Below are positions 1 to 64,000 of a stretch of DNA of 64,000 bases, piece by piece. The translations under genes and the position numbers were made by a program. Below the pieces are notes generated by a model. That model did not search any database and was not told the DNA's origin. It saw only the letters and a list, made by a program, of their open reading frames with translations. How positions within the stretch are numbered: the first letter of the stretch is position 1; each line of letters opens with the position of its first letter. The DNA is from Thermoanaerobaculia bacterium (GTDB lineage: Bacteria; Acidobacteriota; Thermoanaerobaculia; Multivoradales; JAIOJS01). The stretch covers positions 372,212-436,211 of the forward strand of contig CAWJWP010000035.1 of the NCBI GenBank assembly GCA_963846495.1, in the 5' to 3' direction.

Positions 1-244
1 CCTCGGCAGCTTGAAGCGCGAGCTCGGCGACCTCGACCGCATCGGCTCCTGGACGCGCATCTTCGGCATGGTCAACTCGGCTCCCGGCTTCAACCGGCAG
101 CCGGCGGTGATCAATGGCTTCAGTGACCTGATCGTCGAGGTCTTCGGCCCCGAGCGCGGCGCGCACGCGCGCAGCGCCGTCGGGCTGGCCGAGCTGCCCT
201 TCGACATCCCGGTCGAGATCGAGGGCGAGGTCGAGCTGCGTTAG
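1..244 (+). CDS. RidA/YjgF-family (reactive imine/enamine deaminase-like) protein, 5' partial
   Basis: The frame is open from the window edge to TAG at 242-244. The C-terminal sequence [47 protein letters not shown] is typical of YjgF/RidA-fold proteins. Confidence 0.75.
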
Positions 245-297
245 GCTCGCTCGCACACCCGCAGCCGGCCCCTCGCCACGCTAGGGAGACCTCCACC

Positions 298-2259
298 ATG
301 GCCGGAATCGGTCCGCGACGCTGGGAACGCAGCCAACGCCTCGCCCGTCTGCTCCTCCTCGTCGGCCCGCAGGGCGAGGACCTCACTCGCCGCTACCTCG
401 ACGCGCTCTTCGACGAGCAGCCGCCGCGAACCGAGCACCCGCGCGACGTCCTCGTCGTCGGCGCCGGCATCGCCGGTCTCGTCTCGGCGCTGCTGCTCGC
501 CCGCCGCGGCCACCGCGTGCGCATCGTCGAGGCCAACGGCAGCCGCGTCGGCGGGCGCATCAAGACCTTCCGCAACTTCAAGGACCCGGCGCAGTACGCC
601 GAGGCCGGCGCCATGCGGCTGCCCAACTTCCATCCGATGGTGCTGGCGCTCGTCGACTGGCTGCAGCTCCGGCGCCGGCTCTTCTACAACGTCGACGTCG
701 ATCCGAAGACGGGCAACACCTCCGGCCCGGTGCCGGCGGTCGTCTACCAGCCCTTCGACGGCTCGCCGACTTGGCGCAACGGTCCCGACCAGCCCGATTT
801 CAGGCCGCCCGACAAGCTCTTCCGCACCTGGATCCGCACCAACGGCCAGCAGGTGCGCCGCGCCGAGTACGCCGCCGCGCCCGACGCGATCAACCGCGGC
901 TTCCACGTGCCCGAGCCCATGCGCAACCGCGCCGCCAACGCCATCGTCAATGCCGCGCTCGAGACCGTACGCGACTACTTCTCCTTCGTCGTCGACCCGA
1001 AGACCGGCGCGCGGGCGCGCAAGCCGGTGCCGGAGTGGATCGAGGGCTGGGCGCGCGTCATCTACGACTTCGACGGCTACTCGATGTGGGGTTTCCTCAG
1101 CGAGGTCGCCGGCCTCGACGACTACACGATCGAGGCGGTGGGCACGCTCGAGAACCTCACCTCGCGGCTGCCGCTGTCGTTCTTCCACAGCTTCCTCGGG
1201 CGGAGCGACATCAACCCGACGGCGACCTACTGGGAGCTCGTCGGCGGCACCGACCGGCTCACCGACGCGCTGAAGGAGCGCGTGCTCGCCGCCGGCGTCG
1301 AGCTGGTGATGGGCCAGCGCATGATCCATCTCGAGTACTGGGACGCGGAGCGCAGCGGCGGGCGCGCGCGGCAGGTCGGCCCCGACGGCCCGCACGTGTG
1401 GGTGGAGACGGTGGCGGAGAGCGACTCGACGAAGAAGAGCGTCTTCACCGCCGACCGCGCCGTCGTCACCATCCCCTTCTCGAGCCTGCGCCATGTGCTC
1501 GTCGAGCCGCTGCTGTCGTACAAGAAGCGGCGCGCCATCATCGAGCTGCACTACGACTCGGCGACCAAGGTGCTGCTCGAGTTCAGCAAGCGATGGTGGG
1601 AGCTCACCGACGCCGATTGGGAGCGCGAGCTCGCTCCCGTCGCGGAGGCGCCGGCGGCTGGCGCGAGCACGAGCGCCAACGCGTCAGCACAGGCGAGCGC
1701 TCCGCGCGGCGGCGGCGCCATCGGCGCCCACCCGAGCGTCGACGAGAAGCAGATCCCCGAGCGCGTCGCCAAGGTGTACGACACCTTCCGCGGCTCGCGC
1801 CGCGCCGTGCGCCCCGCCGACCACTTCTTCGGCGGCGGCTCGGTGACCGACAACCCCAACCGCTTCGTCTACTACCCGTCGCACCCGGTGCCGGGCAGCC
1901 CGGGCGGCGTCGTGCTGGCGAGCTACGTGTGGGCCGACGACGCGGCGCGCTGGGACTCGCTCGACGACGACGAGCGTTACGCCTTCGCGCTGCGCGGCCT
2001 GGTGGCGCTGCACGGCGAGCGCATCCTCCCCTTCTACCAGGGCGGCGCCACGCAGAGCTGGCTGCGCAACCCCTACGTCTTCGGCGAGGCGGCGGTGTTC
2101 ACGCCCTGGCAGCTCACCCAGTTCCACCTCGACATCCCGACCGTCGAGGGCCCGCTCCACTTCGCCGGCGAGCACACCTCGTTCAAGCACGCCTGGATCG
2201 AGGGCGCCATCGAATCGGGCGTGCGCGCGGCGCTCGAGGTGGCGGAGGCGGCGCCGTGA
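298..2259 (+). CDS. Flavin-dependent amine oxidase / L-amino-acid oxidase family protein
   Basis: 653-aa ORF. It has an N-terminal FAD dinucleotide-binding motif ([37 protein letters not shown]), amine-oxidase-like core motifs and a C-terminal FAGEHTS motif. An Ala/Ser-rich insertion lies near aa 450-480. Confidence 0.85.
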
Positions 2260-2714
2260 GCGCGGTGCGGCGAGACGCGCACGCGGTGAGCGGCTCGCGA
2301 CGGGAAACCGCGAGCGCCGCTCGACGACGGGCCGCGGCCGCGGCGAGCTCCGCGGCGACCGAGCCGGGCGACGGCTGGAACGTCGCGCGCTACCTGATCG
2401 CGCGCTTCGAGCAGCTCGGCGTCCGCTTCCTCTTCGGCGTGCCGGGCAACCACCTCGGGCCCTTCCTCGAGGTGCTCGCCGCCGAGCGCGGGGCCGGCCG
2501 TGCCGACACCCCGATGACTGGCCTCGCGGTGCGCGACGACGCCGAGCTCGACGCGCTCCTGCAGCGCCTCGCCGATCGCAAGGACGCGATCAACCGCGGA
2601 CCTGTGCTCGTCCAAGTCGTGCTCGCGCGCACCGACTACCCGGAGGCCATCGGCTACGCGATCGAGCCGTGTCATGTATTAAGCGTCGAGGTAGGCAAGC
2701 CGCCTACGGAATGA
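2256..2714 (+). pseudogene. Remnant of a TPP-dependent 2-keto-acid (indolepyruvate/pyruvate-type) decarboxylase, with most of the internal sequence missing
   Basis: The GTG start overlaps the upstream stop (GTGA). The ORF encodes a TPP-enzyme N-terminal signature (NVARYLIARFEQLGVRFLFGVPGNHLGPFLEVL) joined almost directly to a C-terminal-end-like segment (DDAELDALLQRL....GPVLVQVVLARTDYPEAI). It is only about 152 aa, whereas I recall these enzymes being several hundred aa long. Confidence 0.5.
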
Positions 2715-2761
2715 AATAGTTTCTCCCAAGCCCAAAGCCCGACGACGCTGGGAGGCACCGC

Positions 2762-4141
2762 GTGGCCAGCTGTCCGAAGTGCGGGTTCGAGATCGATGGT
2801 ACTGCCGTCGACTGCCCGGCGTGCGGCATCGTCATCGGCAAGTTTCGTCCGGCGCCCGCGCGGCCCACCGCCAGCCACAGCCACTCGCCCAGCGCCGTCC
2901 CGCCGCAAAGCACTACCTCGCCTTCGGCGAGCGACGCGAGCCCGGCACCACCGTTCGCGCCAAGGCTGACCGCCACCCAAACGGCGGCGGCGAGCGCGCC
3001 GCTGAGCACGAGAGCTCCGGCTGGCTCGCAGCCACGCCGAGCGCGGCTGTCCGCGATCCTTGCTGCGGCCGTGGCAGCTCTGGCCATCGCCGGCGTCATC
3101 GCTTGGTTGGTCCTCCGCCCACCAAGCGCCCGTGAGGTCGAAGCTCTCGCCAGGGCATCGACGGTGTCCTTGCGCTGCGCCGACGGCGTCGCGGGCAGCG
3201 GCTTCTTCATCACGCCCACGCGACTGGTCACCAACGCTTACTCGCGCTGTGAGAGCCAGGCTGTCGAGGTGGTGCTCGCGAACGGCCAGCGGCTCGTTGG
3301 TCAGACAGTTGAGGTCGACTGGAGGCTCGACCTCGCGCTGGTGAGCGTGCCGGACGCGCAGGCCGAGCCGCTCGAGCTCGGCGACGCCGCCAGCGTGCGG
3401 CGCGGCGACGCCGTGTACGTCTTCGGCCGCCCCGACTACGTCGCGGGCAACCTCGCGCAGACGCGGATCAGCAACGAGGAGTACCCCTTCCACGGCATCC
3501 CCTACCTGCAGATCGACAGCATGGTCAATCCCGACAACACCGGCGGGCCGCTGCTTGATGAGCGCGGGCTGGTCGTCGGCATCGTGACGACGACGGCGGG
3601 TGACGCACCGAATCTCCGTCTCGCGCTGCCCGTGAACAGCCTCATCACCCGCCACGACGGATGGGCGCAGCAGACGGTCACCTCGGTGGACGACGAGACC
3701 TGGGCGCGGCGCCTTCGCGGTGCCGAAGCGGAGGATCGCGCCGAGGTGAACAAGCTCGTGGCGAGCACGTGGGCCCCGCTGGAATCTGCCGTCGTCCGCA
3801 ATGGAAGCACTCTCGAGCTCTTGATGCTCCGCAGCGGCCAACAGCGTCCACCGGACGGCAATGGGCGGATGAATTTCACGATCACCCACGAGGTCGGACC
3901 GGTGTGCCGGACGTGGGGCACCGGCAGCTGGCAGCCGATCGCCGAGATTGGTCTTCCTTGGTTGGATCCGTCGACCAGCGCCTGGCTGGCCAGCCACAAT
4001 CCGGACCATCCGCTATGGGCTGCCGTGTACCGCATCCGGCTCGAGGGCTGTCCGCCGGCCTACCAGCTGGCCGGGCTCGAGATCTATCCCGCCGGCGACG
4101 TGTTCGGCGTGCGCATCGAGCTGGAGAAGTCGATGCGCTGA
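2762..4141 (+). CDS. Membrane-anchored Zn-ribbon protein with a trypsin-like (S1C-fold) domain lacking the canonical His and Ser
   Basis: The N-terminus has CPKCG...CPACG (two CxxC), followed by a Pro/Ala/Ser-rich linker and a TM helix (LSAILAAAVAALAIAGVIAWLVL). A Trypsin_2-like core follows: GSGFFITPTRLVTNAYS (His position is Tyr), DLALV (Asp kept), DNTGGPLL (GNSGGP Ser position is Thr). Confidence 0.7.
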   Translation: MASCPKCGFEIDGTAVDCPACGIVIGKFRPAPARPTASHSHSPSAVPPQSTTSPSASDASPAPPFAPRLTATQTAAASAPLSTRAPAGSQPRRARLSAILAAAVAALAIAGVIAWLVLRPPSAREVEALARASTVSLRCADGVAGSGFFITPTRLVTNAYSRCESQAVEVVLANGQRLVGQTVEVDWRLDLALVSVPDAQAEPLELGDAASVRRGDAVYVFGRPDYVAGNLAQTRISNEEYPFHGIPYLQIDSMVNPDNTGGPLLDERGLVVGIVTTTAGDAPNLRLALPVNSLITRHDGWAQQTVTSVDDETWARRLRGAEAEDRAEVNKLVASTWAPLESAVVRNGSTLELLMLRSGQQRPPDGNGRMNFTITHEVGPVCRTWGTGSWQPIAEIGLPWLDPSTSAWLASHNPDHPLWAAVYRIRLEGCPPAYQLAGLEIYPAGDVFGVRIELEKSMR

Positions 4142-4171
4142 GGCCGGCGCGTGCCGAGAGCTCGGCTGCCG

Positions 4172-6547
4172 TCAGCGGACCGCCGGCAGCGCGCGCTCCC
4201 ACAGCCCGTCGCCGTGCGCGACGAGGCGCAGCAGCCGCTCCTTGCCGTAGAGCAGGAGCTGCATGCTCTCGACCGCCGGGTAGAGGCCCTCGCTCCACGG
4301 CTGCCAGCTCGCGCCGCCGTCGCGCGAGCGGTAGACGCCCCACTGGTTGGCGACGTAGAGGTCGCCGCTCGCCGCGTCGACGACGAGGTCCGCGTGCGGC
4401 ACGTCGGGCAGCGCGCCTTTCGCCGCGTCGCCGTCGAGCACCCGCCACGCCGGCGCCGCGCCGCCGCTCCACGCGCTGTCGTCGAGCGGCGCCGTCCACA
4501 CGTGCCCCGGGCCGAAGCCGCCGAAGACGAGGAAGAGGCGCTTCCCCGCTTCGTCGAGGACGATCGCCCGCGGCTGCCGGTCGCGCGGCAGCGCGTCGCC
4601 GGTGAGGTCGCGCCAGGTGAAGCCGCCGTCGGGGCTGGCGTAGACGTGCATCGCCTCGTAGCGCGGATCGGTGACGGCGACGACCTTCGCGCTCGATGAC
4701 GGCGACACCGCGAATGCCGCGATCGGGTTGCGGTCCTTGCCGAAGCCGGTCGGCTCCCAGGCCAGCGCCAGCGTGCGCACCGCGGCCTTTTGCGTCGACG
4801 AATGCGTGGGGTCCTCGTCGGCGAGCGCCGTGCGCGTCGAGCGGTAGAGCACGTTGCGCGCTGCGTAGAGCACGTCGCCGGCCGCGGACACTTCGACGGG
4901 CGCGTACCAACCCGTCGTGTCGAGGCAGTTGTCGCTGCTGTGGAACGGATCGACGTCGGGGATGAAGAGGCCGCCACCGTTGTCGTTGTCGGGCGCGTCG
5001 TACTGCTGGTCGCTCGTGACGCCGAGCCGGTAGCGCCCGAGCCGCGCGTTGAAGTGCTGGCCGACGTAGAGCAGCTTCTCGGACTGCGAGTAGGCGATGG
5101 CGCCCGCCTCGTGTCCGTAGCCGGCCACCCAGCTCCAGCCGTCGCCCTTCGTCGACGGCTGGTAGAAGTAGAAGCCCGGCCCCTGGTCCTGCGCCGTGGC
5201 CGCGACGAAGCCCGAGGCCTCGGGCGAGCTCGCCGCGGGGTAAAGCTGCACGACGTCATAGCCCTCGTTCCAAGCCTGGATCGAGCGGCCGCCATCGAGC
5301 GAGCGATAGACGCCTTGGTCGCTCGCGAAGTAGAGCCGCTCGCTCGCTCCGGGCTGTTTCTCCCCCGGATTGCCCGGCACGACGACGATGCGGTGCGTGT
5401 CGGCCATGTAGTAGAGGCCCTTCTCGTCGTTGACGATCGTCCACAGGCCGGCGCCGCTGCCGCCGTAGCTCTTGCCGCCGTCGAAGCTGCGCTGGAGCTG
5501 GGTGCCGACGATCCACAACCGATCGGGGTCGCTCGACGACACCGCTACCGCGTGCGAGTACCAGCCCTGCGAGCTGGCGTAGCTCTGCGTCGTCTGCGTC
5601 GTCCAACGCCGGCCGCCGTCGTCGGAGCGCAGCAGCCAGTTGACGGGATCGACCTTCAGGCTCTGGTACTGGCAGGCGAAAGCGCCCTGGTCGCTGCCGT
5701 ACTGCGCGTTGCCGTAGGCGAAGTGGAGCTGGTTGCCGATCGACGCGTAGACGACCGACGGCTCGCTGGGCGAGCGGCCGAGGACCGCCTTGCCTTCGAA
5801 CTTCGACGGCACGCCGTCGAGGAGCTTCTGCCAGCTCTCGCCGCCGTCCTCGGTGAGGTAGAGCCCATGGCCCGCGCTGGCTGCCGAGCCACAGGCGACG
5901 AGCAGCTCGCCCGGCCGCGCCGGGTTCGGCGACAGGCTGGTCGCCATGATGACGGGCAACGACTGCTCCCACCGGTCGGCGCCGGCCGCCGCGCCGAGAC
6001 GCGTGCGCAGCCGATAGACGCCCTCCGTCGTCGCCGCCCACACGGTGAAGTCCGCCGCCGAGTCGCCGTCCGGCACGATGGCGAGGTCCTGCACGCCGGT
6101 GCGGTCCGCCGGCTGCCAGGCGAGGCTCGGCTGCCAGGACTTGCCGCCGTCGCGGCTGGCCAGGATGCCGATGCCGTAGTTGCCGCGCGTCGTGTGGTCG
6201 TCGAGGCCGATGTCGGCCTGCCGATAGCGGTAGACCTCGCCGGTGCCGGCGAAGATCACGTTCGGGTCGCGTGGGTGGATGGCGATCGCGGCGACGCCGA
6301 GCACGCGGTGCGGTGAGGTGTCGACGCGCTGCCACTCGGCGCCCGGCTCGCGCTTCCAGAGACCGGAGCTCGCCGAGCCGGCGAAGATTCGCTCGGGGTT
6401 CGAGGGATCGACGGCGATGACGAGGGTGCGGGCGCCGAAGTCGTAGGGCCCGCGATGGACCCAGCGGTCGTCGGCGTGGAGCAGCGATGCGAACGCGAAA
6501 CTGACGAGGCCGGCGAGCAAGGCAACGGCGGTGGAGCGCTTGGGCAC
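4172..6547 (-). CDS. Secreted BNR/Asp-box repeat (sialidase/Sortilin-Vps10-like beta-propeller) protein
   Basis: Multiple Asp-box motifs are present (DGGKSWQ, DGGESWQ, DDGGRRWT, FDGGKSYG, LDGGRSIQ, PDGGFTWR, RDGGASWQ). I chose the start at GTG 6547 because an AAGGAGG RBS lies 5 nt upstream and a signal peptide follows (VPKRSTAVALLAGLVSFAFASLLHA). The longer ORF to 6754 is unlikely. Confidence 0.8.
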   Translation of the reverse strand: MPKRSTAVALLAGLVSFAFASLLHADDRWVHRGPYDFGARTLVIAVDPSNPERIFAGSASSGLWKREPGAEWQRVDTSPHRVLGVAAIAIHPRDPNVIFAGTGEVYRYRQADIGLDDHTTRGNYGIGILASRDGGKSWQPSLAWQPADRTGVQDLAIVPDGDSAADFTVWAATTEGVYRLRTRLGAAAGADRWEQSLPVIMATSLSPNPARPGELLVACGSAASAGHGLYLTEDGGESWQKLLDGVPSKFEGKAVLGRSPSEPSVVYASIGNQLHFAYGNAQYGSDQGAFACQYQSLKVDPVNWLLRSDDGGRRWTTQTTQSYASSQGWYSHAVAVSSSDPDRLWIVGTQLQRSFDGGKSYGGSGAGLWTIVNDEKGLYYMADTHRIVVVPGNPGEKQPGASERLYFASDQGVYRSLDGGRSIQAWNEGYDVVQLYPAASSPEASGFVAATAQDQGPGFYFYQPSTKGDGWSWVAGYGHEAGAIAYSQSEKLLYVGQHFNARLGRYRLGVTSDQQYDAPDNDNGGGLFIPDVDPFHSSDNCLDTTGWYAPVEVSAAGDVLYAARNVLYRSTRTALADEDPTHSSTQKAAVRTLALAWEPTGFGKDRNPIAAFAVSPSSSAKVVAVTDPRYEAMHVYASPDGGFTWRDLTGDALPRDRQPRAIVLDEAGKRLFLVFGGFGPGHVWTAPLDDSAWSGGAAPAWRVLDGDAAKGALPDVPHADLVVDAASGDLYVANQWGVYRSRDGGASWQPWSEGLYPAVESMQLLLYGKERLLRLVAHGDGLWERALPAVR

Positions 6548-6754
6548 CGTTCCCTCCTTGCGTGCGGGGCGCACGCACAGTCGAAGGTCGACGCGATGCG
6601 ATGGGTCCGTGACGAGGTGAACGATCATGGCACAGGGTGCGCTCGCCGACGGCAACGTTGTGTTAGGTTGCCCGCCGACGATCGCAGAAACGTGGCTGGT
6701 CGCGCGGGCGGCCTTCCTGAGCGCACCAGCCCTCGCCTGGAGGAGGGACGCCAC

Positions 6755-8518
6755 ATGAGCTCAGACGCACCGGCCCCGCAGCCCGCGCCTCGCCAGCCCA
6801 CCGACCTGGCCGTCGACCGCGCCGCGCTCTACGCGCTGATCCAATCGGCGGTGGACGTCGAGCTGTTCACCATCCCGCTCTACATGACGGCGCTCTACTC
6901 CATCCGCGGCACCTACCCGGCGCCGCTCGACGGCCAGAACGTCTGGCCGGGCATGCGCCCCGATCCCACCTCCACGACGCCGAGCCAACGGGCGTTCAAC
7001 GCCGTCTTCTCGGTCTACGTGCAGGAGATGCTGCACCTACAGCTCGCCGGCAACATCGCCAGCGCGATGGGGTTGCCACCCAGCCTCGACGCGCCGGTCT
7101 ACGACGGCACCTCCGTTCCCTGCATCGGCGACTTGAAGGACATGGCGGGCTTCGAGGACGTGGTGGTGAAGCTGGGGCCGCTCGACCGCAACCAGGTCCG
7201 CCTCTTCCTCGCCATCGAGAACCCGGACTGGGAGAGCTCGTCGGTGAAGCCGGCGGTGCCCTTCGCGGGATGGAGCCCGGGCCAGCCGCTGCCCGAGTTC
7301 GGCACCATCGGTCACCTCTACCAGTGCATCCGCGAGTACATGGACCTCGTCTACGTCGACGGCGGGCTCGTCACCGGCACGCTGTGGGAGAAGGTCTACG
7401 ACCCCGACTCGATCCAGATCGACCTCTTCAACTTCGAGAGCAAGACCGACTACCACCCCGATCAGGAGTACCCGACGTTCGACGTCTTCTTCCCGCTCGG
7501 CATCAGCGCGGCCGACGCGCGCAAGGTCGCCGACACGATGATCGACGCCATCACCGAGCAGGGCGAAGGGCGGGACGCCAGCAAGGGCCCGGACACCGTC
7601 GACCCGCAGTACGTGCCGTCGGAGAAGGGCGTCAGCGACGACTACAACTCCAACGACGGCGCGGTGCGTTTCTTCTGGGATCAGCAGGGACACTGGGAGC
7701 GCTTCCAGCAGGTGGCGCGCTGGCTCCCCGAGATCGAGACCTGGCCGCAATGGTGGGCGAAGCGCGGCGGCATCGTCGCCTGGCAATGGCAGGACCTCGT
7801 CGTGGCGTCGCACACCGCCGACCCGCCGACGCAGACGTTCGCCCAGCAGCGCGCCGACGCGCTCAACGATCCGCGCACCGCCGACCAGGTCAACGACGCG
7901 CTCGACCAGAGCTACAACAGCCTGCTCCAGGCGATCGAGACGAGCTGGAAGAACCCGGCCTGGCGCGACCGCAAGGGAAAGAAGATCGACGCCGACCAGC
8001 TCTTCCCGTACGCCGCCATGCAGGCGCTGTCGACGCGGGTCGCCACCGTGTGGGCGGCCAACGGCGTGCCGCGGTTCAAGAAGGTGCAGACCGGCACGCT
8101 GCCCTTCCCCGACCAGCAACCGCACGCCTGCCAGGGGCTCGACCCCGACCCGAAGAGCGGCGTGTGGGGCGTCAACACCTGCGCCAACGCGGTGATCCAC
8201 ACCTGCTCGCAGGCCAACAGCTGCACGCACCAGGGCGGCTGCGGCTACCCGCACGAGCCCGACGGCTTCCCCAGCGTCAACACCGACAAGGGCGGCGGCG
8301 GCGGGTGCGGCGCGCCGATCCCGGTGGCGCAGGTGTTCAACGGTCCCGCCGGCACCGTCTGGACGTACCAGCCGCAAGGCGGCAAGCAAATCCCGATCGC
8401 GGCCGGCGCCGAGGTCTGGGAGACCGCGTGGCAGCTCTTCCAGGCCATCTACCCGGACGCGGCGCAGGCGACGCCGCCGCCACCCACCAACCTGCGGCTG
8501 GTGCTGCCGCCGAGCTAG
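6755..8518 (+). CDS. Ferritin-like domain protein (PF12902-like) with a C-terminal six-Cys bufferin-like module
   Basis: ATG 6755 is preceded by GGAGGAGGG. The N-terminal four-helix-bundle signatures are VDVELFTIPLYMTALYSI and VQEMLHLQLAGNI (ExxH). The C-terminal segment is ACQG..GVNTCANAVIHTCSQANSCTHQGGCGY..GGGGGCG. No signal peptide is evident. Confidence 0.8.
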   Translation: MSSDAPAPQPAPRQPTDLAVDRAALYALIQSAVDVELFTIPLYMTALYSIRGTYPAPLDGQNVWPGMRPDPTSTTPSQRAFNAVFSVYVQEMLHLQLAGNIASAMGLPPSLDAPVYDGTSVPCIGDLKDMAGFEDVVVKLGPLDRNQVRLFLAIENPDWESSSVKPAVPFAGWSPGQPLPEFGTIGHLYQCIREYMDLVYVDGGLVTGTLWEKVYDPDSIQIDLFNFESKTDYHPDQEYPTFDVFFPLGISAADARKVADTMIDAITEQGEGRDASKGPDTVDPQYVPSEKGVSDDYNSNDGAVRFFWDQQGHWERFQQVARWLPEIETWPQWWAKRGGIVAWQWQDLVVASHTADPPTQTFAQQRADALNDPRTADQVNDALDQSYNSLLQAIETSWKNPAWRDRKGKKIDADQLFPYAAMQALSTRVATVWAANGVPRFKKVQTGTLPFPDQQPHACQGLDPDPKSGVWGVNTCANAVIHTCSQANSCTHQGGCGYPHEPDGFPSVNTDKGGGGGCGAPIPVAQVFNGPAGTVWTYQPQGGKQIPIAAGAEVWETAWQLFQAIYPDAAQATPPPPTNLRLVLPPS

Positions 8519-8538
8519 GGGTCGTGGATGCGCAGCAT

Positions 8539-8610
8539 CGAAATCGCTTCGCTGCGCTCGCGATGACGGAAGGAAGTCATCGCGAGGAGCGCAGCGACGA
8601 AGGGATCTCG
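8539..8610. repeat. REP-like imperfect palindromic element (copy 1)
   Basis: The left arm is cgaaatcgcttcgctgcgctcgcgatgac, the loop is ggaaggaa, and the right arm is gtcatcgcgaggagcgcagcgacgaagggatctcg. The right arm recurs at 22917-22989 and 36266-36300. Confidence 0.6.
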
Positions 8611-9543
8611 ACGCCGCCGTATCGCCTCGGCCTGCCCGACCTCGGCTTCGGGGTCGGGCTGCGCGCCGTCCACTTCGACCACATCCTCGCCCACTGGCCG
8701 GCGGTGGACTGGTTCGAGGTCATCTCGGAGAACTACGTCGACTCGCGCGGCCGGCCGCGCTACGTGCTCGACCGCATCGCCGAGCGCTACCCGGTCGTCA
8801 TGCACGGCGTCTCGCTGTCGATCGGCAGCAGCGATCCGCTCGACTTCGAGTACCTGGGCAAGCTCAAGGCGCTGGCGCGCGCCATCCGGCCGGCGTGGGT
8901 CTCCGACCACCTCTGCTGGACCGGCGTGCTCGGCCGCAACACCCACGATCTGCTGCCGATGCCGCTCGACGCCGCCTCGCTGCGCCACGTGGTCGGGCGC
9001 ATCCGCACCGTGCAGGACTTCCTCGAGCGGCCGCTGGTGCTGGAGAACCCCAGCACCTACGTCACCTTCACCGCCGACACCATGGCGGAGTGGGAGTTCC
9101 TCGCCGCGATGGCCGAGGAGGCCGACTGCGGGCTGCTGCTCGACGTCAACAACGTCTACGTGTCGAGCAAGAACCACGGCTTCGACCCCGAAGCGTTCGT
9201 CGCCGCGGTGCCCGCCGAGCGCATCGTGCAATTCCACCTCGCCGGGCACACCAACTGCGGCACTCATCTCATCGATACCCACGACGGCGAGGTGATCGAC
9301 CGCGTCTGGGAGCTCTACCGGCTCGCCTACGGACGCACGCGCGGCGTCTCGACGCTGCTCGAGTGGGACGCGCGGATTCCGCCGTTCGACGTGCTGCACG
9401 CCGAGGTGCTGAAGGCGAAGGCGTGGGCGCGGGGTGACGAGAGCGCGGCGGGAAGAGCGGCGCGCGAGGGCGTCGACACGGCGACGGCGACAGGCTTCGC
9501 GCTTTCCAACCCGCCTCATCTGGTGGCGCCGGAGCTCGAGTGA
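8563..9543 (+). CDS. DUF692-family multinuclear non-heme iron oxidase (MNIO; MbnB/BufB/HvfB-like)
   Basis: It shows strong UPF0276/DUF692 hallmarks (LGFGVGLRAVHF, WFEVISENY, VMHGVSLSIGS, VSDHLCWTG, LVLENPSTY, LLLDVNNVYVS, VQFHLAGH, LLEWD). The start is uncertain: ATG 8563 lies inside the REP element and I saw no obvious start codon between the REP element and the conserved LGFGVG core. Confidence 0.85.
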   Translation: MTEGSHREERSDEGISTPPYRLGLPDLGFGVGLRAVHFDHILAHWPAVDWFEVISENYVDSRGRPRYVLDRIAERYPVVMHGVSLSIGSSDPLDFEYLGKLKALARAIRPAWVSDHLCWTGVLGRNTHDLLPMPLDAASLRHVVGRIRTVQDFLERPLVLENPSTYVTFTADTMAEWEFLAAMAEEADCGLLLDVNNVYVSSKNHGFDPEAFVAAVPAERIVQFHLAGHTNCGTHLIDTHDGEVIDRVWELYRLAYGRTRGVSTLLEWDARIPPFDVLHAEVLKAKAWARGDESAAGRAAREGVDTATATGFALSNPPHLVAPELE

Positions 9544-10433
9544 GCTCGCCGCCGTCTGCTGACTCCGCACGCGCTCGCGGCGCGAGCGCGTGCCCGCCTG
9601 AGCTGGCGCGGCTGCAACGGTGGCTACAAGCGGCGATCGTCGAGCCTGCGGCGGCGGCCAAGACGTCGACCGTGGTGGAGGCCGTGGAGGACGTCGTGAC
9701 GGCGTCGCCCACGCAATCCGCGGCGGAGCGCCTGGCGATCTACCAGCATTCCTACCTGGCGCGGCTCCTGGAGTGCCTGCGTGCCGTCTTTCCGGCGCTG
9801 CGCCACGCCCTCGGCGAGCCGCTCTTCGACCGCTTCGCCGCCGACTACCTCGTCCGCCACCCGCCGGCGAGCTACACGCTGGCGATGCTCGCGGTGCACT
9901 TTCCGCACTACCTGACGTCGACGCGGCCCGACGCCGAGCTGCCCGCCGAAGAGCGCGCGCCGTGGGCCGACTTCCTCGTCGACCTCGCCACCCTCGAGCT
10001 CGCTTTCCAGGAGGTCTACGACGGCGAGGGGCTCGAGGACCAACCGCCGCCGCCCGTCGACGAGGTCGTCGCCCTGCCACCGGCGGAGCTGCTCGCCGTC
10101 CGCTTCGCAGCCGCGCCATCGCTGCGCCTCTTCGCGTTTGGCTCCCCCGTGCACGAGTACCTCACAGCGGCGAGGCGCGGCGAGCATCCGGCGCTACCGC
10201 AGCCCCGGCCGACGGCGCTCGCCGTCGCGCGGCGCGACTGGCGCGTGCGCTTCCACGCGCTCTTCCCGCAGCAGCACGCGCTGCTCTCGGCGCTCGCCTC
10301 CGGCCAAACGCTCGGCGAAGGCGTCGCCGCCGCGTCGCTGCCGCCGTGGGACGCGATCGATCCGGCCGTCCTCCGCGGCTGGCTGCGCGGCTGGATGGAG
10401 GAGCGCTTCTTCGCGCGCGTCGAGCGCGCCTAG
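9540..10433 (+). CDS. DUF2063-family protein (MNIO partner; BufC/HvfC-like putative DNA-binding-domain protein)
   Basis: The GTG start overlaps the DUF692 stop (GTGA). DUF2063-like segments include LQRWLQAAI, AERLAIYQHSYLARLLECLRAVFPAL and FDRFAADYLVRHPP. Confidence 0.8.
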   Translation: MSSPPSADSARARGASACPPELARLQRWLQAAIVEPAAAAKTSTVVEAVEDVVTASPTQSAAERLAIYQHSYLARLLECLRAVFPALRHALGEPLFDRFAADYLVRHPPASYTLAMLAVHFPHYLTSTRPDAELPAEERAPWADFLVDLATLELAFQEVYDGEGLEDQPPPPVDEVVALPPAELLAVRFAAAPSLRLFAFGSPVHEYLTAARRGEHPALPQPRPTALAVARRDWRVRFHALFPQQHALLSALASGQTLGEGVAAASLPPWDAIDPAVLRGWLRGWMEERFFARVERA

Positions 10434-11607
10434 TGGACGACCGCGGGGTGGATCACCGCGCCGCAGCGGCCGCTGCCGGCGATCGGGATGCGCTCGCCCG
10501 GCCGCAGCTGCCGTGCTCCGGGGTGCACCTTCTCGCGCTGCCAGCGCTGCCACTCGGCGAGGTAGTCGCAGGTGCACTGCCGGCCGTTGGCGACGAGCCC
10601 GTCCTTCTGCGCCGGCGTCAGGTCGAAGTCGAGCGTCGAGATGCCGCAGTCGTCGAGGACCGCCGTGCGCTCGAGGTCGGGCGGGTCGGTCGCCAGCGCG
10701 TCGACCTGCACGGCGAGCACCGATTCGATGAGCGCGTCGGAGTACTGCACGAGATTGTCGACCGGCCGGCCCGACGGCGGCAGGCCGGTGTTCTCGAGCA
10801 CGAAGCCGAGCGTCGCCGGATTGGTGCCCTCCTTCGTGTCGAAGGCGTCGATCGGGTAGTTGCGCAGCACGCCGCCGTCGACGTAGACGTCGCTGCCTTG
10901 GCGGATCGACGCGAAGAAGAGCGGGAACGATCCCGACATGCGCGCCGCCAGCGCCACCTCGAACTCGGGGCTCTTCTCCAGCGACAGCTCGCGCGCCTTG
11001 CGGCGGTTGAGGTCGGTGGTGAAGACGTGGAGCTTGCGCATCCCGAGCCGTTCGAGGTCGGCGAAGGTCGAGCGCGGATGTTGCCGGTCTTGGCGGCGAC
11101 GAGGCAGCGCATGAGGCCGAGGTAGTAGTCGCCCTTGTAATAGCCGTAGCGGCGCAGCAGCCGCAGCAGGCCGCCGAAGCGGCCGTCCTCGAACTTCGAG
11201 AAGTCGAGGTTGTAGAGCAGCGACTTCACCTCCGCCGGCGAGTAGCGCAGCGCCACCAGCGTGGCGGTGATGGCTCCTGCCGAGGTGCCGGCGACGTGGT
11301 CGACCTGGGGCAGGATCTCCTGCTGCTCGAGCACTTCGAGCGCGCCGCCGTAGGCGATGCCTTTGACGCCGCCGCCTTCGAAGACGACGTTGGTGAAGGG
11401 GTACTTGACCGGCGCCGGGCACGTCGGCGCCCGCGTCGGGCAGGTTGGCGCTGGCGTGTTCGTCGCGGTGGCCGGCACGCCCTGGGCGACGAGCTTCGCC
11501 ACCGTCGGGCAGGAGATCGGCATGCTCGAGCAGCCGGCCGTTGCGGCCGCAGCGGCGACGGCGACGAGCAGCAGCGGCAGCCGGTGCCCGCGCAAGCGGA
11601 CGCTCAC
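10430..11607 (-). CDS. Patatin-like phospholipase lipoprotein (frameshifted near 11085)
   Basis: It has a signal peptide with a lipobox (LLLVAVAAAAATAGC). Patatin motifs are GGGVKGIAYGG, GTSAG (GxSxG) and, in the downstream frame, YVDGGVLRNYP (DGG). The N-terminal part sits in the frame of ORF 10618..12510 and the C-terminal part in ORF 10430..11422, a net -1 shift around ..AAKTGNI|STFADLERLG... The GTG start overlaps the upstream stop (GTGA). Its stop shares a CTAG with the convergent DUF2063 stop. Confidence 0.75.
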
Positions 11608-12821
11608 TCCTTCGCCGTCTTCTCGGGCATCTTGAGGCCGAGGTAGGTGCCCGAGCTGATGCCCATCAGGCCGAGCATCGTGGCGCTGAACTCCGGCATC
11701 TGGAGGGTGAAGTAGACGACCTTGCAGAAGATGATGCCGAGCACCAGCGTCCAGATGAAGAGCTGGAAGCGGTGGAGGCTGATGCCACGCTCGTCGGAGA
11801 GCACGTCCTTGAGGAAGCCGCGCGTCGTCATCTTGGCAGGCGGCGCCTTGGCTGCCGCCGGCGGCAACGTCGCGGTGACGGTGGCCTCGCCGGTGGCGCC
11901 CGACACCGTGGCGCTCGCCGCGGGTGCGGTGCCCGCCGCCGGAGCCGTGCCCGCCGCCGCCGCCTCGTCCTTGCTCTGGTCGATGAGCGCCGCGCCCAGC
12001 GCCGTGCCCGAGCCGATGCCGAGCAGCGCCAGCACCGAGCCGGTGATGGTGTCGAGCTCGCCGGTGATCATCCAGATGAAGATGTAGGCCGCGACCACCA
12101 GCAGGCCCCAGAAGGCGAGCTGGAACCGCGCCAGGCTGTAGGGCGCCTGCATGCCCTCGGCGACGCTGTCGCCGCGGTCGCGCAGCAGCGGGGTGCGGCT
12201 GGCGAGCACGACGAGCAGCACCAGGGCCACCGCCAAGCCGATGAAATAGGCGTACACCCAGAACCGGGGCAAAATCACCAGCTCCAGCCCTTCGACCGAC
12301 GACGGCCACGACAGCCGTTCGTGCGGCCCGACGCTGAGCGTCACCGTGTCGCCGAACTCCCACGGTTCGGTGAACAGGGTCCGCCAGGCCGTCGCCGACT
12401 GCTCGTCGCGCACCAGGGTGTAACGCAGGCGCCCTTGGGCGAGCTCGCAGGAATCGGGCTGCATCCCCGCGATCGGTACGTCGTTGATGAACAGCGTCAG
12501 GCTGTCGCACTTGGCGCCGGTGCCCTCGAGGTACGGGGTCAGGTGGTCGACGCGGACCGAGACGACGTACCCGAGGGCGATGCGGTTGGGGTTCTCGTCG
12601 TTGGACGTCGCCGCCACGACGCGTGGGACCACCGCCGGCTGGCCGGGCGTAGCAGCAACGGCCGTAACCACCGTCGGTTGGGTGCTTCCCTGCGCCGCGG
12701 TGCCGGCGTTGAGCGGATCGGGCGGCGACTCCTGCGCCGCCGCGACGCGCGGCAGCAACGCGCCACCGAAGATGGCGAGCCCCGAGGCGAAGAGAAGCGC
12801 TGCGGCGGTCTTCCTGCTCAC
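11604..12821 (-). CDS. Membrane protein of unknown function with an internally duplicated S-L-x-R-F-Q-L...W two-helix unit
   Basis: 405-aa ORF with a signal peptide or anchor and a soluble N-terminal domain. It has TM helices, and aa 227-281 resemble aa 346-398 (YSLARFQLAFWGLL...LLGIGSGTALG versus ISLHRFQLFIWTLV...LMGISSGTYLG), separated by an Ala/Thr/Pro linker. Confidence 0.7.
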   Translation of the reverse strand: MSRKTAAALLFASGLAIFGGALLPRVAAAQESPPDPLNAGTAAQGSTQPTVVTAVAATPGQPAVVPRVVAATSNDENPNRIALGYVVSVRVDHLTPYLEGTGAKCDSLTLFINDVPIAGMQPDSCELAQGRLRYTLVRDEQSATAWRTLFTEPWEFGDTVTLSVGPHERLSWPSSVEGLELVILPRFWVYAYFIGLAVALVLLVVLASRTPLLRDRGDSVAEGMQAPYSLARFQLAFWGLLVVAAYIFIWMITGELDTITGSVLALLGIGSGTALGAALIDQSKDEAAAAGTAPAAGTAPAASATVSGATGEATVTATLPPAAAKAPPAKMTTRGFLKDVLSDERGISLHRFQLFIWTLVLGIIFCKVVYFTLQMPEFSATMLGLMGISSGTYLGLKMPEKTAKE

Positions 12822-12901
12822 TCCGCTGGCCCTCGCGCGGTCGTACGACCGCCGTCGTGTGGTGCCCTGGTCCGAGTGGCGGCGATGCTACACCTAGTGC
12901 A

Positions 12902-14995
12902 CTAAATCAAGTCGTAGACCTTCGCCTCCCACGGGAAGAGCGGCTCTCGGCCGGCCCACTCCGCCGGCACGTCGCGCTCCTGCGTCACCTCGCGCCAGCG
13001 GCGGCCGGCGGGAGCGGCGGGCCAGCCGCGCACGACGTACTCGGTCGCCGGGTCTTCTGGATTCTCGCTGCGCCAGTCGGAGAAGTTCGCCACCACGACG
13101 ACCATCGCGTCGCCGCCGCGCCGGCCGCGCAGCCAGGCGACGACGCGGCGACCGGGCGTCACGTCGGCGTGGATGATCTCGGTGTCGTTGCTCGCCAATG
13201 CCTCCGAGCGCGTGCGCAGCCGCACGAGGCGGCTGACGTAGCGGAAGAGCTCGCGCCGCCACGGGTCGGCGAGGCGCTCGAAGCCCACCGGGTCGACCTG
13301 CTTGCGCTCGTCGCCGCCCTCGCCGCCGAGGTCGAGATCGTGCTGGTCGCCGAACTCCTCGCCGGCGAGGATCATCGGGATGCCCACCGCGGTGAACAGC
13401 ACGGCGAAGGCGAGCTGCATGCGCTCCTGCTTGGCGAAGACCCCGTTGTGCTCGAGGAAGTCGCAGAGCCGCTCGTTGCCGAAGCCGCCGACGTCGTGCG
13501 AGGTGACGTAGTTGACCGCCTGCGCGCCGTCCCTGAAGCCGAGCTCGCGGCAGTCGACCAGCCGGTGCACGCTCTGCACGAAGGTGGGTGCGAAGTCGGC
13601 GACCTCGCCGAGGATCACTCGCCGCACGCCGCGCTTGAAGACCTCGTTCCACAGCCCGTCGAGCCGCTGCTGTTCGAGCAGCACGAGCGGCACCGCCAGC
13701 TCTTCGCCGACGACGAGGAAGCGCTCGTCGGCGGCGCCGGCGTCGAGGCCCTGCTCGGCCGCACGCTCGCGCCAGTGCGCCCGCGCTGCGTCCTTCATCT
13801 CCTCGAGGAAGTCGTAGCTCTTGACGTTGTTGACGCTGTCGACGCGGATGCCGTCGATGCGGTAGTGGAGCATCCAGTGCGCGAGGTGGAGCTGCATCCA
13901 CTGCCGCGCCGGGCAGAGCCGCCGCACCTCGCCGCTGATCGGGTCGTAGCAGCCGTCGAGGAAGAGCTCGTACTTGAAGAGGTCGCCGCCGAAGCCGTCG
14001 CGCCCACCCTGCTCGGGATCGCCGCTGCCGTGGTGGACGTGGAAGTCGAGGAAGGCGGCGTTCTGGTAGGGATCGTTCTTCGAGAACGCCATCACCGCGT
14101 CGTAGAAGAAGCGCACGCCGTGCCGGTGGCAGAGCGCGATCAGCCGCGCCAGGTCGAGCGAGGCGCGCGGCGCGCCGGCACCGCCGGGACGCCCCAGCTC
14201 GAAGTCGGCGCTGAGGTAGTTGCTGGTCGCGTACCCCCACAGGTTGAAGGTGCGCGAGCGGTCGCTGAAGCTGTCCGCCGGAGGTAGCAGCTCGAGGGCG
14301 TTGACGCCGAGCTCTCGCAGGTGCGCGGCGCCGACGCCGAGGGCGGCGCTGCCCGGAAAGTCGGGCGCGTCGATCGTGGCGTCGAGCAGCGCCAACGCAT
14401 CTTCGAACGTGCCGACGCCCACCTCGCGGCCGCCGTCGCTGCCACTCGTCACCCACGACGTCGGCAGCTCGTAGAGGACGAGCCGGTCGTTCGGCGGCAG
14501 AGTGGCGAGCGGCGCGTCGCCCGACCAGTTGACGACCTCGCCGCCGGGATCGCACGCGATCAGCTTGCCGCCGCGGAAGAGGATCACCGCGGCCGGATCA
14601 CGATCCTCCTCGCCGTACGGCGGCGGCAGCCGCGGCGCGACGAGCCGCCAGTCGACCGCGTACGCCAGCGGGTCGGTGCAGAGGATGCGTGCCGCCGCGC
14701 CGCCCTTGTACGGGTTGGTGTCGGTGACTTCGAACCAGTAGTGGTACACCCGCCCGTCGACGAGCTGGCACTCGGCGGCGGGCTTCTCCCACAGCCCCGG
14801 CGCCGTCTCGCGGAGCGCGAATCGCTGCATCGGATCGCCGTCCTCGTCAGCGAAAGTGCCGATCACCAGCACCGGCGCGGCCGCGGCGCCCCCGGGCAGC
14901 CAGAGCGCGAAGCGGTCATCCTTGCGGACGAGCAGATCGGGCCGCGACGCCGACACGGCCGAGTATGGCACCGGCGCGCGCGGATGCCTCTCCAA
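12902..14995 (-). CDS. Alpha-amylase family (GH13) glycoside hydrolase
   Basis: 697-aa ORF with GH13-like conserved regions: FFYDAVMAF, IDGIRVDSVNNV (nucleophile Asp), LVVGEELA (acid/base Glu) and VNYVTSHD. The N-terminal region is beta-rich and CBM48-like. Confidence 0.85.
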   Translation of the reverse strand: MERHPRAPVPYSAVSASRPDLLVRKDDRFALWLPGGAAAAPVLVIGTFADEDGDPMQRFALRETAPGLWEKPAAECQLVDGRVYHYWFEVTDTNPYKGGAAARILCTDPLAYAVDWRLVAPRLPPPYGEEDRDPAAVILFRGGKLIACDPGGEVVNWSGDAPLATLPPNDRLVLYELPTSWVTSGSDGGREVGVGTFEDALALLDATIDAPDFPGSAALGVGAAHLRELGVNALELLPPADSFSDRSRTFNLWGYATSNYLSADFELGRPGGAGAPRASLDLARLIALCHRHGVRFFYDAVMAFSKNDPYQNAAFLDFHVHHGSGDPEQGGRDGFGGDLFKYELFLDGCYDPISGEVRRLCPARQWMQLHLAHWMLHYRIDGIRVDSVNNVKSYDFLEEMKDAARAHWRERAAEQGLDAGAADERFLVVGEELAVPLVLLEQQRLDGLWNEVFKRGVRRVILGEVADFAPTFVQSVHRLVDCRELGFRDGAQAVNYVTSHDVGGFGNERLCDFLEHNGVFAKQERMQLAFAVLFTAVGIPMILAGEEFGDQHDLDLGGEGGDERKQVDPVGFERLADPWRRELFRYVSRLVRLRTRSEALASNDTEIIHADVTPGRRVVAWLRGRRGGDAMVVVVANFSDWRSENPEDPATEYVVRGWPAAPAGRRWREVTQERDVPAEWAGREPLFPWEAKVYDLI

Positions 14996-15012
14996 GGCTC
15001 CGGCGAAGGAAA

Positions 15013-15306
15013 TCGACGCGGACGGCCTCTTTACGGGGCTGGCGTATTCTTCCTCCTGGCGATGGCTTGGCCGTTGAGCCGCAGGCGCGCGGTGCTCCTG
15101 GCTGCCCTTGGCTTTGGCGGGCTGGTGTCGTTCTCTCGTGTTGCTCGGGTGCGCATTTCCTCTCGGACATCGTCGTCTCGTTCTTCGTGATGCTCATCCT
15201 CACCGATGCTCTCCACTGCTACATCCTCCTACCCGGACCTGCGCTGACGCGCGAGCGTGCGCTGCCCGACGGCGCCGTCGAGCAGCCCGCGAACGCGGTC
15301 GGGTGA
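15013..15306 (+). pseudogene. PAP2-family phosphatase remnant (5' truncated, frameshifted)
   Basis: One frame reads ..LLAALGFGGLVSFSRV and continues in another frame as GAHFLSDIVVSFFVMLIL, together forming the PAP2 C3 motif SRV..G.H..SD. No upstream PAP2 motifs or start remain. Confidence 0.45.
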
Positions 15307-15315
15307 GCGAGCCTG

Positions 15316-16995
15316 GTGCGGACCGTGGCAGACGCTCGAAAGACCAGGCTCCAGACATCGCATGCAACGTTCTCGGTGGCCTTCTCGACACTGCTGTTTG
15401 CCGTCTGCAACGCGCTCAACTTGGACAAGCTGACCAAATGGTTTCGCCTCGAGGACAGGTTGGACTACTCGGCCCTTCTGGCCTACCTCCTTGCCGGCCT
15501 CTGCCTCTTCACGGTGGTTTTCCTGCTCCTGGCCCATCGCTGGACCATCAAGCCGCTGGCGATGCTGCTGGTGGTCGCCAGCGCGACTGCCACCTACTTC
15601 ATCTCGAAGTACAACGTTGCCATCGACAGCTCGATGGTCTTGAACACGCTACACACGGATGCCACTGAAGTCGGGCAGTTGCTGTCGCCTTGGATGATCC
15701 CCTATGCCCTGTTCCTGATCGCATTGCCCGTGCTGCTCATCGCCTCGCTCGACATCACCTTCGCAGCGTCGGGAAGGTACCTGCTCTCCTCACTGAAGCT
15801 CATCTCCGTCGCCCTGGTGGTCGCCCTGGCCGCCTTGTACGCGGAGTACCAGGCCATTCACCGCGCCGGCAACGTCTCGAACAAGTACATCGTCTACTCC
15901 CTGGTGCCGATCAACGTCATCTCCGGGACCATGAGCGTTGCGTCCAAGCTGGTGAAGCCCGACCGTGCAGCAGGCGCGAGAGACATGGAGATCGCCGGCC
16001 GCGTTGCAGTGCCCGACGACCTGGTGGTGGTGCTCGCGATCGGGGAGGCTTCGCGTAGGCGAAACTTCAGCGTCTACGGCTACCGCCGACGGAACACCAA
16101 TCCCGTTCTGCAGCGCACCAGGGGCCTTCACCTCCTGAATGGGCTGGCGAGGCGTGGATCGACGCTGTACGCGCTACCGGAGATCCTCGAGAGCGAGGGC
16201 GTGAAGCTCCCCCTGGTCGTCTCCAAGCTCGGCATTCCGACGGCGTGCTATGTGAACTACACGCTCTACGACAACTGCTCGTACCCAGGTGAGACCAAGG
16301 TGAGCACCTGCGGTCATGGCGGAGAGTGCTACGACGAGGACGTCATCCCGTTGCTGGAGCGCAATCTCGCCGACTACCACTCCGGCTACAGCTTCGTGGT
16401 CTTGCATCTGGGTGGCGGCAGCCACGGCCCGACGTATAGCGACCGGCACCCGCCTGAGTTCCAGAGGTTCGAGCCGATGTGCGAGGACGCCGACGTGGCG
16501 AATCGATGCACGCTCGAGCAGCTGTACAACTCGTACGACAACACCATCCTCTACGCGGACTACGTCCTGGGCGAGGTCATCGAGCGACTCGAGCGCTCAG
16601 GAGTACCGTTCGTGTTCCTCTACTTGTCCGATCACGGCGAGTCCTTGATGGAGGAAGGGCGGATGTTCCACGGCATGCCGCCTGGCATGTCACTGCCCGC
16701 CGAGCAGGCGGAGATCCCGCTGATCGTGAAGGCGTCGGTGCCCATCTCGATCGTCGAGCGGGCTGCGTACCGCCAGCGGGACGTGTTCGATACGGTCCTG
16801 GATCTGTTCTCCATCCAGTCGCCGCGGTTCGACCTGAAGGGGAGCTTCGTCAAGCGGCCGCGACCGACTGCGAGTGCATTCCTCGGAGCCGGCGGCACCA
16901 ATCGGGAGATGAATCGGCGAGGGCGGCGGGCGACGCTACCAACCGGTCACGATGCCGCCTCTTCCGCGGCGCCGCCGCGCTCATCGACGCCATGA
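15316..16995 (+). CDS. Phosphoethanolamine transferase (EptA/MCR-family, sulfatase-fold lipid A/LOS modifier)
   Basis: An N-terminal five-TM domain is followed by a sulfatase domain with IGEASRRRNFSVYGYRRRNTNP, VLHLGGGSHGPTY, NSYDNTILYADYV and LYLSDHGES. GC content is visibly lower (about 58%) than the flanks. Confidence 0.85.
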   Translation: MRTVADARKTRLQTSHATFSVAFSTLLFAVCNALNLDKLTKWFRLEDRLDYSALLAYLLAGLCLFTVVFLLLAHRWTIKPLAMLLVVASATATYFISKYNVAIDSSMVLNTLHTDATEVGQLLSPWMIPYALFLIALPVLLIASLDITFAASGRYLLSSLKLISVALVVALAALYAEYQAIHRAGNVSNKYIVYSLVPINVISGTMSVASKLVKPDRAAGARDMEIAGRVAVPDDLVVVLAIGEASRRRNFSVYGYRRRNTNPVLQRTRGLHLLNGLARRGSTLYALPEILESEGVKLPLVVSKLGIPTACYVNYTLYDNCSYPGETKVSTCGHGGECYDEDVIPLLERNLADYHSGYSFVVLHLGGGSHGPTYSDRHPPEFQRFEPMCEDADVANRCTLEQLYNSYDNTILYADYVLGEVIERLERSGVPFVFLYLSDHGESLMEEGRMFHGMPPGMSLPAEQAEIPLIVKASVPISIVERAAYRQRDVFDTVLDLFSIQSPRFDLKGSFVKRPRPTASAFLGAGGTNREMNRRGRRATLPTGHDAASSAAPPRSSTP

Positions 16996-17144
16996 CCCCT
17001 CCCGCAAAGATCGGCATCGGTTAGCGGCGGCCGCGCGGGCCGCAGGCGCATCGTTGCGCGGGCGCGCGCGCGAGCGCCTTTCGTCCCTGTGCTACGCTGC
17101 CGCCCGCCTCAGCAACAGTGCGGTGGAAAGGTGGGCAGCGATCG

Positions 17145-18908
17145 ATGACGAAGCGCTCGTGGCTCGTTTGCGCCTGGCTGGGTGCCGCGGTGCTCGCGGC
17201 CGGCGACCGTGCCGCCGCGCAGTGCACGCCGCCCAGCGGCGAGACCGGCTTCAACGACGTCATCTTCTCGTCCACCTCGACGAGCTTCAACCAGGTCCTT
17301 CCTTTCGACGTGCCGTTGCGCGTCTGCGCCGACGTGCCCGACGGCACCCTGCGCGCCAGCGTCAAGTACGCCGCCGCGCGGCGGCGGTCGGGGCCGCTCG
17401 ACGTCGACGCCGAGACCTGCACCATCCGCACGCCGGGCGTGCAGTGGAGCCAGGAGTACGAGCGGGTGCCCACCGGCAACACCGTGCGCTGGGTCATCGG
17501 CCGTCTGGAAGCGGAGCGCTACTACGTCTTCTGCTTCCAGTTCGAGAAGAAGGCGACCGACGCCGACATCGCCACCTTCCGCACCGCGGCGCGCACGGCG
17601 CTCGACCAGGCGCTGGCGCCGGTGCGCTCGGCGACGCTCACCGCCGAGCAGACGCAGGCGCTCTGCCTCGACCTGCGCCAGCGCTTGCTCGACGTCACCA
17701 GGGTCGACCAGATCCTGACGCCGGGGACGATCTTCGACTGCGATGCGACGCAGGTGGCCGTCTTCGCCACCAAGGTCAGCCGCGGTCCGCTCGAGGCGCA
17801 GCTCAACGCGCAGCGCATCCTCGCCGGCGTGCCCAACGACGATCCGCTCTTCACCGTGCCAAGCCTCGGCCAGCGGCAGAGCGAGCTGCAGGCGATGCTC
17901 TCGGCGCTGCAGGCCGACCCCGTCCTCGCCAAGCTGCTCGACGCGGTCGGCCGCCAGGCGGCGCTCGAGCCGACGGTGGCGGCGAAGGTACAGAGCCTCT
18001 GCCCCAACTGCTCCGCCCTCGTCGGCCCGGCGGCGACGCCCGCCGAGCGGCTCGCCCTCGGCGAGGACGCGGCGTCGATGCCGGGCGCCGCCATCACGGT
18101 GAGCTCGGACGGCGCGCAGACGGCGACGATGGCGCAGGGCTACCTGGCGCTCGCCAAAAACCTCGGCGACCTCGCAGCGCTCGTCAGCTGGGCGATCGGC
18201 CCCGACGCGCCCGCTGCCGTCGCCGCCGAGCTCACCGACGCCGACCGCGCCGCGCTCGCCACCCTCGTGCGCGAGGGCGGACCGCTGCAGCAGGCGAGCC
18301 GGCGCGCCTCCGGGCTCGCCAGCACGACGCAGCTGCTGAGCAGCCACCTGGCGTCACGCTCGAAGGGCATCGATGCGCTCGCCGACGAGCTCAGCATCTC
18401 GGCGCGCAGCCTGCTGCTCGGCGACGCCTCGACGCTGGGCAACTTCACCACCGCGCAGAAGAACTACATCAGCCTCGACGCCGGCCTCACCTGGGCGGTG
18501 GAGCTCGAGGAGGTGGTGCCCTACGCCGGCACCAACATCTACTTCCGGCCGGTCAACCGCAACGCGCCGCTGAGGTCGCTCGGCAACTTCCGCCAGACCT
18601 TCAGCCGCCGCTTTGCGCTCACCCTCGGCCTCACCGCCAGCAGCATCGCCGACCAGGGCGGCGCCAGCGGCACGCAGCAGGACCTCTTCGGCAACCAGTC
18701 GCTGCTGCTCGGCGCCGGCATACGCGTCACCGACGCCATGCGCCTCGGCGCCGGCGCCATCGTCTTCAAGCAGGACGATCCGAACCCGCTGGTCGACGAG
18801 TCGCGGCTCAACACCAGCTATTACCTGTCGCTCTCGTTCGACATCGACGTGGTGAGAATGTTCTCCAAGCCGCTGCAGACTGCGCTCGGCGTCACCGACA
18901 GCCCCTGA
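17145..18908 (+). CDS. Secreted hypothetical protein with a beta-strand-rich C-terminal region
   Basis: Start at ATG 17145 gives a signal peptide (MTKRSWLVCAWLGAAVLAAGDRAAAQ). I recognised no family. The last roughly 150 aa show an alternating-hydrophobic pattern (barrel-like). Confidence 0.6.
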   Translation: MTKRSWLVCAWLGAAVLAAGDRAAAQCTPPSGETGFNDVIFSSTSTSFNQVLPFDVPLRVCADVPDGTLRASVKYAAARRRSGPLDVDAETCTIRTPGVQWSQEYERVPTGNTVRWVIGRLEAERYYVFCFQFEKKATDADIATFRTAARTALDQALAPVRSATLTAEQTQALCLDLRQRLLDVTRVDQILTPGTIFDCDATQVAVFATKVSRGPLEAQLNAQRILAGVPNDDPLFTVPSLGQRQSELQAMLSALQADPVLAKLLDAVGRQAALEPTVAAKVQSLCPNCSALVGPAATPAERLALGEDAASMPGAAITVSSDGAQTATMAQGYLALAKNLGDLAALVSWAIGPDAPAAVAAELTDADRAALATLVREGGPLQQASRRASGLASTTQLLSSHLASRSKGIDALADELSISARSLLLGDASTLGNFTTAQKNYISLDAGLTWAVELEEVVPYAGTNIYFRPVNRNAPLRSLGNFRQTFSRRFALTLGLTASSIADQGGASGTQQDLFGNQSLLLGAGIRVTDAMRLGAGAIVFKQDDPNPLVDESRLNTSYYLSLSFDIDVVRMFSKPLQTALGVTDSP

Positions 18909-18917
18909 GGAGCCACC

Positions 18918-19271
18918 ATGACGGTCTTCATCGACGAACAGCTGAGCGCGTCGCCCAACCCGACGTCGCTGCCCAAGCGCATGGAGTTCACGCAGACGCT
19001 GCGCAGCAACCTCGACGAGGAGCCGATCATCGTCGCCTACTCGCTCGGCCCGGACCACAACGTCTGGTTCCAGGACGGCGACGGCGAGCAGCAGAAGCGC
19101 ATCCTCCGCCAGGAGTCGATCGGCAAGACGCCGCACGTCTGCATCGACCGCATCCCGATGGTGTTCGGGCCGGGGCAGGGCGGCCTGCTCACCGTCGAGG
19201 TCTCGCAGGTGATCCGCGACTCGGACGGCAACGTGCTGCCGAGCGTCGTCGTCGTGCAGCTCGAGAGCTGA
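18918..19271 (+). CDS. Hypothetical small protein (117 aa)
   Basis: A GAGGAG RBS lies 6 nt upstream of the ATG. The gaps to both neighbours are 9 nt, and GC3 bias is good. Confidence 0.55.
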   Translation: MTVFIDEQLSASPNPTSLPKRMEFTQTLRSNLDEEPIIVAYSLGPDHNVWFQDGDGEQQKRILRQESIGKTPHVCIDRIPMVFGPGQGGLLTVEVSQVIRDSDGNVLPSVVVVQLES

Positions 19272-19280
19272 GCGGCTACC

Positions 19281-20357
19281 ATGGTGGCGATGCCGTCCGC
19301 GACGCCGACGATGCCGCCGCGCCGCCGGCCGCGAGCGCTCGCTGCCTGCGCGTTTGCCGCGCTGGCGCTCTTCGCGGGGCGCTGTTACGAGAAGAAGGAC
19401 TACTCGCCGACGGCGCCGCCGACGCTCGACGCGCTGACGCTCACCACCGCCAACCAGCAGACCTCGCTGCCGGCCGACGGCGTCTCGCGGCTGCGCATCA
19501 TCGCCCGCATCTCGCCCGACGCCGACGCCGACAAGCGGACGGTGCTCTTCTCGACGACCGGCGGCACGCTGGTCGGCACCGTCAACGCGACCGGCCAGGT
19601 GCCGGTGGCGGCCGACGGCACCGGCACGGCGTCGATCGAGCTGCGCAGCCCGCAGCAGGTGGGCTCGGCGGTGGTGACGGCGCAAGTCCAGAACGCCGCG
19701 CAGGTGTCGCGGCAGATCACCATCTCGTTCACCGCGGCCGACCCCGAGGCGATCATCCAGTTCGTCGCCGCGCCGTCGCGAGCGCCCGCCGACGGCGCCA
19801 CGACGTCGACCTTCACCGTGCAGATCTCGCCGTCGCTCGCGATCGGCTCGCAGGTGACGTTCCACTCCACCGCCGGCACCTGGGCGCCGGAGGGCCAAGC
19901 GAACGTCACCCGCACCGCCGACGGCTCCTATCGCGCCAGCGCCGACCTCAAGAGCCCGACGACGATCAGCAGCGGTCGCGTCACCGTGACGGTCAGCAAC
20001 GTCTCGCAGCAGGCGACGATCAACTTCGAGCGCGCGCTGCCCGACATCATCACGGTGTCGTCCAACGGCCAGTTCCAGGTCAAGCCGTCGACGTCGACGG
20101 GCGTGACCATCGTCGGCACCTTCCTGCGCAACATTGGGACAGTGACGGCCGGGACGGTCGCGACCTTCCGCGCCGTGACTTCGGATGGCTCGTCGATCGG
20201 CTTCTTCCGCGACATCACGACGGTGGGCGCCGACGGCACGGCGAGGGCGACGTTCCTGGTCGGCGACACGACCTATCGCGGCCCGGTGACCATCACCGTC
20301 GGTGCGCAGGGCAGCTCGGTGACCGGCACGACCGGGTTGACCGTCGTCGATCCGTAG
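19281..20357 (+). CDS. Bacterial Ig-like (Big_1/invasin-type) repeat protein, signal-anchored
   Basis: A hydrophobic N-terminal segment is followed by about three repeats of the Big_1-like pattern (ADG.s...i.a...d......v.F.tt.Gtl...........G.A...l.s....G...VtA). Confidence 0.65.
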   Translation: MVAMPSATPTMPPRRRPRALAACAFAALALFAGRCYEKKDYSPTAPPTLDALTLTTANQQTSLPADGVSRLRIIARISPDADADKRTVLFSTTGGTLVGTVNATGQVPVAADGTGTASIELRSPQQVGSAVVTAQVQNAAQVSRQITISFTAADPEAIIQFVAAPSRAPADGATTSTFTVQISPSLAIGSQVTFHSTAGTWAPEGQANVTRTADGSYRASADLKSPTTISSGRVTVTVSNVSQQATINFERALPDIITVSSNGQFQVKPSTSTGVTIVGTFLRNIGTVTAGTVATFRAVTSDGSSIGFFRDITTVGADGTARATFLVGDTTYRGPVTITVGAQGSSVTGTTGLTVVDP

Positions 20358-20432
20358 CGGCAGGAGGCGCGTCGGTTGCGCGCGGCGGGATAACGGGCTG
20401 GCGGACGTCGACAAGCCAGCCGAGGTAGCGCC

Positions 20433-20831
20433 ATGGAACCAAGGATCAGCTTCGTCACCCTCGGCGTCGCGGACCTCGAGCGCTCGATCCGCTTCTACGT
20501 CGACGTCCTCGGCCTCACCAGGCTCAACAACGACGCCGAGGTAGCGTTCTTCGAGCTCGGCCGCACCTGGCTGGCTTTGTTTCCGCGCCATCTGCTTGCA
20601 GCAGACGCCGGAGTACCCGACGACGGCAGCGGCTTCGCTCGCTTCAGCCTGGCGCACAACGTGCGCACTCCCGAAGCCGTCGACGAGCTGCTAGCGCAAG
20701 TCGCAGCCGGTGGCGCGAGGATCGTGAAGCCGGCGCAGCAAGCCGACTGGGGCGGCCGCACCGGCTACTTCGCCGACCCGGATGGCTTCCTCTGGGAAGT
20801 CGCGTGGAACCCACATTTTCCGCACGTCTAG
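20433..20831 (+). CDS. VOC family (glyoxalase/bleomycin-resistance fold) protein
   Basis: ISFVTLGVADLERSIRFYVDVLGL plus FADPDGFLWEVAWNP are typical of this fold. Confidence 0.8.
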   Translation: MEPRISFVTLGVADLERSIRFYVDVLGLTRLNNDAEVAFFELGRTWLALFPRHLLAADAGVPDDGSGFARFSLAHNVRTPEAVDELLAQVAAGGARIVKPAQQADWGGRTGYFADPDGFLWEVAWNPHFPHV

Positions 20832-20891
20832 GGGCCCCGCACGGTGCGCGGATCTCGCAAGCGTCGCGCGGAAACGTCGCGGGGTGATCGC

Positions 20892-21302
20892 ATGAACCAA
20901 TCTCTCGGGCTCGTCGCTCTCGTCGTTCGCGACTATGACGAGGCTCTCGAGTTCTTCGTCGGCAAGCTCGGTTTCAGCCTCGTCGAGGACAGCTTCGTCC
21001 CCGCGCAGTCGAAGCGCTGGGTGGTCGTCGCGCCGCCCGGCACTGGCGGTTCGCAGTTGTTGCTCGCTCGCGCGTCAGCTCCCGAGCAGGAGGCGCGCAT
21101 CGGCGACCAGACCGGCGGCCGCGTGTTCCTGTTTCTCTACACCGACGACTTCTGGCGTGATTACCGGCGCTACCAGTCCAATGGGATCGTCTTCGTGCGC
21201 GAGCCCAGCGAACAGCCCTATGGAACCGTGGCGGTATTCAAAGACCTCTACGGCAACCTCTGGGACCTGGTCCAACTCAGAGCATCGAGCGCTGGGGGCT
21301 GA
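20892..21302 (+). CDS. VOC family (glyoxalase-fold) protein
   Basis: The internal ATG at 20892 gives MNQSLGLVALVVRDYDEALEFFVGKLGF... and FKDLYGNLWDLVQ. Confidence 0.8.
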   Translation: MNQSLGLVALVVRDYDEALEFFVGKLGFSLVEDSFVPAQSKRWVVVAPPGTGGSQLLLARASAPEQEARIGDQTGGRVFLFLYTDDFWRDYRRYQSNGIVFVREPSEQPYGTVAVFKDLYGNLWDLVQLRASSAGG

Positions 21303-21352
21303 CCTCAAGACGGCTGGAGGACACACGGACGCGGTGCGCTAGGATCGACTCC

Positions 21353-21598
21353 ATGAAGAACGAGGTCACCCGCAGTGGCGGAAAGACGACTCGGGGTCTT
21401 CGAACGGGGAAGATCCACGCCACGAAGGCATCTGCTACCGAGATCCGCCGGGCCGTTGGAGTGCGTCCCGCTGAGGCCAGGGTTGCCACCCGCGCCCTCG
21501 TCCTGGCTGCGAAGTCTGCTCCTGCCGGCCGATTCGTCGCGACTACGAAAGGCAAGGCTGGCAGGCCGAAGGGCGAGACCACGTCCAAGAAACGGTGA
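21353..21598 (+). CDS. Hypothetical small basic protein (81 aa)
   Basis: Lys/Arg-rich ORF whose stop overlaps the next gene's start (GTGATG). The RBS is weak. An alternative antisense ORF (21277..22173) looks less protein-like. Confidence 0.35.
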   Translation: MKNEVTRSGGKTTRGLRTGKIHATKASATEIRRAVGVRPAEARVATRALVLAAKSAPAGRFVATTKGKAGRPKGETTSKKR

Positions 21599-22191
21599 TG
21601 CTGGGGCCTTCGGACCCCCGCTCGGTCTTCCTGAACGTTCCCTTCGACAAGCGGTACGAGCGACTCTTCGCGACGCTCGTAGGCACCATCGTGTCGCTCG
21701 GCCAGATACCTCACTGCGTTCTCGAGGTCCGGGAGCGTGGCCAAGGTCGACTGGCTCGCATCTTCGATCTTCTGCGCTCGTGCGGAGCGTCGATCCACGA
21801 TCTCAGCCGAGTGGGTGTCCCGGCGCGCTTCAACATGCCGTTCGAGCTCGGACTCGCCTGCGGCCTCGCCCTGTCTGGCGAACCGCACGATGTGCTGGTG
21901 CTGGACGCCAGGCCTTATCGACTCGATCGCACTCTCAGTGATTACAAGGGCCGCGACCCGCTCATTCATCATGGCCGACCGGACGACTTGATTGACTGCC
22001 TTGCAGATGTCTTTCAGGTTGCTCGGGAGCCAAGTCCAGCGGTTCTGAAAACCGAAGCTCGCTTCTTGCGCAAGTCTGCCCGCGAGATCGCAGCACGGTA
22101 CGGTGACACTCTCTTCCGGCCAGCAGCCTTTCGGGCGCTGGTCGCGGTCGCCACCGAACGCGCTCAACAGCAAGGCTTCATCTCGGCGTAG
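21595..22191 (+). CDS. Hypothetical protein, possibly with a TIR-like / nucleoside 2-deoxyribosyltransferase-like Rossmann fold
   Basis: GC3 bias is good. The beta-alpha pattern is SVFLNVPFD...IPHCVLE...ASIHDLS...RFNMPFELGLACGL...VLVLD. The FELG(L/Y)A motif is reminiscent of TIR-like/NDT-like domains. The fold call is tentative. Confidence 0.5.
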   Translation: MMLGPSDPRSVFLNVPFDKRYERLFATLVGTIVSLGQIPHCVLEVRERGQGRLARIFDLLRSCGASIHDLSRVGVPARFNMPFELGLACGLALSGEPHDVLVLDARPYRLDRTLSDYKGRDPLIHHGRPDDLIDCLADVFQVAREPSPAVLKTEARFLRKSAREIAARYGDTLFRPAAFRALVAVATERAQQQGFISA

Positions 22192-22252
22192 CGTTCACCG
22201 CGACACGCGAAGCGCTGCGGACGTGCAACGGCTCGCGGGGTATCCTCGCGCG

Positions 22253-22711
22253 GTGGACGTCGCCGCCTTGCCACCGCGCCTTCGCGAGCATCTCGAGCTC
22301 GTCGAGTTGCTGCCCGACCGTAGCGATCGGATTCAGTACCTGATCTCGCAGGCGGATCGGTTTCGCGAGGTGTCGCCCGACGTAGCGGTGCGGCCGTTTC
22401 CGGAGGTGCACCGGGTGCCGCAGTGCGAGTCGGAGGCTTACGTCTGGGCGACTCCGCGGGAAGACGGGACGCTCGACTTTCACTTCGCGGTCGAGAATCC
22501 GCAGGGGGTGTCGGCGAAGGCCCTGGCGGCGATCCTTGCCGACAGTTTGCCGGGCGAGCCGCTCTCCACGATCACGGCGATCCCCGGAGACGTCGTCTAC
22601 TCGCTGTTTGGGCGCGAGCTGTCGATGGGCAAGAACCTCGGGCTGCTCGGGATGTTGCAGATGTGCCAGGCCTTCGCGCGGCGGCAGCAGGCGGCGCTCG
22701 CGTCGGCCTGA
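22253..22711 (+). CDS. SufE-family sulfur acceptor protein
   Basis: SufE signatures are RIQYLI, VPQCESEAYVW (persulfide-accepting Cys) and NLGLLGMLQ. The start is uncertain (GTG 22253 or 22223). Confidence 0.75.
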   Translation: MDVAALPPRLREHLELVELLPDRSDRIQYLISQADRFREVSPDVAVRPFPEVHRVPQCESEAYVWATPREDGTLDFHFAVENPQGVSAKALAAILADSLPGEPLSTITAIPGDVVYSLFGRELSMGKNLGLLGMLQMCQAFARRQQAALASA

Positions 22712-22757
22712 CCGCCTGGGCGGGTGATCGGGCCCGCAACTGTGCCGAAGGGTCCTG

Positions 22758-22880
22758 GTGACGATCCGCGGCGACAACGCCAACGAGGCGAACGAGACGT
22801 TCACCGTCGAGCTGCAGCAGGCGACCGGCGCGACGATCGTCGACGGCACCGGCGTCGGGACGATCGTCGACGACGACTAA
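22758..22880 (+). pseudogene. Orphan Calx-beta domain C-terminal fragment (40 codons)
   Basis: It translates to VTIRGDNANEANETFTVELQQATGATIVDGTGVGTIVDDD*, the canonical end of a Calx-beta repeat. No upstream body is present. Confidence 0.5.
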
Positions 22881-22916
22881 CGCCGAAAACGCCCAGGCCT
22901 GACGGCGCGCGAAGGA

Positions 22917-22989
22917 TCGAGATCGCTTCGTCGCTGCGCTCCTCGCGATGACGTCATGCGTCGTCGCGACGGCGGCGAAGCGATCTCGA
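22917..22989. repeat. REP-like imperfect palindromic element (copy 2)
   Basis: tcgagatcgcttcgtcgctgcgctcctcgcgatgac | gtcatgcg..ggcgaagcgatctcga. The left arm is the reverse complement of the right-arm consensus seen at 8576-8610. Confidence 0.6.
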
Positions 22990-22996
22990 CGCGCGG

Positions 22997-23860
<864 letters not shown>

Positions 23861-23996
23861 GAAGTCCTCCTCCGTTGCGCGAGCACTTTATACGCCGCGT
23901 AGAGCGCATCTCGGCGCCGGCCCTTGGCCGTCAACCCGCGATAGGCATAGAGTCGTGCGCAATCGCCAGTTCGCTCCGCTTCGACAAGGAGGCATC

Positions 23997-26150
23997 ATGG
24001 CTCGGACTCGCCCGTCCCTTGCGTTCGCGTTCGCCCTGTTCGCCTGTGCCTGGACCGCCGGCGCGCAGGAGTCCGCCTCGCCCACCGGCGCCCCCGAGGA
24101 GGATCCGGTCGCCACCATCGAGGACGTCATCGTCGTCACCGCTTCGCGCACCGAGCAGAAGCTGGTCGACGCGCCGGCGACGGTGACGGTGTTCACCGAG
24201 GAGGAGATCCAGTCGATCCCCGCCGACGATTACGGCGATCTGCTGCGCAACATCCCGGGCATGAACGTCACCCAGACGAGCGCTCGCGACGTGCAGATGA
24301 CCGGCCGCGGCTCGACCAACACGCTGGCCACCACCCAGCTCGTGCTGCTCGACGGCCGCTCGATCTACCTCGACTTCTTCGGCTTCGTGATGTGGGACTT
24401 CCTCCCCGTCAACCCGGCCGAGATCAAGCAGATCGAGGCGGTGCGCGGTCCGGGCAGCGCGGTGTGGGGCGCCAACGCCATGAGCGGCGTCGTCAACCTG
24501 CTCACCAAGCGGCCGCAGGAGATGTTCGGCACCACGCTGCTCGCGGGCGCCGGCGAGCTGGGCACGAAGTACGCGAGCGTGGGCCACGCCGGCGGCTCGG
24601 AGCGCTTCGGCTACAAGCTGTCGGGCGGCTTCTACGAGCAGGATCCCTACGACCGCCCGAGCGGCAACATCCCCGGCACCAACATCCCCTACGCCAGCTT
24701 CGCCTTCCCCAACAGCGGCACCGAGCAGGCCAAGGGCGACCTGCGGCTGTCCTGGGACTTGAGCGACGAGGCCACCTTCGACGTCTCGGCCGGCTACGCG
24801 CGCACCGACGGCATCGTCCACACCGGCATCGGGCCCTTCGACGTCGAGAAGGGCTCGCACTTGTCCTACGGCAAGGTCGACTGGACGCGCCGCAACCTCC
24901 ACATCGGCGCCTTCGCCAACCTGCTCGACGCCGACTCGGTGAACCTGCTCACCCGCGGCGGCAACGGCCAGCCGCTGGGCTTCGCCTTCGCCACCGACAC
25001 CTACAACGCCGAGATCTCCAACACCTCGGTGTTCGGAAACCACAACATCCTCACCTACGGCGGCAACTACCGCACCAACGACTTCGAGCTGGAGATCGCG
25101 CCGCTGGGCACCGAGCGCGACGAGTGGGGCGTCTACCTGCAGGACGAGATCCTCATCGGCAACCGGGTGCGCTGGGTGATCGGCGGCCGGTACGACGAGA
25201 TCGATCCCCTCACCGACGGCGTGTTCACCCCGCGCACCAGCCTCATCTTCTCGCCGAGCCCGATACACACCTTCCGCCTGTCGTACAACGAGGCCTTCCG
25301 CACTCCGTCGGCGATCAACAGTTACCTCGACGTCACCATCCTGCAGCCGGTCCGCGGCCTGCCGGGCCTGCCGCCGTCGCTCACCCTCTTCTTCCCGGCG
25401 CGCGCGCAGGGCAACGCCGGTCTTCCCAGCGAGCCCGCCGGCAACCGCGGCCTCGTCGAGGAGCACCTGACTGCCTACGAGGTGAGCTACCTGCTCACCG
25501 CCGGCAACGGCATCAACTTCAGCCTCGCCGCCTACCGCAACGAGACCGAAGACACGATCGACTTCTACGTGCAGAGCATCTACGGCTTCGGCAACTTCCC
25601 GCCCGCCTCGGTCGGCCTGCCGCCGCAGCTGCAGTTCTGCTTCGGTCCCGGCGATCCCTGCGGGCTGATCCGCGCCCTGCTGGCGCTCAACTCGCCGATC
25701 CCCTCCAACTACAGCTACCGCAACATCGGCAACACCATCGATCGCGGCGTGGAGGTCTCGGTCCAGCAGCGCCTGCGCGGCGCCTGGAGCTGGTTCTTCA
25801 ACGCCTCGTGGCAGGACGACCCGGAGTTCGAGGGGCTCGATTCCACCGCCGACCAGAACCTGCCGCCCGAGTGGCGCGCCAACCTCGGCTTCGGCTACGA
25901 CCCCGGGCCGTGGTTCGTCGACGTCAACGCCAACTACCAGGACGAGGCGTTCTGGGGCGACGTGCTGTTCGCCCGCGGCGCCACCGACGCCTTCACCATG
26001 GTCAACGCCGCCGTCGGCTGCCGCCTCCTCGACGAGCGGCTGACGCTGCAGGTGATCGGCGCCAACATCTTCGACGAGGAGGTGCAGCAGCACGTCTTCG
26101 GCGACATCATCAGCCGGAAGATCACCGGCCAGGTCGGCTTCCGCTTCTAG
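23997..26150 (+). CDS. TonB-dependent outer-membrane receptor
   Basis: ATG 23997 follows an AAGGAGG RBS and gives a signal peptide. A plug domain is present (IEDVIVVTASRTEQKLVDAPATVTVF), along with barrel repeats and a terminal ...GQVGFRF. Confidence 0.85.
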   Translation: MARTRPSLAFAFALFACAWTAGAQESASPTGAPEEDPVATIEDVIVVTASRTEQKLVDAPATVTVFTEEEIQSIPADDYGDLLRNIPGMNVTQTSARDVQMTGRGSTNTLATTQLVLLDGRSIYLDFFGFVMWDFLPVNPAEIKQIEAVRGPGSAVWGANAMSGVVNLLTKRPQEMFGTTLLAGAGELGTKYASVGHAGGSERFGYKLSGGFYEQDPYDRPSGNIPGTNIPYASFAFPNSGTEQAKGDLRLSWDLSDEATFDVSAGYARTDGIVHTGIGPFDVEKGSHLSYGKVDWTRRNLHIGAFANLLDADSVNLLTRGGNGQPLGFAFATDTYNAEISNTSVFGNHNILTYGGNYRTNDFELEIAPLGTERDEWGVYLQDEILIGNRVRWVIGGRYDEIDPLTDGVFTPRTSLIFSPSPIHTFRLSYNEAFRTPSAINSYLDVTILQPVRGLPGLPPSLTLFFPARAQGNAGLPSEPAGNRGLVEEHLTAYEVSYLLTAGNGINFSLAAYRNETEDTIDFYVQSIYGFGNFPPASVGLPPQLQFCFGPGDPCGLIRALLALNSPIPSNYSYRNIGNTIDRGVEVSVQQRLRGAWSWFFNASWQDDPEFEGLDSTADQNLPPEWRANLGFGYDPGPWFVDVNANYQDEAFWGDVLFARGATDAFTMVNAAVGCRLLDERLTLQVIGANIFDEEVQQHVFGDIISRKITGQVGFRF

Positions 26151-26180
26151 GCTCGATCGACAGAACCGCGACGAAACCGC

Positions 26181-26222
26181 GCGGGGGATGCGACGCTTCG
26201 CATCCTCCGCGCGTTGTTTTTT
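26181..26222 (+). terminator. Rho-independent terminator between convergent genes
   Basis: The stem is gcgggggatgcga / tcgcatcctccgc (13 bp, one G-U), the loop is cgct, and ttgtttttt follows. It lies between the receptor stop (26150) and the regulator stop (26237). Confidence 0.6.
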
Positions 26223-26236
26223 GGGCGCGGCCGGCG

Positions 26237-26887
26237 CTAGTGCCCGACGCTGGTCAGGCCGTGGCGGATGGCGTACTTGGTGAGCTCGGCGATGCTGTGG
26301 AGGCCGAGCTTGGCCATCAGGTGCTCGCGGTGGCAGGTCACCGTCTTGACGCTGAGACCGAAGCGCGCCGCGATCGCCTTGATCGACAGCCCCTCGGCGA
26401 GGTGCTCGAGCACCTCGCGCTCGCGCGCGGTGAGCAGTAGCGCGGCGCCGTTGGTGGGACGCGCCGCCGGCGCCCGGTAGTCGGCCACCAGGGCGTCGGC
26501 CGCCTCGACGCCCAGGTAGCTGTGCCCGCCGGCGACGGCGTGGAGGGCCCGCACCAGATCCTCCGGCTCGCACTGCTTGACCAGCAAGCCGGCGGCGCCC
26601 GCCTCGAGCGCCGCGACGACGAGCGGTTTCTCGACGCTCGCCGCCAGGCAGAGCACCCGCGTCTGCGGCGAATCCGCGCCGATCGTGCGGATCGCCTCGA
26701 TGCTCGGGTCGGCGGGCGCGACCTCCATCACCACCACGTCGGGCCGGGTCTCGGCGGCCAGCCGAGCCGCGTCGTGCGGGTCGCTGGCCTCGGCGACGAC
26801 GCTCAGCTCCGCTTCGTTCTCCAGCAGCGTGCGCAAGCCGGCGAGGAAGATCTTGCAGCGGTCCACGAGGACGACCCGCGTGCACAT
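26237..26887 (-). CDS. NarL/LuxR-family response regulator with a non-canonical receiver domain
   Basis: A REC domain is followed by a C-terminal LuxR HTH (LTAREREVLEHLAEGLSIKAIAARFGLSVKTVTCHREHLMAKLG). The expected acidic pocket DD reads DR, and the phospho-acceptor position reads E (DVVVMEV). Confidence 0.85.
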   Translation of the reverse strand: MCTRVVLVDRCKIFLAGLRTLLENEAELSVVAEASDPHDAARLAAETRPDVVVMEVAPADPSIEAIRTIGADSPQTRVLCLAASVEKPLVVAALEAGAAGLLVKQCEPEDLVRALHAVAGGHSYLGVEAADALVADYRAPAARPTNGAALLLTAREREVLEHLAEGLSIKAIAARFGLSVKTVTCHREHLMAKLGLHSIAELTKYAIRHGLTSVGH

Positions 26888-27120
26888 GCCGTTGCCCCCT
26901 TTTCTACCAAAGACGACATTCGATCCATCACCGCAACATTCGACTCGTGACCGATGGCTGCAGTGTATCAGCGAATCACCTAGGCCTTCTTTACCCCGGG
27001 CCTACGCATTCATCCGATGGTCCTCGCGAACGAGCAGTGGTATTCATGAGAGCGACCGTAGCCGATTCATTTTGACGTGACGCGGAGGGGCCCCCTCCGT
27101 CGGAAAAGGGAGAGACGGCG

Positions 27121-29601
27121 ATGCCGACCCACCTGAGCTCGCGGGCTTGGAAATACCTGTTGCCGTGCGGTCTGCTGATCGTCTTCGCTTGCGATGGTTG
27201 CGGCAGGCCGAAGCCCACGGCCGTCGTCTACGACGAGGCCCACCAGGCCGGCCGCGACGCGGCGTCGCTCGCCGGCGCGGACGAGGACTACTACCGCGAC
27301 ATGGACAGCGGCGTGCAGCTGACGCGCAAGCAGGTCATCGGCCGCAACAACTGGGTGGTGTGGACGGCCGGCAACGACCGCCTGTGGGACGTCCTCGCGG
27401 CCAACAGCGCGGGGACCTTCGATCTGCTCAAGACGATCTCCTCCTATCCCTATCCGAAGGAGCGCAACCTCCCGGCCTTCGGCCGCTACAACCGCTGGAA
27501 GTGGTTTGGCCTCGTCAACGAGCCCTGCTTCGAGCAGGCGAAGGGTCCGGACCCGGAGCGCCACGACCTGTGGCTCGACAAGCGCCGCGCCGACTGCCCG
27601 CCCGACCCCTTCGAGAACGAGACGAAGTACCCGGGCGTGGCGTACGGGGCGCGCGGCAAGACCGTCCCACTGGGCTCCTACTACGGCTGGGGCACCGGCA
27701 TCGTCGGCCTGCGGCTCTTCCCCAACCCCGACTTCGACGAAGAGGCCAAGAAGCACTGGGACGCGAAGCGCTATTACAACGACCCCACCTACTACCTGAA
27801 GAAGGACCTGGTGCGGCCCTACCGCGTCGGCATGTCCTGCGGCTTCTGCCACGTCGGCCCCAACCCGGTGCGCCCGCCCGCCGACCCCGAGAACCCGACC
27901 TGGGCAAACCTGTCGTCGAACGTCGGCGCGCAGTACTTCTGGATCGACCGCATCTTCACCTGGGACGCCGACGAGAGCAGTTACCCCTACCAGCTCTTCC
28001 ACACCTCGCGCCCGGGCGCGCTCGACACCTCGCTCGTCTCCACCGACTACATCAACAACCCGCGCACGATGAACGCCATCTACGACCTCGGCGCGCGGTT
28101 GGCGCAGGGGAAGCGCTGGGGCAAGGAGACGCTGGCCGCCGGCGGTGAGCAGGAGAACAAACAGTTCAACGAGTACTACCCACCGCCGAGCCCCCTTTCC
28201 CAGTACTTCGAGGCGCCGGGCACCGTCTTCACCACCCGCGTGCTCAAGGACGGCGCCGACTCGGTCGGCGCCCTCGGCGCGCTCAACCGCGTCTACGTCA
28301 ACATCGGCCTCTTCAGCGAGGAGTGGCTGCAGCACTTCAACCCGCTGACCGGCGGCAAGCCGATCTCGCCGATCCTGATCAAGACCGGGCGCGAGCGCTC
28401 GAGCTACTGGCAGGCCAACGAGGCGCAGACACCGCACCTAGCCGACTTCTTCCTCGCCACCACGGCGCCGCACCACTTGAAGGATGCTCCCGGCGGCGCC
28501 GCCCACCTCAGCACGGACGCGGCGCAGCTCCAGCGCGGCAAGGTCGTCTTCGCCGAGACCTGCGCGCGCTGCCACTCCTCGAAGCTGCCGGCGTCGGTCG
28601 CCGGGCTCGACCCCAACGGCTGCGCCGGCCCCGGCTACCTCGACTGCTGGAACCGCTACTGGGCGTCGACCAAGACCGACGAGTTCAAGGCGCAGATGCG
28701 GGAGATCGTCCTGCGCGACGACTTCCTGCAGGGCAACTTCCTGTCGACCGAGGCGCGCGTGCCGGTGACGCTGCTCGAGACCAACGCCTGCAGCCCGCTC
28801 GCCACCAACGCGATCGCCGGCAACATCTGGGACAACTACTCGTCGCAGTCGTACAAGACGCTGCCTTCGGTGGGTCAGATCACCGTCCACGACCCGTTCA
28901 CCGGCGAGGCGAAGCGGTACACCATGCCCGCCGGCGGCCGCGGCTACACGCGGCCCGCGTCGCTGCTCAGCCTGTGGACGACGGCGCCCTACCTGCTGAA
29001 CAACACGGTGGGCATGTTCAACGGCGATCCTTCGGTCAAGGGGCGGATGGCCGCCTTCGAGGACGGCATCGAGAAGATGCTGTGGCCGGAGAAGCGCGAC
29101 CGCGACTCGGTCCTCGGCGACAAGGTGCCGGGTCTCATCGACCGCACCACGGCGTCGAGCTACCTGCGCGTGCCGCGCGGCTACCTGCCGCCCTTCGCGC
29201 CGAAGCTGCGGCCGCTGGTCCAGAAGCTGGCCCCGGCGGTCCTCGGCGAGACGGGGCTCGAGATCGGGCCGATCCCCAAGGGGATGCCGGTCAACCTGCT
29301 GTCGAACATCAACGTCGTGCCCGACCACATGACGACGAAGCAGCGGCTGGCGCACGAGAAGCGGCTGCTCGAGCTGCTGCTGAAGATCAAGCGCGACCTG
29401 ATAGCTCTACCGCCCAACGCCACCGACGAGCAGGCGCGGAAGATCTTCGGCAACTTGAGGCAGCCGCTGCTCGAGCTCAGCAAGTGCCCCGACTTCGTCG
29501 TCAACCGCGGTCATTACTTCGGCACTGACCGCTTCAAGGAGGAGCCGGGCCTCAGCGACGCCGACAAGCGGGCGCTGATCGAGCTCTTGAAGACGTTCTA
29601 A
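27121..29601 (+). CDS. Large c-type cytochrome lipoprotein (two CxxCH motifs)
   Basis: It has a lipobox (LLIVFAC) and heme-attachment motifs CGFCH and CARCH. It is 826 aa, and I did not recognise a family. Confidence 0.7.
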   Translation: MPTHLSSRAWKYLLPCGLLIVFACDGCGRPKPTAVVYDEAHQAGRDAASLAGADEDYYRDMDSGVQLTRKQVIGRNNWVVWTAGNDRLWDVLAANSAGTFDLLKTISSYPYPKERNLPAFGRYNRWKWFGLVNEPCFEQAKGPDPERHDLWLDKRRADCPPDPFENETKYPGVAYGARGKTVPLGSYYGWGTGIVGLRLFPNPDFDEEAKKHWDAKRYYNDPTYYLKKDLVRPYRVGMSCGFCHVGPNPVRPPADPENPTWANLSSNVGAQYFWIDRIFTWDADESSYPYQLFHTSRPGALDTSLVSTDYINNPRTMNAIYDLGARLAQGKRWGKETLAAGGEQENKQFNEYYPPPSPLSQYFEAPGTVFTTRVLKDGADSVGALGALNRVYVNIGLFSEEWLQHFNPLTGGKPISPILIKTGRERSSYWQANEAQTPHLADFFLATTAPHHLKDAPGGAAHLSTDAAQLQRGKVVFAETCARCHSSKLPASVAGLDPNGCAGPGYLDCWNRYWASTKTDEFKAQMREIVLRDDFLQGNFLSTEARVPVTLLETNACSPLATNAIAGNIWDNYSSQSYKTLPSVGQITVHDPFTGEAKRYTMPAGGRGYTRPASLLSLWTTAPYLLNNTVGMFNGDPSVKGRMAAFEDGIEKMLWPEKRDRDSVLGDKVPGLIDRTTASSYLRVPRGYLPPFAPKLRPLVQKLAPAVLGETGLEIGPIPKGMPVNLLSNINVVPDHMTTKQRLAHEKRLLELLLKIKRDLIALPPNATDEQARKIFGNLRQPLLELSKCPDFVVNRGHYFGTDRFKEEPGLSDADKRALIELLKTF

Positions 29602-29613
29602 CGGAGCCGCGGT

Positions 29614-31374
29614 ATGCGCAAAGCCGGATGTCTTCTCATCGTCCTCCTCTGCGCGGGGCTGGGGCTCGCCCGGGGGCAGGTGATCCCGGACCCGCCGCCC
29701 GAGAACGACCCGCACGCCAAGGCGCGGGCCGACGAGCTCTATCCGTCCGCCCGCGTGTGCGGCGAGTGCCACCCCCGACAGTTCGAGCAGTGGAGCATCT
29801 CGTCGCACGCCTACGCCAACGTGTCGCCGATGTTCAACAAGTTCGAGCAGAAGATCAACGACCTGGCGAGGGGCACCATCAACTCCTTCTGCGTGCGCTG
29901 TCACGCCAGCGTCGGCACCGCGCTGGGCGAGCGGCGCGACATCGCCTGGTGGGACAGGAGCGCCGCCTCGCGCGAAGGCATCACCTGCGTCACCTGTCAC
30001 CGCGTCGGCGAGGCCTACGGCAAGTCGAACGCGGCGCGCCGCATCGCGCCGGGCAACATCCACGAAGCGGTGTTCGGCCCCTTCGACACCACCGGCGGCA
30101 TCAAGGCGATCAGCAACGCCAGGCTCTATCAGCTGCTGGTGAGCCAGGACCAACCCGACCGCCCGGACGGGCCGGACGGGAAATGGATCCGCATCCACCA
30201 GGCAGCCGTGCAGTCCAACCTGATCGTGCAGTCGGAGTTCTGCGCCACCTGTCACCAGGTCCAGGTGCACCCCGGGATCAAATTGGAAACCGTTTGGGAG
30301 GAGTACCGCTCGTCGCCGGCGGCGAAGGACGGCACCACCTGCCAGGACTGCCACATGAGCAAGACGCCGGGCCTGCCCGCCGGCTTCGAGATCGGGCCCG
30401 CCGCCGAAATCAACAAGAAGCACGTCAACACGCAACGGCCCCTCACCGACCACACCTTCGTCGGCCCGGGCTATCCGATCAGCCATCCTGGTCTCTTCCC
30501 CTTCCGCATGGACGAGTCGCCGTTCACGCCGCAGCAGTGGCTCACCTTCGACTATCGCGCCGAGTGGGGCAGCGACGCCTTCGAAAGCAAGGTTTCGTCG
30601 GGCTCCCCTACCTTCCCGGCCGAGTGGCAGAACGCCGCCGACCGCAAGAAAGCGTGGAAGATCGTCCAGGAAAACCTCGAGCGGTGGAAGGAGCGGCGGC
30701 GCCAGCGCGTCAAGCTGCTCGAGACCGGCTCGCACCTCGACGGGCCGTACTTCAAGGGACAGACCGCGGCCGGGAAACCGTTGTCGTTCGAGTACCGCAT
30801 CCACAACCGCAACCGGGGGCACAACCTGCCCTCCGGCTCGCTGGGAGCGCAGCCCGAGCTGTGGCTCAACGTGGCGCTCATCGATCCCGACGGCAAGCGG
30901 GTGTGGGAATCGGGCTACGTCGACAGCTACGGCGACGTCGCCGACCTGCAGTCGAAGGACGTGCAGGAAGGAAAGATCGCCCACGACGACCAGCTGGTCA
31001 GCATGCAGGCGAAGTTCATCACCACCAACGTGAAGGGGACGGATCGGGAGACGTATCTGCCGATCAACCTGGATTTCGACCAGCTCCCCTTCATCCGCCC
31101 TGGCGGCGCGCCGGTGTCGCTGCTCAACCATCCGCCCTTCGCGCGCATGGAGAAGCGCAGCATCCCGCCGCTGGGCACCCGCGTCGCGAAATACAAGGTC
31201 CCGGCGAGCGCGATCACGAAACCGGGCACCTATCGGCTGGCCGTGCGCCTGCGCGGCCGCACCGAGCCGATCTATTTCATGACCTTCGTCGGCGCCACCG
31301 ACGACATGATCCGTTCCGAGAACTACTGGGCCGACGACATCCATCCCTACGCCGTCGAATTCCAGGTCCGCTGA
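29614..31374 (+). CDS. Multiheme c-type cytochrome (five CxxCH motifs)
   Basis: It has a signal peptide and the motifs CGECH (followed by PRQFEQWSISSH), CVRCH, CVTCH, CATCH and CQDCH. Confidence 0.8.
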   Translation: MRKAGCLLIVLLCAGLGLARGQVIPDPPPENDPHAKARADELYPSARVCGECHPRQFEQWSISSHAYANVSPMFNKFEQKINDLARGTINSFCVRCHASVGTALGERRDIAWWDRSAASREGITCVTCHRVGEAYGKSNAARRIAPGNIHEAVFGPFDTTGGIKAISNARLYQLLVSQDQPDRPDGPDGKWIRIHQAAVQSNLIVQSEFCATCHQVQVHPGIKLETVWEEYRSSPAAKDGTTCQDCHMSKTPGLPAGFEIGPAAEINKKHVNTQRPLTDHTFVGPGYPISHPGLFPFRMDESPFTPQQWLTFDYRAEWGSDAFESKVSSGSPTFPAEWQNAADRKKAWKIVQENLERWKERRRQRVKLLETGSHLDGPYFKGQTAAGKPLSFEYRIHNRNRGHNLPSGSLGAQPELWLNVALIDPDGKRVWESGYVDSYGDVADLQSKDVQEGKIAHDDQLVSMQAKFITTNVKGTDRETYLPINLDFDQLPFIRPGGAPVSLLNHPPFARMEKRSIPPLGTRVAKYKVPASAITKPGTYRLAVRLRGRTEPIYFMTFVGATDDMIRSENYWADDIHPYAVEFQVR

Positions 31375-31387
31375 GAGCGGGACGCCC

Positions 31388-32965
31388 ATGAACGAAAAAG
31401 CGTGGACCGCGACTCCGCTGCTCGTCGGCCTTCTCGTGCTCGCCTTGAGCGTGCCTGCTGCCGCGACCGAGGCCGAGGCTGCGGCCGACACTGCCGCGCC
31501 CACGGCCGACACGCACGAGAAGGACGAGCCGAAGATGTCGCCCGAGGCCAAGCTGCTCGGCCACCTCGAGCACCTCGACGCGCCCGCCGGCGGCTGGTTC
31601 GGCGGCGACCCCACGCGCTTCGACGGGCCGTACGACGCCCAGGCGCAGCTCGACATCTACGGCAAGAAGCACATGAACCGCACGGCGCAGCCGCCCGTCA
31701 GCCTCGGCCGCCGTCTCTACGATCGCGGCGCCTACAAGCCGCGCCCCACATGGCTCGGCGCCAAAAACCCGATCGGTTTCCACTTCCTGGGCTACGGCGA
31801 CCTGCGCGTCGCCGGCGCCTATTACGACAACGGCGTCACCTCGCCGAGCGGCAAGAGCGAGCAGTCGGTGATCGCCGCCCGTCTCAACCTCGACCTCGAC
31901 GCCGCCTTCACCGCCACCGAGCGCATCCACGCCTTCGTTCGCCCGCTCGACAAGAACGGCTCCTTCACCCGCTACCAGATCAGCGGCGGCACCCAAGACG
32001 ACGAGTTCGTCGACGAATTCGATTTCGACATCGACACGCTGTTTTTCGAAGGCGACCTCGGCGCCATGAGCCAAGGGTGGACGAACCGGCCCAACTCGCT
32101 CGACCTGCCGATCGCCATCGGCCGCGTCCCGGTGCTGACGCAGAACGGCATCTGGATCGAGGACGCCTTCGACGGCTTCGCCGTCGGCATCACGGCGAAG
32201 AACAGCCCGAAGCTCGACGTCAGCAACTACGACGTCACCTTCTTCGCCGGTTTCAACGAGGTGACGACGGCCGCCGTCGCCAACAGCAACGACAACGCGA
32301 AAGTCTTCGGCATCGCCACCTTCGCCGACGCGCGAAAAGGTTACTTCGAGGGCGGCTACGGCTACGTCGACGCCGACGACAGCGCTTTCAGCTACCACAA
32401 CGTCACTGCCGCCTTCTCGCGACGGTACGGCGGCCGAGTCGCCAACAGCGTTCGCCTGATCGGCAACTTCGGTCAGAGCGCGGCGACGAAGACGGCCGAC
32501 GGCGTGCTGGTCCTGATCGAAAATTCGCTCGTCCCGCGGCGGCCGTGGAACGCCCTCCCCAGCCCCGCCAACGTCGTCCCCTACCTCAACCTCTTCGCCG
32601 GCTTCGACTCGCCGCAGTCGCTGGCGCGGGGCGGCGATTCGGGCGGCGTGCTGAGGAACACCGGCGTCAACTTCGAGTCCGATGGCTTGACCGCCTACCC
32701 GACCCTCGACGCGCGCGCGCAGGACTCCTACGGCGGCGCGATCGGCCTCGAATACCTTTTCAGCCTCGACCGGCAGATCGTGATCGAAGCGGCGGTCGTC
32801 GAGCGCATGAAGGAAAGCACGCTCGGGTCGCAGTACGCCCTCGGCGCCCGCTATCAACACCCGATCTCCAACGCCTGGATCGTGCGCCTCGACGCCATGC
32901 ACGGCTGGCGCGAGGGCTTGAAGGACGTCTACGGAGCGCGCTTGGAGATCCGCCGCAAGTTGTGA
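31388..32965 (+). CDS. Putative outer-membrane beta-barrel (porin-like) protein
   Basis: It has a signal peptide ([16 protein letters not shown]) and an acidic N-terminal linker. Its composition is Gly/Tyr/Asp/Phe-rich in alternating strands. I am not certain of the family. Confidence 0.55.
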
Positions 32966-33011
32966 CGCCGGCTCGCAGCGGCTCCGGAAGTCCCGGGAAG
33001 GAGGTCCACCG

Positions 33012-33473
33012 ATGTCGATCTTTCAACTCCGCGTCAACGGCGACCTGCACACCGTCGACGTGGACGGCGACATGCCGCTGTTGTGGGCGTTGCGCGACGT
33101 CCTGGGGCTCAAGGGCACCAAGTTCGGCTGCGGCGTCGCGCAGTGCGGCGCTTGCACCGTCCACCTCGACGGCCGCGCCGTGCGCTCCTGCGCCGTCGAC
33201 GTCGGCGTCGCCTGCCTCTCCGAGATCACCACCATCGAAGGGCTGTCGCGCGACGGCAGCCACCGCGTGCAGCAGGCGTGGGTCGACCTCGGCGTGCCGC
33301 AGTGCGGTTTCTGCCAGCCGGGCCAGATCATGAGCGCCGTCGCGCTCCTCGACAAGATCCCGCACCCCGACGACGACCAGATCGACCAGTACATGCGCGG
33401 CAACATCTGCCGCTGCGGCACCTATCCGCGCATCCGCGCCGCCATCCACAAGGCCGCCGGGAGCGTGCCATGA
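33012..33473 (+). CDS. (2Fe-2S)-binding small subunit of a molybdenum hydroxylase (IorA/aldehyde oxidoreductase gamma-like)
   Basis: The two [2Fe-2S] motifs typical of this family are present: [11 protein letters not shown] and [10 protein letters not shown]...CRCGTY. Confidence 0.9.
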
Positions 33474-36187
33474 GCGCCAGCATCCAGATCACCCGCCGGC
33501 AGTTCCTGCGCCATTCCGGCGTCGGCGCCGGCGCCTTGGTGCTCGGCGCTTCGATCACCTTTCCCGAGCCGGCCGCCGCCGCGCTGGGCGCGGTTCGCAC
33601 CCTTTTTCACGAAGGCTTCTCGCTCAACCCGTTCGTCGCCATCAAACTGGATGGCACGATCATCATCCAGGCCCACCGCTCCGAGATGGGGCAGGGCATC
33701 AAGTCGAGCCTCGCTGCCGTGCTCGCCGACGAGCTCGAGGCCGACTGGTCGAAGGTCAGGGTCGAGCAGTCCGACGCCGACGGACAGAGGTTCGCGATCG
33801 CCAACAGCAACCCGGGCGGCAAACCGAGCTATTTCATTTCGGATGAAGTCTCGCAGTTCGCCGACAGCTCGCGCAGCATGGCCATCTACTACGAGCCGAT
33901 GCGGCTTTTCGGCGCCGGCATCCGACTGGTGTTCACCCGCGCCGCCGCCAAGGATTGGGGGGTCGACCCGGAGGAGTGCTGGGCGGAGCAGCACCATATC
34001 CATTACCAGCCCGGCGGTCGTCACGGCAACGTTCCCCCACGGACTTCCCACATAAAGCGAAAGGACCCATTTCCCTACAACCGCCTACTGCTGGAAGCCC
34101 TTCAGGTGCCGATACCCCAGATCCCGGAGATCCGGGCAGCGCTCAAGAAACCCGAGGAGTGGCGCTTCATCGGCAAGGAGACGATGCCGTTCATCGACGC
34201 CAAGGACATGGTCACCGGCGAGGCGGTCTACGGTGCCGACGTCGACCCCAAGCGGCCCGGCATGCTGACGGCGATGATCGAACGCTGTCCGGTGGCCAAC
34301 GGCGACGTCAAGAGCTTCGACGACAGCGAAGCGCGCAAGGTGCCGGGTGTCGTCGACGTCGTCAAGGTCCTCCCCGACGACTTCGTCAAGCGGCACGGCG
34401 CCGGCGGCGTGGGCCGTGCCTTCATCCCCCACGCCGGCGTCGCCGTCATCGCCGAGAACACCTGGGCGGCATTGCAGGGGCGGCGGAAGCTCAAGGTCGA
34501 GTGGGACCTCTCCTCTGCCGACGCTGCGTCCCACGCCAATTACGATTCGGACGCCTATCGCCGCGAGCTCGCGTCGTCGACCGCGCAACCGGGCAAATTG
34601 TTACGCAAGAGGGGCGACGTCGACGCGGCCTTCGCCGGGGCGGCCCAGGTCGTAGAAGCGGACTACTACGTCCCCCACCTGGCGCAGGCGGCGATGGAGC
34701 CGCCCGCGGCCATCGCCGTCTACGACGACGGGAAGTGGGAGGTCTGGTCCCCGACGCAGGGCCCCGAGATCACCCAGCACTACATCGGCCTGGCGATGCT
34801 GGAGCCCGATCCGGTCGAGTGGCTGGTGTGGCAGGCGCTCGACGAGTGCGAGCTCAAGGAGTGCGAGCAGGCGGAGCGGCGCGAGTTCAACGAAGCGCTC
34901 GCGGCACAGTTGGGAATCACCGTGCAGGATCTGTTCGTGCGCCGCGACCGGCTCAAGAGGACCGTCCGCGAGAAGGTCAAGGTCCACGTGACCTTGCTGG
35001 GCGGCGGCTTCGGGCGCAAGTCGCAGCCGGACTATGCGCTGGAGGCGGCGTTCCTCGCCCGGCAACGTCCCGGCGTGCCCATCCGCGTGCAATGGACGCG
35101 CGAGGACGACATCCAGCACAGCTTCTTCCATGCGGTCAGCCACCAGCACGTGAAGGCCGCCCTCGACGGGACGGGAAAGCCGACCGCCTGGCTGCAACGC
35201 AGCGCCTTCCCATCGTTCTTCGGCACCATCTTTCGCCACGACGCCGAGATCTACAAGAAATCGCGGGCGGCATATTTCGGCGGCGGCGAGTATCCGTACG
35301 GCTCCGCCATCGAGCGGGCGCAGGGCCTCGAGGACCTGCCGTTCGACGTCGACAACATCCGGCTCGAGAACTGTCCAGCCCACAACCACGTCCGCCTCGG
35401 CTGGATGCGCTCGGTCTCCAACATCTTCCACGCCTTCGCCGTCGGCTCCTTCGCCGACGAGCTGGCGATCGCCGCCGGCGAGCCCAACCACAAGAAATAC
35501 CTGCTCGACCTGATCGGGGACGGACGCATCCTCGACCTCGAGCAGGAAGAGGTCAAATGCTTCGACAACAACGGTTTCGCCGCTCTCAAGTTTGGCGGCA
35601 ACCCGGCCGTGCTGCCGCCCTATCCACCCGACACGCGGCGGCTGCGCGAGGTGGTGCGGCGAGTGGCAGAGGCGTCGGGCTGGGACGACAAGTGGAACAA
35701 CCTGCCCAAGGGCCACGGCCTGGGCATCGCCGGCCACCGCGCCTTCCTCAGCTACGCCGCCATCGTCGTCCACGTCTCGCTCAACGAAGCCAACGAGCTG
35801 ACCATCCACGAGATCCACGGCGCCATCGACTGCGGCTTCGCGGTCAACCCCGACCGCGTGAGGGCGCAGATGGAGGGCGGCATCCTCTACGGCCTCAGCT
35901 ACGCCCTGCTCGGCGAGATCACGCTCAAGAACGGCGCCGTGGTGCAGAACAACTTCGACGACTACTCCGTGCTCCGCATCCACCACGTGCCGCGGAAGCT
36001 GTCCACGCTCATCGTCGAGCCGACCGCCGCGGTGGTCAAAGACTGCCCCGACGGCGAAGTACGGCCGACCGGAGTCGGCGAGCCTCCGACGCCGGCCGTC
36101 GCCCCCGCCCTCGCCAACGCCATCGTCGCCGCCGGCGGCCCGCGCCTGCGCGAGATCCCGTTCTGCAAGAAGCTCGTCGTCCTCTGA
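33470..36187 (+). CDS. Molybdopterin-dependent oxidoreductase large subunit (IorB / aldehyde oxidase-xanthine dehydrogenase family), Tat-exported
   Basis: The ATG overlaps the upstream stop (ATGA). It has a twin-arginine signal ([21 protein letters not shown]) and IorB-like motifs throughout its 905 aa. Confidence 0.9.
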
Positions 36188-36240
36188 GCTAGGTCGGCAC
36201 CGCGGAACGAGGCCTGCGGCCCTGCAGCGGCACTCCGATG

Positions 36241-36300
36241 CGGAGTGACCAATCAGGCTCCCAGTGTCACTGCGAGGAGCGGAGCGACGAAGCAGTCTCG
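36241..36300. repeat. REP-like element (copy 3, degenerate left arm)
   Basis: The right arm gtcactgcgaggagcggagcgacgaagcagtctcg (36266-36300) matches copies 1 and 2. Only agtgac/gtcact pairing remains on the left. Confidence 0.4.
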
Positions 36301-36390
36301 ATGGTCGAGGTCGCACGGCGTTGCGCGCCCTCGCGCTGACGGAGACTTCTCGTAGACTTCTCCGTCGACAGCAGGACCCAACCAACTTCG

Positions 36391-37110
36391 ATGAGCCAGC
36401 GTCGGACGACCTCCTCCCTCGACGCGGGCGCGGATCTCCGTGCTCCCGCGATCCCGTTCGCCGTCACCCTCGCCTTCACGGCCTGGGTGGCGGTGTGGCT
36501 GCCCATCTACTGGTATCGCTACGGCGGCTGCAACCAGCTCTGGCTGTGCGACTTCGCCAACCTCGTCACGCTGGCGGCGCTGTGGCTGCGCAGCCCGGTG
36601 TTGCTGTCGTCGCAGCTCGTCGCCGTCACGGTGCCGCAAGTGGGCTGGACGATCGACTGGGTGGGGCGGCTCGTCCTCGGCTTCCACCCCATCGGCGGCA
36701 CCGAGTACATGTTCGACGTCAGCAAGCCCTGGTGGCTGCGCGCCCTGTCGCTCTTCCACCTCTGGATGCTGCCGTTCCTCGTCTGGCTGGTGCGGCGCAC
36801 CGGCTACGACCGCCGCGGCGTCTGGGTGCAGACGGCGTTGATGACCTGCGTGCTGCTGCCGGCCTCGTTCCTCGGCGCCACGCGCGCCGAGAACGTCAAC
36901 TGGGTGTGGGGGCCGTTCGGCCGCGAGCAGACCTGGATGCCGCCGCTCGTCTGGTTCGCCTGCCTCTTCGTGCTCTACCCGCTCGTGCTGTTCGCGCCGC
37001 CGCACCTGCTGGCGCTGCGGCTACTGCCGCGCCGCGAGCCGGCGACTGCACGCGCCGACTCGGCCGACCCGAGCGCCGCCGCCGCGCCGCTACCGCTGCT
37101 GCCGCAGTAG
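36391..37110 (+). CDS. Hypothetical polytopic membrane protein
   Basis: 239 aa with about six hydrophobic helices and a Trp-rich composition. I recognised no family. Confidence 0.6.
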   Translation: MSQRRTTSSLDAGADLRAPAIPFAVTLAFTAWVAVWLPIYWYRYGGCNQLWLCDFANLVTLAALWLRSPVLLSSQLVAVTVPQVGWTIDWVGRLVLGFHPIGGTEYMFDVSKPWWLRALSLFHLWMLPFLVWLVRRTGYDRRGVWVQTALMTCVLLPASFLGATRAENVNWVWGPFGREQTWMPPLVWFACLFVLYPLVLFAPPHLLALRLLPRREPATARADSADPSAAAAPLPLLPQ

Positions 37111-37116
37111 CCGCGC

Positions 37117-39184
37117 TCAGCCGTCGGCTTCGGCCGCCGGCACGCCGTCGTTGACCCGCCCCACCGCCCGCTCGTAGAGCTGGCGATACGGCGTGCCGGC
37201 GAGCGGCGCCAGCACCGAGCGCGCCTCGGTCCACGCCGCCGCCGCGTCGCTCCGCCGTCCCTCGCGCGCCTGCAGGTCGCCCATCTCGATGAGGCCGCGG
37301 CCGAGCGAGGCGCGCCAGCGCGCGTTGGTGGGGTCCTGCTCGACGAGGCGCTTGTCGATCGCCAGCGCTTCCTCGAGCGGCGGGTGCGCCGCGCGCCGCT
37401 TTGCCGTCGAGGCGGTGCACACGCGAGACGTCGTAGAGCGCCTGCGCCAGGTTCATCAGGTGCTCGGTGTCGCCCGACTGCAGCGCCACCGCCTCGCGGT
37501 CGATGCGCAGCGTCTCGTCGTAGGCGGCGCGGGCGAGGGCCATGTCGCCGCGCGCCTCGTGGACGGTGCCGATCCGGTGGAAGGCGCGCGCCAGCTTGCT
37601 CTGCCAGGCCGGGTTCTGCGGCTCGCGGCCGGCGAGGGTGCGGCAGATGCTCAGCGCCTCCTCGTAGTCCCTCATCGCGCGCACCAGGTTGCCGCGCTGC
37701 TGGTGCAGGCCGCCGAGGTCGTCCCAGGCGTCGGCGACCACCGCCTGGGCGGCGAGGTCCTGCGGCTTCGCCTGGACGAGCCGCTGCGCCAGCTTCAGCG
37801 TCTCGCCGAACGCCGCCTCCGCCTCGTCGAGCTTGTTGCGGTCGGTGAGCACGTCGCCGAGGTCGTCCCACGACTGGCGCAGGTTCTCGATCAGCCGCGG
37901 GTCGTCGGGCTTCTCGGCGATCAGGCCCTGCGCGATGCGGAGCACCTTGCGGTAGCTCTCCTCGGCGTGCTCGGAGCGCCCTTCGAGCTCGAGCACCTGC
38001 CCGAGCGTGCGCAGCGCCAGCCCGTGGCGGTAGCTGCGCTCGGCCGAACGCAGGTCGATGGGCACCTGCTGGTAGTAGCGCTGCGCCTCGTCGGCCACCT
38101 GGTCGAGCAGGTCGAGGCGGCCGAGCGGGCGCAACCGGTCGATCAGGTCTTCGAGCATGAAGGCGGTGAGGCTCTCGGCCTCCGCCCACGCCTTCTCGGC
38201 GCGGTCGGCCGCCTGCTGGGCGCGGTACGCCTGCCACGCCATGCCGGCGGCGAGCAGGCCGAGCGCCGCCGTGAAGGCGGTGCCGACGAGCCGGCGCAGC
38301 CGCCGCCGCGGCCGGCCGATGATCCAGCGCAACCGTTCCAGCGCGTCGAGCGCCGACGGCCGCGCGCCCGGCGACAGCGACTTCATGCGGCCGAGGAGCG
38401 CCGCGAGGTCGGGATCGATGCCGGTGATCGGCGTCGTGTCGCCGCGCAGCGCCTGGTCGAGGCGCTTGCCGATCGGCCCGCCCTTGCGCGCCGATTGGCC
38501 GGTGAAGAGCTCCTGCAGGACGAGGCCGAGCGAGTAGACGTCGCTCGCCGGCGTCGCCTCCTCGCCCTGCGCCTGCTCGGGGCTCATGTAGTCGACGGTG
38601 CCGGTGACGCCGCCGATGGGGAACAGCAGCTGGCTGCTCACCACCGCCTCGCCGTCGACGAGCGGCGCCAGCGGCCGCCCCACTTCGGTCGGCGGCTGCT
38701 CCTCGGGGCGGTGCGCCAGACCGAAGTCGAGGATCTTCGCCTGCCCTTCCGGCGTGAGGACGACGTTCTCGGGCTTCAAGTCGCGGTGGACGATGCCCTG
38801 ACCGTGCGCCGCCGCGATCGCCGACAGCAGCTGATCGGCGACGCGCAGCTTGTCGGCCTGGCTGTCGAGCGCGCGCTCGCCGCGCGCCTGCCGCAGCGTC
38901 TTGCCGGCCACCAGCTCGAGGACGACGACGTCGCGGTCGCCCGCCTCGAGGTAGTCGTGGATGAGGCAGATGTTGGGGTGATGGAGCTGCGAGAGGATCT
39001 GCGCCTCGCGGAGCAGGCGCGCGCGCGCCACGGGCTGGAAGCGTTCGTGCTCGCGCAGCACCTTGACGGCGACGCGGCGGCCGAGCTTCTCGTGCCGCGC
39101 CTCGTAGACGAGGCCCATGCCGCCGCTGCCCAGCGGCGCCACGATGCGCAAGGGTCCGATCTGCTGTCCTACGAGCTCGTCCAT
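37117..39184 (-). CDS. Ser/Thr protein kinase with a TM segment and C-terminal TPR repeats (frameshifted near 37400)
   Basis: Kinase motifs are GSGGMGLVYEA, AVKVL, HRDLKPENVVL, DFGLA and SPEQ, followed by a TM helix and TPR-like repeats. The last TPR units continue in ORF 37117..37422 (+1 shift in a gcggcgcgcggcgc run). The corrected end at 37117 removes the overlap with the convergent gene. Confidence 0.8.
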
Positions 39185-39361
39185 GGGCGGTCGCTTCGGC
39201 TGGCCGGCGTGGTGCGGAGACTGTGGCCGGGGCGCAGAATCTTAGCGGGAGCCGCGCGCGATGTCGTCGCTCGTCAATGGCTAGAAGGATTCGCGTCGGA
39301 GCACCCCTCCAACCCAGGGACCCGGCGGGGCGCCGGGCGGCCCGCGAACAAGGAGAATCCA

Positions 39362-40093
39362 GTGCGTCGACGAGATCTCGCATTCCTTGGAATCGCGCTG
39401 GCGACGATGAGCGGCCGCGCGGTCGCGGTGCCGGCGGCGGGTGAGCCCGCCATCGAGATCACGCGCGCCGACTCCGCGGCCGGCCGCGCGTTGCGGCTCA
39501 CGCTCTCGCTCGAGGTGGCGCCGAGCTGGCGCGAAGCCAACGTCGCCTTCCTCGCTCTGCGCAGCGGCGGGCGGCAGAACGCCGTCGACCACGCGAAGGC
39601 GCTGGGACGCGACGTCGACGTGACGGTGCCCGAGCTCGGCTGCGCCATGCTCGTCGCGGACCTGGGCCGGCCGGAGGATCGCGGCTTCGCCGACTCCTGG
39701 CAGCGCACGCGGCGCAGCACGAAGGCGGTCCTCTGCCGCGACAGCGGCGAGCCGGCGCAGGACCTCGCCGCCCGGCGGCGCGCCGGGGCCGTGCTCCTCG
39801 CCCGCGCGGGGACACGCGACGAGGTGCGGCCGCTGGCGAACCCGGCGACGACGCGGCCGGGCGCCGACCTGCCGCTCAAGCTTTACGCCGACGGCGACGC
39901 CGCCGCCGGCGTCGAGGTCGTGGCGCAAGGACCGGACGGCACGACGACCACGGTGAAGAGCGACGCCCACGGCTTCGCCACCGTCTCGCTCACCGCCGCC
40001 GGCCCGTGGCGGATCTGGTTCCGCACCGGCGAGCGCGTGGCGGAGCTGCTCTTCGAAGTACCGGGCGCCGGCGCGCAGGGAGGTGCGCGATGA
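39362..40093 (+). CDS. Secreted DUF4198-like (Ig-like/transthyretin-like fold) protein
   Basis: The GTG start follows an AAGGAGA RBS. A Tat-like or Sec signal is present (VRRRDLAFLGIALATMSGRAVA). The C-terminus reads ..GVEVVAQGPDGTTTTVKSDAHGFATVSLTAAGPWRIWF. Confidence 0.5.
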   Translation: MRRRDLAFLGIALATMSGRAVAVPAAGEPAIEITRADSAAGRALRLTLSLEVAPSWREANVAFLALRSGGRQNAVDHAKALGRDVDVTVPELGCAMLVADLGRPEDRGFADSWQRTRRSTKAVLCRDSGEPAQDLAARRRAGAVLLARAGTRDEVRPLANPATTRPGADLPLKLYADGDAAAGVEVVAQGPDGTTTTVKSDAHGFATVSLTAAGPWRIWFRTGERVAELLFEVPGAGAQGGAR

Positions 40094-42237
40094 GCGTGCG
40101 CCGTTCCGCTCGCGCGTTGCTCCTCATCGTCATCGCGGCGGCGCTGAACACCGCCGCCGGGGGCAGCGCCGCATTTGGGCAGGACTGGCAGGAGCTCGGC
40201 CCGTCGCCGGTCAGCGGCGGCGAGTTCGCCGGCACCACCGGCCGCGTGGCCGCCATCGCCCCGTCGCGGCAGCAGGCCGATGTCTACTTCGCCGCCACCG
40301 CCTCCGGTGGCGTGTGGCGCAGCACCGACGGCGGGCAGAGCTGGGCGGCGCTGACCGACCACCTGCCCACGACGGCGCTCGGCGCCATCGCCCTCGATCC
40401 GCGCGACGAGAACATCGTGTACGCCGGCAGCGGCGAGGCGAACTACGCCTACCACAGCCTCTACGGCGCCGGCGTCTACAAGTCGACGAATGGCGGCGAG
40501 TCGTTCCAGGTGCTCGCCGCCAGCCGCTTCACGGGGTTGGCGTTCTCGCGCCTGGCGGTGTCGCCCGACGGCACCGCGTGGGCGGCGGTCTCGCGCGCCG
40601 GCGGCACCGCCTTCGGCTTCGAGGGCGCCCGCCAGCACCCGCGGCGCAACGCGCCGATGGGCCTCTTCCGCTCCACCAACGGCGGCAAGACGTGGACGCT
40701 CGTCCGCCGCGGCCTGCCCGACTTGCCTGCCGCCGACGTCGACATCGATCCGCGCGACCCGCAGCGCATCTTCGTCACCGCCAGCGACGTGTTCGGCAAC
40801 GAGCGCAACGGCATCTACCTGTCGACCAACGGCGGCACCACGTTCCGCGAAGTGCTCGGCATCGAGGGCAACGCCATCGGCCGCATCGCCCTCGCCATCG
40901 CGCCCAGCGACCCCGACTTCGTTTATGCGATCGCCTCGCGTCCCGCCGGACGCGAGACGACCGGCGGCTTTACGCCGGTCGGCGACACGACGCTCGCCCT
41001 CTTCATCTCCAACGACGGCGGCCAGAGCTGGCGGTCGACCTTCCCCGGCAACTTCCTCGGCGACCAAGGCGTCTACGACATCGCCATCGCGGTGGCGCCC
41101 GACGACCCGCGCACCGTCATCCTCGGCGGCGTGCAGGTGGTGCGCTCGACCGACGGCGGCAACACCTTCGCCAACATCACGCCGCCGCACGTCGACATCC
41201 ACGACCTCGCCTTCGACGCCGCCGGCCGCCTGCTGTCGGCCGGCGACGGCGGCATCCACCGCTCGAGCAACCTCGGCGGCACCTGGGAAACCTTGAACGG
41301 CGGCCTCGGCGCCGTGCAGTACTACGCCGGGATGGGGCTGTCGCCCGTCGACTCGGAGCTCGTCGTCGTCGGCAGCCAGGACAACGGTACGCACGTGCGC
41401 CGTCCCGACGGCAGCTGGGACGAGGTGTTCGGCGGCGACGGCGGCTGGGTGGCGGTGCACCCGGAGCGCTCCGACACCTTCGCCGTGCAGTTCCAGGGCG
41501 CCGGCAACGTCTTCTTCACCCAGAACGGCGGTTTGACCTTCGCCGACATCGGCGGAGGGGTCGACCCCGGCGAGCGGACCGCCTTCCAGGGCCCGCTGGT
41601 CTTCGTGCCCGAAGGTCCGGGCGTCTCCGCCGGCTCGGTGCTGCTCTACGCCACCACCCGCTTGTACGAGAGCGTGCCGAACGGCTTCCGGCCGATCTCC
41701 GACGACGTGACGACGGGACCGCCGTGGGCCCTCCGTGCGTTGGCGACGACGCCGGCGGACGTCGACACGCTGTGGGCCACGAGCAGCGACGGTGGCGTGC
41801 TGGTGAGCTCCGATCGCGGCGCGAGCTGGGAGCGCGTGCGCGACGGTCTCGCCGGCTGGCCGCGGATCATGCGGCAGATCGCCGTCGACCCCGCCGACCC
41901 CAACGTCGCCGCGGTCGTCGACGGCGGCTTCGGCGGCGCCCGCGTCCTCTTTACCACCAACCGCGGCCGCACGTGGAAGGAGATCGGGCGGCGGCTGCCC
42001 GACCTGCCGATCTTCGCCGTCTCGATCGAGCGCGTCGGAGACCGGCGCCACCTCTTCGTCGGCACCGACCGCGGCGTCTACGCCAGCGGCGGCGACGGCA
42101 AGACGTGGACGCGCTACGGCGCCGGGCTGCCCAACGCGCCGGTGCACGACGTCGTCGTCGACCTCGCGCACGGCCGCGTGGTCGCCGCCACGCTGGGCCG
42201 CGGCGTGTGGTCGAGCCCGCTCGTCGCCGTGCGGTGA
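40090..42237 (+). CDS. Secreted BNR/Asp-box repeat beta-propeller protein
   Basis: The ATG overlaps the upstream stop (ATGA) and a signal peptide follows. Asp-boxes are STDGGQSW, STNGGESF, STNGGKTW, STNGGTTF, SNDGGQSW, STDGGNTF, SSNLGGTW, SSDRGASW, TTNRGRTW and GDGKTW. Confidence 0.8.
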   Translation: MSVRRSARALLLIVIAAALNTAAGGSAAFGQDWQELGPSPVSGGEFAGTTGRVAAIAPSRQQADVYFAATASGGVWRSTDGGQSWAALTDHLPTTALGAIALDPRDENIVYAGSGEANYAYHSLYGAGVYKSTNGGESFQVLAASRFTGLAFSRLAVSPDGTAWAAVSRAGGTAFGFEGARQHPRRNAPMGLFRSTNGGKTWTLVRRGLPDLPAADVDIDPRDPQRIFVTASDVFGNERNGIYLSTNGGTTFREVLGIEGNAIGRIALAIAPSDPDFVYAIASRPAGRETTGGFTPVGDTTLALFISNDGGQSWRSTFPGNFLGDQGVYDIAIAVAPDDPRTVILGGVQVVRSTDGGNTFANITPPHVDIHDLAFDAAGRLLSAGDGGIHRSSNLGGTWETLNGGLGAVQYYAGMGLSPVDSELVVVGSQDNGTHVRRPDGSWDEVFGGDGGWVAVHPERSDTFAVQFQGAGNVFFTQNGGLTFADIGGGVDPGERTAFQGPLVFVPEGPGVSAGSVLLYATTRLYESVPNGFRPISDDVTTGPPWALRALATTPADVDTLWATSSDGGVLVSSDRGASWERVRDGLAGWPRIMRQIAVDPADPNVAAVVDGGFGGARVLFTTNRGRTWKEIGRRLPDLPIFAVSIERVGDRRHLFVGTDRGVYASGGDGKTWTRYGAGLPNAPVHDVVVDLAHGRVVAATLGRGVWSSPLVAVR

Positions 42238-42398
42238 GACCGTCGATCGTCGTACGCGTCTCGGCGGCGCGCGGCCTCGCGGAAACGGTGGCCGCGGCGG
42301 CGACGCGCTACTCTTATGCGGCGGAGCCGATCCGACCTCGCCTCGCCGGTTCTCTCCCCCTTCCACGGATCTGACGGATTTCACGGAGCACCCCATCG

Positions 42399-45300
42399 AT
42401 GACTCGCCGACCTCGCCTCGCCGCCGCCCTGCTCTTCGCCGCGCTGCTGTCGGTCGCCCGTTCGGCCGCGCCGGCCGCCGCCGAGGACCCCAAGATCCCG
42501 TTCACCAAGTACGCGCTCCCCAACGGCCTCGAGGTCATCGTCGTCGAGGACCACAGCGTGCCGCTGGTGGCCGTCGACGTCTGGTACCACGTCGGCGCCG
42601 GCGACGAGGTCCAGGGGCGCAGCGGCTTCGCCCACCTCTTCGAGCACATGATGTTCCAGGGGACGCAGAACACGGGCGAGGACAAGCACTTCGAGGTGAT
42701 GCAGAACATCGGCTCGAGCGACGTCAACGGCACCACCAACTTCAACCGCACCAATTACTACGAGGTGGTGCCGAGCAACCAGCTGGAGACCGCGCTCTGG
42801 CTGGAGAGCGAGCGCATGGGCTACCTGCCGGCGACGATCACCGAGAAGAGCCTCGCCAACCAGCGCGAAGTGGTGCGCAACGAGCGGCGGCAGAGCCTCG
42901 ACAACGCGCCCTACGGCAAGGAGCAGTGGGTGGTCGGCGAGCTGCTCTATCCGGCGAGCCATCCCTACCGCTACCTCGTCATCGGCAGCCACGAGGACCT
43001 CGCCGCGGCATCCGTCGACGACGTCAAGGCGTTCTTCGCCAAGTGGTACGTGCCCGCCAACGCCACGCTGGCGATCGCCGGCGACGTCACGCTGGCGCAG
43101 GCGAAGCAACTCGTCGACAAGTGGTTCGGCACCTTCCCCAAGACGACCAAGCCACAGGCGACGGCGATCGCGGCGCCGACGATCCAGGGGCCGGTGCGCC
43201 GCAGCGTCGACGACAGCCTCGCCAAGCTGCGCCGCATCCACTACGCCTGGCACACGCCGGCGCTCCTGGCTCCGGGCGACGCCGAGCTCGACGTGCTGGC
43301 GAGCGCCCTCGGCCAGCAGGGCACCGGCCGGCTCTACAAGATCCTCGTGCTGGAGAAGCGCTGGGCGCGCAACGTCGCCATCTTCCAGGAGTCGCGGCAG
43401 CTGTCAGGCGTCTTCCACGTCTTCGCCGACCTGCAGGACGGCGCTCCGCTCGAGGAGGTCGAGAAGGTCATCGACCAGGAGCTCGACAAGGTGATGCGCG
43501 AGCCGATCAGCGAGGCCGAGCTGCGCCGCGCCGTGGTCAATTACGAATCGCAGTACACCTGGGGGCTCGAGTCGCTGCTGCAGCGCGCCGAGACGCTGCA
43601 GCTCTACAACCACTTCACCGGCAACCCGGAAGGCATCACCGCCGACCTCGACCGCTACCGCAGGGCGACGCTCGCCGGCGTGCAGGCGGCGGCGGCGAAG
43701 TACCTGCCCAAGTCGGTGCGCGTCGAGGTGCTGACGGTGCCGGCGGCGGAGCCGGCGCCGGCGGCGGGCGCCGCTGGCGCGGCCGGTGCCGCACCTGCGG
43801 GAGGCTCGGCGAGCACGGCCGGCACGGGCGCTCCGCCGACGGTTCCTGGCGGCGATGCCGATGCGGCCGCGGCGGCAGCTGCGGGCGGCGCGGTCGAGAA
43901 CGCCGGGGCGAAGCCGGTGCCGACGCCGGCCCCCGCCGCAGCGCAGGGAGCCGCAAAGACCGGCACGCCTGCGAGCGCTCCTCCGCCGCCCGCCTTCCCG
44001 CAGGAAGCGTTCCGTGCCAAGCAGCCCGCCGCCGCGTCCGCGGCGTCGCTCGTGCCGCCCGGCATGGAGCACTTCCAGATCGGCGACGGCATCGACGTCT
44101 ACCTCGTCGAGCGCCACCAGCTGCCGACCGTGTCGCTCGACCTCGCCTTCCCCGGCGGCACCGTCAACGACTCGGCGGACAAGGCGGGCCGCGCCGCGCT
44201 GTGCATGAACCTGCTCGACGACGGCACCACCAGCCTCGACAAGGTCGCCTTCGAGGAGGCGCAGGCCGACATCGCCGCCCGCGTCGACGCCTGGGCCGGC
44301 CTCGAGCAGCAAGGCGTGTCGGCGAACACGCTGACCAAGCACTTCGCGCGCACGCTCGACCTGTGGACCGACACGCTGCTGCGCGCCGGCCTGCGGCAGA
44401 GCGATCACGAGCGCAACGTGCTGCAGCAGGTGGCCAGCGTGCGGCAGTCGAAGGGCGCGCCGCCGAGCATCGGCCGCCGCGTCTCCGGCCCCGTCTTCTA
44501 CGGCGCCGGCCACCCGTTCGGCAACGTCGTCACCGAGGCGTCGACGCAGGCGGTGACGCTCGACGACTGCAAGCAGTACGTCGCCGACTACGTCCGACCG
44601 CGCGGCGCTCAGCTCTACGTGGTGGGCGACGTCACCCGCGCGCAGCTCGAGCAGGAGCTCGGCCGCCGCCTGGCCGACTGGAAGGGGACGCCGAAGGCGA
44701 GCGTCGCGGTGACGCCGCCGCAGCCGCCCGCCGGCAAGCTCTTCTTCGTCGACGTGCCCGGTGCGCCGCAGTCGTACATCGCGCTCGGCCACCCGGGGCC
44801 GGTGCGGCAGGCGCCCGATTACGTCCCGACCGCGGTGATGACCGGCATCCTCGGCGGCGAGTTCTCCAGCCGCATCAACATGAACCTGCGCGAGGACAAG
44901 GGCTGGGCCTACGGCGCCGGCGCCGGCATGCGCTACACCAGGAAGCTCGGCGCCTTCCGCGCCACCGCCAGCGTGCGCGCCGATGCCACCAAGGACTCGG
45001 TGCTCGAGCTCTATCGCGAGGTGAACCAGATGGCGGGCACCGGCACGGTGACCGCGGACGAGCTCCAGCGCCAGAAGAACGGCGAGGTGCTGGCATTGCC
45101 GGCGCGCTTCGCCACCGGAGAGGACATCCTCGGCACCTACCGCGAGCTCATCTTCTACGGCCTGCCGCTCGACTACTACGCGACCTACGCGCAGAAGGTC
45201 ACCGCGGTGACGCCGACGCAGGTGGCGACGTCGGCGAAGCAGCACCTGGCGCCGGCGCGGGTGCAGGTCGTGGTCGTCGGCGACGGCGCGACGGTGCTGC

Positions 45301-45416
45301 CGGGGCTGCAGGAGATCATGGCGAAGAAGGCGCTCGGCGAAGGGGCGCTGGTGGTGCTCGACGCCGACGGCAAGCCGGTCGCCGCTCCTGCGGCGGCTGC
45401 CGCCGGCGGCGGCTGA
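42399..45416 (+). CDS. Fused two-unit M16 (pitrilysin-family) zinc peptidase
   Basis: It has a signal peptide. The active first unit carries the inverted zinc motif HLFEH (HxxEH), then an Ala/Pro/Gly-rich linker (about 43738-44010). The second M16 pair lacks HxxEH. Confidence 0.85.
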   Translation: MTRRPRLAAALLFAALLSVARSAAPAAAEDPKIPFTKYALPNGLEVIVVEDHSVPLVAVDVWYHVGAGDEVQGRSGFAHLFEHMMFQGTQNTGEDKHFEVMQNIGSSDVNGTTNFNRTNYYEVVPSNQLETALWLESERMGYLPATITEKSLANQREVVRNERRQSLDNAPYGKEQWVVGELLYPASHPYRYLVIGSHEDLAAASVDDVKAFFAKWYVPANATLAIAGDVTLAQAKQLVDKWFGTFPKTTKPQATAIAAPTIQGPVRRSVDDSLAKLRRIHYAWHTPALLAPGDAELDVLASALGQQGTGRLYKILVLEKRWARNVAIFQESRQLSGVFHVFADLQDGAPLEEVEKVIDQELDKVMREPISEAELRRAVVNYESQYTWGLESLLQRAETLQLYNHFTGNPEGITADLDRYRRATLAGVQAAAAKYLPKSVRVEVLTVPAAEPAPAAGAAGAAGAAPAGGSASTAGTGAPPTVPGGDADAAAAAAAGGAVENAGAKPVPTPAPAAAQGAAKTGTPASAPPPPAFPQEAFRAKQPAAASAASLVPPGMEHFQIGDGIDVYLVERHQLPTVSLDLAFPGGTVNDSADKAGRAALCMNLLDDGTTSLDKVAFEEAQADIAARVDAWAGLEQQGVSANTLTKHFARTLDLWTDTLLRAGLRQSDHERNVLQQVASVRQSKGAPPSIGRRVSGPVFYGAGHPFGNVVTEASTQAVTLDDCKQYVADYVRPRGAQLYVVGDVTRAQLEQELGRRLADWKGTPKASVAVTPPQPPAGKLFFVDVPGAPQSYIALGHPGPVRQAPDYVPTAVMTGILGGEFSSRINMNLREDKGWAYGAGAGMRYTRKLGAFRATASVRADATKDSVLELYREVNQMAGTGTVTADELQRQKNGEVLALPARFATGEDILGTYRELIFYGLPLDYYATYAQKVTAVTPTQVATSAKQHLAPARVQVVVVGDGATVLPGLQEIMAKKALGEGALVVLDADGKPVAAPAAAAAGGG

Positions 45417-45590
45417 GGCCCGGCGGGGCTGGCGGGTCGCGGCGCCGGGCGGCGACGCTCGGCGCCCTCCGACACTCTCCCGGCGCGCTCCGGCGCGCTC
45501 CGGCGCGTGAATGTGGCGCACCGCGGCATGCCCTTGCCGCGGTGCGGCGTCCGTCGCTTAGAATGCGGCCGTCGCGGAGGGACCGACGCC

Positions 45591-47905
45591 ATGCCCACAC
45601 TCGAGCCGGAGACGCTGACCGCCACCACGCCGTTCGACGACGCGATCGCCGCGACGCAGCGCTGGTTCGACAGCCCGCGCTTCCACGGCATCGTCCGCCT
45701 CTACACCGCCCGCCAGGTGGTCGAGCAGCGCGGCACCATCGCGCACGACTACACCGTCGCGCGCGAGGCGGCGGCGGCGTTCTACGACCGTCTGCGCGAG
45801 CTCTTCGCGCAGCGTAAGAGCATCACCACCTTCGGCCCCTACTCGCCCGGCCAGGCGGTGGCGATCAAGCGCATGGGCATCGAGGGGATCTACCTCGGCG
45901 GCTGGGCCACCTCGGCCAAGGGCTCGACGAGCGAAGACCCGGGCCCGGACCTCGCGAGCTACCCGCTGAGCCAGGTGCCCGACGAGGCGGCCTCGCTGGT
46001 GCGCGCGCTGCTCACCGCCGACCGCAACCAGCAGTTCCAGCGCGCTGCGCATGACCGAGGCGCAGCGCGCGGCGACGCCAGCCGTCGACTACCGGCCGTT
46101 CATCATCGCCGACGCCGACACCGGCCACGGCGGCGACCCGCACGTGCGCAACCTCGATCCGCCGCTTCGTCGAGGTCGGCGTCCCCGGCTACCACATCGA
46201 GGACCAGCGGCCGGGCACCAAGAAGTGCGGCCACCAGGGCGGCAAGGTGCTCGTCGCCCAGCGACGAGCAGATCAAGCGGCTCAACGCCGCCCGCTTCCA
46301 GCTCGACGTCATGGGCGTGCCGGGCATCATCGTGGCGCGCACCGACGCCGAGGCCGCGAACCTCATCGACAGCCGCGCCGACGAGCGCGACCACCCGTTC
46401 ATGCTCGGCGCCACCAACCTCGAGGTGCCGTCGTACAAGGCGGCGTACCTGGCGCTCCTGCAAGCGCTTCTTCGACCTCGGCGTGCGCGAGCTCAACGGC
46501 CACCTGCTCTACGCGCTGTCGGCGGCCGAGTACGCGGCGGCCGAGGAGTGGCTGGAGCGCAACGGTGTGATGGCCGCGGCGGCCGAGGCGGCGGAAACGT
46601 ACCTCGCCGGGCTCGGCGCCGGGCCGCGGAGCGTCAGTCGACCTGTTCTTCGACAAGGTCGAGTCGCGCTTCGTCGACGCGTGGGAGGACGAGGCCGACC
46701 TCAAGACCTTCGGCGAGGCGGTGGCCGACGCGCTCGCCTTCCGGGAGAGCGAGGGCGACCAGCTGGAGATGAGCGTCGAGGAGTGGCGAGGGTTCGCAGC
46801 GCGCGCTTCGCTGGCGACCGCGTTGCAGCGGGCGCGCGCGCTGGGCGTCGACGTGAACTGGGACTGCGAGCTCGCCAAGACCCCCGAGGGCTACTACCAG
46901 GTCCGCGGCGGCATCCCGTACGCGATCGCCAAGTCGCTCGCCGCGGCGCCGTTCGCCGACATCCTCTGGATGGAGACCAAGACCGCCGACCTCGCCGAGG
47001 CCCGCGAGTTCGCCGAGGCGATCCACGCCGAGTTCCCCGACAAGATGCTCGCCTACAACCTCTCGCCGTCGTTCAACTGGGACACCACCGGGATGAGCGA
47101 CGAAGAGATGCGGCGCTTCCCCGAGGAGCTCGGCAAGCTCGGCTTCGTCTTCAACTTCATCACCTACGGCGGCCACCAGATCGACGGCCTCGCCGCCGAG
47201 GAGTTCGCCACCGCGCTGCAAGCAGGACGGCATGCTGGCGCTGGCCAGGCTGCAGCGCAAGCTGCGCCTCGTCGAGTCGCCCTACCGCACGCCGCAGACC
47301 CTCGTCGGCGGCCCGCGCAGCGACGCCGCGCTGCTCGCCTCCTCGGGACGCACGGCGACGACCAAGGCGATGGGCAAGGGCTCGACGCAGCACCAGCACC
47401 TGGTGCAGACCGAGGTGCCGAAGAAGCTGCTCGAGGAGTGGCTGGCGCCTGTGGGCGGCCCACTACGAGATCCCCGAGAAGCTGCGCGTCCAGCTACGCC
47501 CGCACCGCGCCGGCTCGGAGCTGCTCGAGCTGGCGATCTTCGGCAACGACGGCGAAGAGAAGCTCGCCAACGTCGTCTTCGCGCCCATCCACGACCGCCG
47601 CGGCACGCAGCATCCTCTCGGTGCGCGACCAGAACACCTTCGGCGAGCACCTGCGCAAGAAGCGGCTGATGACGCTGATCCACCTGTGGCTGGTCCACCG
47701 CTTCAAGGCCGACTCGGTGCACTACGTCACCCCCACCGAGGACAACCAATACCAGACCGAGAAGATGAAGAGCCACGGCATCTTCCGCGAAGTCAACCAG
47801 GAAGTCGGCCAGATCATCGTCGCCGACGTCGACCACGCCCGCGTCCGCGAGCTGCTGGCGGCGGATAGAAAGGCGCTGGGAGCGCTGATCCGCAAGGACA
47901 GCTAG
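45591..47905 (+). pseudogene. aceA: Long-form isocitrate lyase (ICL2/AceA-like), interrupted by eight +1 frameshifts
   Basis: ICL-like segments read across nine frame blocks, including [11 protein letters not shown] and [23 protein letters not shown] (KKCGH catalytic loop). Others are [39 protein letters not shown] and [10 protein letters not shown]. The C-terminal extension ends ..IRKDS*. The start is ATG 45591 after GGAGGG. Confidence 0.85.
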
Positions 47906-47921
47906 GAAGACCTGCGCCGGC

Positions 47922-48164
47922 TCAGTCGCCGAGGTTGGTCAGCTCGCCGTCGAGGAAGGCGAGGGCGCTCTCCAGCGCGCCGCGGCGAACCGGAGAGGTC
48001 GTCGCCTCGAGCTCCTGTAGCACGCGGGCGCGAGAGAGCTCGAGACCACGGCGACGCGCGCGGCGCTGGCGCTCGTCCGCGGGCATGCCGCCGCGACGCT
48101 CCTCGCCTCCGCCGGCGTCGGCGATCTGCGACTCGACGGACTTGCTCTCCCAGCCGCGCGCCAT
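47922..48164 (-). CDS. Hypothetical small charged protein (80 aa)
   Basis: The ORF has GC3 bias and lies 9 nt upstream of the nuclease-like gene on the same strand. I recognised no family. Confidence 0.45.
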   Translation of the reverse strand: MARGWESKSVESQIADAGGGEERRGGMPADERQRRARRRGLELSRARVLQELEATTSPVRRGALESALAFLDGELTNLGD

Positions 48165-48173
48165 GGATCTAGC

Positions 48174-48839
48174 TTAGCGAGTCGGTCCACCGGCCGTCTT
48201 GGGCGCTCGCGAAGGCGAGGCGGACGGAGCGGGCTCGGTATGGCGCTGGGCTTCGAGCTGAGCGATCGCGGCGTCGAAGGCAGCGCGGCGCTCAGCGGCG
48301 CTCTTGCGCGAGAGCCTCGCCGCACGGGCGCCGAGCGACTCCTCGCGCGCTCCCGGTGGCACGCCGGGGATCAGCAGCGGCTCGCGCACCGAGGACTGAT
48401 GACGCCGCCAGCCGTCGTAGCTCCACAGCCCGCGGGCGGCGAAGCGCGCCTCGCGTTGCGCCGAGCGCAGCTTGCCGTCGAAATCCGCGGCCTCAGTCCC
48501 TTTCCATTCGACGAGCCCGAGGGAGAGCAGCCCGCGGCGGACGTCCTCGCCGCCGAGCCTTGCCGTGCCGCCCGCAACGTCCACTCGACGGCCAACGAAC
48601 CAGCCGCGCACCAGGTCGCGCCCCTGCGTGCCATAGGGCTCGCCGCCTTCCAGCGGCGTTCCCGGACGCGGCGCGCGCAGCGATGCCAGCCGCAGCGTGC
48701 GCAGCTCCGCGCCGCACTGCAGCCGCAGCGTCGCGGCATCGTCGGCGCCGACGACGAGACAGCTCTCGGCGCGCGCACCAGCTGTCGCCGCCATCGCGAG
48801 CAGCACCACCGCCGGCGCCACTCGCCGCCGGCCCAGCAT
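48174..48839 (-). CDS. Secreted thermonuclease (SNase-like) family protein
   Basis: It has a signal peptide (MLGRRRVAPAVVLLAMAATAGARA). SNase-like motifs are ..EPYGTQGRDLVRGWFVGRRVDV.. and ..REARFAARGLWS. Confidence 0.7.
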   Translation of the reverse strand: MLGRRRVAPAVVLLAMAATAGARAESCLVVGADDAATLRLQCGAELRTLRLASLRAPRPGTPLEGGEPYGTQGRDLVRGWFVGRRVDVAGGTARLGGEDVRRGLLSLGLVEWKGTEAADFDGKLRSAQREARFAARGLWSYDGWRRHQSSVREPLLIPGVPPGAREESLGARAARLSRKSAAERRAAFDAAIAQLEAQRHTEPAPSASPSRAPKTAGGPTR

Positions 48840-48974
48840 TCCAACCTTCGATCCTCTCCCTTGCGTGACCATTGTTTCGACCTCCGGCCCCTACAGACGG
48901 AATCGGTCGCCGAAACCTTGCAGCCTCCCCCGCGACGGCCACGGCCCCGTTCACATCACTGCTAGCCTTCGGGC

Positions 48975-49910
48975 GTGACCGACCCTACGCGTGCCCCGCA
49001 GCTCGCCGGCGCAGCCCCGGACTCCGGCCTAGCGCCGGGCCTGGGCACCGCCCGAGAAGCTCCTTCGCCCATCGACATCGAGACCTACTACACCGAAGCG
49101 GGCATGGACTACCGCGCCTGGAGCCGCGGCTTCAACATGCACTTCGGGCTGTGGCAGCGCTGGATGAACCCGTTCGCGCTCGAGCCGATGCTCGAGCAGA
49201 TGAGCCGCGAGGTGTTCGCGCGGCTGCAGCTCGCCGACGGCGCCAAGGTGCTCGACCTCGGCTGCGGCGTCGGCGCGCCGGCGCGCACGCTCGTCGCCGA
49301 GCGCGCGGTCGCCGTCACCGCGGTGACCAAGGTCGAGTGGCAGATCGCCATGGCGCGGCGGCTCAGCGAAGGCAAAGCCATGCGCGGCACCGTCGAGTGG
49401 CTGCTCGGCGACTACACCGCCCTCGACCTGCCGCCCGCGAGCTTCGACGGCGCCTTCTCCATCGAGGCGAGCTGCCACGCTCACGGCGCCGCCAAAGAGC
49501 CGTTCGTGCGCGAGTGCGCCCGCCTGCTCGCGCCGGGCGCCCGCCTCGTCGTCGCCGACGGCTTCATGAAGAAGAGCCGCGGCATCCCGCGCTGGTACGC
49601 GGCGATGCTCGGCTACATGACGCGCAGCTGGGCGGTCGAGCGTTTCGCCGACCTCGACGCCTTCACCGCCTGCCTCGAGCGCCACGGCCTTGCCGTCGAG
49701 ACGGTGGAGGACGTCTCCTACCGCATCGCGCCGAGCGTGCTGCACGTGCCGCGGGTGACGCTGAAGTTCCTGGCCGCCGAGTTGCTCGTGCGCCGGCGCC
49801 CGCTCAACCGCGCCCGCTGGGGGCACGTGATCGCCTGCTTGATCGCGCCCTTCATCGGCCTCGGCCGCAGCTGGTTCGGGTATTACCTGATCACCGCGCG
49901 CAAGCGGTAG
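48975..49910 (+). CDS. Class I SAM-dependent methyltransferase
   Basis: Motif I is VLDLGCGVGAPARTL. The overall pattern resembles sterol/tocopherol/CFA-synthase-type methyltransferases. Confidence 0.8.
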   Translation: MTDPTRAPQLAGAAPDSGLAPGLGTAREAPSPIDIETYYTEAGMDYRAWSRGFNMHFGLWQRWMNPFALEPMLEQMSREVFARLQLADGAKVLDLGCGVGAPARTLVAERAVAVTAVTKVEWQIAMARRLSEGKAMRGTVEWLLGDYTALDLPPASFDGAFSIEASCHAHGAAKEPFVRECARLLAPGARLVVADGFMKKSRGIPRWYAAMLGYMTRSWAVERFADLDAFTACLERHGLAVETVEDVSYRIAPSVLHVPRVTLKFLAAELLVRRRPLNRARWGHVIACLIAPFIGLGRSWFGYYLITARKR

Positions 49911-50019
49911 ACGGCCGCGGCGGCAGCGCGTCGCTCCGCCGCCTACGGGAATGCCCTCGGTTCGCAGCGGTTCGATGCTGGAGTAGGATTCGCGCCGGCG
50001 CGCCCGCTCCTCCCACCAA

Positions 50020-50778
50020 ATGGCCGAGATGGACCTCGAGCGCCTCTTCGTCGACAACCTACCGCTCATCGAGCGCATCATCGCGGCGACCTGCCGCCGC
50101 AACCGGTTGACCAAGGAAGAGTCGGAAGACTTCGCCTCGGTGGTCAAGCTCAAGCTGATCGCCGACGACTACGGCGTGCTGCGCACTTGGTGCGGCAAGA
50201 GCACCCTCCCCGGCTACCTGCTGACGGTGATCCAGCGCGCCTACTGCGACCACCGGAATCATCTCTGGGGCAAGTGGCGCCCTTCTGCCGAGGCGCGGCG
50301 GCTCGGTCCGCTGGCGATGAAGCTCGACACGCTGCTCTACCGCGACGGCATGACCCTCGACGAAGCGTGCGCCACGGCGGCTCCCGAGGACCGCGACGAG
50401 ATGCGCCGCCTGGCGCCGATGCTGCCGCCGCGGACCAAGCGGCGCTGGGAGGACGTCGAGCAGCTCGAGCAGCTGCCCGCCGGCGAGGCGTCGCCCGAGG
50501 CGTTGCTGCTCGAGCGCGAGCGCTGCGAGGCGGCGGCGGGCATCGAGCGCGTCCTCGCCGAGGCGCTCGGCACGCTGTCGGCCGAGGACCGCCTGCTGGT
50601 GCAGCTGCGCTTCGAGCGTGGGGTGAAGCTCGCCAGCCTGGCCCGCTCTTACGGCGTCGAAGGCCGGCAGCTCTACCGGCGCTGGGAGCTGCTCGCCAAG
50701 AAGCTGCGCAAGGTGCTCGAAGGCAACGGCTTTGATAAGGCGCGGGTGAAGGTCTTTGTTGGAAACGAGACCTGCTAG
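50020..50778 (+). CDS. Sigma-70 family RNA polymerase sigma factor (ECF-like, with an extended linker)
   Basis: The region-2-like segment is FASVVKLKLIADDYGVLRTW..LPGYLLTVIQRAYCDHRNHLWG. The region-4 HTH is LSAEDRLLVQLRFERGVKLASLARSYGVEGRQLYRRWELLAKKLRKVL. Confidence 0.75.
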   Translation: MAEMDLERLFVDNLPLIERIIAATCRRNRLTKEESEDFASVVKLKLIADDYGVLRTWCGKSTLPGYLLTVIQRAYCDHRNHLWGKWRPSAEARRLGPLAMKLDTLLYRDGMTLDEACATAAPEDRDEMRRLAPMLPPRTKRRWEDVEQLEQLPAGEASPEALLLERERCEAAAGIERVLAEALGTLSAEDRLLVQLRFERGVKLASLARSYGVEGRQLYRRWELLAKKLRKVLEGNGFDKARVKVFVGNETC

Positions 50779-50840
50779 GCTCGAGGTAGGACGCAGAGAG
50801 TCGTGACCGGTCCGTCCTCTACCAAGGGTAGAGCCACACA

Positions 50841-51853
50841 ATGCATCACGTCACGGGCTGCTCGACCCTCGAAGACCTCGCCGCGTTCGCCGAGGGGCGC
50901 CTGCGTGGCGCGGAGCGCGCGCAGGTGATCGACCACTTGGCTGGCTGCGCCGATTGCCGCGAGGTGCTGGCCGAGTCGATGGAGAGACCGACGCCGTTAT
51001 CGAGCGCCCGGAGGATCCCTCGCTAGCAGGCGCCCGAGGAGCAGCTGCGGACGCCGCGGCGCGGCGGCCGCCCCCCTACTCCCGCTGGCTCGCCCGCGCC
51101 GCCAGCCTGGCCGCCGCCGCCCTGGTGGCGATCAGCGCCGTGGTGATGTGGCAGGCGAACGCCGGGCGCACGCCGCCCGACCGCAGCGAGTGGCTAGCCG
51201 CCATGCCGCCGGCGCAGGAGCTGGCGCCTCACGTCTGGGGTGGCGTGGTGATGCGCGGCGAAGGCGACACGGGCGAGCAGAATCGTTGGAGCACCGAGCT
51301 AGGCGCTCTGCTAGTCGACGTCGACGTGGCGCTCGCGGCCGGCGACGCCGAGCGCGCCAGGGACTTCCTGCATCGGATAGCGACCATTTTCGACGACGCG
51401 GGTTGGATGGAGGACCACGTCGAGACGCTGCGGCAGATCGCTGAGATCGACGACGCCGGCGAGATGAAGGCCAAGTTCGCGGCGCAGCTATCCGCGCTCG
51501 AAAGCGACATGCGGGAGCGGTTCGAGACCTTCTTCCTCGACCTCGGCACGTTCTTGAACGAGGCGCAGCTCGCTGCACGCACGGGCCGCGAGGATTACCT
51601 CGACACTCCTCGGGCGCGTCGTTACCTCGAGTGGGTGCTGTCGCAGGGCGACGAGCGGCTGCCCGATGCGCTCCTCACCCGGTTGGAGCTGCGCAGGCGC
51701 GAGGACAGCATGACTTACGACGAGCAACAGCAATCCATCACCGACACGCTCGAACCGGTGCGCGCCGAGCTGCTCGTCCTGCGCGACAGCAACGCTGACC
51801 CGGCCGCCCGCGCCGCCGCTGCCGAGCAGATCCTCCGCGCGCTCACCGGCTGA
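50841..51853 (+). CDS. zf-HC2 anti-sigma-like membrane protein, paralog 1 (frameshifted near 50980)
   Basis: It has the motif HLAGCADCREVL (H-x3-C-x2-C), a TM helix and a C-terminal domain that aligns along its length with 52600..53511. The N-terminal 47 aa are in one frame and the rest is in ORF 50954..51853 (-1 shift). Confidence 0.7.
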
Positions 51854-51866
51854 GCGCGCCACCCGA

Positions 51867-52560
51867 TCAGCCCATGAACCCCAGGTCGGTGCTCGCGAAC
51901 CGGCCCAAGTTCGGCAGCACGAGCACCATGTCGCTCTGCGCCACGCCGAACCACCGCGCCAACGTCGCCGAGTACTCGTCGACCGAGGTGGTCGGGATCC
52001 AGCGGCCTTGATTCCCGGCGTCGTTGGCCCGCCGATCGCCAGCGTCGGCATCTCGCCGTAGAAGCGGCCGCCGCGGACGGCGCCGCCGGTGACAAAGTGG
52101 TGGTTGCCCCAGCCATGGTCGGAGCCGTTGCCGTTGGCCTGGTAGGTGCGTCCGAAGTCTGACGCGGTGAAGGTCGTCACCGAATCCGCAACGGCGAGCT
52201 CGGTCATCGCCGCGTCGAACGCTGCCACCGCGTCGTCGAGCCCGTGAGCAAATCCGCGTGCGCGCCCTGCAGCGAGTCGGCACCACTTGGCCATCGTGCG
52301 TGTCGTAGCCTGAGCGGCGCAAAAGAAGATCTGCCGCCGCAGTCCCACCGAGACGAGCTGGGGCGATCATCTTGAGCTGGTTGCCGAGGTCGGTGTCGGG
52401 GAAGGCGGCGGTCAGCACCGGCGGTGTGTCGAGGGCTCCCGACAACGGCTCCTGGCTGTCGAGGGCGGTCTGGAAGATGCCGCGGTCGCCGCGCTCGAAG
52501 AGGTCGCCGTGGTCTGCCGAGGAGGAAACGCAATCTTCAGCCCGGAGCCGGTAAAAAGTC
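51867..52560 (-). pseudogene. DUF1501-family (sulfatase-fold) protein, 5' truncated with about five frameshifts
   Basis: Fragments across three frames read FPDTDLGNQLKMIA, GLRRQIFFCAAQ, GYDTHDGQ and LDDAVAAFDAAMTELAVADSVTTFTASDFGRT..NGNGSDHGWGNHHFVTGGAVRGGRFYGEMP. The last is GRWIPTTSVDEYSATLARWFGV...LPNLGRFASTDLGFMG*. Confidence 0.7.
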
Positions 52561-52599
52561 GAACCCGGTCCGTCTCATTAAGGGAGGGTGGAGCTGGAC

Positions 52600-53511
52600 A
52601 TGGATCACTCCCCCGGTTGCTCGGCCCTCGAAGAAGTCGCTGCGTTCGCGGAAGGGCGGCTGCGCGGAGTGGATCGCGACCGCGTCGTGTCCCACTTGAG
52701 CGGCTGCGCAGAGTGTCGCGAGGTGCTGGCGGAGTCGATCGAAGTGGCCGAAGATCTAGCACTGGAAACGGGGACGGGCGGCGTCGTCGAGCTGCGGCCG
52801 CTGGAACCAACGCGGCAGCGCCGCTTCGGCTCGGCATGGCGACGGTCGGCGGCTTCCGCCGCAGCCGTCGCGGTCGTCGCGAGCTTCCTCGGTTGGCAGG
52901 CGGTGGCGCGCCAGCGACCGCCGAGCCGCGCCGATTGGCTGGCCGAGACGGCCACGCCGCGGGAGTTGCTCCCGCACATCTGGGGTGGCGTCGTCCTGCG
53001 CGGCGAGGGCGAGGTCGGCGAGGCCGACAAGCAGGGCACGGAGCTCGGCGCGTTGCTAGTGGACGTCGACGTGGCCTTGGCGGCCGGCGACGCGGACCGG
53101 GCCCGCGATGTCTTATACCGGATGGCGACCATCCTCGAGGACGCGGGTTATGTGGAGCCTCACGACGCGACGCTGCGTCGGATTGCCGAGGAGAGCGACG
53201 CCGCGGCGATGAAAGCAGCGCTCGCTGACGAGCTGCCCGGGCTCGAGGCGGCCCTGCGAGACCGATTCGACACCATCTACCTCGATCTCGGGACGTTCGT
53301 CGAGGAGGCGCAGGTGGCGGAACGAGTGGGCAACCGCGAGTTCCTGCGCAGCCGCGCGGCGCGCCGCTACCTGGATTGGGTCGTCAGTCAGCGCAAGGAG
53401 CCGCTCCCCGACGCGATACGCGAGGATCTCCGCATCCTGGGCGACCCGAATGCCGGCTCGCCGGAGCGTGCCGATGCGGCCGAGCGGGTCCTGAGAGCGC
53501 TGACGTTCTGA
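52600..53511 (+). CDS. zf-HC2 anti-sigma-like membrane protein, paralog 2 (intact)
   Basis: It has the motif HLSGCAECREVL, a TM helix (AASAAAVAVVASFLGWQAV) and a conserved C-terminal domain. I prefer ATG 52600 over GTG 52588 on RBS spacing and by alignment with paralog 1. Confidence 0.75.
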   Translation: MDHSPGCSALEEVAAFAEGRLRGVDRDRVVSHLSGCAECREVLAESIEVAEDLALETGTGGVVELRPLEPTRQRRFGSAWRRSAASAAAVAVVASFLGWQAVARQRPPSRADWLAETATPRELLPHIWGGVVLRGEGEVGEADKQGTELGALLVDVDVALAAGDADRARDVLYRMATILEDAGYVEPHDATLRRIAEESDAAAMKAALADELPGLEAALRDRFDTIYLDLGTFVEEAQVAERVGNREFLRSRAARRYLDWVVSQRKEPLPDAIREDLRILGDPNAGSPERADAAERVLRALTF

Positions 53512-53523
53512 GCTCGAACGTCG

Positions 53524-56500
53524 ATGCGATCATCGGCCGGGCGGTCTACCGAAGCTGACGTAGGCGCCCAACGGCCGCGGATCGTCACGCTCCTCGCCGG
53601 TCGAGTCGGTCGCGCCGTGTTCTTCGCGGTGGGAACGCTGGCCACCGCCTGCGCCCTCGCGGCGTGGACGCTGGTAACGCCTTTGAAGCCCGCGCCGAGA
53701 CCATTCGCGCAGGCGCGCTCCCCCGTGGGCCGGCTCGCGCTCACGCTCCCCGCCACTCCAAGGGAGGTGGCGGAGCTGGAGTCCCGAGCGGCGGCCGACG
53801 AGACGGCAGAAAACCTCGCGCGGCTCGGCGGGACGTGGCTGGCCAACGGCCACCGCGATCGCGCCATCGGCAAACTGGAAGAGGCGCTCGCCAAGTGGCC
53901 TCGCAACGGCGCCGTCAACAACCAGTTGGCCGTCGCCTATCTCGATCGCGCCATCGCCGGCGAGCGGCCGATCGACCTCGTTCGCGCGTTGGGAGCCGCC
54001 AATCGCGCGATGGTGACGAGCCCGCGCACGCCGGAGCCGCCCTTCAATCGCGCCCTGGTGCTTCAACGTCTCGAGCTTCGCGAGGTCGCCCGCCGGGCTT
54101 GGCAAGACGTGGCGGCGCGCGAGGTCGATCCGCGTTGGCTGAGACAGGCGAAGAGCCACCTGCAGCGTCTCGACGCGCAGCCCGCGCAGCGATCGTGGGA
54201 ACGCGATCGTGAGGAGCTGGAGCGCGCCGCCAAGCGTGGAGAAACGAGCAAGGTCGCCGCCATCGTCGAGCGCTGGCCGGAACCGGCACGGCTCTTCGGC
54301 GAGGAGGACCTGCTGGCGCGCTGGGCCTCGGCAGCCGCGGCCGGGCAGGAAGCCGAAGCGAAAGAAGCCCTGGCAACGGCGGAGGCGATCGGGTCGGCGC
54401 TGGCCCACCGCCGCGGCGACCTCGTCCTCGGCGACGCGGTCGCCGCCATCGCTCGCCGCGCAGTCGCACCCCGAGGGGGACCGTCTCAGGCTCCTCGTCG
54501 AGGGTCATCGCCAGTTCGGCGACGGTCTGCAGGCATACAAGCAACGCCGCCTCGACCAGGCCGACGTCGCTCTCGCGCGTGCCGCCCGCGACCTGGCTGC
54601 CGCCCGCAGCCCCATGGCCCATTGGGCGCGCCTCTACCTCGCTAGCAGCCAGTTCTTTCGCCAGCACCTCGATGCCGCCATCGCGGCGCTCGAGCGGCTC
54701 GGCGCCGACGCTCCGCTCGAGCGCTATCCGAGCCTCGAAGGCAGGCTGCGCTGGCTCCTCGGCGGCATGGACATCCTGCGCTCGCGGCCCGGCGAAGCGC
54801 TCGCCGACCTGCGGCGCGCGTTGGAGCTGCTGGAGGCGGCGGGCGAAGTCGAAGGCTCGGTGGGCGTCCACTACGCGACGGCGATGGTGCTCGGCACGCT
54901 CGGCGACACCGAGGACGCCTGGCGCCACCTCTACGCCGCGCTCGTGCTGCTGCCGCGTCTCCAGAGCCCCGTCCGCGCCACCGCGTGTCTGCAGGAGGCA
55001 GGGATCGCGGCGCTGCAGCTGGGCGAGCTCGAAGCAGCTCTCGACATTCAAGACGAGCTCGTGCTGAGGAGCCTCGCGCTCGGCGAAGCCGAGACCGTTG
55101 CCGTCGCCAAGCTGCGCCGAGCGGAGACCCTGGCGCGGCTCGGGCGTCATCCTGAAGCGCGACAGGAGCTGGCTGCCGCGCGGGCGCACGCCGCTCAAAT
55201 CGCGGCTCCGAGCTTGCGCGCGCGCCTGGAGGTCGAGATCTCGCTGGCGCAAGCCGAGGAGGAGCTCGGCATCGCACCGGCGGCCGCCGCCCGGCGCGCC
55301 ACCGAGGCCATCGCCTTCTTCGAGGAATCCGACTTCCAGTTCTACCTGCCCCTGGCGCACGTGCTGAGGGCCCGCGCCCGCTTCGCCGCCGGCGACGAGC
55401 GGGGCGCGCTCGCCGACTATTTCGCGAGCCTCGACCAGATCGAGAGCACCCGCCGCAACGCGTTGGACCCGCAGCTGCAGATCACGTTCTTCGACCAGTC
55501 CAACGCTCTGTTCGACCAGACGCTGGCAGTGCTGGCCCAGCCGGGACGCGATGCCGACGCGAGCTTCGCCGTCGTCGAGCGCGGCCGGGCGCGCGATCTC
55601 CTCGACCGCCTGAGCTCCGGGAGCGATCGGCCGCCGGCTACCGAGCCGCGCTTGTCCCTGCACGCCCTGCAGCAGCAGCTGCCCGCGGGCACCCTGCTCG
55701 TCCGCTACGCGCTGCTGCCGGATCGCCTGCTGATCTGGTGGCTGACGAGGGACGACAAGGGCTTCGTGCGCGTGTCGAAGCCGGCCAGCGTCGTCGAGGC
55801 CCAGGTCGACGCCGCAGCCCGTGCCCTGCAAGCTCATCGCTCGAAGCGTCGATCCCGGCGCTGCGATGGCTCCATCGCACGCTGCTCGGGCCGGTCGCGC
55901 CGGCCCTGAAGGAGGCGCGATCGGTCGTCTTCATCCCCGACAAGGCCCTCCATCGAGTGCCGTTCGCGGCGCTCGTCGACCCGGCGAGCGGGCAGTACCT
56001 GGTCGAGCGGCACGAGGTGGGAGTCGCACCCAGCGCCCACGTCTACGTGCAGTGCCTGCGCCGGCAGCGGGAGCTGCCGCGAGCCGCGCCGACTCAGGCT
56101 CTCATCGTCGGGGCGACGGAGCCCGATCGCCGCCGCTTTCCTGCCCTCGGCGCGCTCGCCGGCGCCCAAGCCGAGTCGCGCGTCGTCGCCGCGCTCTACC
56201 CTTCCGCGCGGCTTCTCGCCGGCGAGCGTGCGACGCGCGCTGCCGTGCTCGGGCAGCTGTCGCAAGGACCGCAGGTCCTCCACCTGGCCGGCCATTCGCT
56301 GGTCAACGCGAGCCGGCCGGACCTGTCCATGTTCCTGCTTGCCGCGGGACCGCAGCCGCGCGATAGCGGCGTCGTCTACGCGCACGAGATCGAGGAGTGG
56401 CCGTTGGCGAAGACGAGCTTGGCGGTCCTGGCGGGATGCGGGACCGCGGCCGGCGAGATCTCCGCCAGCGAGGGCGCGATGAGCCTGTCGCGCCCCTTCC

Positions 56501-56742
56501 TCGCCGCCGGCGTGCCGGCGGTCGTCGGCTCGCTCTGGCGCATCGACGACGACGCCAGCGCGTCGCTGATGACGACCTTCCACCGGCGCCTGCGCGCCGG
56601 CGACGATCCGCAATCGGCGCTGCGGAGGGCGCAGCTGGCGGAGATCCGCAAAGGCGGCGCCGCGGCCGATCCCGGCACGTGGGCGCCATTCCAGTTGATT
56701 GGCGGCGTGCTGCCGTCGGAGACGGGAGGAGGAGCGGGATGA
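53524..56742 (+). CDS. Membrane-anchored TPR-repeat CHAT-domain (caspase-like) protease, with two frameshifts (about 54450 and about 55840)
   Basis: It has an N-terminal TM helix (AVFFAVGTLATACALAAWTLV) and a long TPR-like solenoid. The C-terminal CHAT domain keeps His (HLAGHS) and Cys (LAGCGTA). It reads through ORFs 53524.., 54209.. and 55738.., and is collinear with the paralog at 61210..64000. Confidence 0.75.
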
Positions 56743-57545
56743 GCTTCAAGTTGAACGTCACGTTCCGCGGCCTGCACATGCTGGTGCCGAGCAGGCCCGT
56801 GGACTTCAAGGGCGCCGATCCCGCCGCTCTCCGCATCGACAGCCTTCTCATCATCACGCCGGCGGTGCGCAAGCAGACGATCCGCGTTCGCGACGTCGAG
56901 CCGCCGCAAAAGTTCGAGGTCGATGCGCACGAAGCGTTCGTGCGGGCGGAGGAGCAGAGATCGGAGCCGCTGGACGGCGACTGGCTGACCCTCGGCGGGC
57001 CGGCCCGCAACGGCGTCGAGCTGCGGCCCGCCGCCCGCCGCATCGTCCAGCTCAGCGTCGCGGCCCGTCAGCCCGTCACGCCGGACCCCGCCCTCCTGGT
57101 AGCGCCGCCGGCGACGCCACCTCCCGGTCGGCTGGCGAGCAGCATTCGGTTGTCGAGCGGCTTGGTCTTCGGCGCCGATCCTTCCGAGCTCGCGTTCGGC
57201 TTCGGCGACGCCTACCGCGGCCGGTTCTTCCGCGACGTTCGCGTCGAGATCGAGGTTCCCGCCGACGAGGCTCAACTACGGATGAGCCCTTTCGACGGCG
57301 GCCGCGAGAGGCTGGTGACGCTGCGACCGATTCGACCGCGGCGCTCCGTCGACCTGATGGTGAGCAATCTCTGCAAGAAGGACGTGGCGATCGCTCCCGA
57401 GCCCGACGAGGACTTCGCCGTCTACTACGACCTGCTCGACGGCTACACGGGTCGGCGCTTCGTCCCGGCGCCCATCTTGCCTCCGCCCGAAGAGGTGGCG
57501 GCCCTGGCCGTTCGACCGGGAGGCTGCTTCCCTACCATCGCGTGA
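56739..57545 (+). CDS. Conserved hypothetical protein coupled to CHAT (paralog of 60233..61213)
   Basis: The ATG overlaps the CHAT stop (ATGA) after GGGAGGAGGAG. It shares N-terminal FKLNVTFRGLHMLVPSR, VRVEIEVP and DEDFAVYYDLL..RRFVP with the paralog. Confidence 0.6.
   Translation: MSFKLNVTFRGLHMLVPSRPVDFKGADPAALRIDSLLIITPAVRKQTIRVRDVEPPQKFEVDAHEAFVRAEEQRSEPLDGDWLTLGGPARNGVELRPAARRIVQLSVAARQPVTPDPALLVAPPATPPPGRLASSIRLSSGLVFGADPSELAFGFGDAYRGRFFRDVRVEIEVPADEAQLRMSPFDGGRERLVTLRPIRPRRSVDLMVSNLCKKDVAIAPEPDEDFAVYYDLLDGYTGRRFVPAPILPPPEEVAALAVRPGGCFPTIA

Positions 57546-64000: not shown

What the first reader, a model, noticed from the sequence alone, without database searches (positions are those of the whole stretch)
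6755..10433. MNIO (DUF692) + DUF2063 pair operonic with a full-size ferritin-like protein instead of a short bufferin-type precursor
Three co-directional genes (6755-8518, 8563-9543, 9540-10433) form this cluster. The last two are translationally coupled by GTGA.

From established knowledge, DUF692 enzymes are multinuclear non-heme iron oxidases that post-translationally modify peptides (MbnB, TglH, BufB/HvfB). When paired with DUF2063 (BufC/HvfC), they act on small Sec-exported Cys-containing precursors (DUF2282 bufferins, HvfA).

Here I found no small Cys-rich ORF nearby. The only Cys-rich candidate substrate is the C-terminal tail of a 588-aa cytoplasmic-looking protein. Its N-terminus is a di-iron-type ferritin-like four-helix bundle (E...ExxH).

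I infer a protein-sized, metal-binding MNIO substrate, or a ferritin-like accessory fused to a precursor. As far as I know this architecture has not been described.
Basis: partly seen in the sequence, partly recalled or inferred. Interest (0 to 1): 0.85.

Follow-up and report, generated by a model that had tools for sequence, protein, structure and literature searches.

The report
Ferritin-like protein carrying a bufferin-type tail
A copper-peptide-making enzyme pair sits, in over 70 bacterial species from six phyla, directly after a 587-residue ferritin-like protein with no export signal, and that protein's cysteine-rich tail looks like the enzymes' usual small substrate, so they probably modify a whole intracellular protein.

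Summary
Three co-directional genes are present: a 587-aa PF12902 ferritin-like protein, a BufB-type MNIO (DUF692) and a DUF2063 partner (PME-type 1). The last two overlap by GTGA.

The linkage is not chance. In 80 related loci from six phyla, the ferritin-like gene is followed directly by an MNIO in 78 (the other two contigs end first). A DUF2063 gene follows in 76. No other gene is conserved nearby.

The tail (aa ~455-587) carries six Cys, five invariant and one in 49 of 50 homologues. The same domain also occurs as stand-alone 120-230-aa proteins without signal peptides, encoded directly before near-identical MNIOs (hhalign E 1e-31). Those proteins are in turn homologous to the core of true BufA2 bufferins (96 %, E 2e-9).

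So this is a fusion of a ferritin-like domain to a distant BufA2-like substrate domain. It lacks a signal peptide, although it is paired with a PME-type 1 partner. The linked MNIOs carry their own E-W-D-A motif at a published specificity site.

The most likely mechanism is Cys-to-5-thiooxazole conversion on a cytoplasmic protein, giving a protein-anchored metal site. The chemistry, the metal and the biological role are all inferred. I found no description of this architecture in the searchable literature. I rate it a new variant of a known kind.

The parts
6739..6747 (+). Ribosome-binding site GGAGGAGGG, 7 nt before the ATG at 6755
   Evidence: Read directly from the sequence. It supports 6755 rather than the upstream in-frame ATG at 6455. 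Homologues also start about 34 aa before the VELFTIP motif.
6755..8518 (+). Gene 1: 587-aa ferritin-like protein with a Cys-rich C-terminal domain and no signal peptide. It is the putative substrate.
   Evidence: AF2 model: pLDDT 88.9, pTM 0.92.
6839..7711 (+). PF12902 ferritin-like domain (aa 29-319). Invariant residues E36, E91-x-x-H94, E155, E271 and H313 are candidate di-metal ligands.
   Evidence: Pfam E 2.5e-29. Invariant columns in 50 homologues. The only solved relative is 3hl1 (CC_0557), by sequence E 3.6e-23 and by Foldseek E 3.6e-11, TM 0.72.
7712..8116 (+). Conserved helical extension (aa 320-454) that packs on the ferritin-like bundle
   Evidence: AF2 pLDDT is mostly above 90, with helices 330-434. 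Conserved W398, F417, M422, R428, W433.
8117..8323 (+). BufA2-like Cys-rich core (aa 455-523): H457-A-C459-Q-G ... C476-A ... H482-T-C484 ... N488-S-C490 ... Q-G-G-C496-G ... G-G-C518-G-A-P-I. These Cys are the putative targets of the MNIO.
   Evidence: C459, C484, C490, C496 and C518 are invariant and C476 is present in 49 of 50. hhalign to the stand-alone family: 99.9 %, E 1e-31. hhalign to BufA2: 79.5 %, E 1.5e-5. AF2 pLDDT 57-73 with no regular secondary structure.
8324..8515 (+). C-terminal beta-hairpin and helix (V554, A558) ending in the conserved terminus N-L-R-L-V-L-P-P-S. It may be a docking or recognition element.
   Evidence: AF2 pLDDT 86-90. R581, P585 and P586 are invariant. A ...PPS or ...PPST terminus is present in about 118 of 120 family members. 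The VW..A[WR]..F helix is also present in the stand-alone relatives.
8563..9543 (+). Gene 2: MNIO (DUF692), BufB-type thiooxazole-forming class, with an E-W-D-A motif at the catalytic-base/specificity site
   Evidence: PF05114 E 2e-107 and NF050167 at 355.7 bits, above the 310 cut-off. Best PDB match 3bww, E 2.3e-50. All metal-ligand motifs are conserved. E-W-D is present in 77 of 77 linked MNIOs and is followed by A (69), S (6) or G (2).
9540..10433 (+). Gene 3: DUF2063 partner protein (PME-type 1, BufC/HvfC-like), translationally coupled to gene 2 by GTGA
   Evidence: PF09836 at 72.2 bits (GA 27.2). NGO1945_C at 24.1 bits (GA 27). NF050145 HvfC at 50.8 bits, below its 142 cut-off. Overlap read.

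Best explanation
The ferritin-like protein is itself the substrate of the MNIO/DUF2063 pair.

Its C-terminal domain is an evolutionary relative of BufA2 bufferin cores that has lost the Sec signal peptide and become fused to a PF12902 ferritin-like protein. In the cytoplasm, the DUF2063 partner docks the tail. The docking element may be the conserved VW..AW..F helix and/or the C-terminal LRLVLPPS strand. The iron-dependent MNIO then oxidises several of the six conserved Cys by four electrons each to 5-thiooxazoles, the reaction shown for BufB, HvfB and FonB enzymes of the same class.

No protease, exporter or DoxX gene is conserved in the cassette. The product therefore stays as a full-length intracellular protein, with a thiooxazole-based site for a soft metal (most likely copper) tethered to a ferritin-like, probably di-metal, four-helix bundle.

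Shown here: gene identities, obligate synteny, homology of the tail to proteins at the precursor position, absence of a signal peptide, and a subfamily-specific MNIO active-site motif.

Inferred: the chemistry, the metal and the physiological role (intracellular metal buffering or handling).
For: 1. Obligate linkage. Of 80 loci encoding homologues (31-68 % identity), 78 have an MNIO directly downstream; the other two contigs end first. 76 then have a DUF2063 gene. The loci come from Acidobacteriota, Pseudomonadota, Actinomycetota, Myxococcota, Bacteroidota and Planctomycetota. Gaps between the ferritin-like gene and the MNIO are as small as 3-20 nt.

2. Minimal cassette. ORF clustering over +-8 kb found only these three families conserved.

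3. Position and conservation. The gene occupies the bufA position of the published bufABC order (PMC12452194). Five tail Cys are invariant and C476 is present in 49 of 50 homologues.

4. Separable domain. A tail profile finds stand-alone 120-230-aa proteins without signal peptides. These sit directly before MNIOs 66-69 % identical to this one, and in L087 also before a DUF2063 protein. hhalign tail versus stand-alone family: 99.9 %, E 1e-31.

5. Link to bufferins. The stand-alone family versus genuine BufA2 (verified at 80-100 bits on NF050166): 96.2 %, E 2e-9 across the Cys I-V motif. Tail versus BufA2: 79.5 %, E 1.5e-5. In Buf2 the four central Cys each lose 4 Da (PMC11626156).

6. Enzyme class. 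The MNIO passes the BufB equivalog cut-off and keeps all ligand motifs. MNIO-PME1 pairs are reported to install 5-thiooxazoles broadly (PMC13097082).

7. Co-adapted enzyme. Linked MNIOs carry E-W-D-[A/S/G], whereas BufB2 has E-R-D-D and BufB1 has E-R-D-G. The residue after the catalytic Asp is a published determinant of which residues may flank the target Cys.

8. No signal peptide. The N-terminus lies a median of 34 aa before helix 1, with no hydrophobic stretch, in 117 members.
Against: - No modification has been observed; everything about the chemistry is by analogy.
- The tail itself does not reach any BufA2, DUF2282 or other family threshold. Its link to BufA2 is transitive, and the direct match covers only 15 columns.
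- The published correlation ties PME-type 1 partners to signal-peptide-bearing precursors, with the signal peptide as part of the recognition sequence (PMC12452194). That recognition mode cannot apply here.
- The residues following the Cys (Q, A, A/S/G/R, K/A/H, G, G) are mostly not the Cys-Lys dyads of BufA2.
- The Cys-rich core is modelled only at pLDDT 57-73. It could equally be a structural Zn or Fe-S knuckle.
- Cytoplasmic copper buffering by thiooxazoles has no precedent.
Confidence: 0.58

Rival explanations
1. Cofactor-maturation reading. The MNIO/DUF2063 pair modifies the tail Cys, but the purpose is to build a protein-derived ligand set or redox cofactor that works with the di-metal site of the ferritin-like domain. 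It could deliver or tune a metal, or form part of an active site. The cassette would then be an enzyme plus its dedicated maturation machinery, not a metal buffer.
For: - The whole 587-aa protein is modelled as one compact unit (pTM 0.92). The segment after the Cys-rich core packs back onto the body at pLDDT 86-90.
- Candidate di-metal ligands E36, E91, H94, E155, E271 and H313 are invariant together with the tail Cys.
- No copper-stress genes (sigma/anti-sigma, DoxX, exporters) are conserved nearby, unlike buf1 clusters (PMC12452194).
- The fusion is stable across six phyla.
Against: - The tail domain also occurs on its own, without any ferritin-like gene adjacent, in L084 and L087. It therefore has a function independent of the ferritin-like domain.
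- No coordinates were available to test whether the tail reaches the putative metal site.
- PF12902 has no characterised activity. Its only solved member, 3hl1, is a structural-genomics entry.
Confidence: 0.22
2. Accessory-enzyme reading. The ferritin-like protein is a third biosynthetic component, for example a di-iron oxidase, iron donor or peroxide scavenger. Its Cys-rich tail is a structural Zn/Fe-S element or merely a docking module. The true MNIO substrate is encoded elsewhere in the genome.
For: - Some genes that precede MNIOs are more likely enzymes than precursors (adjamnio-II and -III; PMC12452194).
- A single MNIO-PME1 pair may serve several unlinked precursors.
- The tail does not pass any precursor-family threshold.
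Against: - The tail is homologous (E 1e-31) to stand-alone small Cys-rich proteins that occupy the precursor slot in front of very similar MNIO-PME1 pairs. Those proteins are homologous to BufA2 cores.
- No other conserved ORF is present in 80 loci.
- No Buf-like motif occurs elsewhere in the 64-kb window.
- The MNIO specificity motif has diverged in step with this partner.
Confidence: 0.12
3. Different chemistry. The MNIO acts on the tail but installs something other than 5-thiooxazole, such as a cross-link, an oxazolone-thioamide or a modification of a non-Cys residue.
For: - MNIOs as a superfamily perform many reactions (PMC12452194).
- The invariant Trp in E-W-D replaces the Arg of BufB1/B2, and the sequences flanking the Cys are unusual.
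Against: - The enzyme scores above the BufB equivalog cut-off, and far below those of ApyH, MbnB and ChrH.
- Its best PDB match is the HvfB-like 3bww.
- MNIO-PME1 pairs characterised so far all gave 5-thiooxazoles, including the revised oxazolin structure (PMC13097082).
Confidence: 0.08

Closest known systems
Bufferin 2 system BufA2-BufB2-BufC2 of Caulobacter vibrioides (BUF_6/12Cys; 'Cys-Lys' captophorins)
   Same: - Same gene order: substrate, then MNIO, then DUF2063 partner, with no DoxX.
- The MNIO passes the BufB equivalog, and the partner is Pfam DUF2063-positive.
- Six conserved Cys.
- Shared core motif H-x-C-x-G ... C-A ... H-x-C-x-G-x-N-x-C-x-x-x-G.
   Different: - The substrate is 587 aa rather than about 90 aa.
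- There is no Sec signal peptide.
- The Cys-rich domain is C-terminal to a ferritin-like protein and carries an extra conserved C-terminal helix and PPS terminus.
- Cys II of BufA2 is missing, and the Cys are mostly not followed by Lys.
- The tail fails the BufA2 HMM.
- The MNIO has E-W-D-A instead of E-R-D-D.
Stand-alone Cys-rich proteins without signal peptides, encoded before MNIO-PME1 pairs (found here: P0208, P0211, P0223 and others). They may correspond to the 'adjamnio-I' family of Antoine et al. 2025.
   Same: - The domain is homologous over about 100 residues, including the Cys core, the G-G-C-G-x-P-I motif, the VW..AR..F helix and, in some members, an ...LPPT terminus (hhalign E 1e-31).
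- The adjacent MNIOs are 66-69 % identical, and the PME1 partner is 42 % identical.
   Different: - These proteins have no ferritin-like domain.
- They have 8 or more Cys and keep the G-L-N-x-C Cys that the fused tails have lost.
- They are sometimes in tandem copies.
- Identity with adjamnio-I could not be checked, because that alignment is held only as an image and that family was reported with PME-type 2 partners.
Published bufferin-domain fusion proteins (Buf1|Cytochrom_C|FGE-sulfatase, MerC|Buf1, MerC|Buf2, Buf_EGKCG|EF-hand_5)
   Same: In each, a bufferin-type Cys domain is fused to a metal-related domain. This implies that MNIOs modify proteins as well as peptides (PMC12452194).
   Different: - Those fusions are exported or membrane-anchored, with the bufferin domain in the periplasm, and are rare.
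- Here the partner domain is PF12902.
- The protein has no signal peptide or transmembrane segment.
- The fusion is the rule for a family present in 322 species representatives.
CC_0557 of Caulobacter vibrioides (PDB 3hl1), a PF12902 ferritin-like protein of unknown function
   Same: It has the same fold and the same conserved motifs (ELWTIPYY, QEMLH, IEYPE, DQGEG). Sequence E 3.6e-23; Foldseek TM 0.72.
   Different: It is 317 aa, with no Cys-rich tail. Its genomic context was not examined here, and no function is assigned in the PDB title.

Membership tests
Captophorin / bufferin-type MNIO-PME1 gene cluster | An MNIO (PF05114) enzyme with intact metal-ligand motifs | tested here: met
   PF05114 E 2e-107. 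The H, H, E, D/N, H, D-x-H and E-x-D motifs are conserved in this and 77 linked MNIOs. PDB 3bww E 2.3e-50.
Captophorin / bufferin-type MNIO-PME1 gene cluster | A DUF2063 + RRE partner (PME-type 1) encoded directly after the MNIO | tested here: met
   PF09836 at 72.2 bits, above GA 27.2. The RRE-like NGO1945_C match is only 24.1 bits against GA 27. GTGA overlap with the MNIO. Present in 76 of 80 loci.
Captophorin / bufferin-type MNIO-PME1 gene cluster | A Cys-rich substrate encoded directly before the MNIO | tested here: met
   Six conserved tail Cys (five invariant, C476 in 49 of 50). The gene lies 45 nt upstream of the MNIO. The same order is seen in 78 of 78 assessable loci.
Captophorin / bufferin-type MNIO-PME1 gene cluster | The precursor carries an N-terminal Sec signal peptide (reported to correlate with PME-type 1 partners) | tested here: not met
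   The N-terminus lies a median of 34 aa before helix 1, with no hydrophobic stretch, in 117 members. The correlation is stated in PMC12452194.
Captophorin / bufferin-type MNIO-PME1 gene cluster | The product contains Cys-derived 5-thiooxazoles that bind copper | not testable with these tools
   This requires MS, NMR and UV-vis on the co-expressed protein.
BufA2 (NCBIfam NF050166 Cu_RiPP_BufA2 / BUF_6/12Cys) | HMM score at or above the 60-bit cut-off | tested here: not met
   The tail gives no hit at E<=10. Stand-alone relatives score 12-29 bits. Genuine BufA2 from Legionella and Asticcacaulis plasmids score 80 and 100 bits.
BufA2 (NCBIfam NF050166 Cu_RiPP_BufA2 / BUF_6/12Cys) | Six (or twelve) conserved Cys in the motif C-x-G-x-N-x-C-K-G ... 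C ... C-K-G-x-N-x-C-K-G ... C | tested here: inconclusive
   The tail has six conserved Cys, but Cys II is missing, two extra G-G-C-G Cys are present, and there are few Cys-Lys dyads. hhalign tail versus BufA2: 79.5 %, E 1.5e-5 over 15 columns. Via the stand-alone family: 96.2 %, E 2e-9.
MNIO_BufB equivalog (NCBIfam NF050167) | Score at or above the 310-bit cut-off | tested here: met
   355.7 bits. HvfB scores 254.7 against a 360 cut-off, and MbnB 47 against 325.
MNIO_BufB equivalog (NCBIfam NF050167) | An Asp after the catalytic Asp (E-R-D-D), as in Cys-Lys-type BufB2 | tested here: not met
   The window and 77 linked MNIOs have E-W-D followed by A (69), S (6) or G (2). Legionella and Asticcacaulis BufB2 have E-R-D-D. 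The role of this site is described in PMC13097082.
PF12902 ferritin-like family | Pfam HMM above the gathering score, and a fold like 3hl1 | tested here: met
   103.2 bits against GA 22.3. 3hl1 by sequence E 3.6e-23 and by Foldseek E 3.6e-11.
PF12902 ferritin-like family | A di-metal (E, ExxH, E, E/H) centre that binds iron or another metal | not testable with these tools
   E36, E91, H94, E155, E271 and H313 are invariant. However, no coordinates or metal analysis were available.
Classical ferritin / bacterioferritin / Dps iron-storage proteins | A subunit of about 160-180 aa that matches the ferritin or Dps families and forms 24- or 12-mer cages | tested here: not met
   There was no Pfam hit other than PF12902. 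Foldseek matches to Mn catalase and mini-bacterioferritin were only weak (probability 0.1-0.2). Oligomeric state was not tested.
Methanobactin system (MbnA/MbnB/MbnC) | An MbnB equivalog with an MbnC partner and a short MbnA precursor | tested here: not met
   MbnB scores 47.2 bits against a 325 cut-off. The partner is DUF2063, not MbnC.

The most novel reading that the evidence does not exclude
The MNIO/DUF2063 pair has been recruited as a dedicated maturation system for an intracellular metalloprotein. It converts conserved Cys in the C-terminal domain of a PF12902 ferritin-like protein into thiooxazole-type ligands. These ligands remain part of the folded protein and act together with its di-metal centre. 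The result would be a protein-derived cofactor rather than a secreted RiPP metallophore. It would be the first cytoplasmic, protein-anchored thiooxazole site and the first functional handle on PF12902.
Probability: 0.3. Interest if true: 0.8.

Novelty: new variant of a known kind. Interest (0 to 1): 0.66.

Why it matters
MNIO-PME1 systems (bufferins, oxazolins, captophorins) are currently understood as makers of small, Sec-exported, copper-binding peptides. The signal peptide is thought to be part of substrate recognition.

This cassette would change that picture in three ways:
- It shows the same enzyme class tightly and widely coupled to a folded, signal-peptide-less protein of about 600 aa. 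It occurs in at least six phyla, and 322 species representatives encode the ferritin-like protein.
- It extends thiooxazole chemistry from RiPPs to intracellular protein modification.
- It breaks the published link between partner type and signal peptide, so a different recognition element must exist.

It also gives the first functional context for the uncharacterised PF12902 ferritin-like family, including PDB 3hl1.

It is directly testable by three-gene co-expression and mass spectrometry.

Tried and rejected
- **Small missed precursor.** I looked at ORFs of 40 aa or more around the cassette, ran a six-frame motif scan of the whole window and clustered ORFs over 80 loci. Nothing was found. 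Every extra "conserved" ORF cluster was an alternative-frame shadow of the three genes.
- **Direct family assignment of the tail.** Pfam and NCBIfam gave no hits at E<=10. A PDB sequence search with the stand-alone profile found only a chance match, E 1.2.
- **Single-sequence hhalign of the tail against two BufA2 proteins.** The matches were weak (48 % and 16 %). I therefore built family profiles.
- **Regulatory clues upstream of the gene in 77 loci.** There were no Fur-box-like or CueR-like matches. No sigma-70-type promoter and no terminators beyond chance were found in the window's cassette.
- **Encapsulin-cargo idea for the conserved C-terminus.** Rejected, because no shell gene or any other gene is conserved nearby.
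- **Rfam and tRNA scan of the window.** Nothing relevant: one tRNA-Leu far away.
- **Literature on PF12902 and VioB.** My recollection that PF12902 also matches VioB/RebD-type enzymes could not be verified in the library and is not used.
- **The 'ferritin-like' mention in the Caulobacter copper-stress transcriptome paper.** It turned out to be only a reference title.
- **Structural questions.** Model coordinates are not exposed, so I could not test whether the tail reaches the putative metal site. Complex modelling was not possible with the tools.

Full report

Yes. The window (about 70 % G+C) has three co-directional ORFs at the stated coordinates.

Gene 1 (6755-8518) encodes 587 aa. A GGAGGAGGG ribosome-binding site lies 7 nt before the ATG. 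Homologues also begin about 34 residues before the first conserved helix. The longer in-frame ORF from 6455 is therefore not the gene.

Gene 2 (8563-9543) and gene 3 (9540-10433) overlap as GTGA.

Family assignments:
- Gene 1 matches PF12902 "Ferritin-like" over aa 29-319 (E 2.5e-29).
- Gene 2 matches PF05114 MbnB_TglH_ChrH (E 2e-107). It passes NCBI's MNIO_BufB equivalog cut-off (355.7 against 310 bits). It falls well short of the HvfB, ApyH, MbnB and ChrH cut-offs.
- Gene 3 matches PF09836 DUF2063 (72 bits; E 4.5e-20), plus a sub-threshold NGO1945_C (RRE-like) match.

The neighbours are a divergent BNR/sortilin-like gene and a convergent patatin-like gene. The operon therefore has exactly three genes.

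**2. Is there a missed small precursor?**

I found none.
- Only 45 nt separate genes 1 and 2.
- A six-frame scan of all 64 kb for bufferin-type motifs returned nothing. The only QGGCG lies inside the tail of gene 1.
- Across 80 related loci, all-against-all clustering of every ORF of 70 aa or more within +-8 kb gave three conserved families only. Every other recurrent cluster is an alternative-frame shadow of those three genes. ORFs under 70 aa were not clustered, so a very small conserved ORF is excluded only by the motif scan and by the tight gene spacing.
- No DoxX, sigma/anti-sigma, protease or transporter gene is conserved nearby.

**3. Is the linkage more than chance?**

Gene 1 belongs to a family of full-length homologues of about 550-690 aa. 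There were 521 database clusters at E<=1e-5.

A scan of one genome per GTDB species found 322 relatives. I kept 80 loci, from Thermoanaerobaculia (the closest, 68 % identity), Alpha-, Beta- and Gammaproteobacteria, Actinomycetota, Myxococcota, Bacteroidota and Planctomycetota.

By tblastn, an MNIO lies directly downstream in 78 of 80. The other two contigs end within or just after the gene. A DUF2063 gene follows in 76 of 80, and intergenic gaps are as small as 3-20 nt. This is an obligate three-gene cassette.

**4. Anatomy of gene 1**

An AlphaFold2 model built on 50 homologues is confident (pLDDT 88.9, pTM 0.92).
- Residues 10-450 form a helical body.
- Residues 450-520, the Cys-rich stretch, have no regular secondary structure and pLDDT 57-73.
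- Residues 520-587 form two strands and a helix, again at pLDDT 86-90. The chain therefore returns to pack on the body.

The only solved relative is 3hl1 (Caulobacter CC_0557), a structural-genomics "ferritin like protein" with no stated function (sequence E 3.6e-23; Foldseek E 3.6e-11).

E36, E91-x-x-H94, E155, E271 and H313 are invariant in 50 sequences. This is the residue inventory of a di-metal carboxylate site. Metal binding itself was not testable here.

In the tail, five Cys are invariant (C459, C484, C490, C496, C518) and C476 is present in 49 of 50. The flanking residues H457, Q460, H482, N488, G494, G495, G497, G516, G517, P521 and I522 are also invariant. The last residues are ...PPS or ...PPST in about 118 of 120 members.

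No member has room for, or the hydrophobicity of, a signal peptide.

**5. What is the tail?**

It hits no Pfam or NCBIfam model.

A profile of 16 tails searched against 1.84 billion representative proteins gave 294 hits. Most are C-termini of the same fusion family. A distinct set are stand-alone proteins of 120-230 aa that start directly with the motif (for example MAILELHACQGLNAC...). These have no signal peptide and carry eight or more Cys.

Where context was available, these stand-alone genes sit immediately upstream of MNIOs:
- In L081 and L082, the downstream MNIO is 69 % identical to this one.
- In L084, the downstream gene is also an MNIO, cut by the contig end.
- In L087 (a 281-kb contig), two tandem copies precede an MNIO (66 % identical) and a Pfam-positive DUF2063 protein (42 % identical).

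Profile-profile comparison gives:
- tail versus stand-alone family: 99.9 %, E 1.1e-31 over 98 columns;
- stand-alone family versus BufA2: 96.2 %, E 2e-9 across the Cys I-V motif;
- tail versus BufA2 directly: 79.5 %, E 1.5e-5 over the H-x-C-x-G-x-N-x-C-x-x-Q-G segment.

The BufA2 profile was built around genuine BufA2 proteins. I took two from Legionella and Asticcacaulis plasmids and confirmed them at 80 and 100 bits on NF050166. I then added their database homologues.

The tail is therefore a diverged, extended relative of the BufA2 core. It is not a member of that family by the curated threshold.

**6. The enzymes have adapted to this substrate**

Gadgil et al. (PMC13097082) identify the residue after the catalytic Asp as a determinant of which residues may flank the target Cys. 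It is Phe in Lys-Cys enzymes and Asp in Cys-Lys/BufB2 enzymes.

All 77 linked MNIOs have E-W-D followed by A (69), S (6) or G (2). BufB2 from two plasmids has E-R-D-D, and BufB1 has E-R-D-G.

In the tail, the residues after the six Cys are Q, A, variable (A/S/G/R), variable (K/A/H), G and G/A. These are mostly not the Cys-Lys dyads of BufA2. All metal-ligand motifs of the MNIO are intact.

**7. Most likely mechanism**

By analogy with BufB/BufC, HvfB/HvfC and FonB/FonC, the DUF2063 partner docks the tail. The MNIO then converts several tail Cys into 5-thiooxazoles (-4 Da each).

The published basis for this analogy:
- MNIO-PME1 pairs form a heterodimer and install 5-thiooxazoles on Cys (PMC13097082).
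- In Buf2 the four central Cys each lose 4 Da (PMC11626156).

There is no signal peptide and no conserved protease or exporter. The product should therefore remain a full-length cytoplasmic protein with a thiooxazole site for a soft metal, tethered to a ferritin-like bundle.

Recognition cannot use a signal peptide, as has been proposed for Buf1 (PMC12452194). Two elements are conserved in both the fused and the stand-alone forms: the VW..A[WR]..F helix and the C-terminal L-x-L-x-x-P-P-S/T strand. These are my candidates for the recognition element. This is inference only.

Shown here: identities, synteny, homology chain, absence of a signal peptide, and the active-site motif. Inferred: chemistry, metal and role.

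**8. Rivals**

- **(a) Cofactor maturation.** The modification builds a protein-derived ligand or cofactor for the di-metal centre, rather than a buffer. This fits the compact model and the absence of copper-stress genes. It is weakened by the existence of stand-alone tails.
- **(b) Accessory enzyme.** The ferritin-like protein is an accessory enzyme and the tail is a structural metal knuckle. This is disfavoured by the homology of the tail to proteins in the precursor slot, and by the lack of any other conserved ORF.
- **(c) Different chemistry.** This is possible given the invariant Trp. However, the enzyme is classed as BufB-type by score, and its best PDB match is the HvfB-like 3bww.

**9. 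Comparison with the literature**

The MNIO landscape paper (PMC12452194) lists these substrate families: Buf1, Buf2, Buf_EGKCG, CxxxxC, TIGR04222 and several "adjamnio" families. It also lists the fusions Buf1|Cytochrom_C|FGE-sulfatase, MerC|Buf1, MerC|Buf2 and Buf_EGKCG|EF-hand_5.

Neither its text nor its held supplements mention ferritin or PF12902. The same holds for the captophorin paper and its supplement. No paper in the library combines MNIO or DUF692 with a ferritin-like partner in this sense.

That paper also reports that PME-type 1 partners go with signal-peptide-bearing precursors. This cassette, and the stand-alone family in L087, are exceptions.

The stand-alone proteins resemble the published "adjamnio-I" family in length, Cys count and lack of a signal peptide. 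That family was reported with PME-type 2 partners, and its alignment is available only as an image. The identity is therefore unresolved.

Caveat: the library covers open-access papers and bioRxiv only.

**10. Verdict**

The finding is real, non-random and widely conserved. It is best filed as a new variant of the bufferin/captophorin MNIO-PME1 kind. The substrate is a protein-sized, signal-peptide-less ferritin-like|BufA2-like fusion, and the MNIO belongs to a co-adapted subfamily.

It is not categorically new. Protein substrates and bufferin fusions have already been proposed. It does contradict a published rule, it gives PF12902 its first functional context, and it is cheap to test. Interest 0.66.

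Noticed in passing
window 8498-8515 (aa 582-587); family-wide: The family ends at the very C-terminus with a near-universal ...[LVF]-[LFI]-P-P-S or -P-P-S-T in about 118 of 120 members. Some stand-alone relatives end ...LPPT or ...LRPT. It could be a docking or recognition strand. No known sorting signal fits.
   Followed up: partly
L012, L014-L016, L020, L035, L070 (Caulobacter loci), about 60-150 nt upstream of the ferritin-like gene: There is a conserved palindrome ATCAAT-N7-ATTGAT, followed by GCAACCTAAG, in front of the cassette in Caulobacter species. It is a possible operator and promoter. It does not match the Fur-box or CueR-type patterns I tested.
   Followed up: partly
L087 3051-10544: Two tandem stand-alone Cys-rich genes plus MNIO and PME1 are flanked on both sides by a small gene (85 and 79 aa) and a large secreted protein (632 and 550 aa, no Pfam hit). 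Each large protein has a C-terminal C-x-x-C-H motif, which suggests haem c. This looks like a larger conserved neighbourhood for the stand-alone form.
   Followed up: no
P0021 (828 aa; from a 4.7-Mb genome): One family member carries an extra N-terminal domain of about 250 aa (PF13385, LamG-like) in front of the ferritin-like domain. Other tail-bearing hits reach 760-1000 aa (for example P0185, P0164), so further fusions exist.
   Followed up: no
P0257 (159 aa): A database protein joins a stand-alone Cys-rich N-terminus to the C-terminal part of an MNIO (…HVIDTHD…LLEWDDRIP…). It is probably a frameshift or assembly artefact across adjacent genes. It shows an E-W-D-D variant of the MNIO motif.
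   Followed up: no
L036 (Dyella acidisoli) and L052 (Janthinobacterium sp. AD80): In L036 the ferritin-like gene and the MNIO are present, but tblastn at E 1e-5 finds no DUF2063 gene even though there is ample flank. The partner may be divergent or missing. L052 also shows no DUF2063 hit, but it has only about 850 nt after the MNIO, so it may simply be truncated.
   Followed up: no
window 4172-6754 (-) and 10430-11422 (-): The flanking genes are an 860-aa BNR/Asp-box, sortilin-like protein with a probable signal peptide, and a patatin-like phospholipase. Neither is conserved next to the cassette in other genomes.
   Followed up: partly
L003-L008 versus L024-L078 (Undibacterium and related genera): Undibacterium species carry one of two clearly different subfamilies of the ferritin-like gene: about 50 % identical to the window protein with a short 6-Cys tail, or about 32 % identical with a long 9-12-Cys tail. 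This points to old divergence or horizontal transfer of the cassette.
   Followed up: no

What the first reader, a model, noticed from the sequence alone, without database searches (positions are those of the whole stretch)
8129..8308. Six-Cys segment resembling the DUF2282 (bufferin) core embedded near the C-terminus of the ferritin-like protein
The sequence reads A-C-Q-G-(x12)-N-T-C-A-(x4)-H-T-C-S-(x4)-C-(x5)-C-G-Y-(x21, ending GGGGG)-C-G.

As I recall it, the DUF2282 core has the pattern C-x-G...G-x-N-D-C-A...H/T-S/T-C-A-G. The first three Cys contexts here (CxG, N[DT]CA, H[ST]C) match that pattern. The rest of the protein has almost no Cys.

A Gly-rich spacer and a roughly 70-aa tail follow. 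This is the most likely modification site if the neighbouring MNIO acts in cis-operon.
Basis: partly seen in the sequence, partly recalled or inferred. Interest (0 to 1): 0.7.

Follow-up and report, generated by a model that had tools for sequence, protein, structure and literature searches.

The report
Bufferin-like cysteine module inside ferritin-like protein
A large cytoplasmic ferritin-like protein carries a conserved cysteine-rich tail related to copper-binding "bufferin" peptides and always sits next to the enzyme pair that modifies bufferins, so the enzymes probably build a metal-binding site inside a full-size protein; no paper or family model I could search describes this arrangement.

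Summary
Window 8129-8308 encodes C459...C518 of a 587-aa protein (gene A, 6755-8518). Six of its eight Cys lie in 62 residues. Five are invariant in 103/103 homologues and the sixth is kept in 97/103. One detail is wrong: the last spacer is 19 aa, not 21.

Gene A is a Pfam PF12902 ferritin-like protein with no signal peptide. A BufB-type MNIO (NCBIfam 355.7 bits, cut-off 310) and a DUF2063 partner follow it directly.

- **Synteny:** the trio is conserved in 78 of 78 testable genome loci across at least seven phyla. Nothing else is conserved around it.
- **Stand-alone form:** the module also exists as a 120-230-aa protein, always directly upstream of the MNIO. The ferritin-like gene is then separate (Kitasatospora, L090) or replaced by a secreted CxxCH protein.
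- **Homology:** stand-alone modules match the window-type module (hhalign 99.9%) and the BufA2 profile (95.4%, E 1.8e-8). The link to DUF2282 is weak (9-29%).
- **Enzyme:** module-linked MNIOs form one clade next to BufA2-type enzymes.

Verdict: a protein-embedded, cytoplasmic, BufA2-like core that is very probably the MNIO substrate. It is a new variant of the bufferin/captophorin kind. The chemistry and the function are inferred, not shown.

The parts
6739..6747 (+). Shine-Dalgarno-like GGAGGAGGG, 7 nt upstream of the ATG of gene A
   Evidence: Read directly from the sequence.
6755..8518 (+). Gene A: 587-aa ferritin-like protein with a C-terminal Cys module and no signal peptide
   Evidence: ORF. 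There are 521 homologues at E<1e-5. AF2 gives pLDDT 90.8 and pTM 0.93. None of 103 homologues has a hydrophobic N-terminus.
6839..7711 (+). Ferritin-like domain (aa 29-319) with invariant E36, E91-x-x-H94, E155, E271 and H313, a candidate dimetal site
   Evidence: Pfam PF12902, 103.2 bits. The only solved relative is 3HL1, CC_0557. The six residues are invariant in 103/103. Their role as metal ligands is inferred.
7712..8122 (+). Helical extension and linker (aa 320-456) between the ferritin-like domain and the Cys module
   Evidence: Helices at 313-434 with high pLDDT in the AF2 model. Conserved W343, N371, W398, R428 and W433. No Pfam model covers this stretch.
8123..8308 (+). Cys/His-rich core of the module (aa 457-518): H-A-C459-Q-G ... 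C476-A ... H-T-C484 ... N-S-C490 ... Q-G-G-C496-G ... G-G-C518. This is the finding itself and the predicted MNIO target.
   Evidence: for sequence and conservation. hhalign to BufA2. pLDDT 68-78 with no secondary structure in the full-length model, and 30-47 when modelled alone.
8309..8515 (+). Second half of the module (aa 519-587): G-A-P-I-P-x-A-Q, a beta-hairpin, a helix (VWxxAWxxF), and the conserved C-terminus NLRLVLPPS (R581, P585 and P586 invariant, S587 kept in at least 90%)
   Evidence: Invariant P521, Q526, V554, A558, R581, P585 and P586; I522 and S587 are kept in at least 90% (all are invariant in the 29-sequence alignment). pLDDT is about 90 in the full-length model. When the module is modelled without the ferritin body, the last 8 residues fall to 37. 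The equivalent region is present in stand-alone modules.
8563..9543 (+). Gene B: BufB-type MNIO (DUF692), 44 nt downstream of gene A
   Evidence: PF05114 358.8 bits. NCBIfam MNIO_BufB 355.7 bits against a cut-off of 310. Directly downstream of the gene A homologue in 78/78 testable loci.
9540..10433 (+). Gene C: DUF2063 / PME1-type partner protein. Its GTG start overlaps the MNIO stop codon (GTGA).
   Evidence: PF09836 72.2 bits and NGO1945_C 24.1 bits. HvfC family 50.8 bits, below the cut-off of 142. Detected in 76/78 loci.

Best explanation
Genes A, B and C form a self-contained three-gene cassette. The C-terminal Cys module of the ferritin-like protein (aa 457-587) is a distant, signal-peptide-less relative of the BufA2 bufferin core. 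It is the substrate of the adjacent BufB-type MNIO, working with its DUF2063 (PME1) partner.

By analogy with bufferins and captophorins, the enzyme pair uses O2 to convert several of the conserved Cys into 5-thiooxazoles. By alignment the most likely targets are C476, C484 and C490, and possibly the Cys-Gly dyads C496 and C518. Together with the invariant H457 and H482, these would form a metal-binding (probably copper) or redox site.

The cassette contains no protease, no exporter and no signal peptide. The product therefore most likely stays in the cytoplasm as an intact modified protein, with the module tethered to a ferritin-like, putatively dimetal domain.

Shown here: the homology, the synteny, the conservation and the existence of split forms. 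Inferred: that modification occurs, its chemistry, which Cys are targeted, and the metal function.
For: 1. **Enzyme identity.** The MNIO passes the NCBIfam BufB equivalog cut-off (355.7 against 310). So do the MNIOs of six other fused or split loci (346-365 bits). The partner is DUF2063.
2. **Obligate synteny.** The MNIO lies directly downstream of the gene A homologue in 78 of 80 genome loci. The other two contigs end within 340 bp of the gene. DUF2063 is detected in 76 of the 78. The loci come from Acidobacteriota, Alpha-, Beta- and Gammaproteobacteria, Myxococcota, Actinomycetota, Bacteroidota and Planctomycetota. No other gene is conserved around the trio.
3. **The MNIO follows the module, not the ferritin domain.**
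   - Stand-alone modules of 124-235 aa sit immediately upstream of the MNIO in L087-L093 and L104, and in one more contig returned without DNA.
   - In Kitasatospora the order is module, MNIO, DUF2063, ferritin-like gene.
   - In L090 the order is ferritin-like gene, module, MNIO, DUF2063.
   - Two PF12902 genes without a module have no MNIO neighbour.
4. **Homology to a proven MNIO substrate.**
   - Stand-alone modules against the window-type module: hhalign 99.9%, E 3e-31.
   - Stand-alone modules against BufA2: 95.4%, E 1.8e-8, 47 columns.
   - Window-type module directly against BufA2: 59%, P 9e-5, score 29.2, against at most 17.1 in 50 column shuffles.
   - For scale, BufA1 against BufA2 gives 75%.
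   - Ten of ten stand-alone modules hit only the NCBIfam BufA2 model.
5. **Conservation.** Five Cys and two His are invariant.
6. **No alternative substrate.** No other bufferin-like ORF exists in the window.
7. **Dedicated enzyme clade.** Module-associated MNIOs (88) form one clade that excludes ten canonical BufB enzymes and is sister to BufA2-associated ones.
8. **Accessibility.** The Cys segment is predicted to be coil with reduced confidence, which is compatible with an accessible substrate loop.
9. **Chemistry of the known family.** In Buf2 the four central Cys carry -4 Da modifications (5-thiooxazoles) and the outer two probably form a disulfide. The signal peptide is dispensable for modification (PMC11626156). 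MNIO-PME1 pairs install 5-thiooxazoles and FonB prefers Cys-Gly dyads (PMC13097082).
Against: - No experiment or mass data exist for this family, so modification is inferred from context alone.
- The window's own module gives no HMMER hit to BufA2, BufA1 or DUF2282 at E<=10.
- Its direct profile-profile link to BufA2 is only 59%. The strong link is transitive, through the stand-alone modules.
- Two defining bufferin features are absent: the Sec signal peptide and the small size.
- A cluster of invariant Cys and His next to a ferritin-like domain could equally be an ordinary Zn, Fe or Fe-S site, as in rubrerythrin.
- The MNIO tree is neighbour-joining without bootstrap, and it samples only ten canonical enzymes, all from plasmids.
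- Only the best 80 of 346 genome hits were inspected.
Confidence: 0.65

Rival explanations
1. Borosin-like logic. The C-terminal module is a true RiPP core that is modified and then cut off and released. The ferritin-like part would serve as a giant leader, or as a cis-acting tailoring enzyme fused to its own substrate.
For: - Split forms show that the module can be a separate small protein in the precursor position.
- In Kitasatospora the ferritin-like gene sits where tailoring enzymes usually sit, after the partner gene.
- One stand-alone module (P0490) carries a Tat or lipoprotein-type signal, so some family members are exported.
Against: - No protease or transporter is conserved with the cassette in 83 loci.
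- Fused forms have no signal peptide.
- The C-terminal tail is confidently placed only when the ferritin-like body is present. pLDDT is about 90 in the full-length model and 37 in the module alone. The tail motif (LPPS or LPPT) is kept in several stand-alone modules. Both points suggest stable docking rather than release. The comparison is weakened because the module-alone model used only 19 sequences.
Confidence: 0.12
2. The Cys/His cluster is an ordinary, unmodified metal site (Zn, rubredoxin-like Fe or Fe-S) that serves the ferritin-like domain, as in rubrerythrin. The MNIO and its partner would act on some other substrate or have another role, such as metal loading.
For: - Invariant H-x-C pairs and Gly-flanked Cys are typical of metal sites.
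- A ferritin-like domain followed by a C-terminal Cys centre is the rubrerythrin architecture (established knowledge).
- The window module does not reach any bufferin HMM threshold.
Against: - The MNIO co-occurs with the module even when the ferritin-like gene is moved or replaced by a different protein.
- PF12902 genes without a module lack an MNIO neighbour.
- No alternative substrate exists in the cassette or in the window.
- The module is homologous to BufA2, a proven MNIO substrate.
- All characterised BufB and PME1 pairs modify the Cys-rich product of the gene directly upstream (PMC11626156, PMC13097082).
Confidence: 0.1
3. The resemblance is a chance product of a Cys/Gly-rich low-complexity stretch and has no specific function.
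For: The segment is short and rich in Gly and Cys. Direct hhalign probabilities to DUF2282 are low.
Against: - Motifs are invariant across at least seven phyla at 31-38% overall identity.
- The hhalign score to BufA2 exceeds all 50 column-shuffled controls and the reversed control.
- Only 252 representatives among 1.84 billion proteins match the module profile, and those inspected in genomic context all lie next to an MNIO.
Confidence: 0.01

Closest known systems
BufA2 / BUF_6/12Cys bufferins (Caulobacter vibrioides Buf2; NCBIfam NF050166), made by BufB2 and BufC2
   Same: - Cys-rich core encoded immediately upstream of a BufB-type MNIO and a DUF2063 partner.
- Shared CxGxNxC...CAT..xC.GxNxC.G motif order. 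hhalign gives 95.4% through the stand-alone modules and 59% directly.
- The nearest canonical relatives of the MNIO are BufA2-associated.
   Different: - No Sec signal peptide.
- 587 aa rather than about 85 aa, with the core fused behind a 450-aa ferritin-like protein.
- Below the NF050166 cut-off. The window module gives no hit and the stand-alone forms score 12-29 bits against 60.
- Extra invariant GGCG dyads, H-x-C pairs and a 70-aa conserved tail ending in PPS(T).
- Lys-poor, where BufA2 has repeated CKG.
BufA1 / DUF2282 bufferins (PF10048)
   Same: At motif level, CxG[LIV] ... GxNxCA ... hhalign aligns GxNxCAxAvxHTCxGS to GMNDCATATaSCAGS.
   Different: - No Pfam hit.
- hhalign probability is only 8.7-29%.
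- The spacings differ.
- The fourth Cys context (W..VP.G.C) has no counterpart.
Bufferin-domain fusion proteins reported in the MNIO landscape paper (Buf1|Cytochrom_C|FGE-sulfatase, MerC|Buf1, MerC|Buf2; PMC12452194)
   Same: A bufferin-type core joined to a larger metal- or redox-related protein, next to an MNIO.
   Different: - Those fusions carry recognisable Buf1 or Buf2 domains and are periplasmic or membrane proteins.
- A ferritin-like PF12902 partner, a cytoplasmic location and this module are not mentioned in the text or in the supplements held as text.
Oxazolin (HvfA), fontiphorin and other captophorins with EGKCG repeats (PMC11252979, PMC13097082)
   Same: An MNIO with a PME1 partner acting on Cys in Gly-flanked contexts. 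The module has two invariant GGCG dyads, and FonB prefers a Cys-Gly dyad.
   Different: - The window MNIO scores below the HvfB cut-off (254.7 against 360) and above the BufB cut-off.
- There are no 5-mer repeats.
- Those precursors are small, or are secreted repeat proteins.
CC_0557 (PDB 3HL1) and other PF12902 ferritin-like proteins, including the VioB, StaD and RebD domain
   Same: The fold and motifs of the N-terminal 320 aa (ELFTIPLY, QEMLHLQ, IExP, QGEG). Foldseek E 7.5e-12 and hmmsearch E 2.4e-22.
   Different: - No Cys module.
- The two module-less members checked have no MNIO neighbour.
- The function of 3HL1 is unknown.
Rubrerythrin (diiron ferritin-like domain plus C-terminal rubredoxin-like Cys4 centre), as an architectural analogue only
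   Same: A ferritin-like four-helix dimetal domain followed by a C-terminal Cys-rich metal centre.
   Different: No sequence relationship was found. Here the Cys centre is linked to a dedicated Cys-modifying enzyme pair.

Membership tests
Bufferin/captophorin-type MNIO-PME1 system (gene-cluster level) | MNIO of the BufB subfamily | tested here: met
   NCBIfam NF050167 MNIO_BufB 355.7 bits against a cut-off of 310. Homologous cassettes score 346-365 bits.
Bufferin/captophorin-type MNIO-PME1 system (gene-cluster level) | DUF2063 (PME1) partner encoded next to the MNIO | tested here: met
   PF09836 72.2 bits against a cut-off of 27.2, and a 4-nt overlap with the MNIO stop codon. Present in 76/78 loci. 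The NCBIfam HvfC equivalog scores below its cut-off (50.8 against 142).
Bufferin/captophorin-type MNIO-PME1 system (gene-cluster level) | Cys-rich substrate encoded directly upstream of the MNIO | tested here: met
   The module ends 44 nt before the MNIO start. Stand-alone modules occupy the same position.
Bufferin/captophorin-type MNIO-PME1 system (gene-cluster level) | Cys converted to 5-thiooxazole (-4 Da each), giving copper binding | not testable with these tools
   Needs mass spectrometry, UV and NMR on protein co-expressed with the enzymes.
Bufferins as defined in PMC11626156 | [quoted passage not shown] | tested here: not met
   The protein is 587 aa. No hydrophobic N-terminal stretch occurs in any of 103 homologues. 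The N-terminus runs straight into helix 15-47.
BufA2 / BUF_6/12Cys (NCBIfam NF050166) | Score of at least 60 bits on the family HMM | tested here: not met
   The window module and the fused homologues give no hit at E<=10. Stand-alone relatives score 12-29 bits.
BufA2 / BUF_6/12Cys (NCBIfam NF050166) | Remote homology of the Cys core (profile-profile comparison) | tested here: met
   hhalign gives 95.4%, E 1.8e-8 and 47 columns for stand-alone modules against BufA2, and 99.9% for stand-alone against window-type modules. The direct comparison gives 59% and exceeds all shuffled controls.
BufA1 / DUF2282 (Pfam PF10048) | Pfam gathering score of 22.4 bits | tested here: not met
   No hit at E<=10. 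A genuine Legionella DUF2282 protein scores 78 bits in the same scan.
BufA1 / DUF2282 (Pfam PF10048) | Profile-profile relationship to the four-Cys core | tested here: inconclusive
   hhalign 8.7% (P 0.0038, 17 columns) and 29% (P 5.7e-4). The score of 21.7 compares with a shuffled maximum of 18.6.
Ferritin-like, Pfam PF12902 | Pfam gathering score of 22.3 bits | tested here: met
   103.2 bits over aa 29-319. 3HL1 is the top structural and sequence match.
Ferritin-like, Pfam PF12902 | Bound dimetal centre | not testable with these tools
   E36, E91, H94, E155, E271 and H313 are invariant. Metal binding by these residues is inferred.

The most novel reading that the evidence does not exclude
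The MNIO-made thiooxazoles are not a free metallophore. Instead they form a built-in, post-translationally generated metal or redox cofactor of an enzyme. The modified Cys/His loop, tethered by its docked C-terminal tail, would work together with the putative dimetal site of the ferritin-like domain. This would be a rubrerythrin-like two-centre oxidoreductase, or a cytoplasmic copper-handling protein.

If so, it would be the first case of an MNIO creating a protein-derived cofactor in a large cytoplasmic protein. It would also blur the line between RiPP biosynthesis and enzyme maturation.
Probability: 0.3. Interest if true: 0.85.

Novelty: new variant of a known kind. Interest (0 to 1): 0.66.

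Why it matters
Published surveys looked for MNIO and PME1 substrates among small Cys-rich peptides, and in the first bufferin study among those with a Sec signal peptide (PMC11626156, PMC13097082). A 587-aa protein without a signal peptide falls outside those filters.

- **Literature and models:** neither the surveys' text, nor their supplements held as text, nor Pfam or NCBIfam hold a description or model for this module.
- **Spread:** the cassette is nevertheless widespread. Gene A homologues were detected in 346 species-representative genomes. The 80 best span at least seven phyla, including cultured Caulobacter, Myxococcus, Chromobacterium, Janthinobacterium, Undibacterium, Chitinophaga, Saccharothrix and Pseudoalteromonas.

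If the inference holds, three things follow.

1. Thiooxazole chemistry would extend from exported metallophores to an intracellular full-size protein.
2. The uncharacterised PF12902 ferritin-like family would gain a first functional handle.
3. A minimal three-gene system in tractable hosts would allow tests of how an MNIO recognises a folded-protein substrate.

Tried and rejected
1. **Direct HMMER scans.** The module and the fused homologues gave nothing against Pfam and NCBIfam at E<=10. The bufferin link therefore could not be made in one step.
2. **hhalign against single Legionella BufA1 and BufA2 sequences.** The alignments looked right, but probabilities were only 3-9%.
3. **PDB searches.** No solved structure matches the module by sequence. 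Foldseek with the full-length model found only 3HL1.
4. **A separate small precursor in the window.** HMMs for BufA1 and BufA2 found nothing among all six-frame ORFs of at least 30 aa. ORF lists between and around the genes show only alternative-frame artefacts of a 70% GC sequence.
5. **Additional conserved cassette genes.** No DoxX, sigma or anti-sigma factor, protease or exporter was found. All-against-all clustering of neighbours found only genes A, B and C.
6. **tblastn of the Kitasatospora stand-alone module against plasmids.** It found only itself.
7. **Literature.** Full-text searches pairing MNIO, DUF692, DUF2063, bufferin or thiooxazole with ferritin-like or PF12902 found no paper that links the two. 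Searches of the supplements held as text for two survey papers also found nothing.
8. **AF2 of the module alone.** The result was low-confidence (pLDDT 51) and the alignment was shallow (19 sequences). It was used only for the contrast at the C-terminal tail.
Full report
**1. The observation**

Window 8129-8308 (+) translates to CQGLDPDPKSGVWGVNTCANAVIHTCSQANSCTHQGGCGYPHEPDGFPSVNTDKGGGGGC. This is residues 459-518 of a 587-aa protein encoded at 6755-8518. The ATG is preceded by GGAGGAGGG at a 7-nt spacing.

The protein has eight Cys. Six lie within 62 residues and two in the remaining 525.

**2. The three genes**

- **Gene A.** Residues 29-319 match Pfam PF12902, Ferritin-like, at 103 bits. 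Residues 459-587 match no Pfam or NCBIfam model.
- **Gene B (8563-9543).** An MNIO that passes NCBI's BufB "bufferin maturase" equivalog cut-off, with 355.7 bits against 310. It falls below the HvfB, ApyH, MbnB and ChrH cut-offs.
- **Gene C (9540-10433).** A DUF2063 partner protein whose start overlaps the MNIO stop codon.

The order is therefore the bufA-bufB-bufC order of bufferin operons (PMC11626156), with a 587-aa protein in the bufA position. No BufA1- or BufA2-like ORF exists anywhere in the 64-kb window.

**3. Conservation**

A search of 5.8 billion protein clusters found 521 homologues at E<1e-5. Most are full length, 550-830 aa.

In alignments of 29 and 103 sequences, down to about 36% identity:

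- C459, C484, C490, C496 and C518 are invariant, and C476 is kept in 97/103.
- H457, Q460, H482, N488, G494-G495, G497, G516-G517, P521 and Q526 are also invariant, as are R581, P585 and P586 in the tail; Q493, I522 and S587 are kept in at least 90% of sequences.
- In the ferritin-like part, E36, E91-x-x-H94, E155, E271 and H313 are invariant. This makes a plausible dimetal site, but that is inference.
- None of the 103 proteins has a hydrophobic N-terminus, so the family looks cytoplasmic.

**4. Synteny**

A scan of one genome per species (185,579 species) gave 346 genomes with a relative. I inspected the best 80. They come from:

- Acidobacteriota: a Thermoanaerobaculia MAG at 68% identity, the closest relative among the 80 genome loci.
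- Alpha-, Beta- and Gammaproteobacteria: Caulobacter, Allosphingosinicella, Undibacterium, Massilia, Janthinobacterium, Chromobacterium, Ralstonia, Methylobacter, Dyella, Marinobacterium, Endozoicomonas, Pseudoalteromonas.
- Myxococcota, Actinomycetota, Bacteroidota and Planctomycetota.

An MNIO lies directly downstream in 78 of the 80. The other two contigs end within 340 bp of the gene. DUF2063 is detected in 76 of the 78. Clustering all neighbouring ORFs across 83 loci found no other conserved gene. There is no DoxX, regulator, protease or exporter. The unit is a self-contained three-gene cassette.

**5. The module is separable, and the MNIO follows it**

A profile of the C-terminal 137 aa, searched against 1.84 billion representative proteins, matched only 252 proteins at E<=1e-3.

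Besides full-length fusions, these include complete small proteins of 124-235 aa that consist of the module alone. One example is P0462: MAILELHACQGLNACNGHG...GDCATTNVHTCGGKNNCRGQGGCGY...NENACKGVGGCGSPIPEKQ...VWDNARKAFEARM...KLPPT.

Wherever genomic context was available, the stand-alone module sits immediately upstream of an MNIO, followed by DUF2063 where the contig reaches that far (L087-L093, L104 and one contig returned without DNA). The large partner protein varies:

- **L090:** a separate PF12902 gene directly precedes the module.
- **Kitasatospora sp. NBC_01300:** the order is module, MNIO, DUF2063, then a ferritin-like gene without a module.
- **L091-L093, L104 and L087:** the neighbour is instead a secreted 550-630-aa protein (only a partial 149-aa ORF in L087) with a single CxxCH motif. 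One of these modules carries a Tat or lipoprotein-type signal.

Conversely, two PF12902 genes without a module (Azospirillum, Gloeothece) have no MNIO nearby. The MNIO therefore tracks the Cys module and not the ferritin-like domain.

**6. Relationship to bufferin cores**

Genuine BufA2 (NF050166, 80.5 bits) and BufA1/DUF2282 (PF10048, 78 bits) sequences were taken from a Legionella plasmid operon. Each was expanded to 120 homologues.

| Comparison (hhalign) | Probability | P or E value | Columns |
|---|---|---|---|
| Window-type module vs BufA2 | 59% | P 9.2e-5 (score 29.2) | 28 |
| Window-type module vs BufA1 | 8.7% | P 0.0038 (score 21.7) | 17 |
| BufA1 vs BufA2 (reference) | 75% | P 2.5e-5 | 48 |
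| Stand-alone vs window-type module | 99.9% | E 3e-31 | 100 |
| Stand-alone module vs BufA2 | 95.4% | E 1.8e-8 | 47 |
| Stand-alone module vs BufA1 | 29% | P 5.7e-4 | 17 |

Controls: for BufA2, 50 column-shuffled templates scored at most 17.1 and the reversed template 18.4. For BufA1, the shuffled maximum was 18.6.

All ten stand-alone modules tested hit the NCBIfam BufA2 model and no other, with E from 8e-7 to 0.16, below the cut-off. The Kitasatospora module does the same.

The module is therefore a distant member of the bufferin-core superfamily and is closest to BufA2.

In the alignment:

- BufA2 CysI corresponds to C459.
- CysIII, CysIV and CysV correspond to C476, C484 and C490.
- CysII, the second Cys of the GLNAC motif, is present in stand-alone modules and has been lost in the window type.

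**7. The enzyme**

MNIOs from six further fused or split loci all pass the BufB cut-off, at 346-365 bits.

In a neighbour-joining tree of 98 MNIOs, the 88 module-associated enzymes form one clade. This clade excludes ten canonical BufB enzymes from BufA2 or BufA1 operons and is sister to the BufA2-associated enzymes of Thiothrix, Legionella and Pseudomonas.

Thirteen leaves labelled "none" by my script are fused or split loci whose stop-to-stop ORFs overlapped. There is no bootstrap, and the sample of canonical enzymes is small.

**8. Structure**

AlphaFold2 with 103 sequences gives a confident single-body model, with pLDDT 90.8 and pTM 0.93. It is helical to residue 434. The Cys segment at about 450-520 is coil with pLDDT 68-78. 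A beta-hairpin, a helix and the C-terminal tail follow at about 90.

Modelled alone, with only 19 sequences, the Cys segment drops to 30-47 and the last eight residues to 37. The hairpin and helix stay at 70-83. This suggests a flexible Cys loop and a tail that docks on the ferritin-like body, but the shallower alignment weakens the comparison.

The only solved relative is 3HL1, CC_0557, a structural-genomics ferritin-like protein of unknown function.

**9. How it most likely works**

Shown: homology of the module to a proven MNIO substrate, a BufB-type enzyme with a PME1 partner, obligate adjacency of the module and the MNIO, and invariant Cys and His.

From established knowledge: BufB and BufC convert the central Cys of BufA1 and BufA2 to 5-thiooxazoles that bind copper. 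The signal peptide is not needed for modification (PMC11626156). MNIO-PME1 pairs in general install 5-thiooxazoles, and FonB prefers Cys-Gly dyads (PMC13097082).

Inferred:

- The MNIO and its partner heterocyclise several module Cys in the cytoplasm. C476, C484 and C490 are the best candidates by alignment. The GGCG dyads C496 and C518 are further candidates.
- Together with H457 and H482, this creates a metal or redox site.
- With no signal peptide, protease or exporter, the product stays as an intact modified protein beside a putative dimetal ferritin-like centre.

Whether the site stores or buffers copper, or acts as a second redox centre as in rubrerythrin, cannot be decided here.

**10. 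Rival explanations**

- **Release of the module as a free RiPP (borosin-like).** The split forms and one exported variant allow it. The lack of a protease or exporter and the docked tail count against it.
- **An ordinary unmodified Zn, Fe or Fe-S site.** This cannot be excluded without chemistry. However, it does not explain why the MNIO follows the module when the ferritin-like gene moves or is replaced.
- **Chance.** Excluded by the conservation.

**11. Novelty**

MNIO-PME1 systems acting on Cys-rich precursors are known, as bufferins and captophorins. A few periplasmic or membrane bufferin fusions have been listed, to Cytochrom_C/FGE-sulfatase and to MerC (PMC12452194).

A cytoplasmic PF12902 ferritin-like fusion, its split variants, and this module family are not mentioned in any paper I could search. 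This includes the supplements held as text for two survey papers. They also have no Pfam or NCBIfam model. I rate it a new variant of a known kind.

Noticed in passing
L006 (Kitasatospora sp. NBC_01300 linear plasmid NZ_CP108409.1) 4279-7937; L090 4411-8565: These are split versions of the system. In L006 the order is stand-alone Cys module (227-aa ORF), MNIO, DUF2063, then a module-less PF12902 ferritin-like protein of 438 aa. In L090 the order is ferritin-like gene (522 aa), stand-alone module (230 aa), MNIO, DUF2063.
   Followed up: yes
L091-L093 (4237-8285 in L091); L104 3450-10544; L087 1-450: Some stand-alone modules pair with secreted 550-630-aa proteins (a partial 149-aa ORF in L087) that have a single CxxCH motif near their C-terminus (CISCH, CMGCH, CIACH, CMSCH) and no Pfam hit, instead of a ferritin-like protein. 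The full-length ones (L091, L104) are homologous to one another. L104 has two tandem modules (172 and 156 aa). Module P0490 carries a twin-arginine plus lipobox-like signal (RRSFLKTAAATAAVAGAAGC).
   Followed up: partly
L094 2897-6008 (Azospirillum oryzae plasmid); L095 2796-6077 (Gloeothece verrucosa PCC 7822 plasmid): In both records a module-less PF12902 ferritin-like gene is directly preceded by a hypothetical gene of about 660-670 aa, and no MNIO is nearby. This may be a different conserved pair involving the ferritin-like family.
   Followed up: no
P0021 (828 aa, from a 4.7-Mb genome contig): One full-length homologue has an extra N-terminal region of about 240 aa, annotated PF13385 (Laminin_G_3-like), ahead of the ferritin-like domain and the Cys module.
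   Followed up: no
P0496 (159 aa, metagenomic): This protein starts as a stand-alone module (MELHVCMGLNACKGHG...GSCASPINESRV) and then continues with the C-terminal part of an MNIO (HTDLGTHVIDTHDRP...LLEWDD). It is either an assembly or frameshift artefact, or a real fusion of module and MNIO.
   Followed up: no
window 10430-12510, minus strand: A patatin-like phospholipase gene is split over two reading frames. Pfam Patatin profile positions 1-119 lie in ORF 10618-12510, and positions 106-190 lie in ORF 10430-11422. This suggests a frameshift (pseudogene or sequencing error) near 11,000-11,100.
   Followed up: partly
window 4172-6754, minus strand: The gene divergently oriented from gene A encodes a protein of up to 860 aa with weak BNR/Asp-box and Sortilin-Vps10-like repeat hits. 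It is not conserved next to the cassette in other genomes.
   Followed up: partly
L005 (Legionella pneumophila plasmid NZ_CP021280.1) 2637-4897: One MNIO-DUF2063 pair is flanked by both a BufA2-type gene (82 aa, upstream) and a DUF2282/BufA1 gene (94 aa, downstream). The DUF2282 protein also hits the BufA2 NCBIfam model weakly (E 6e-6). This is consistent with BufA1 and BufA2 belonging to one superfamily.
   Followed up: partly
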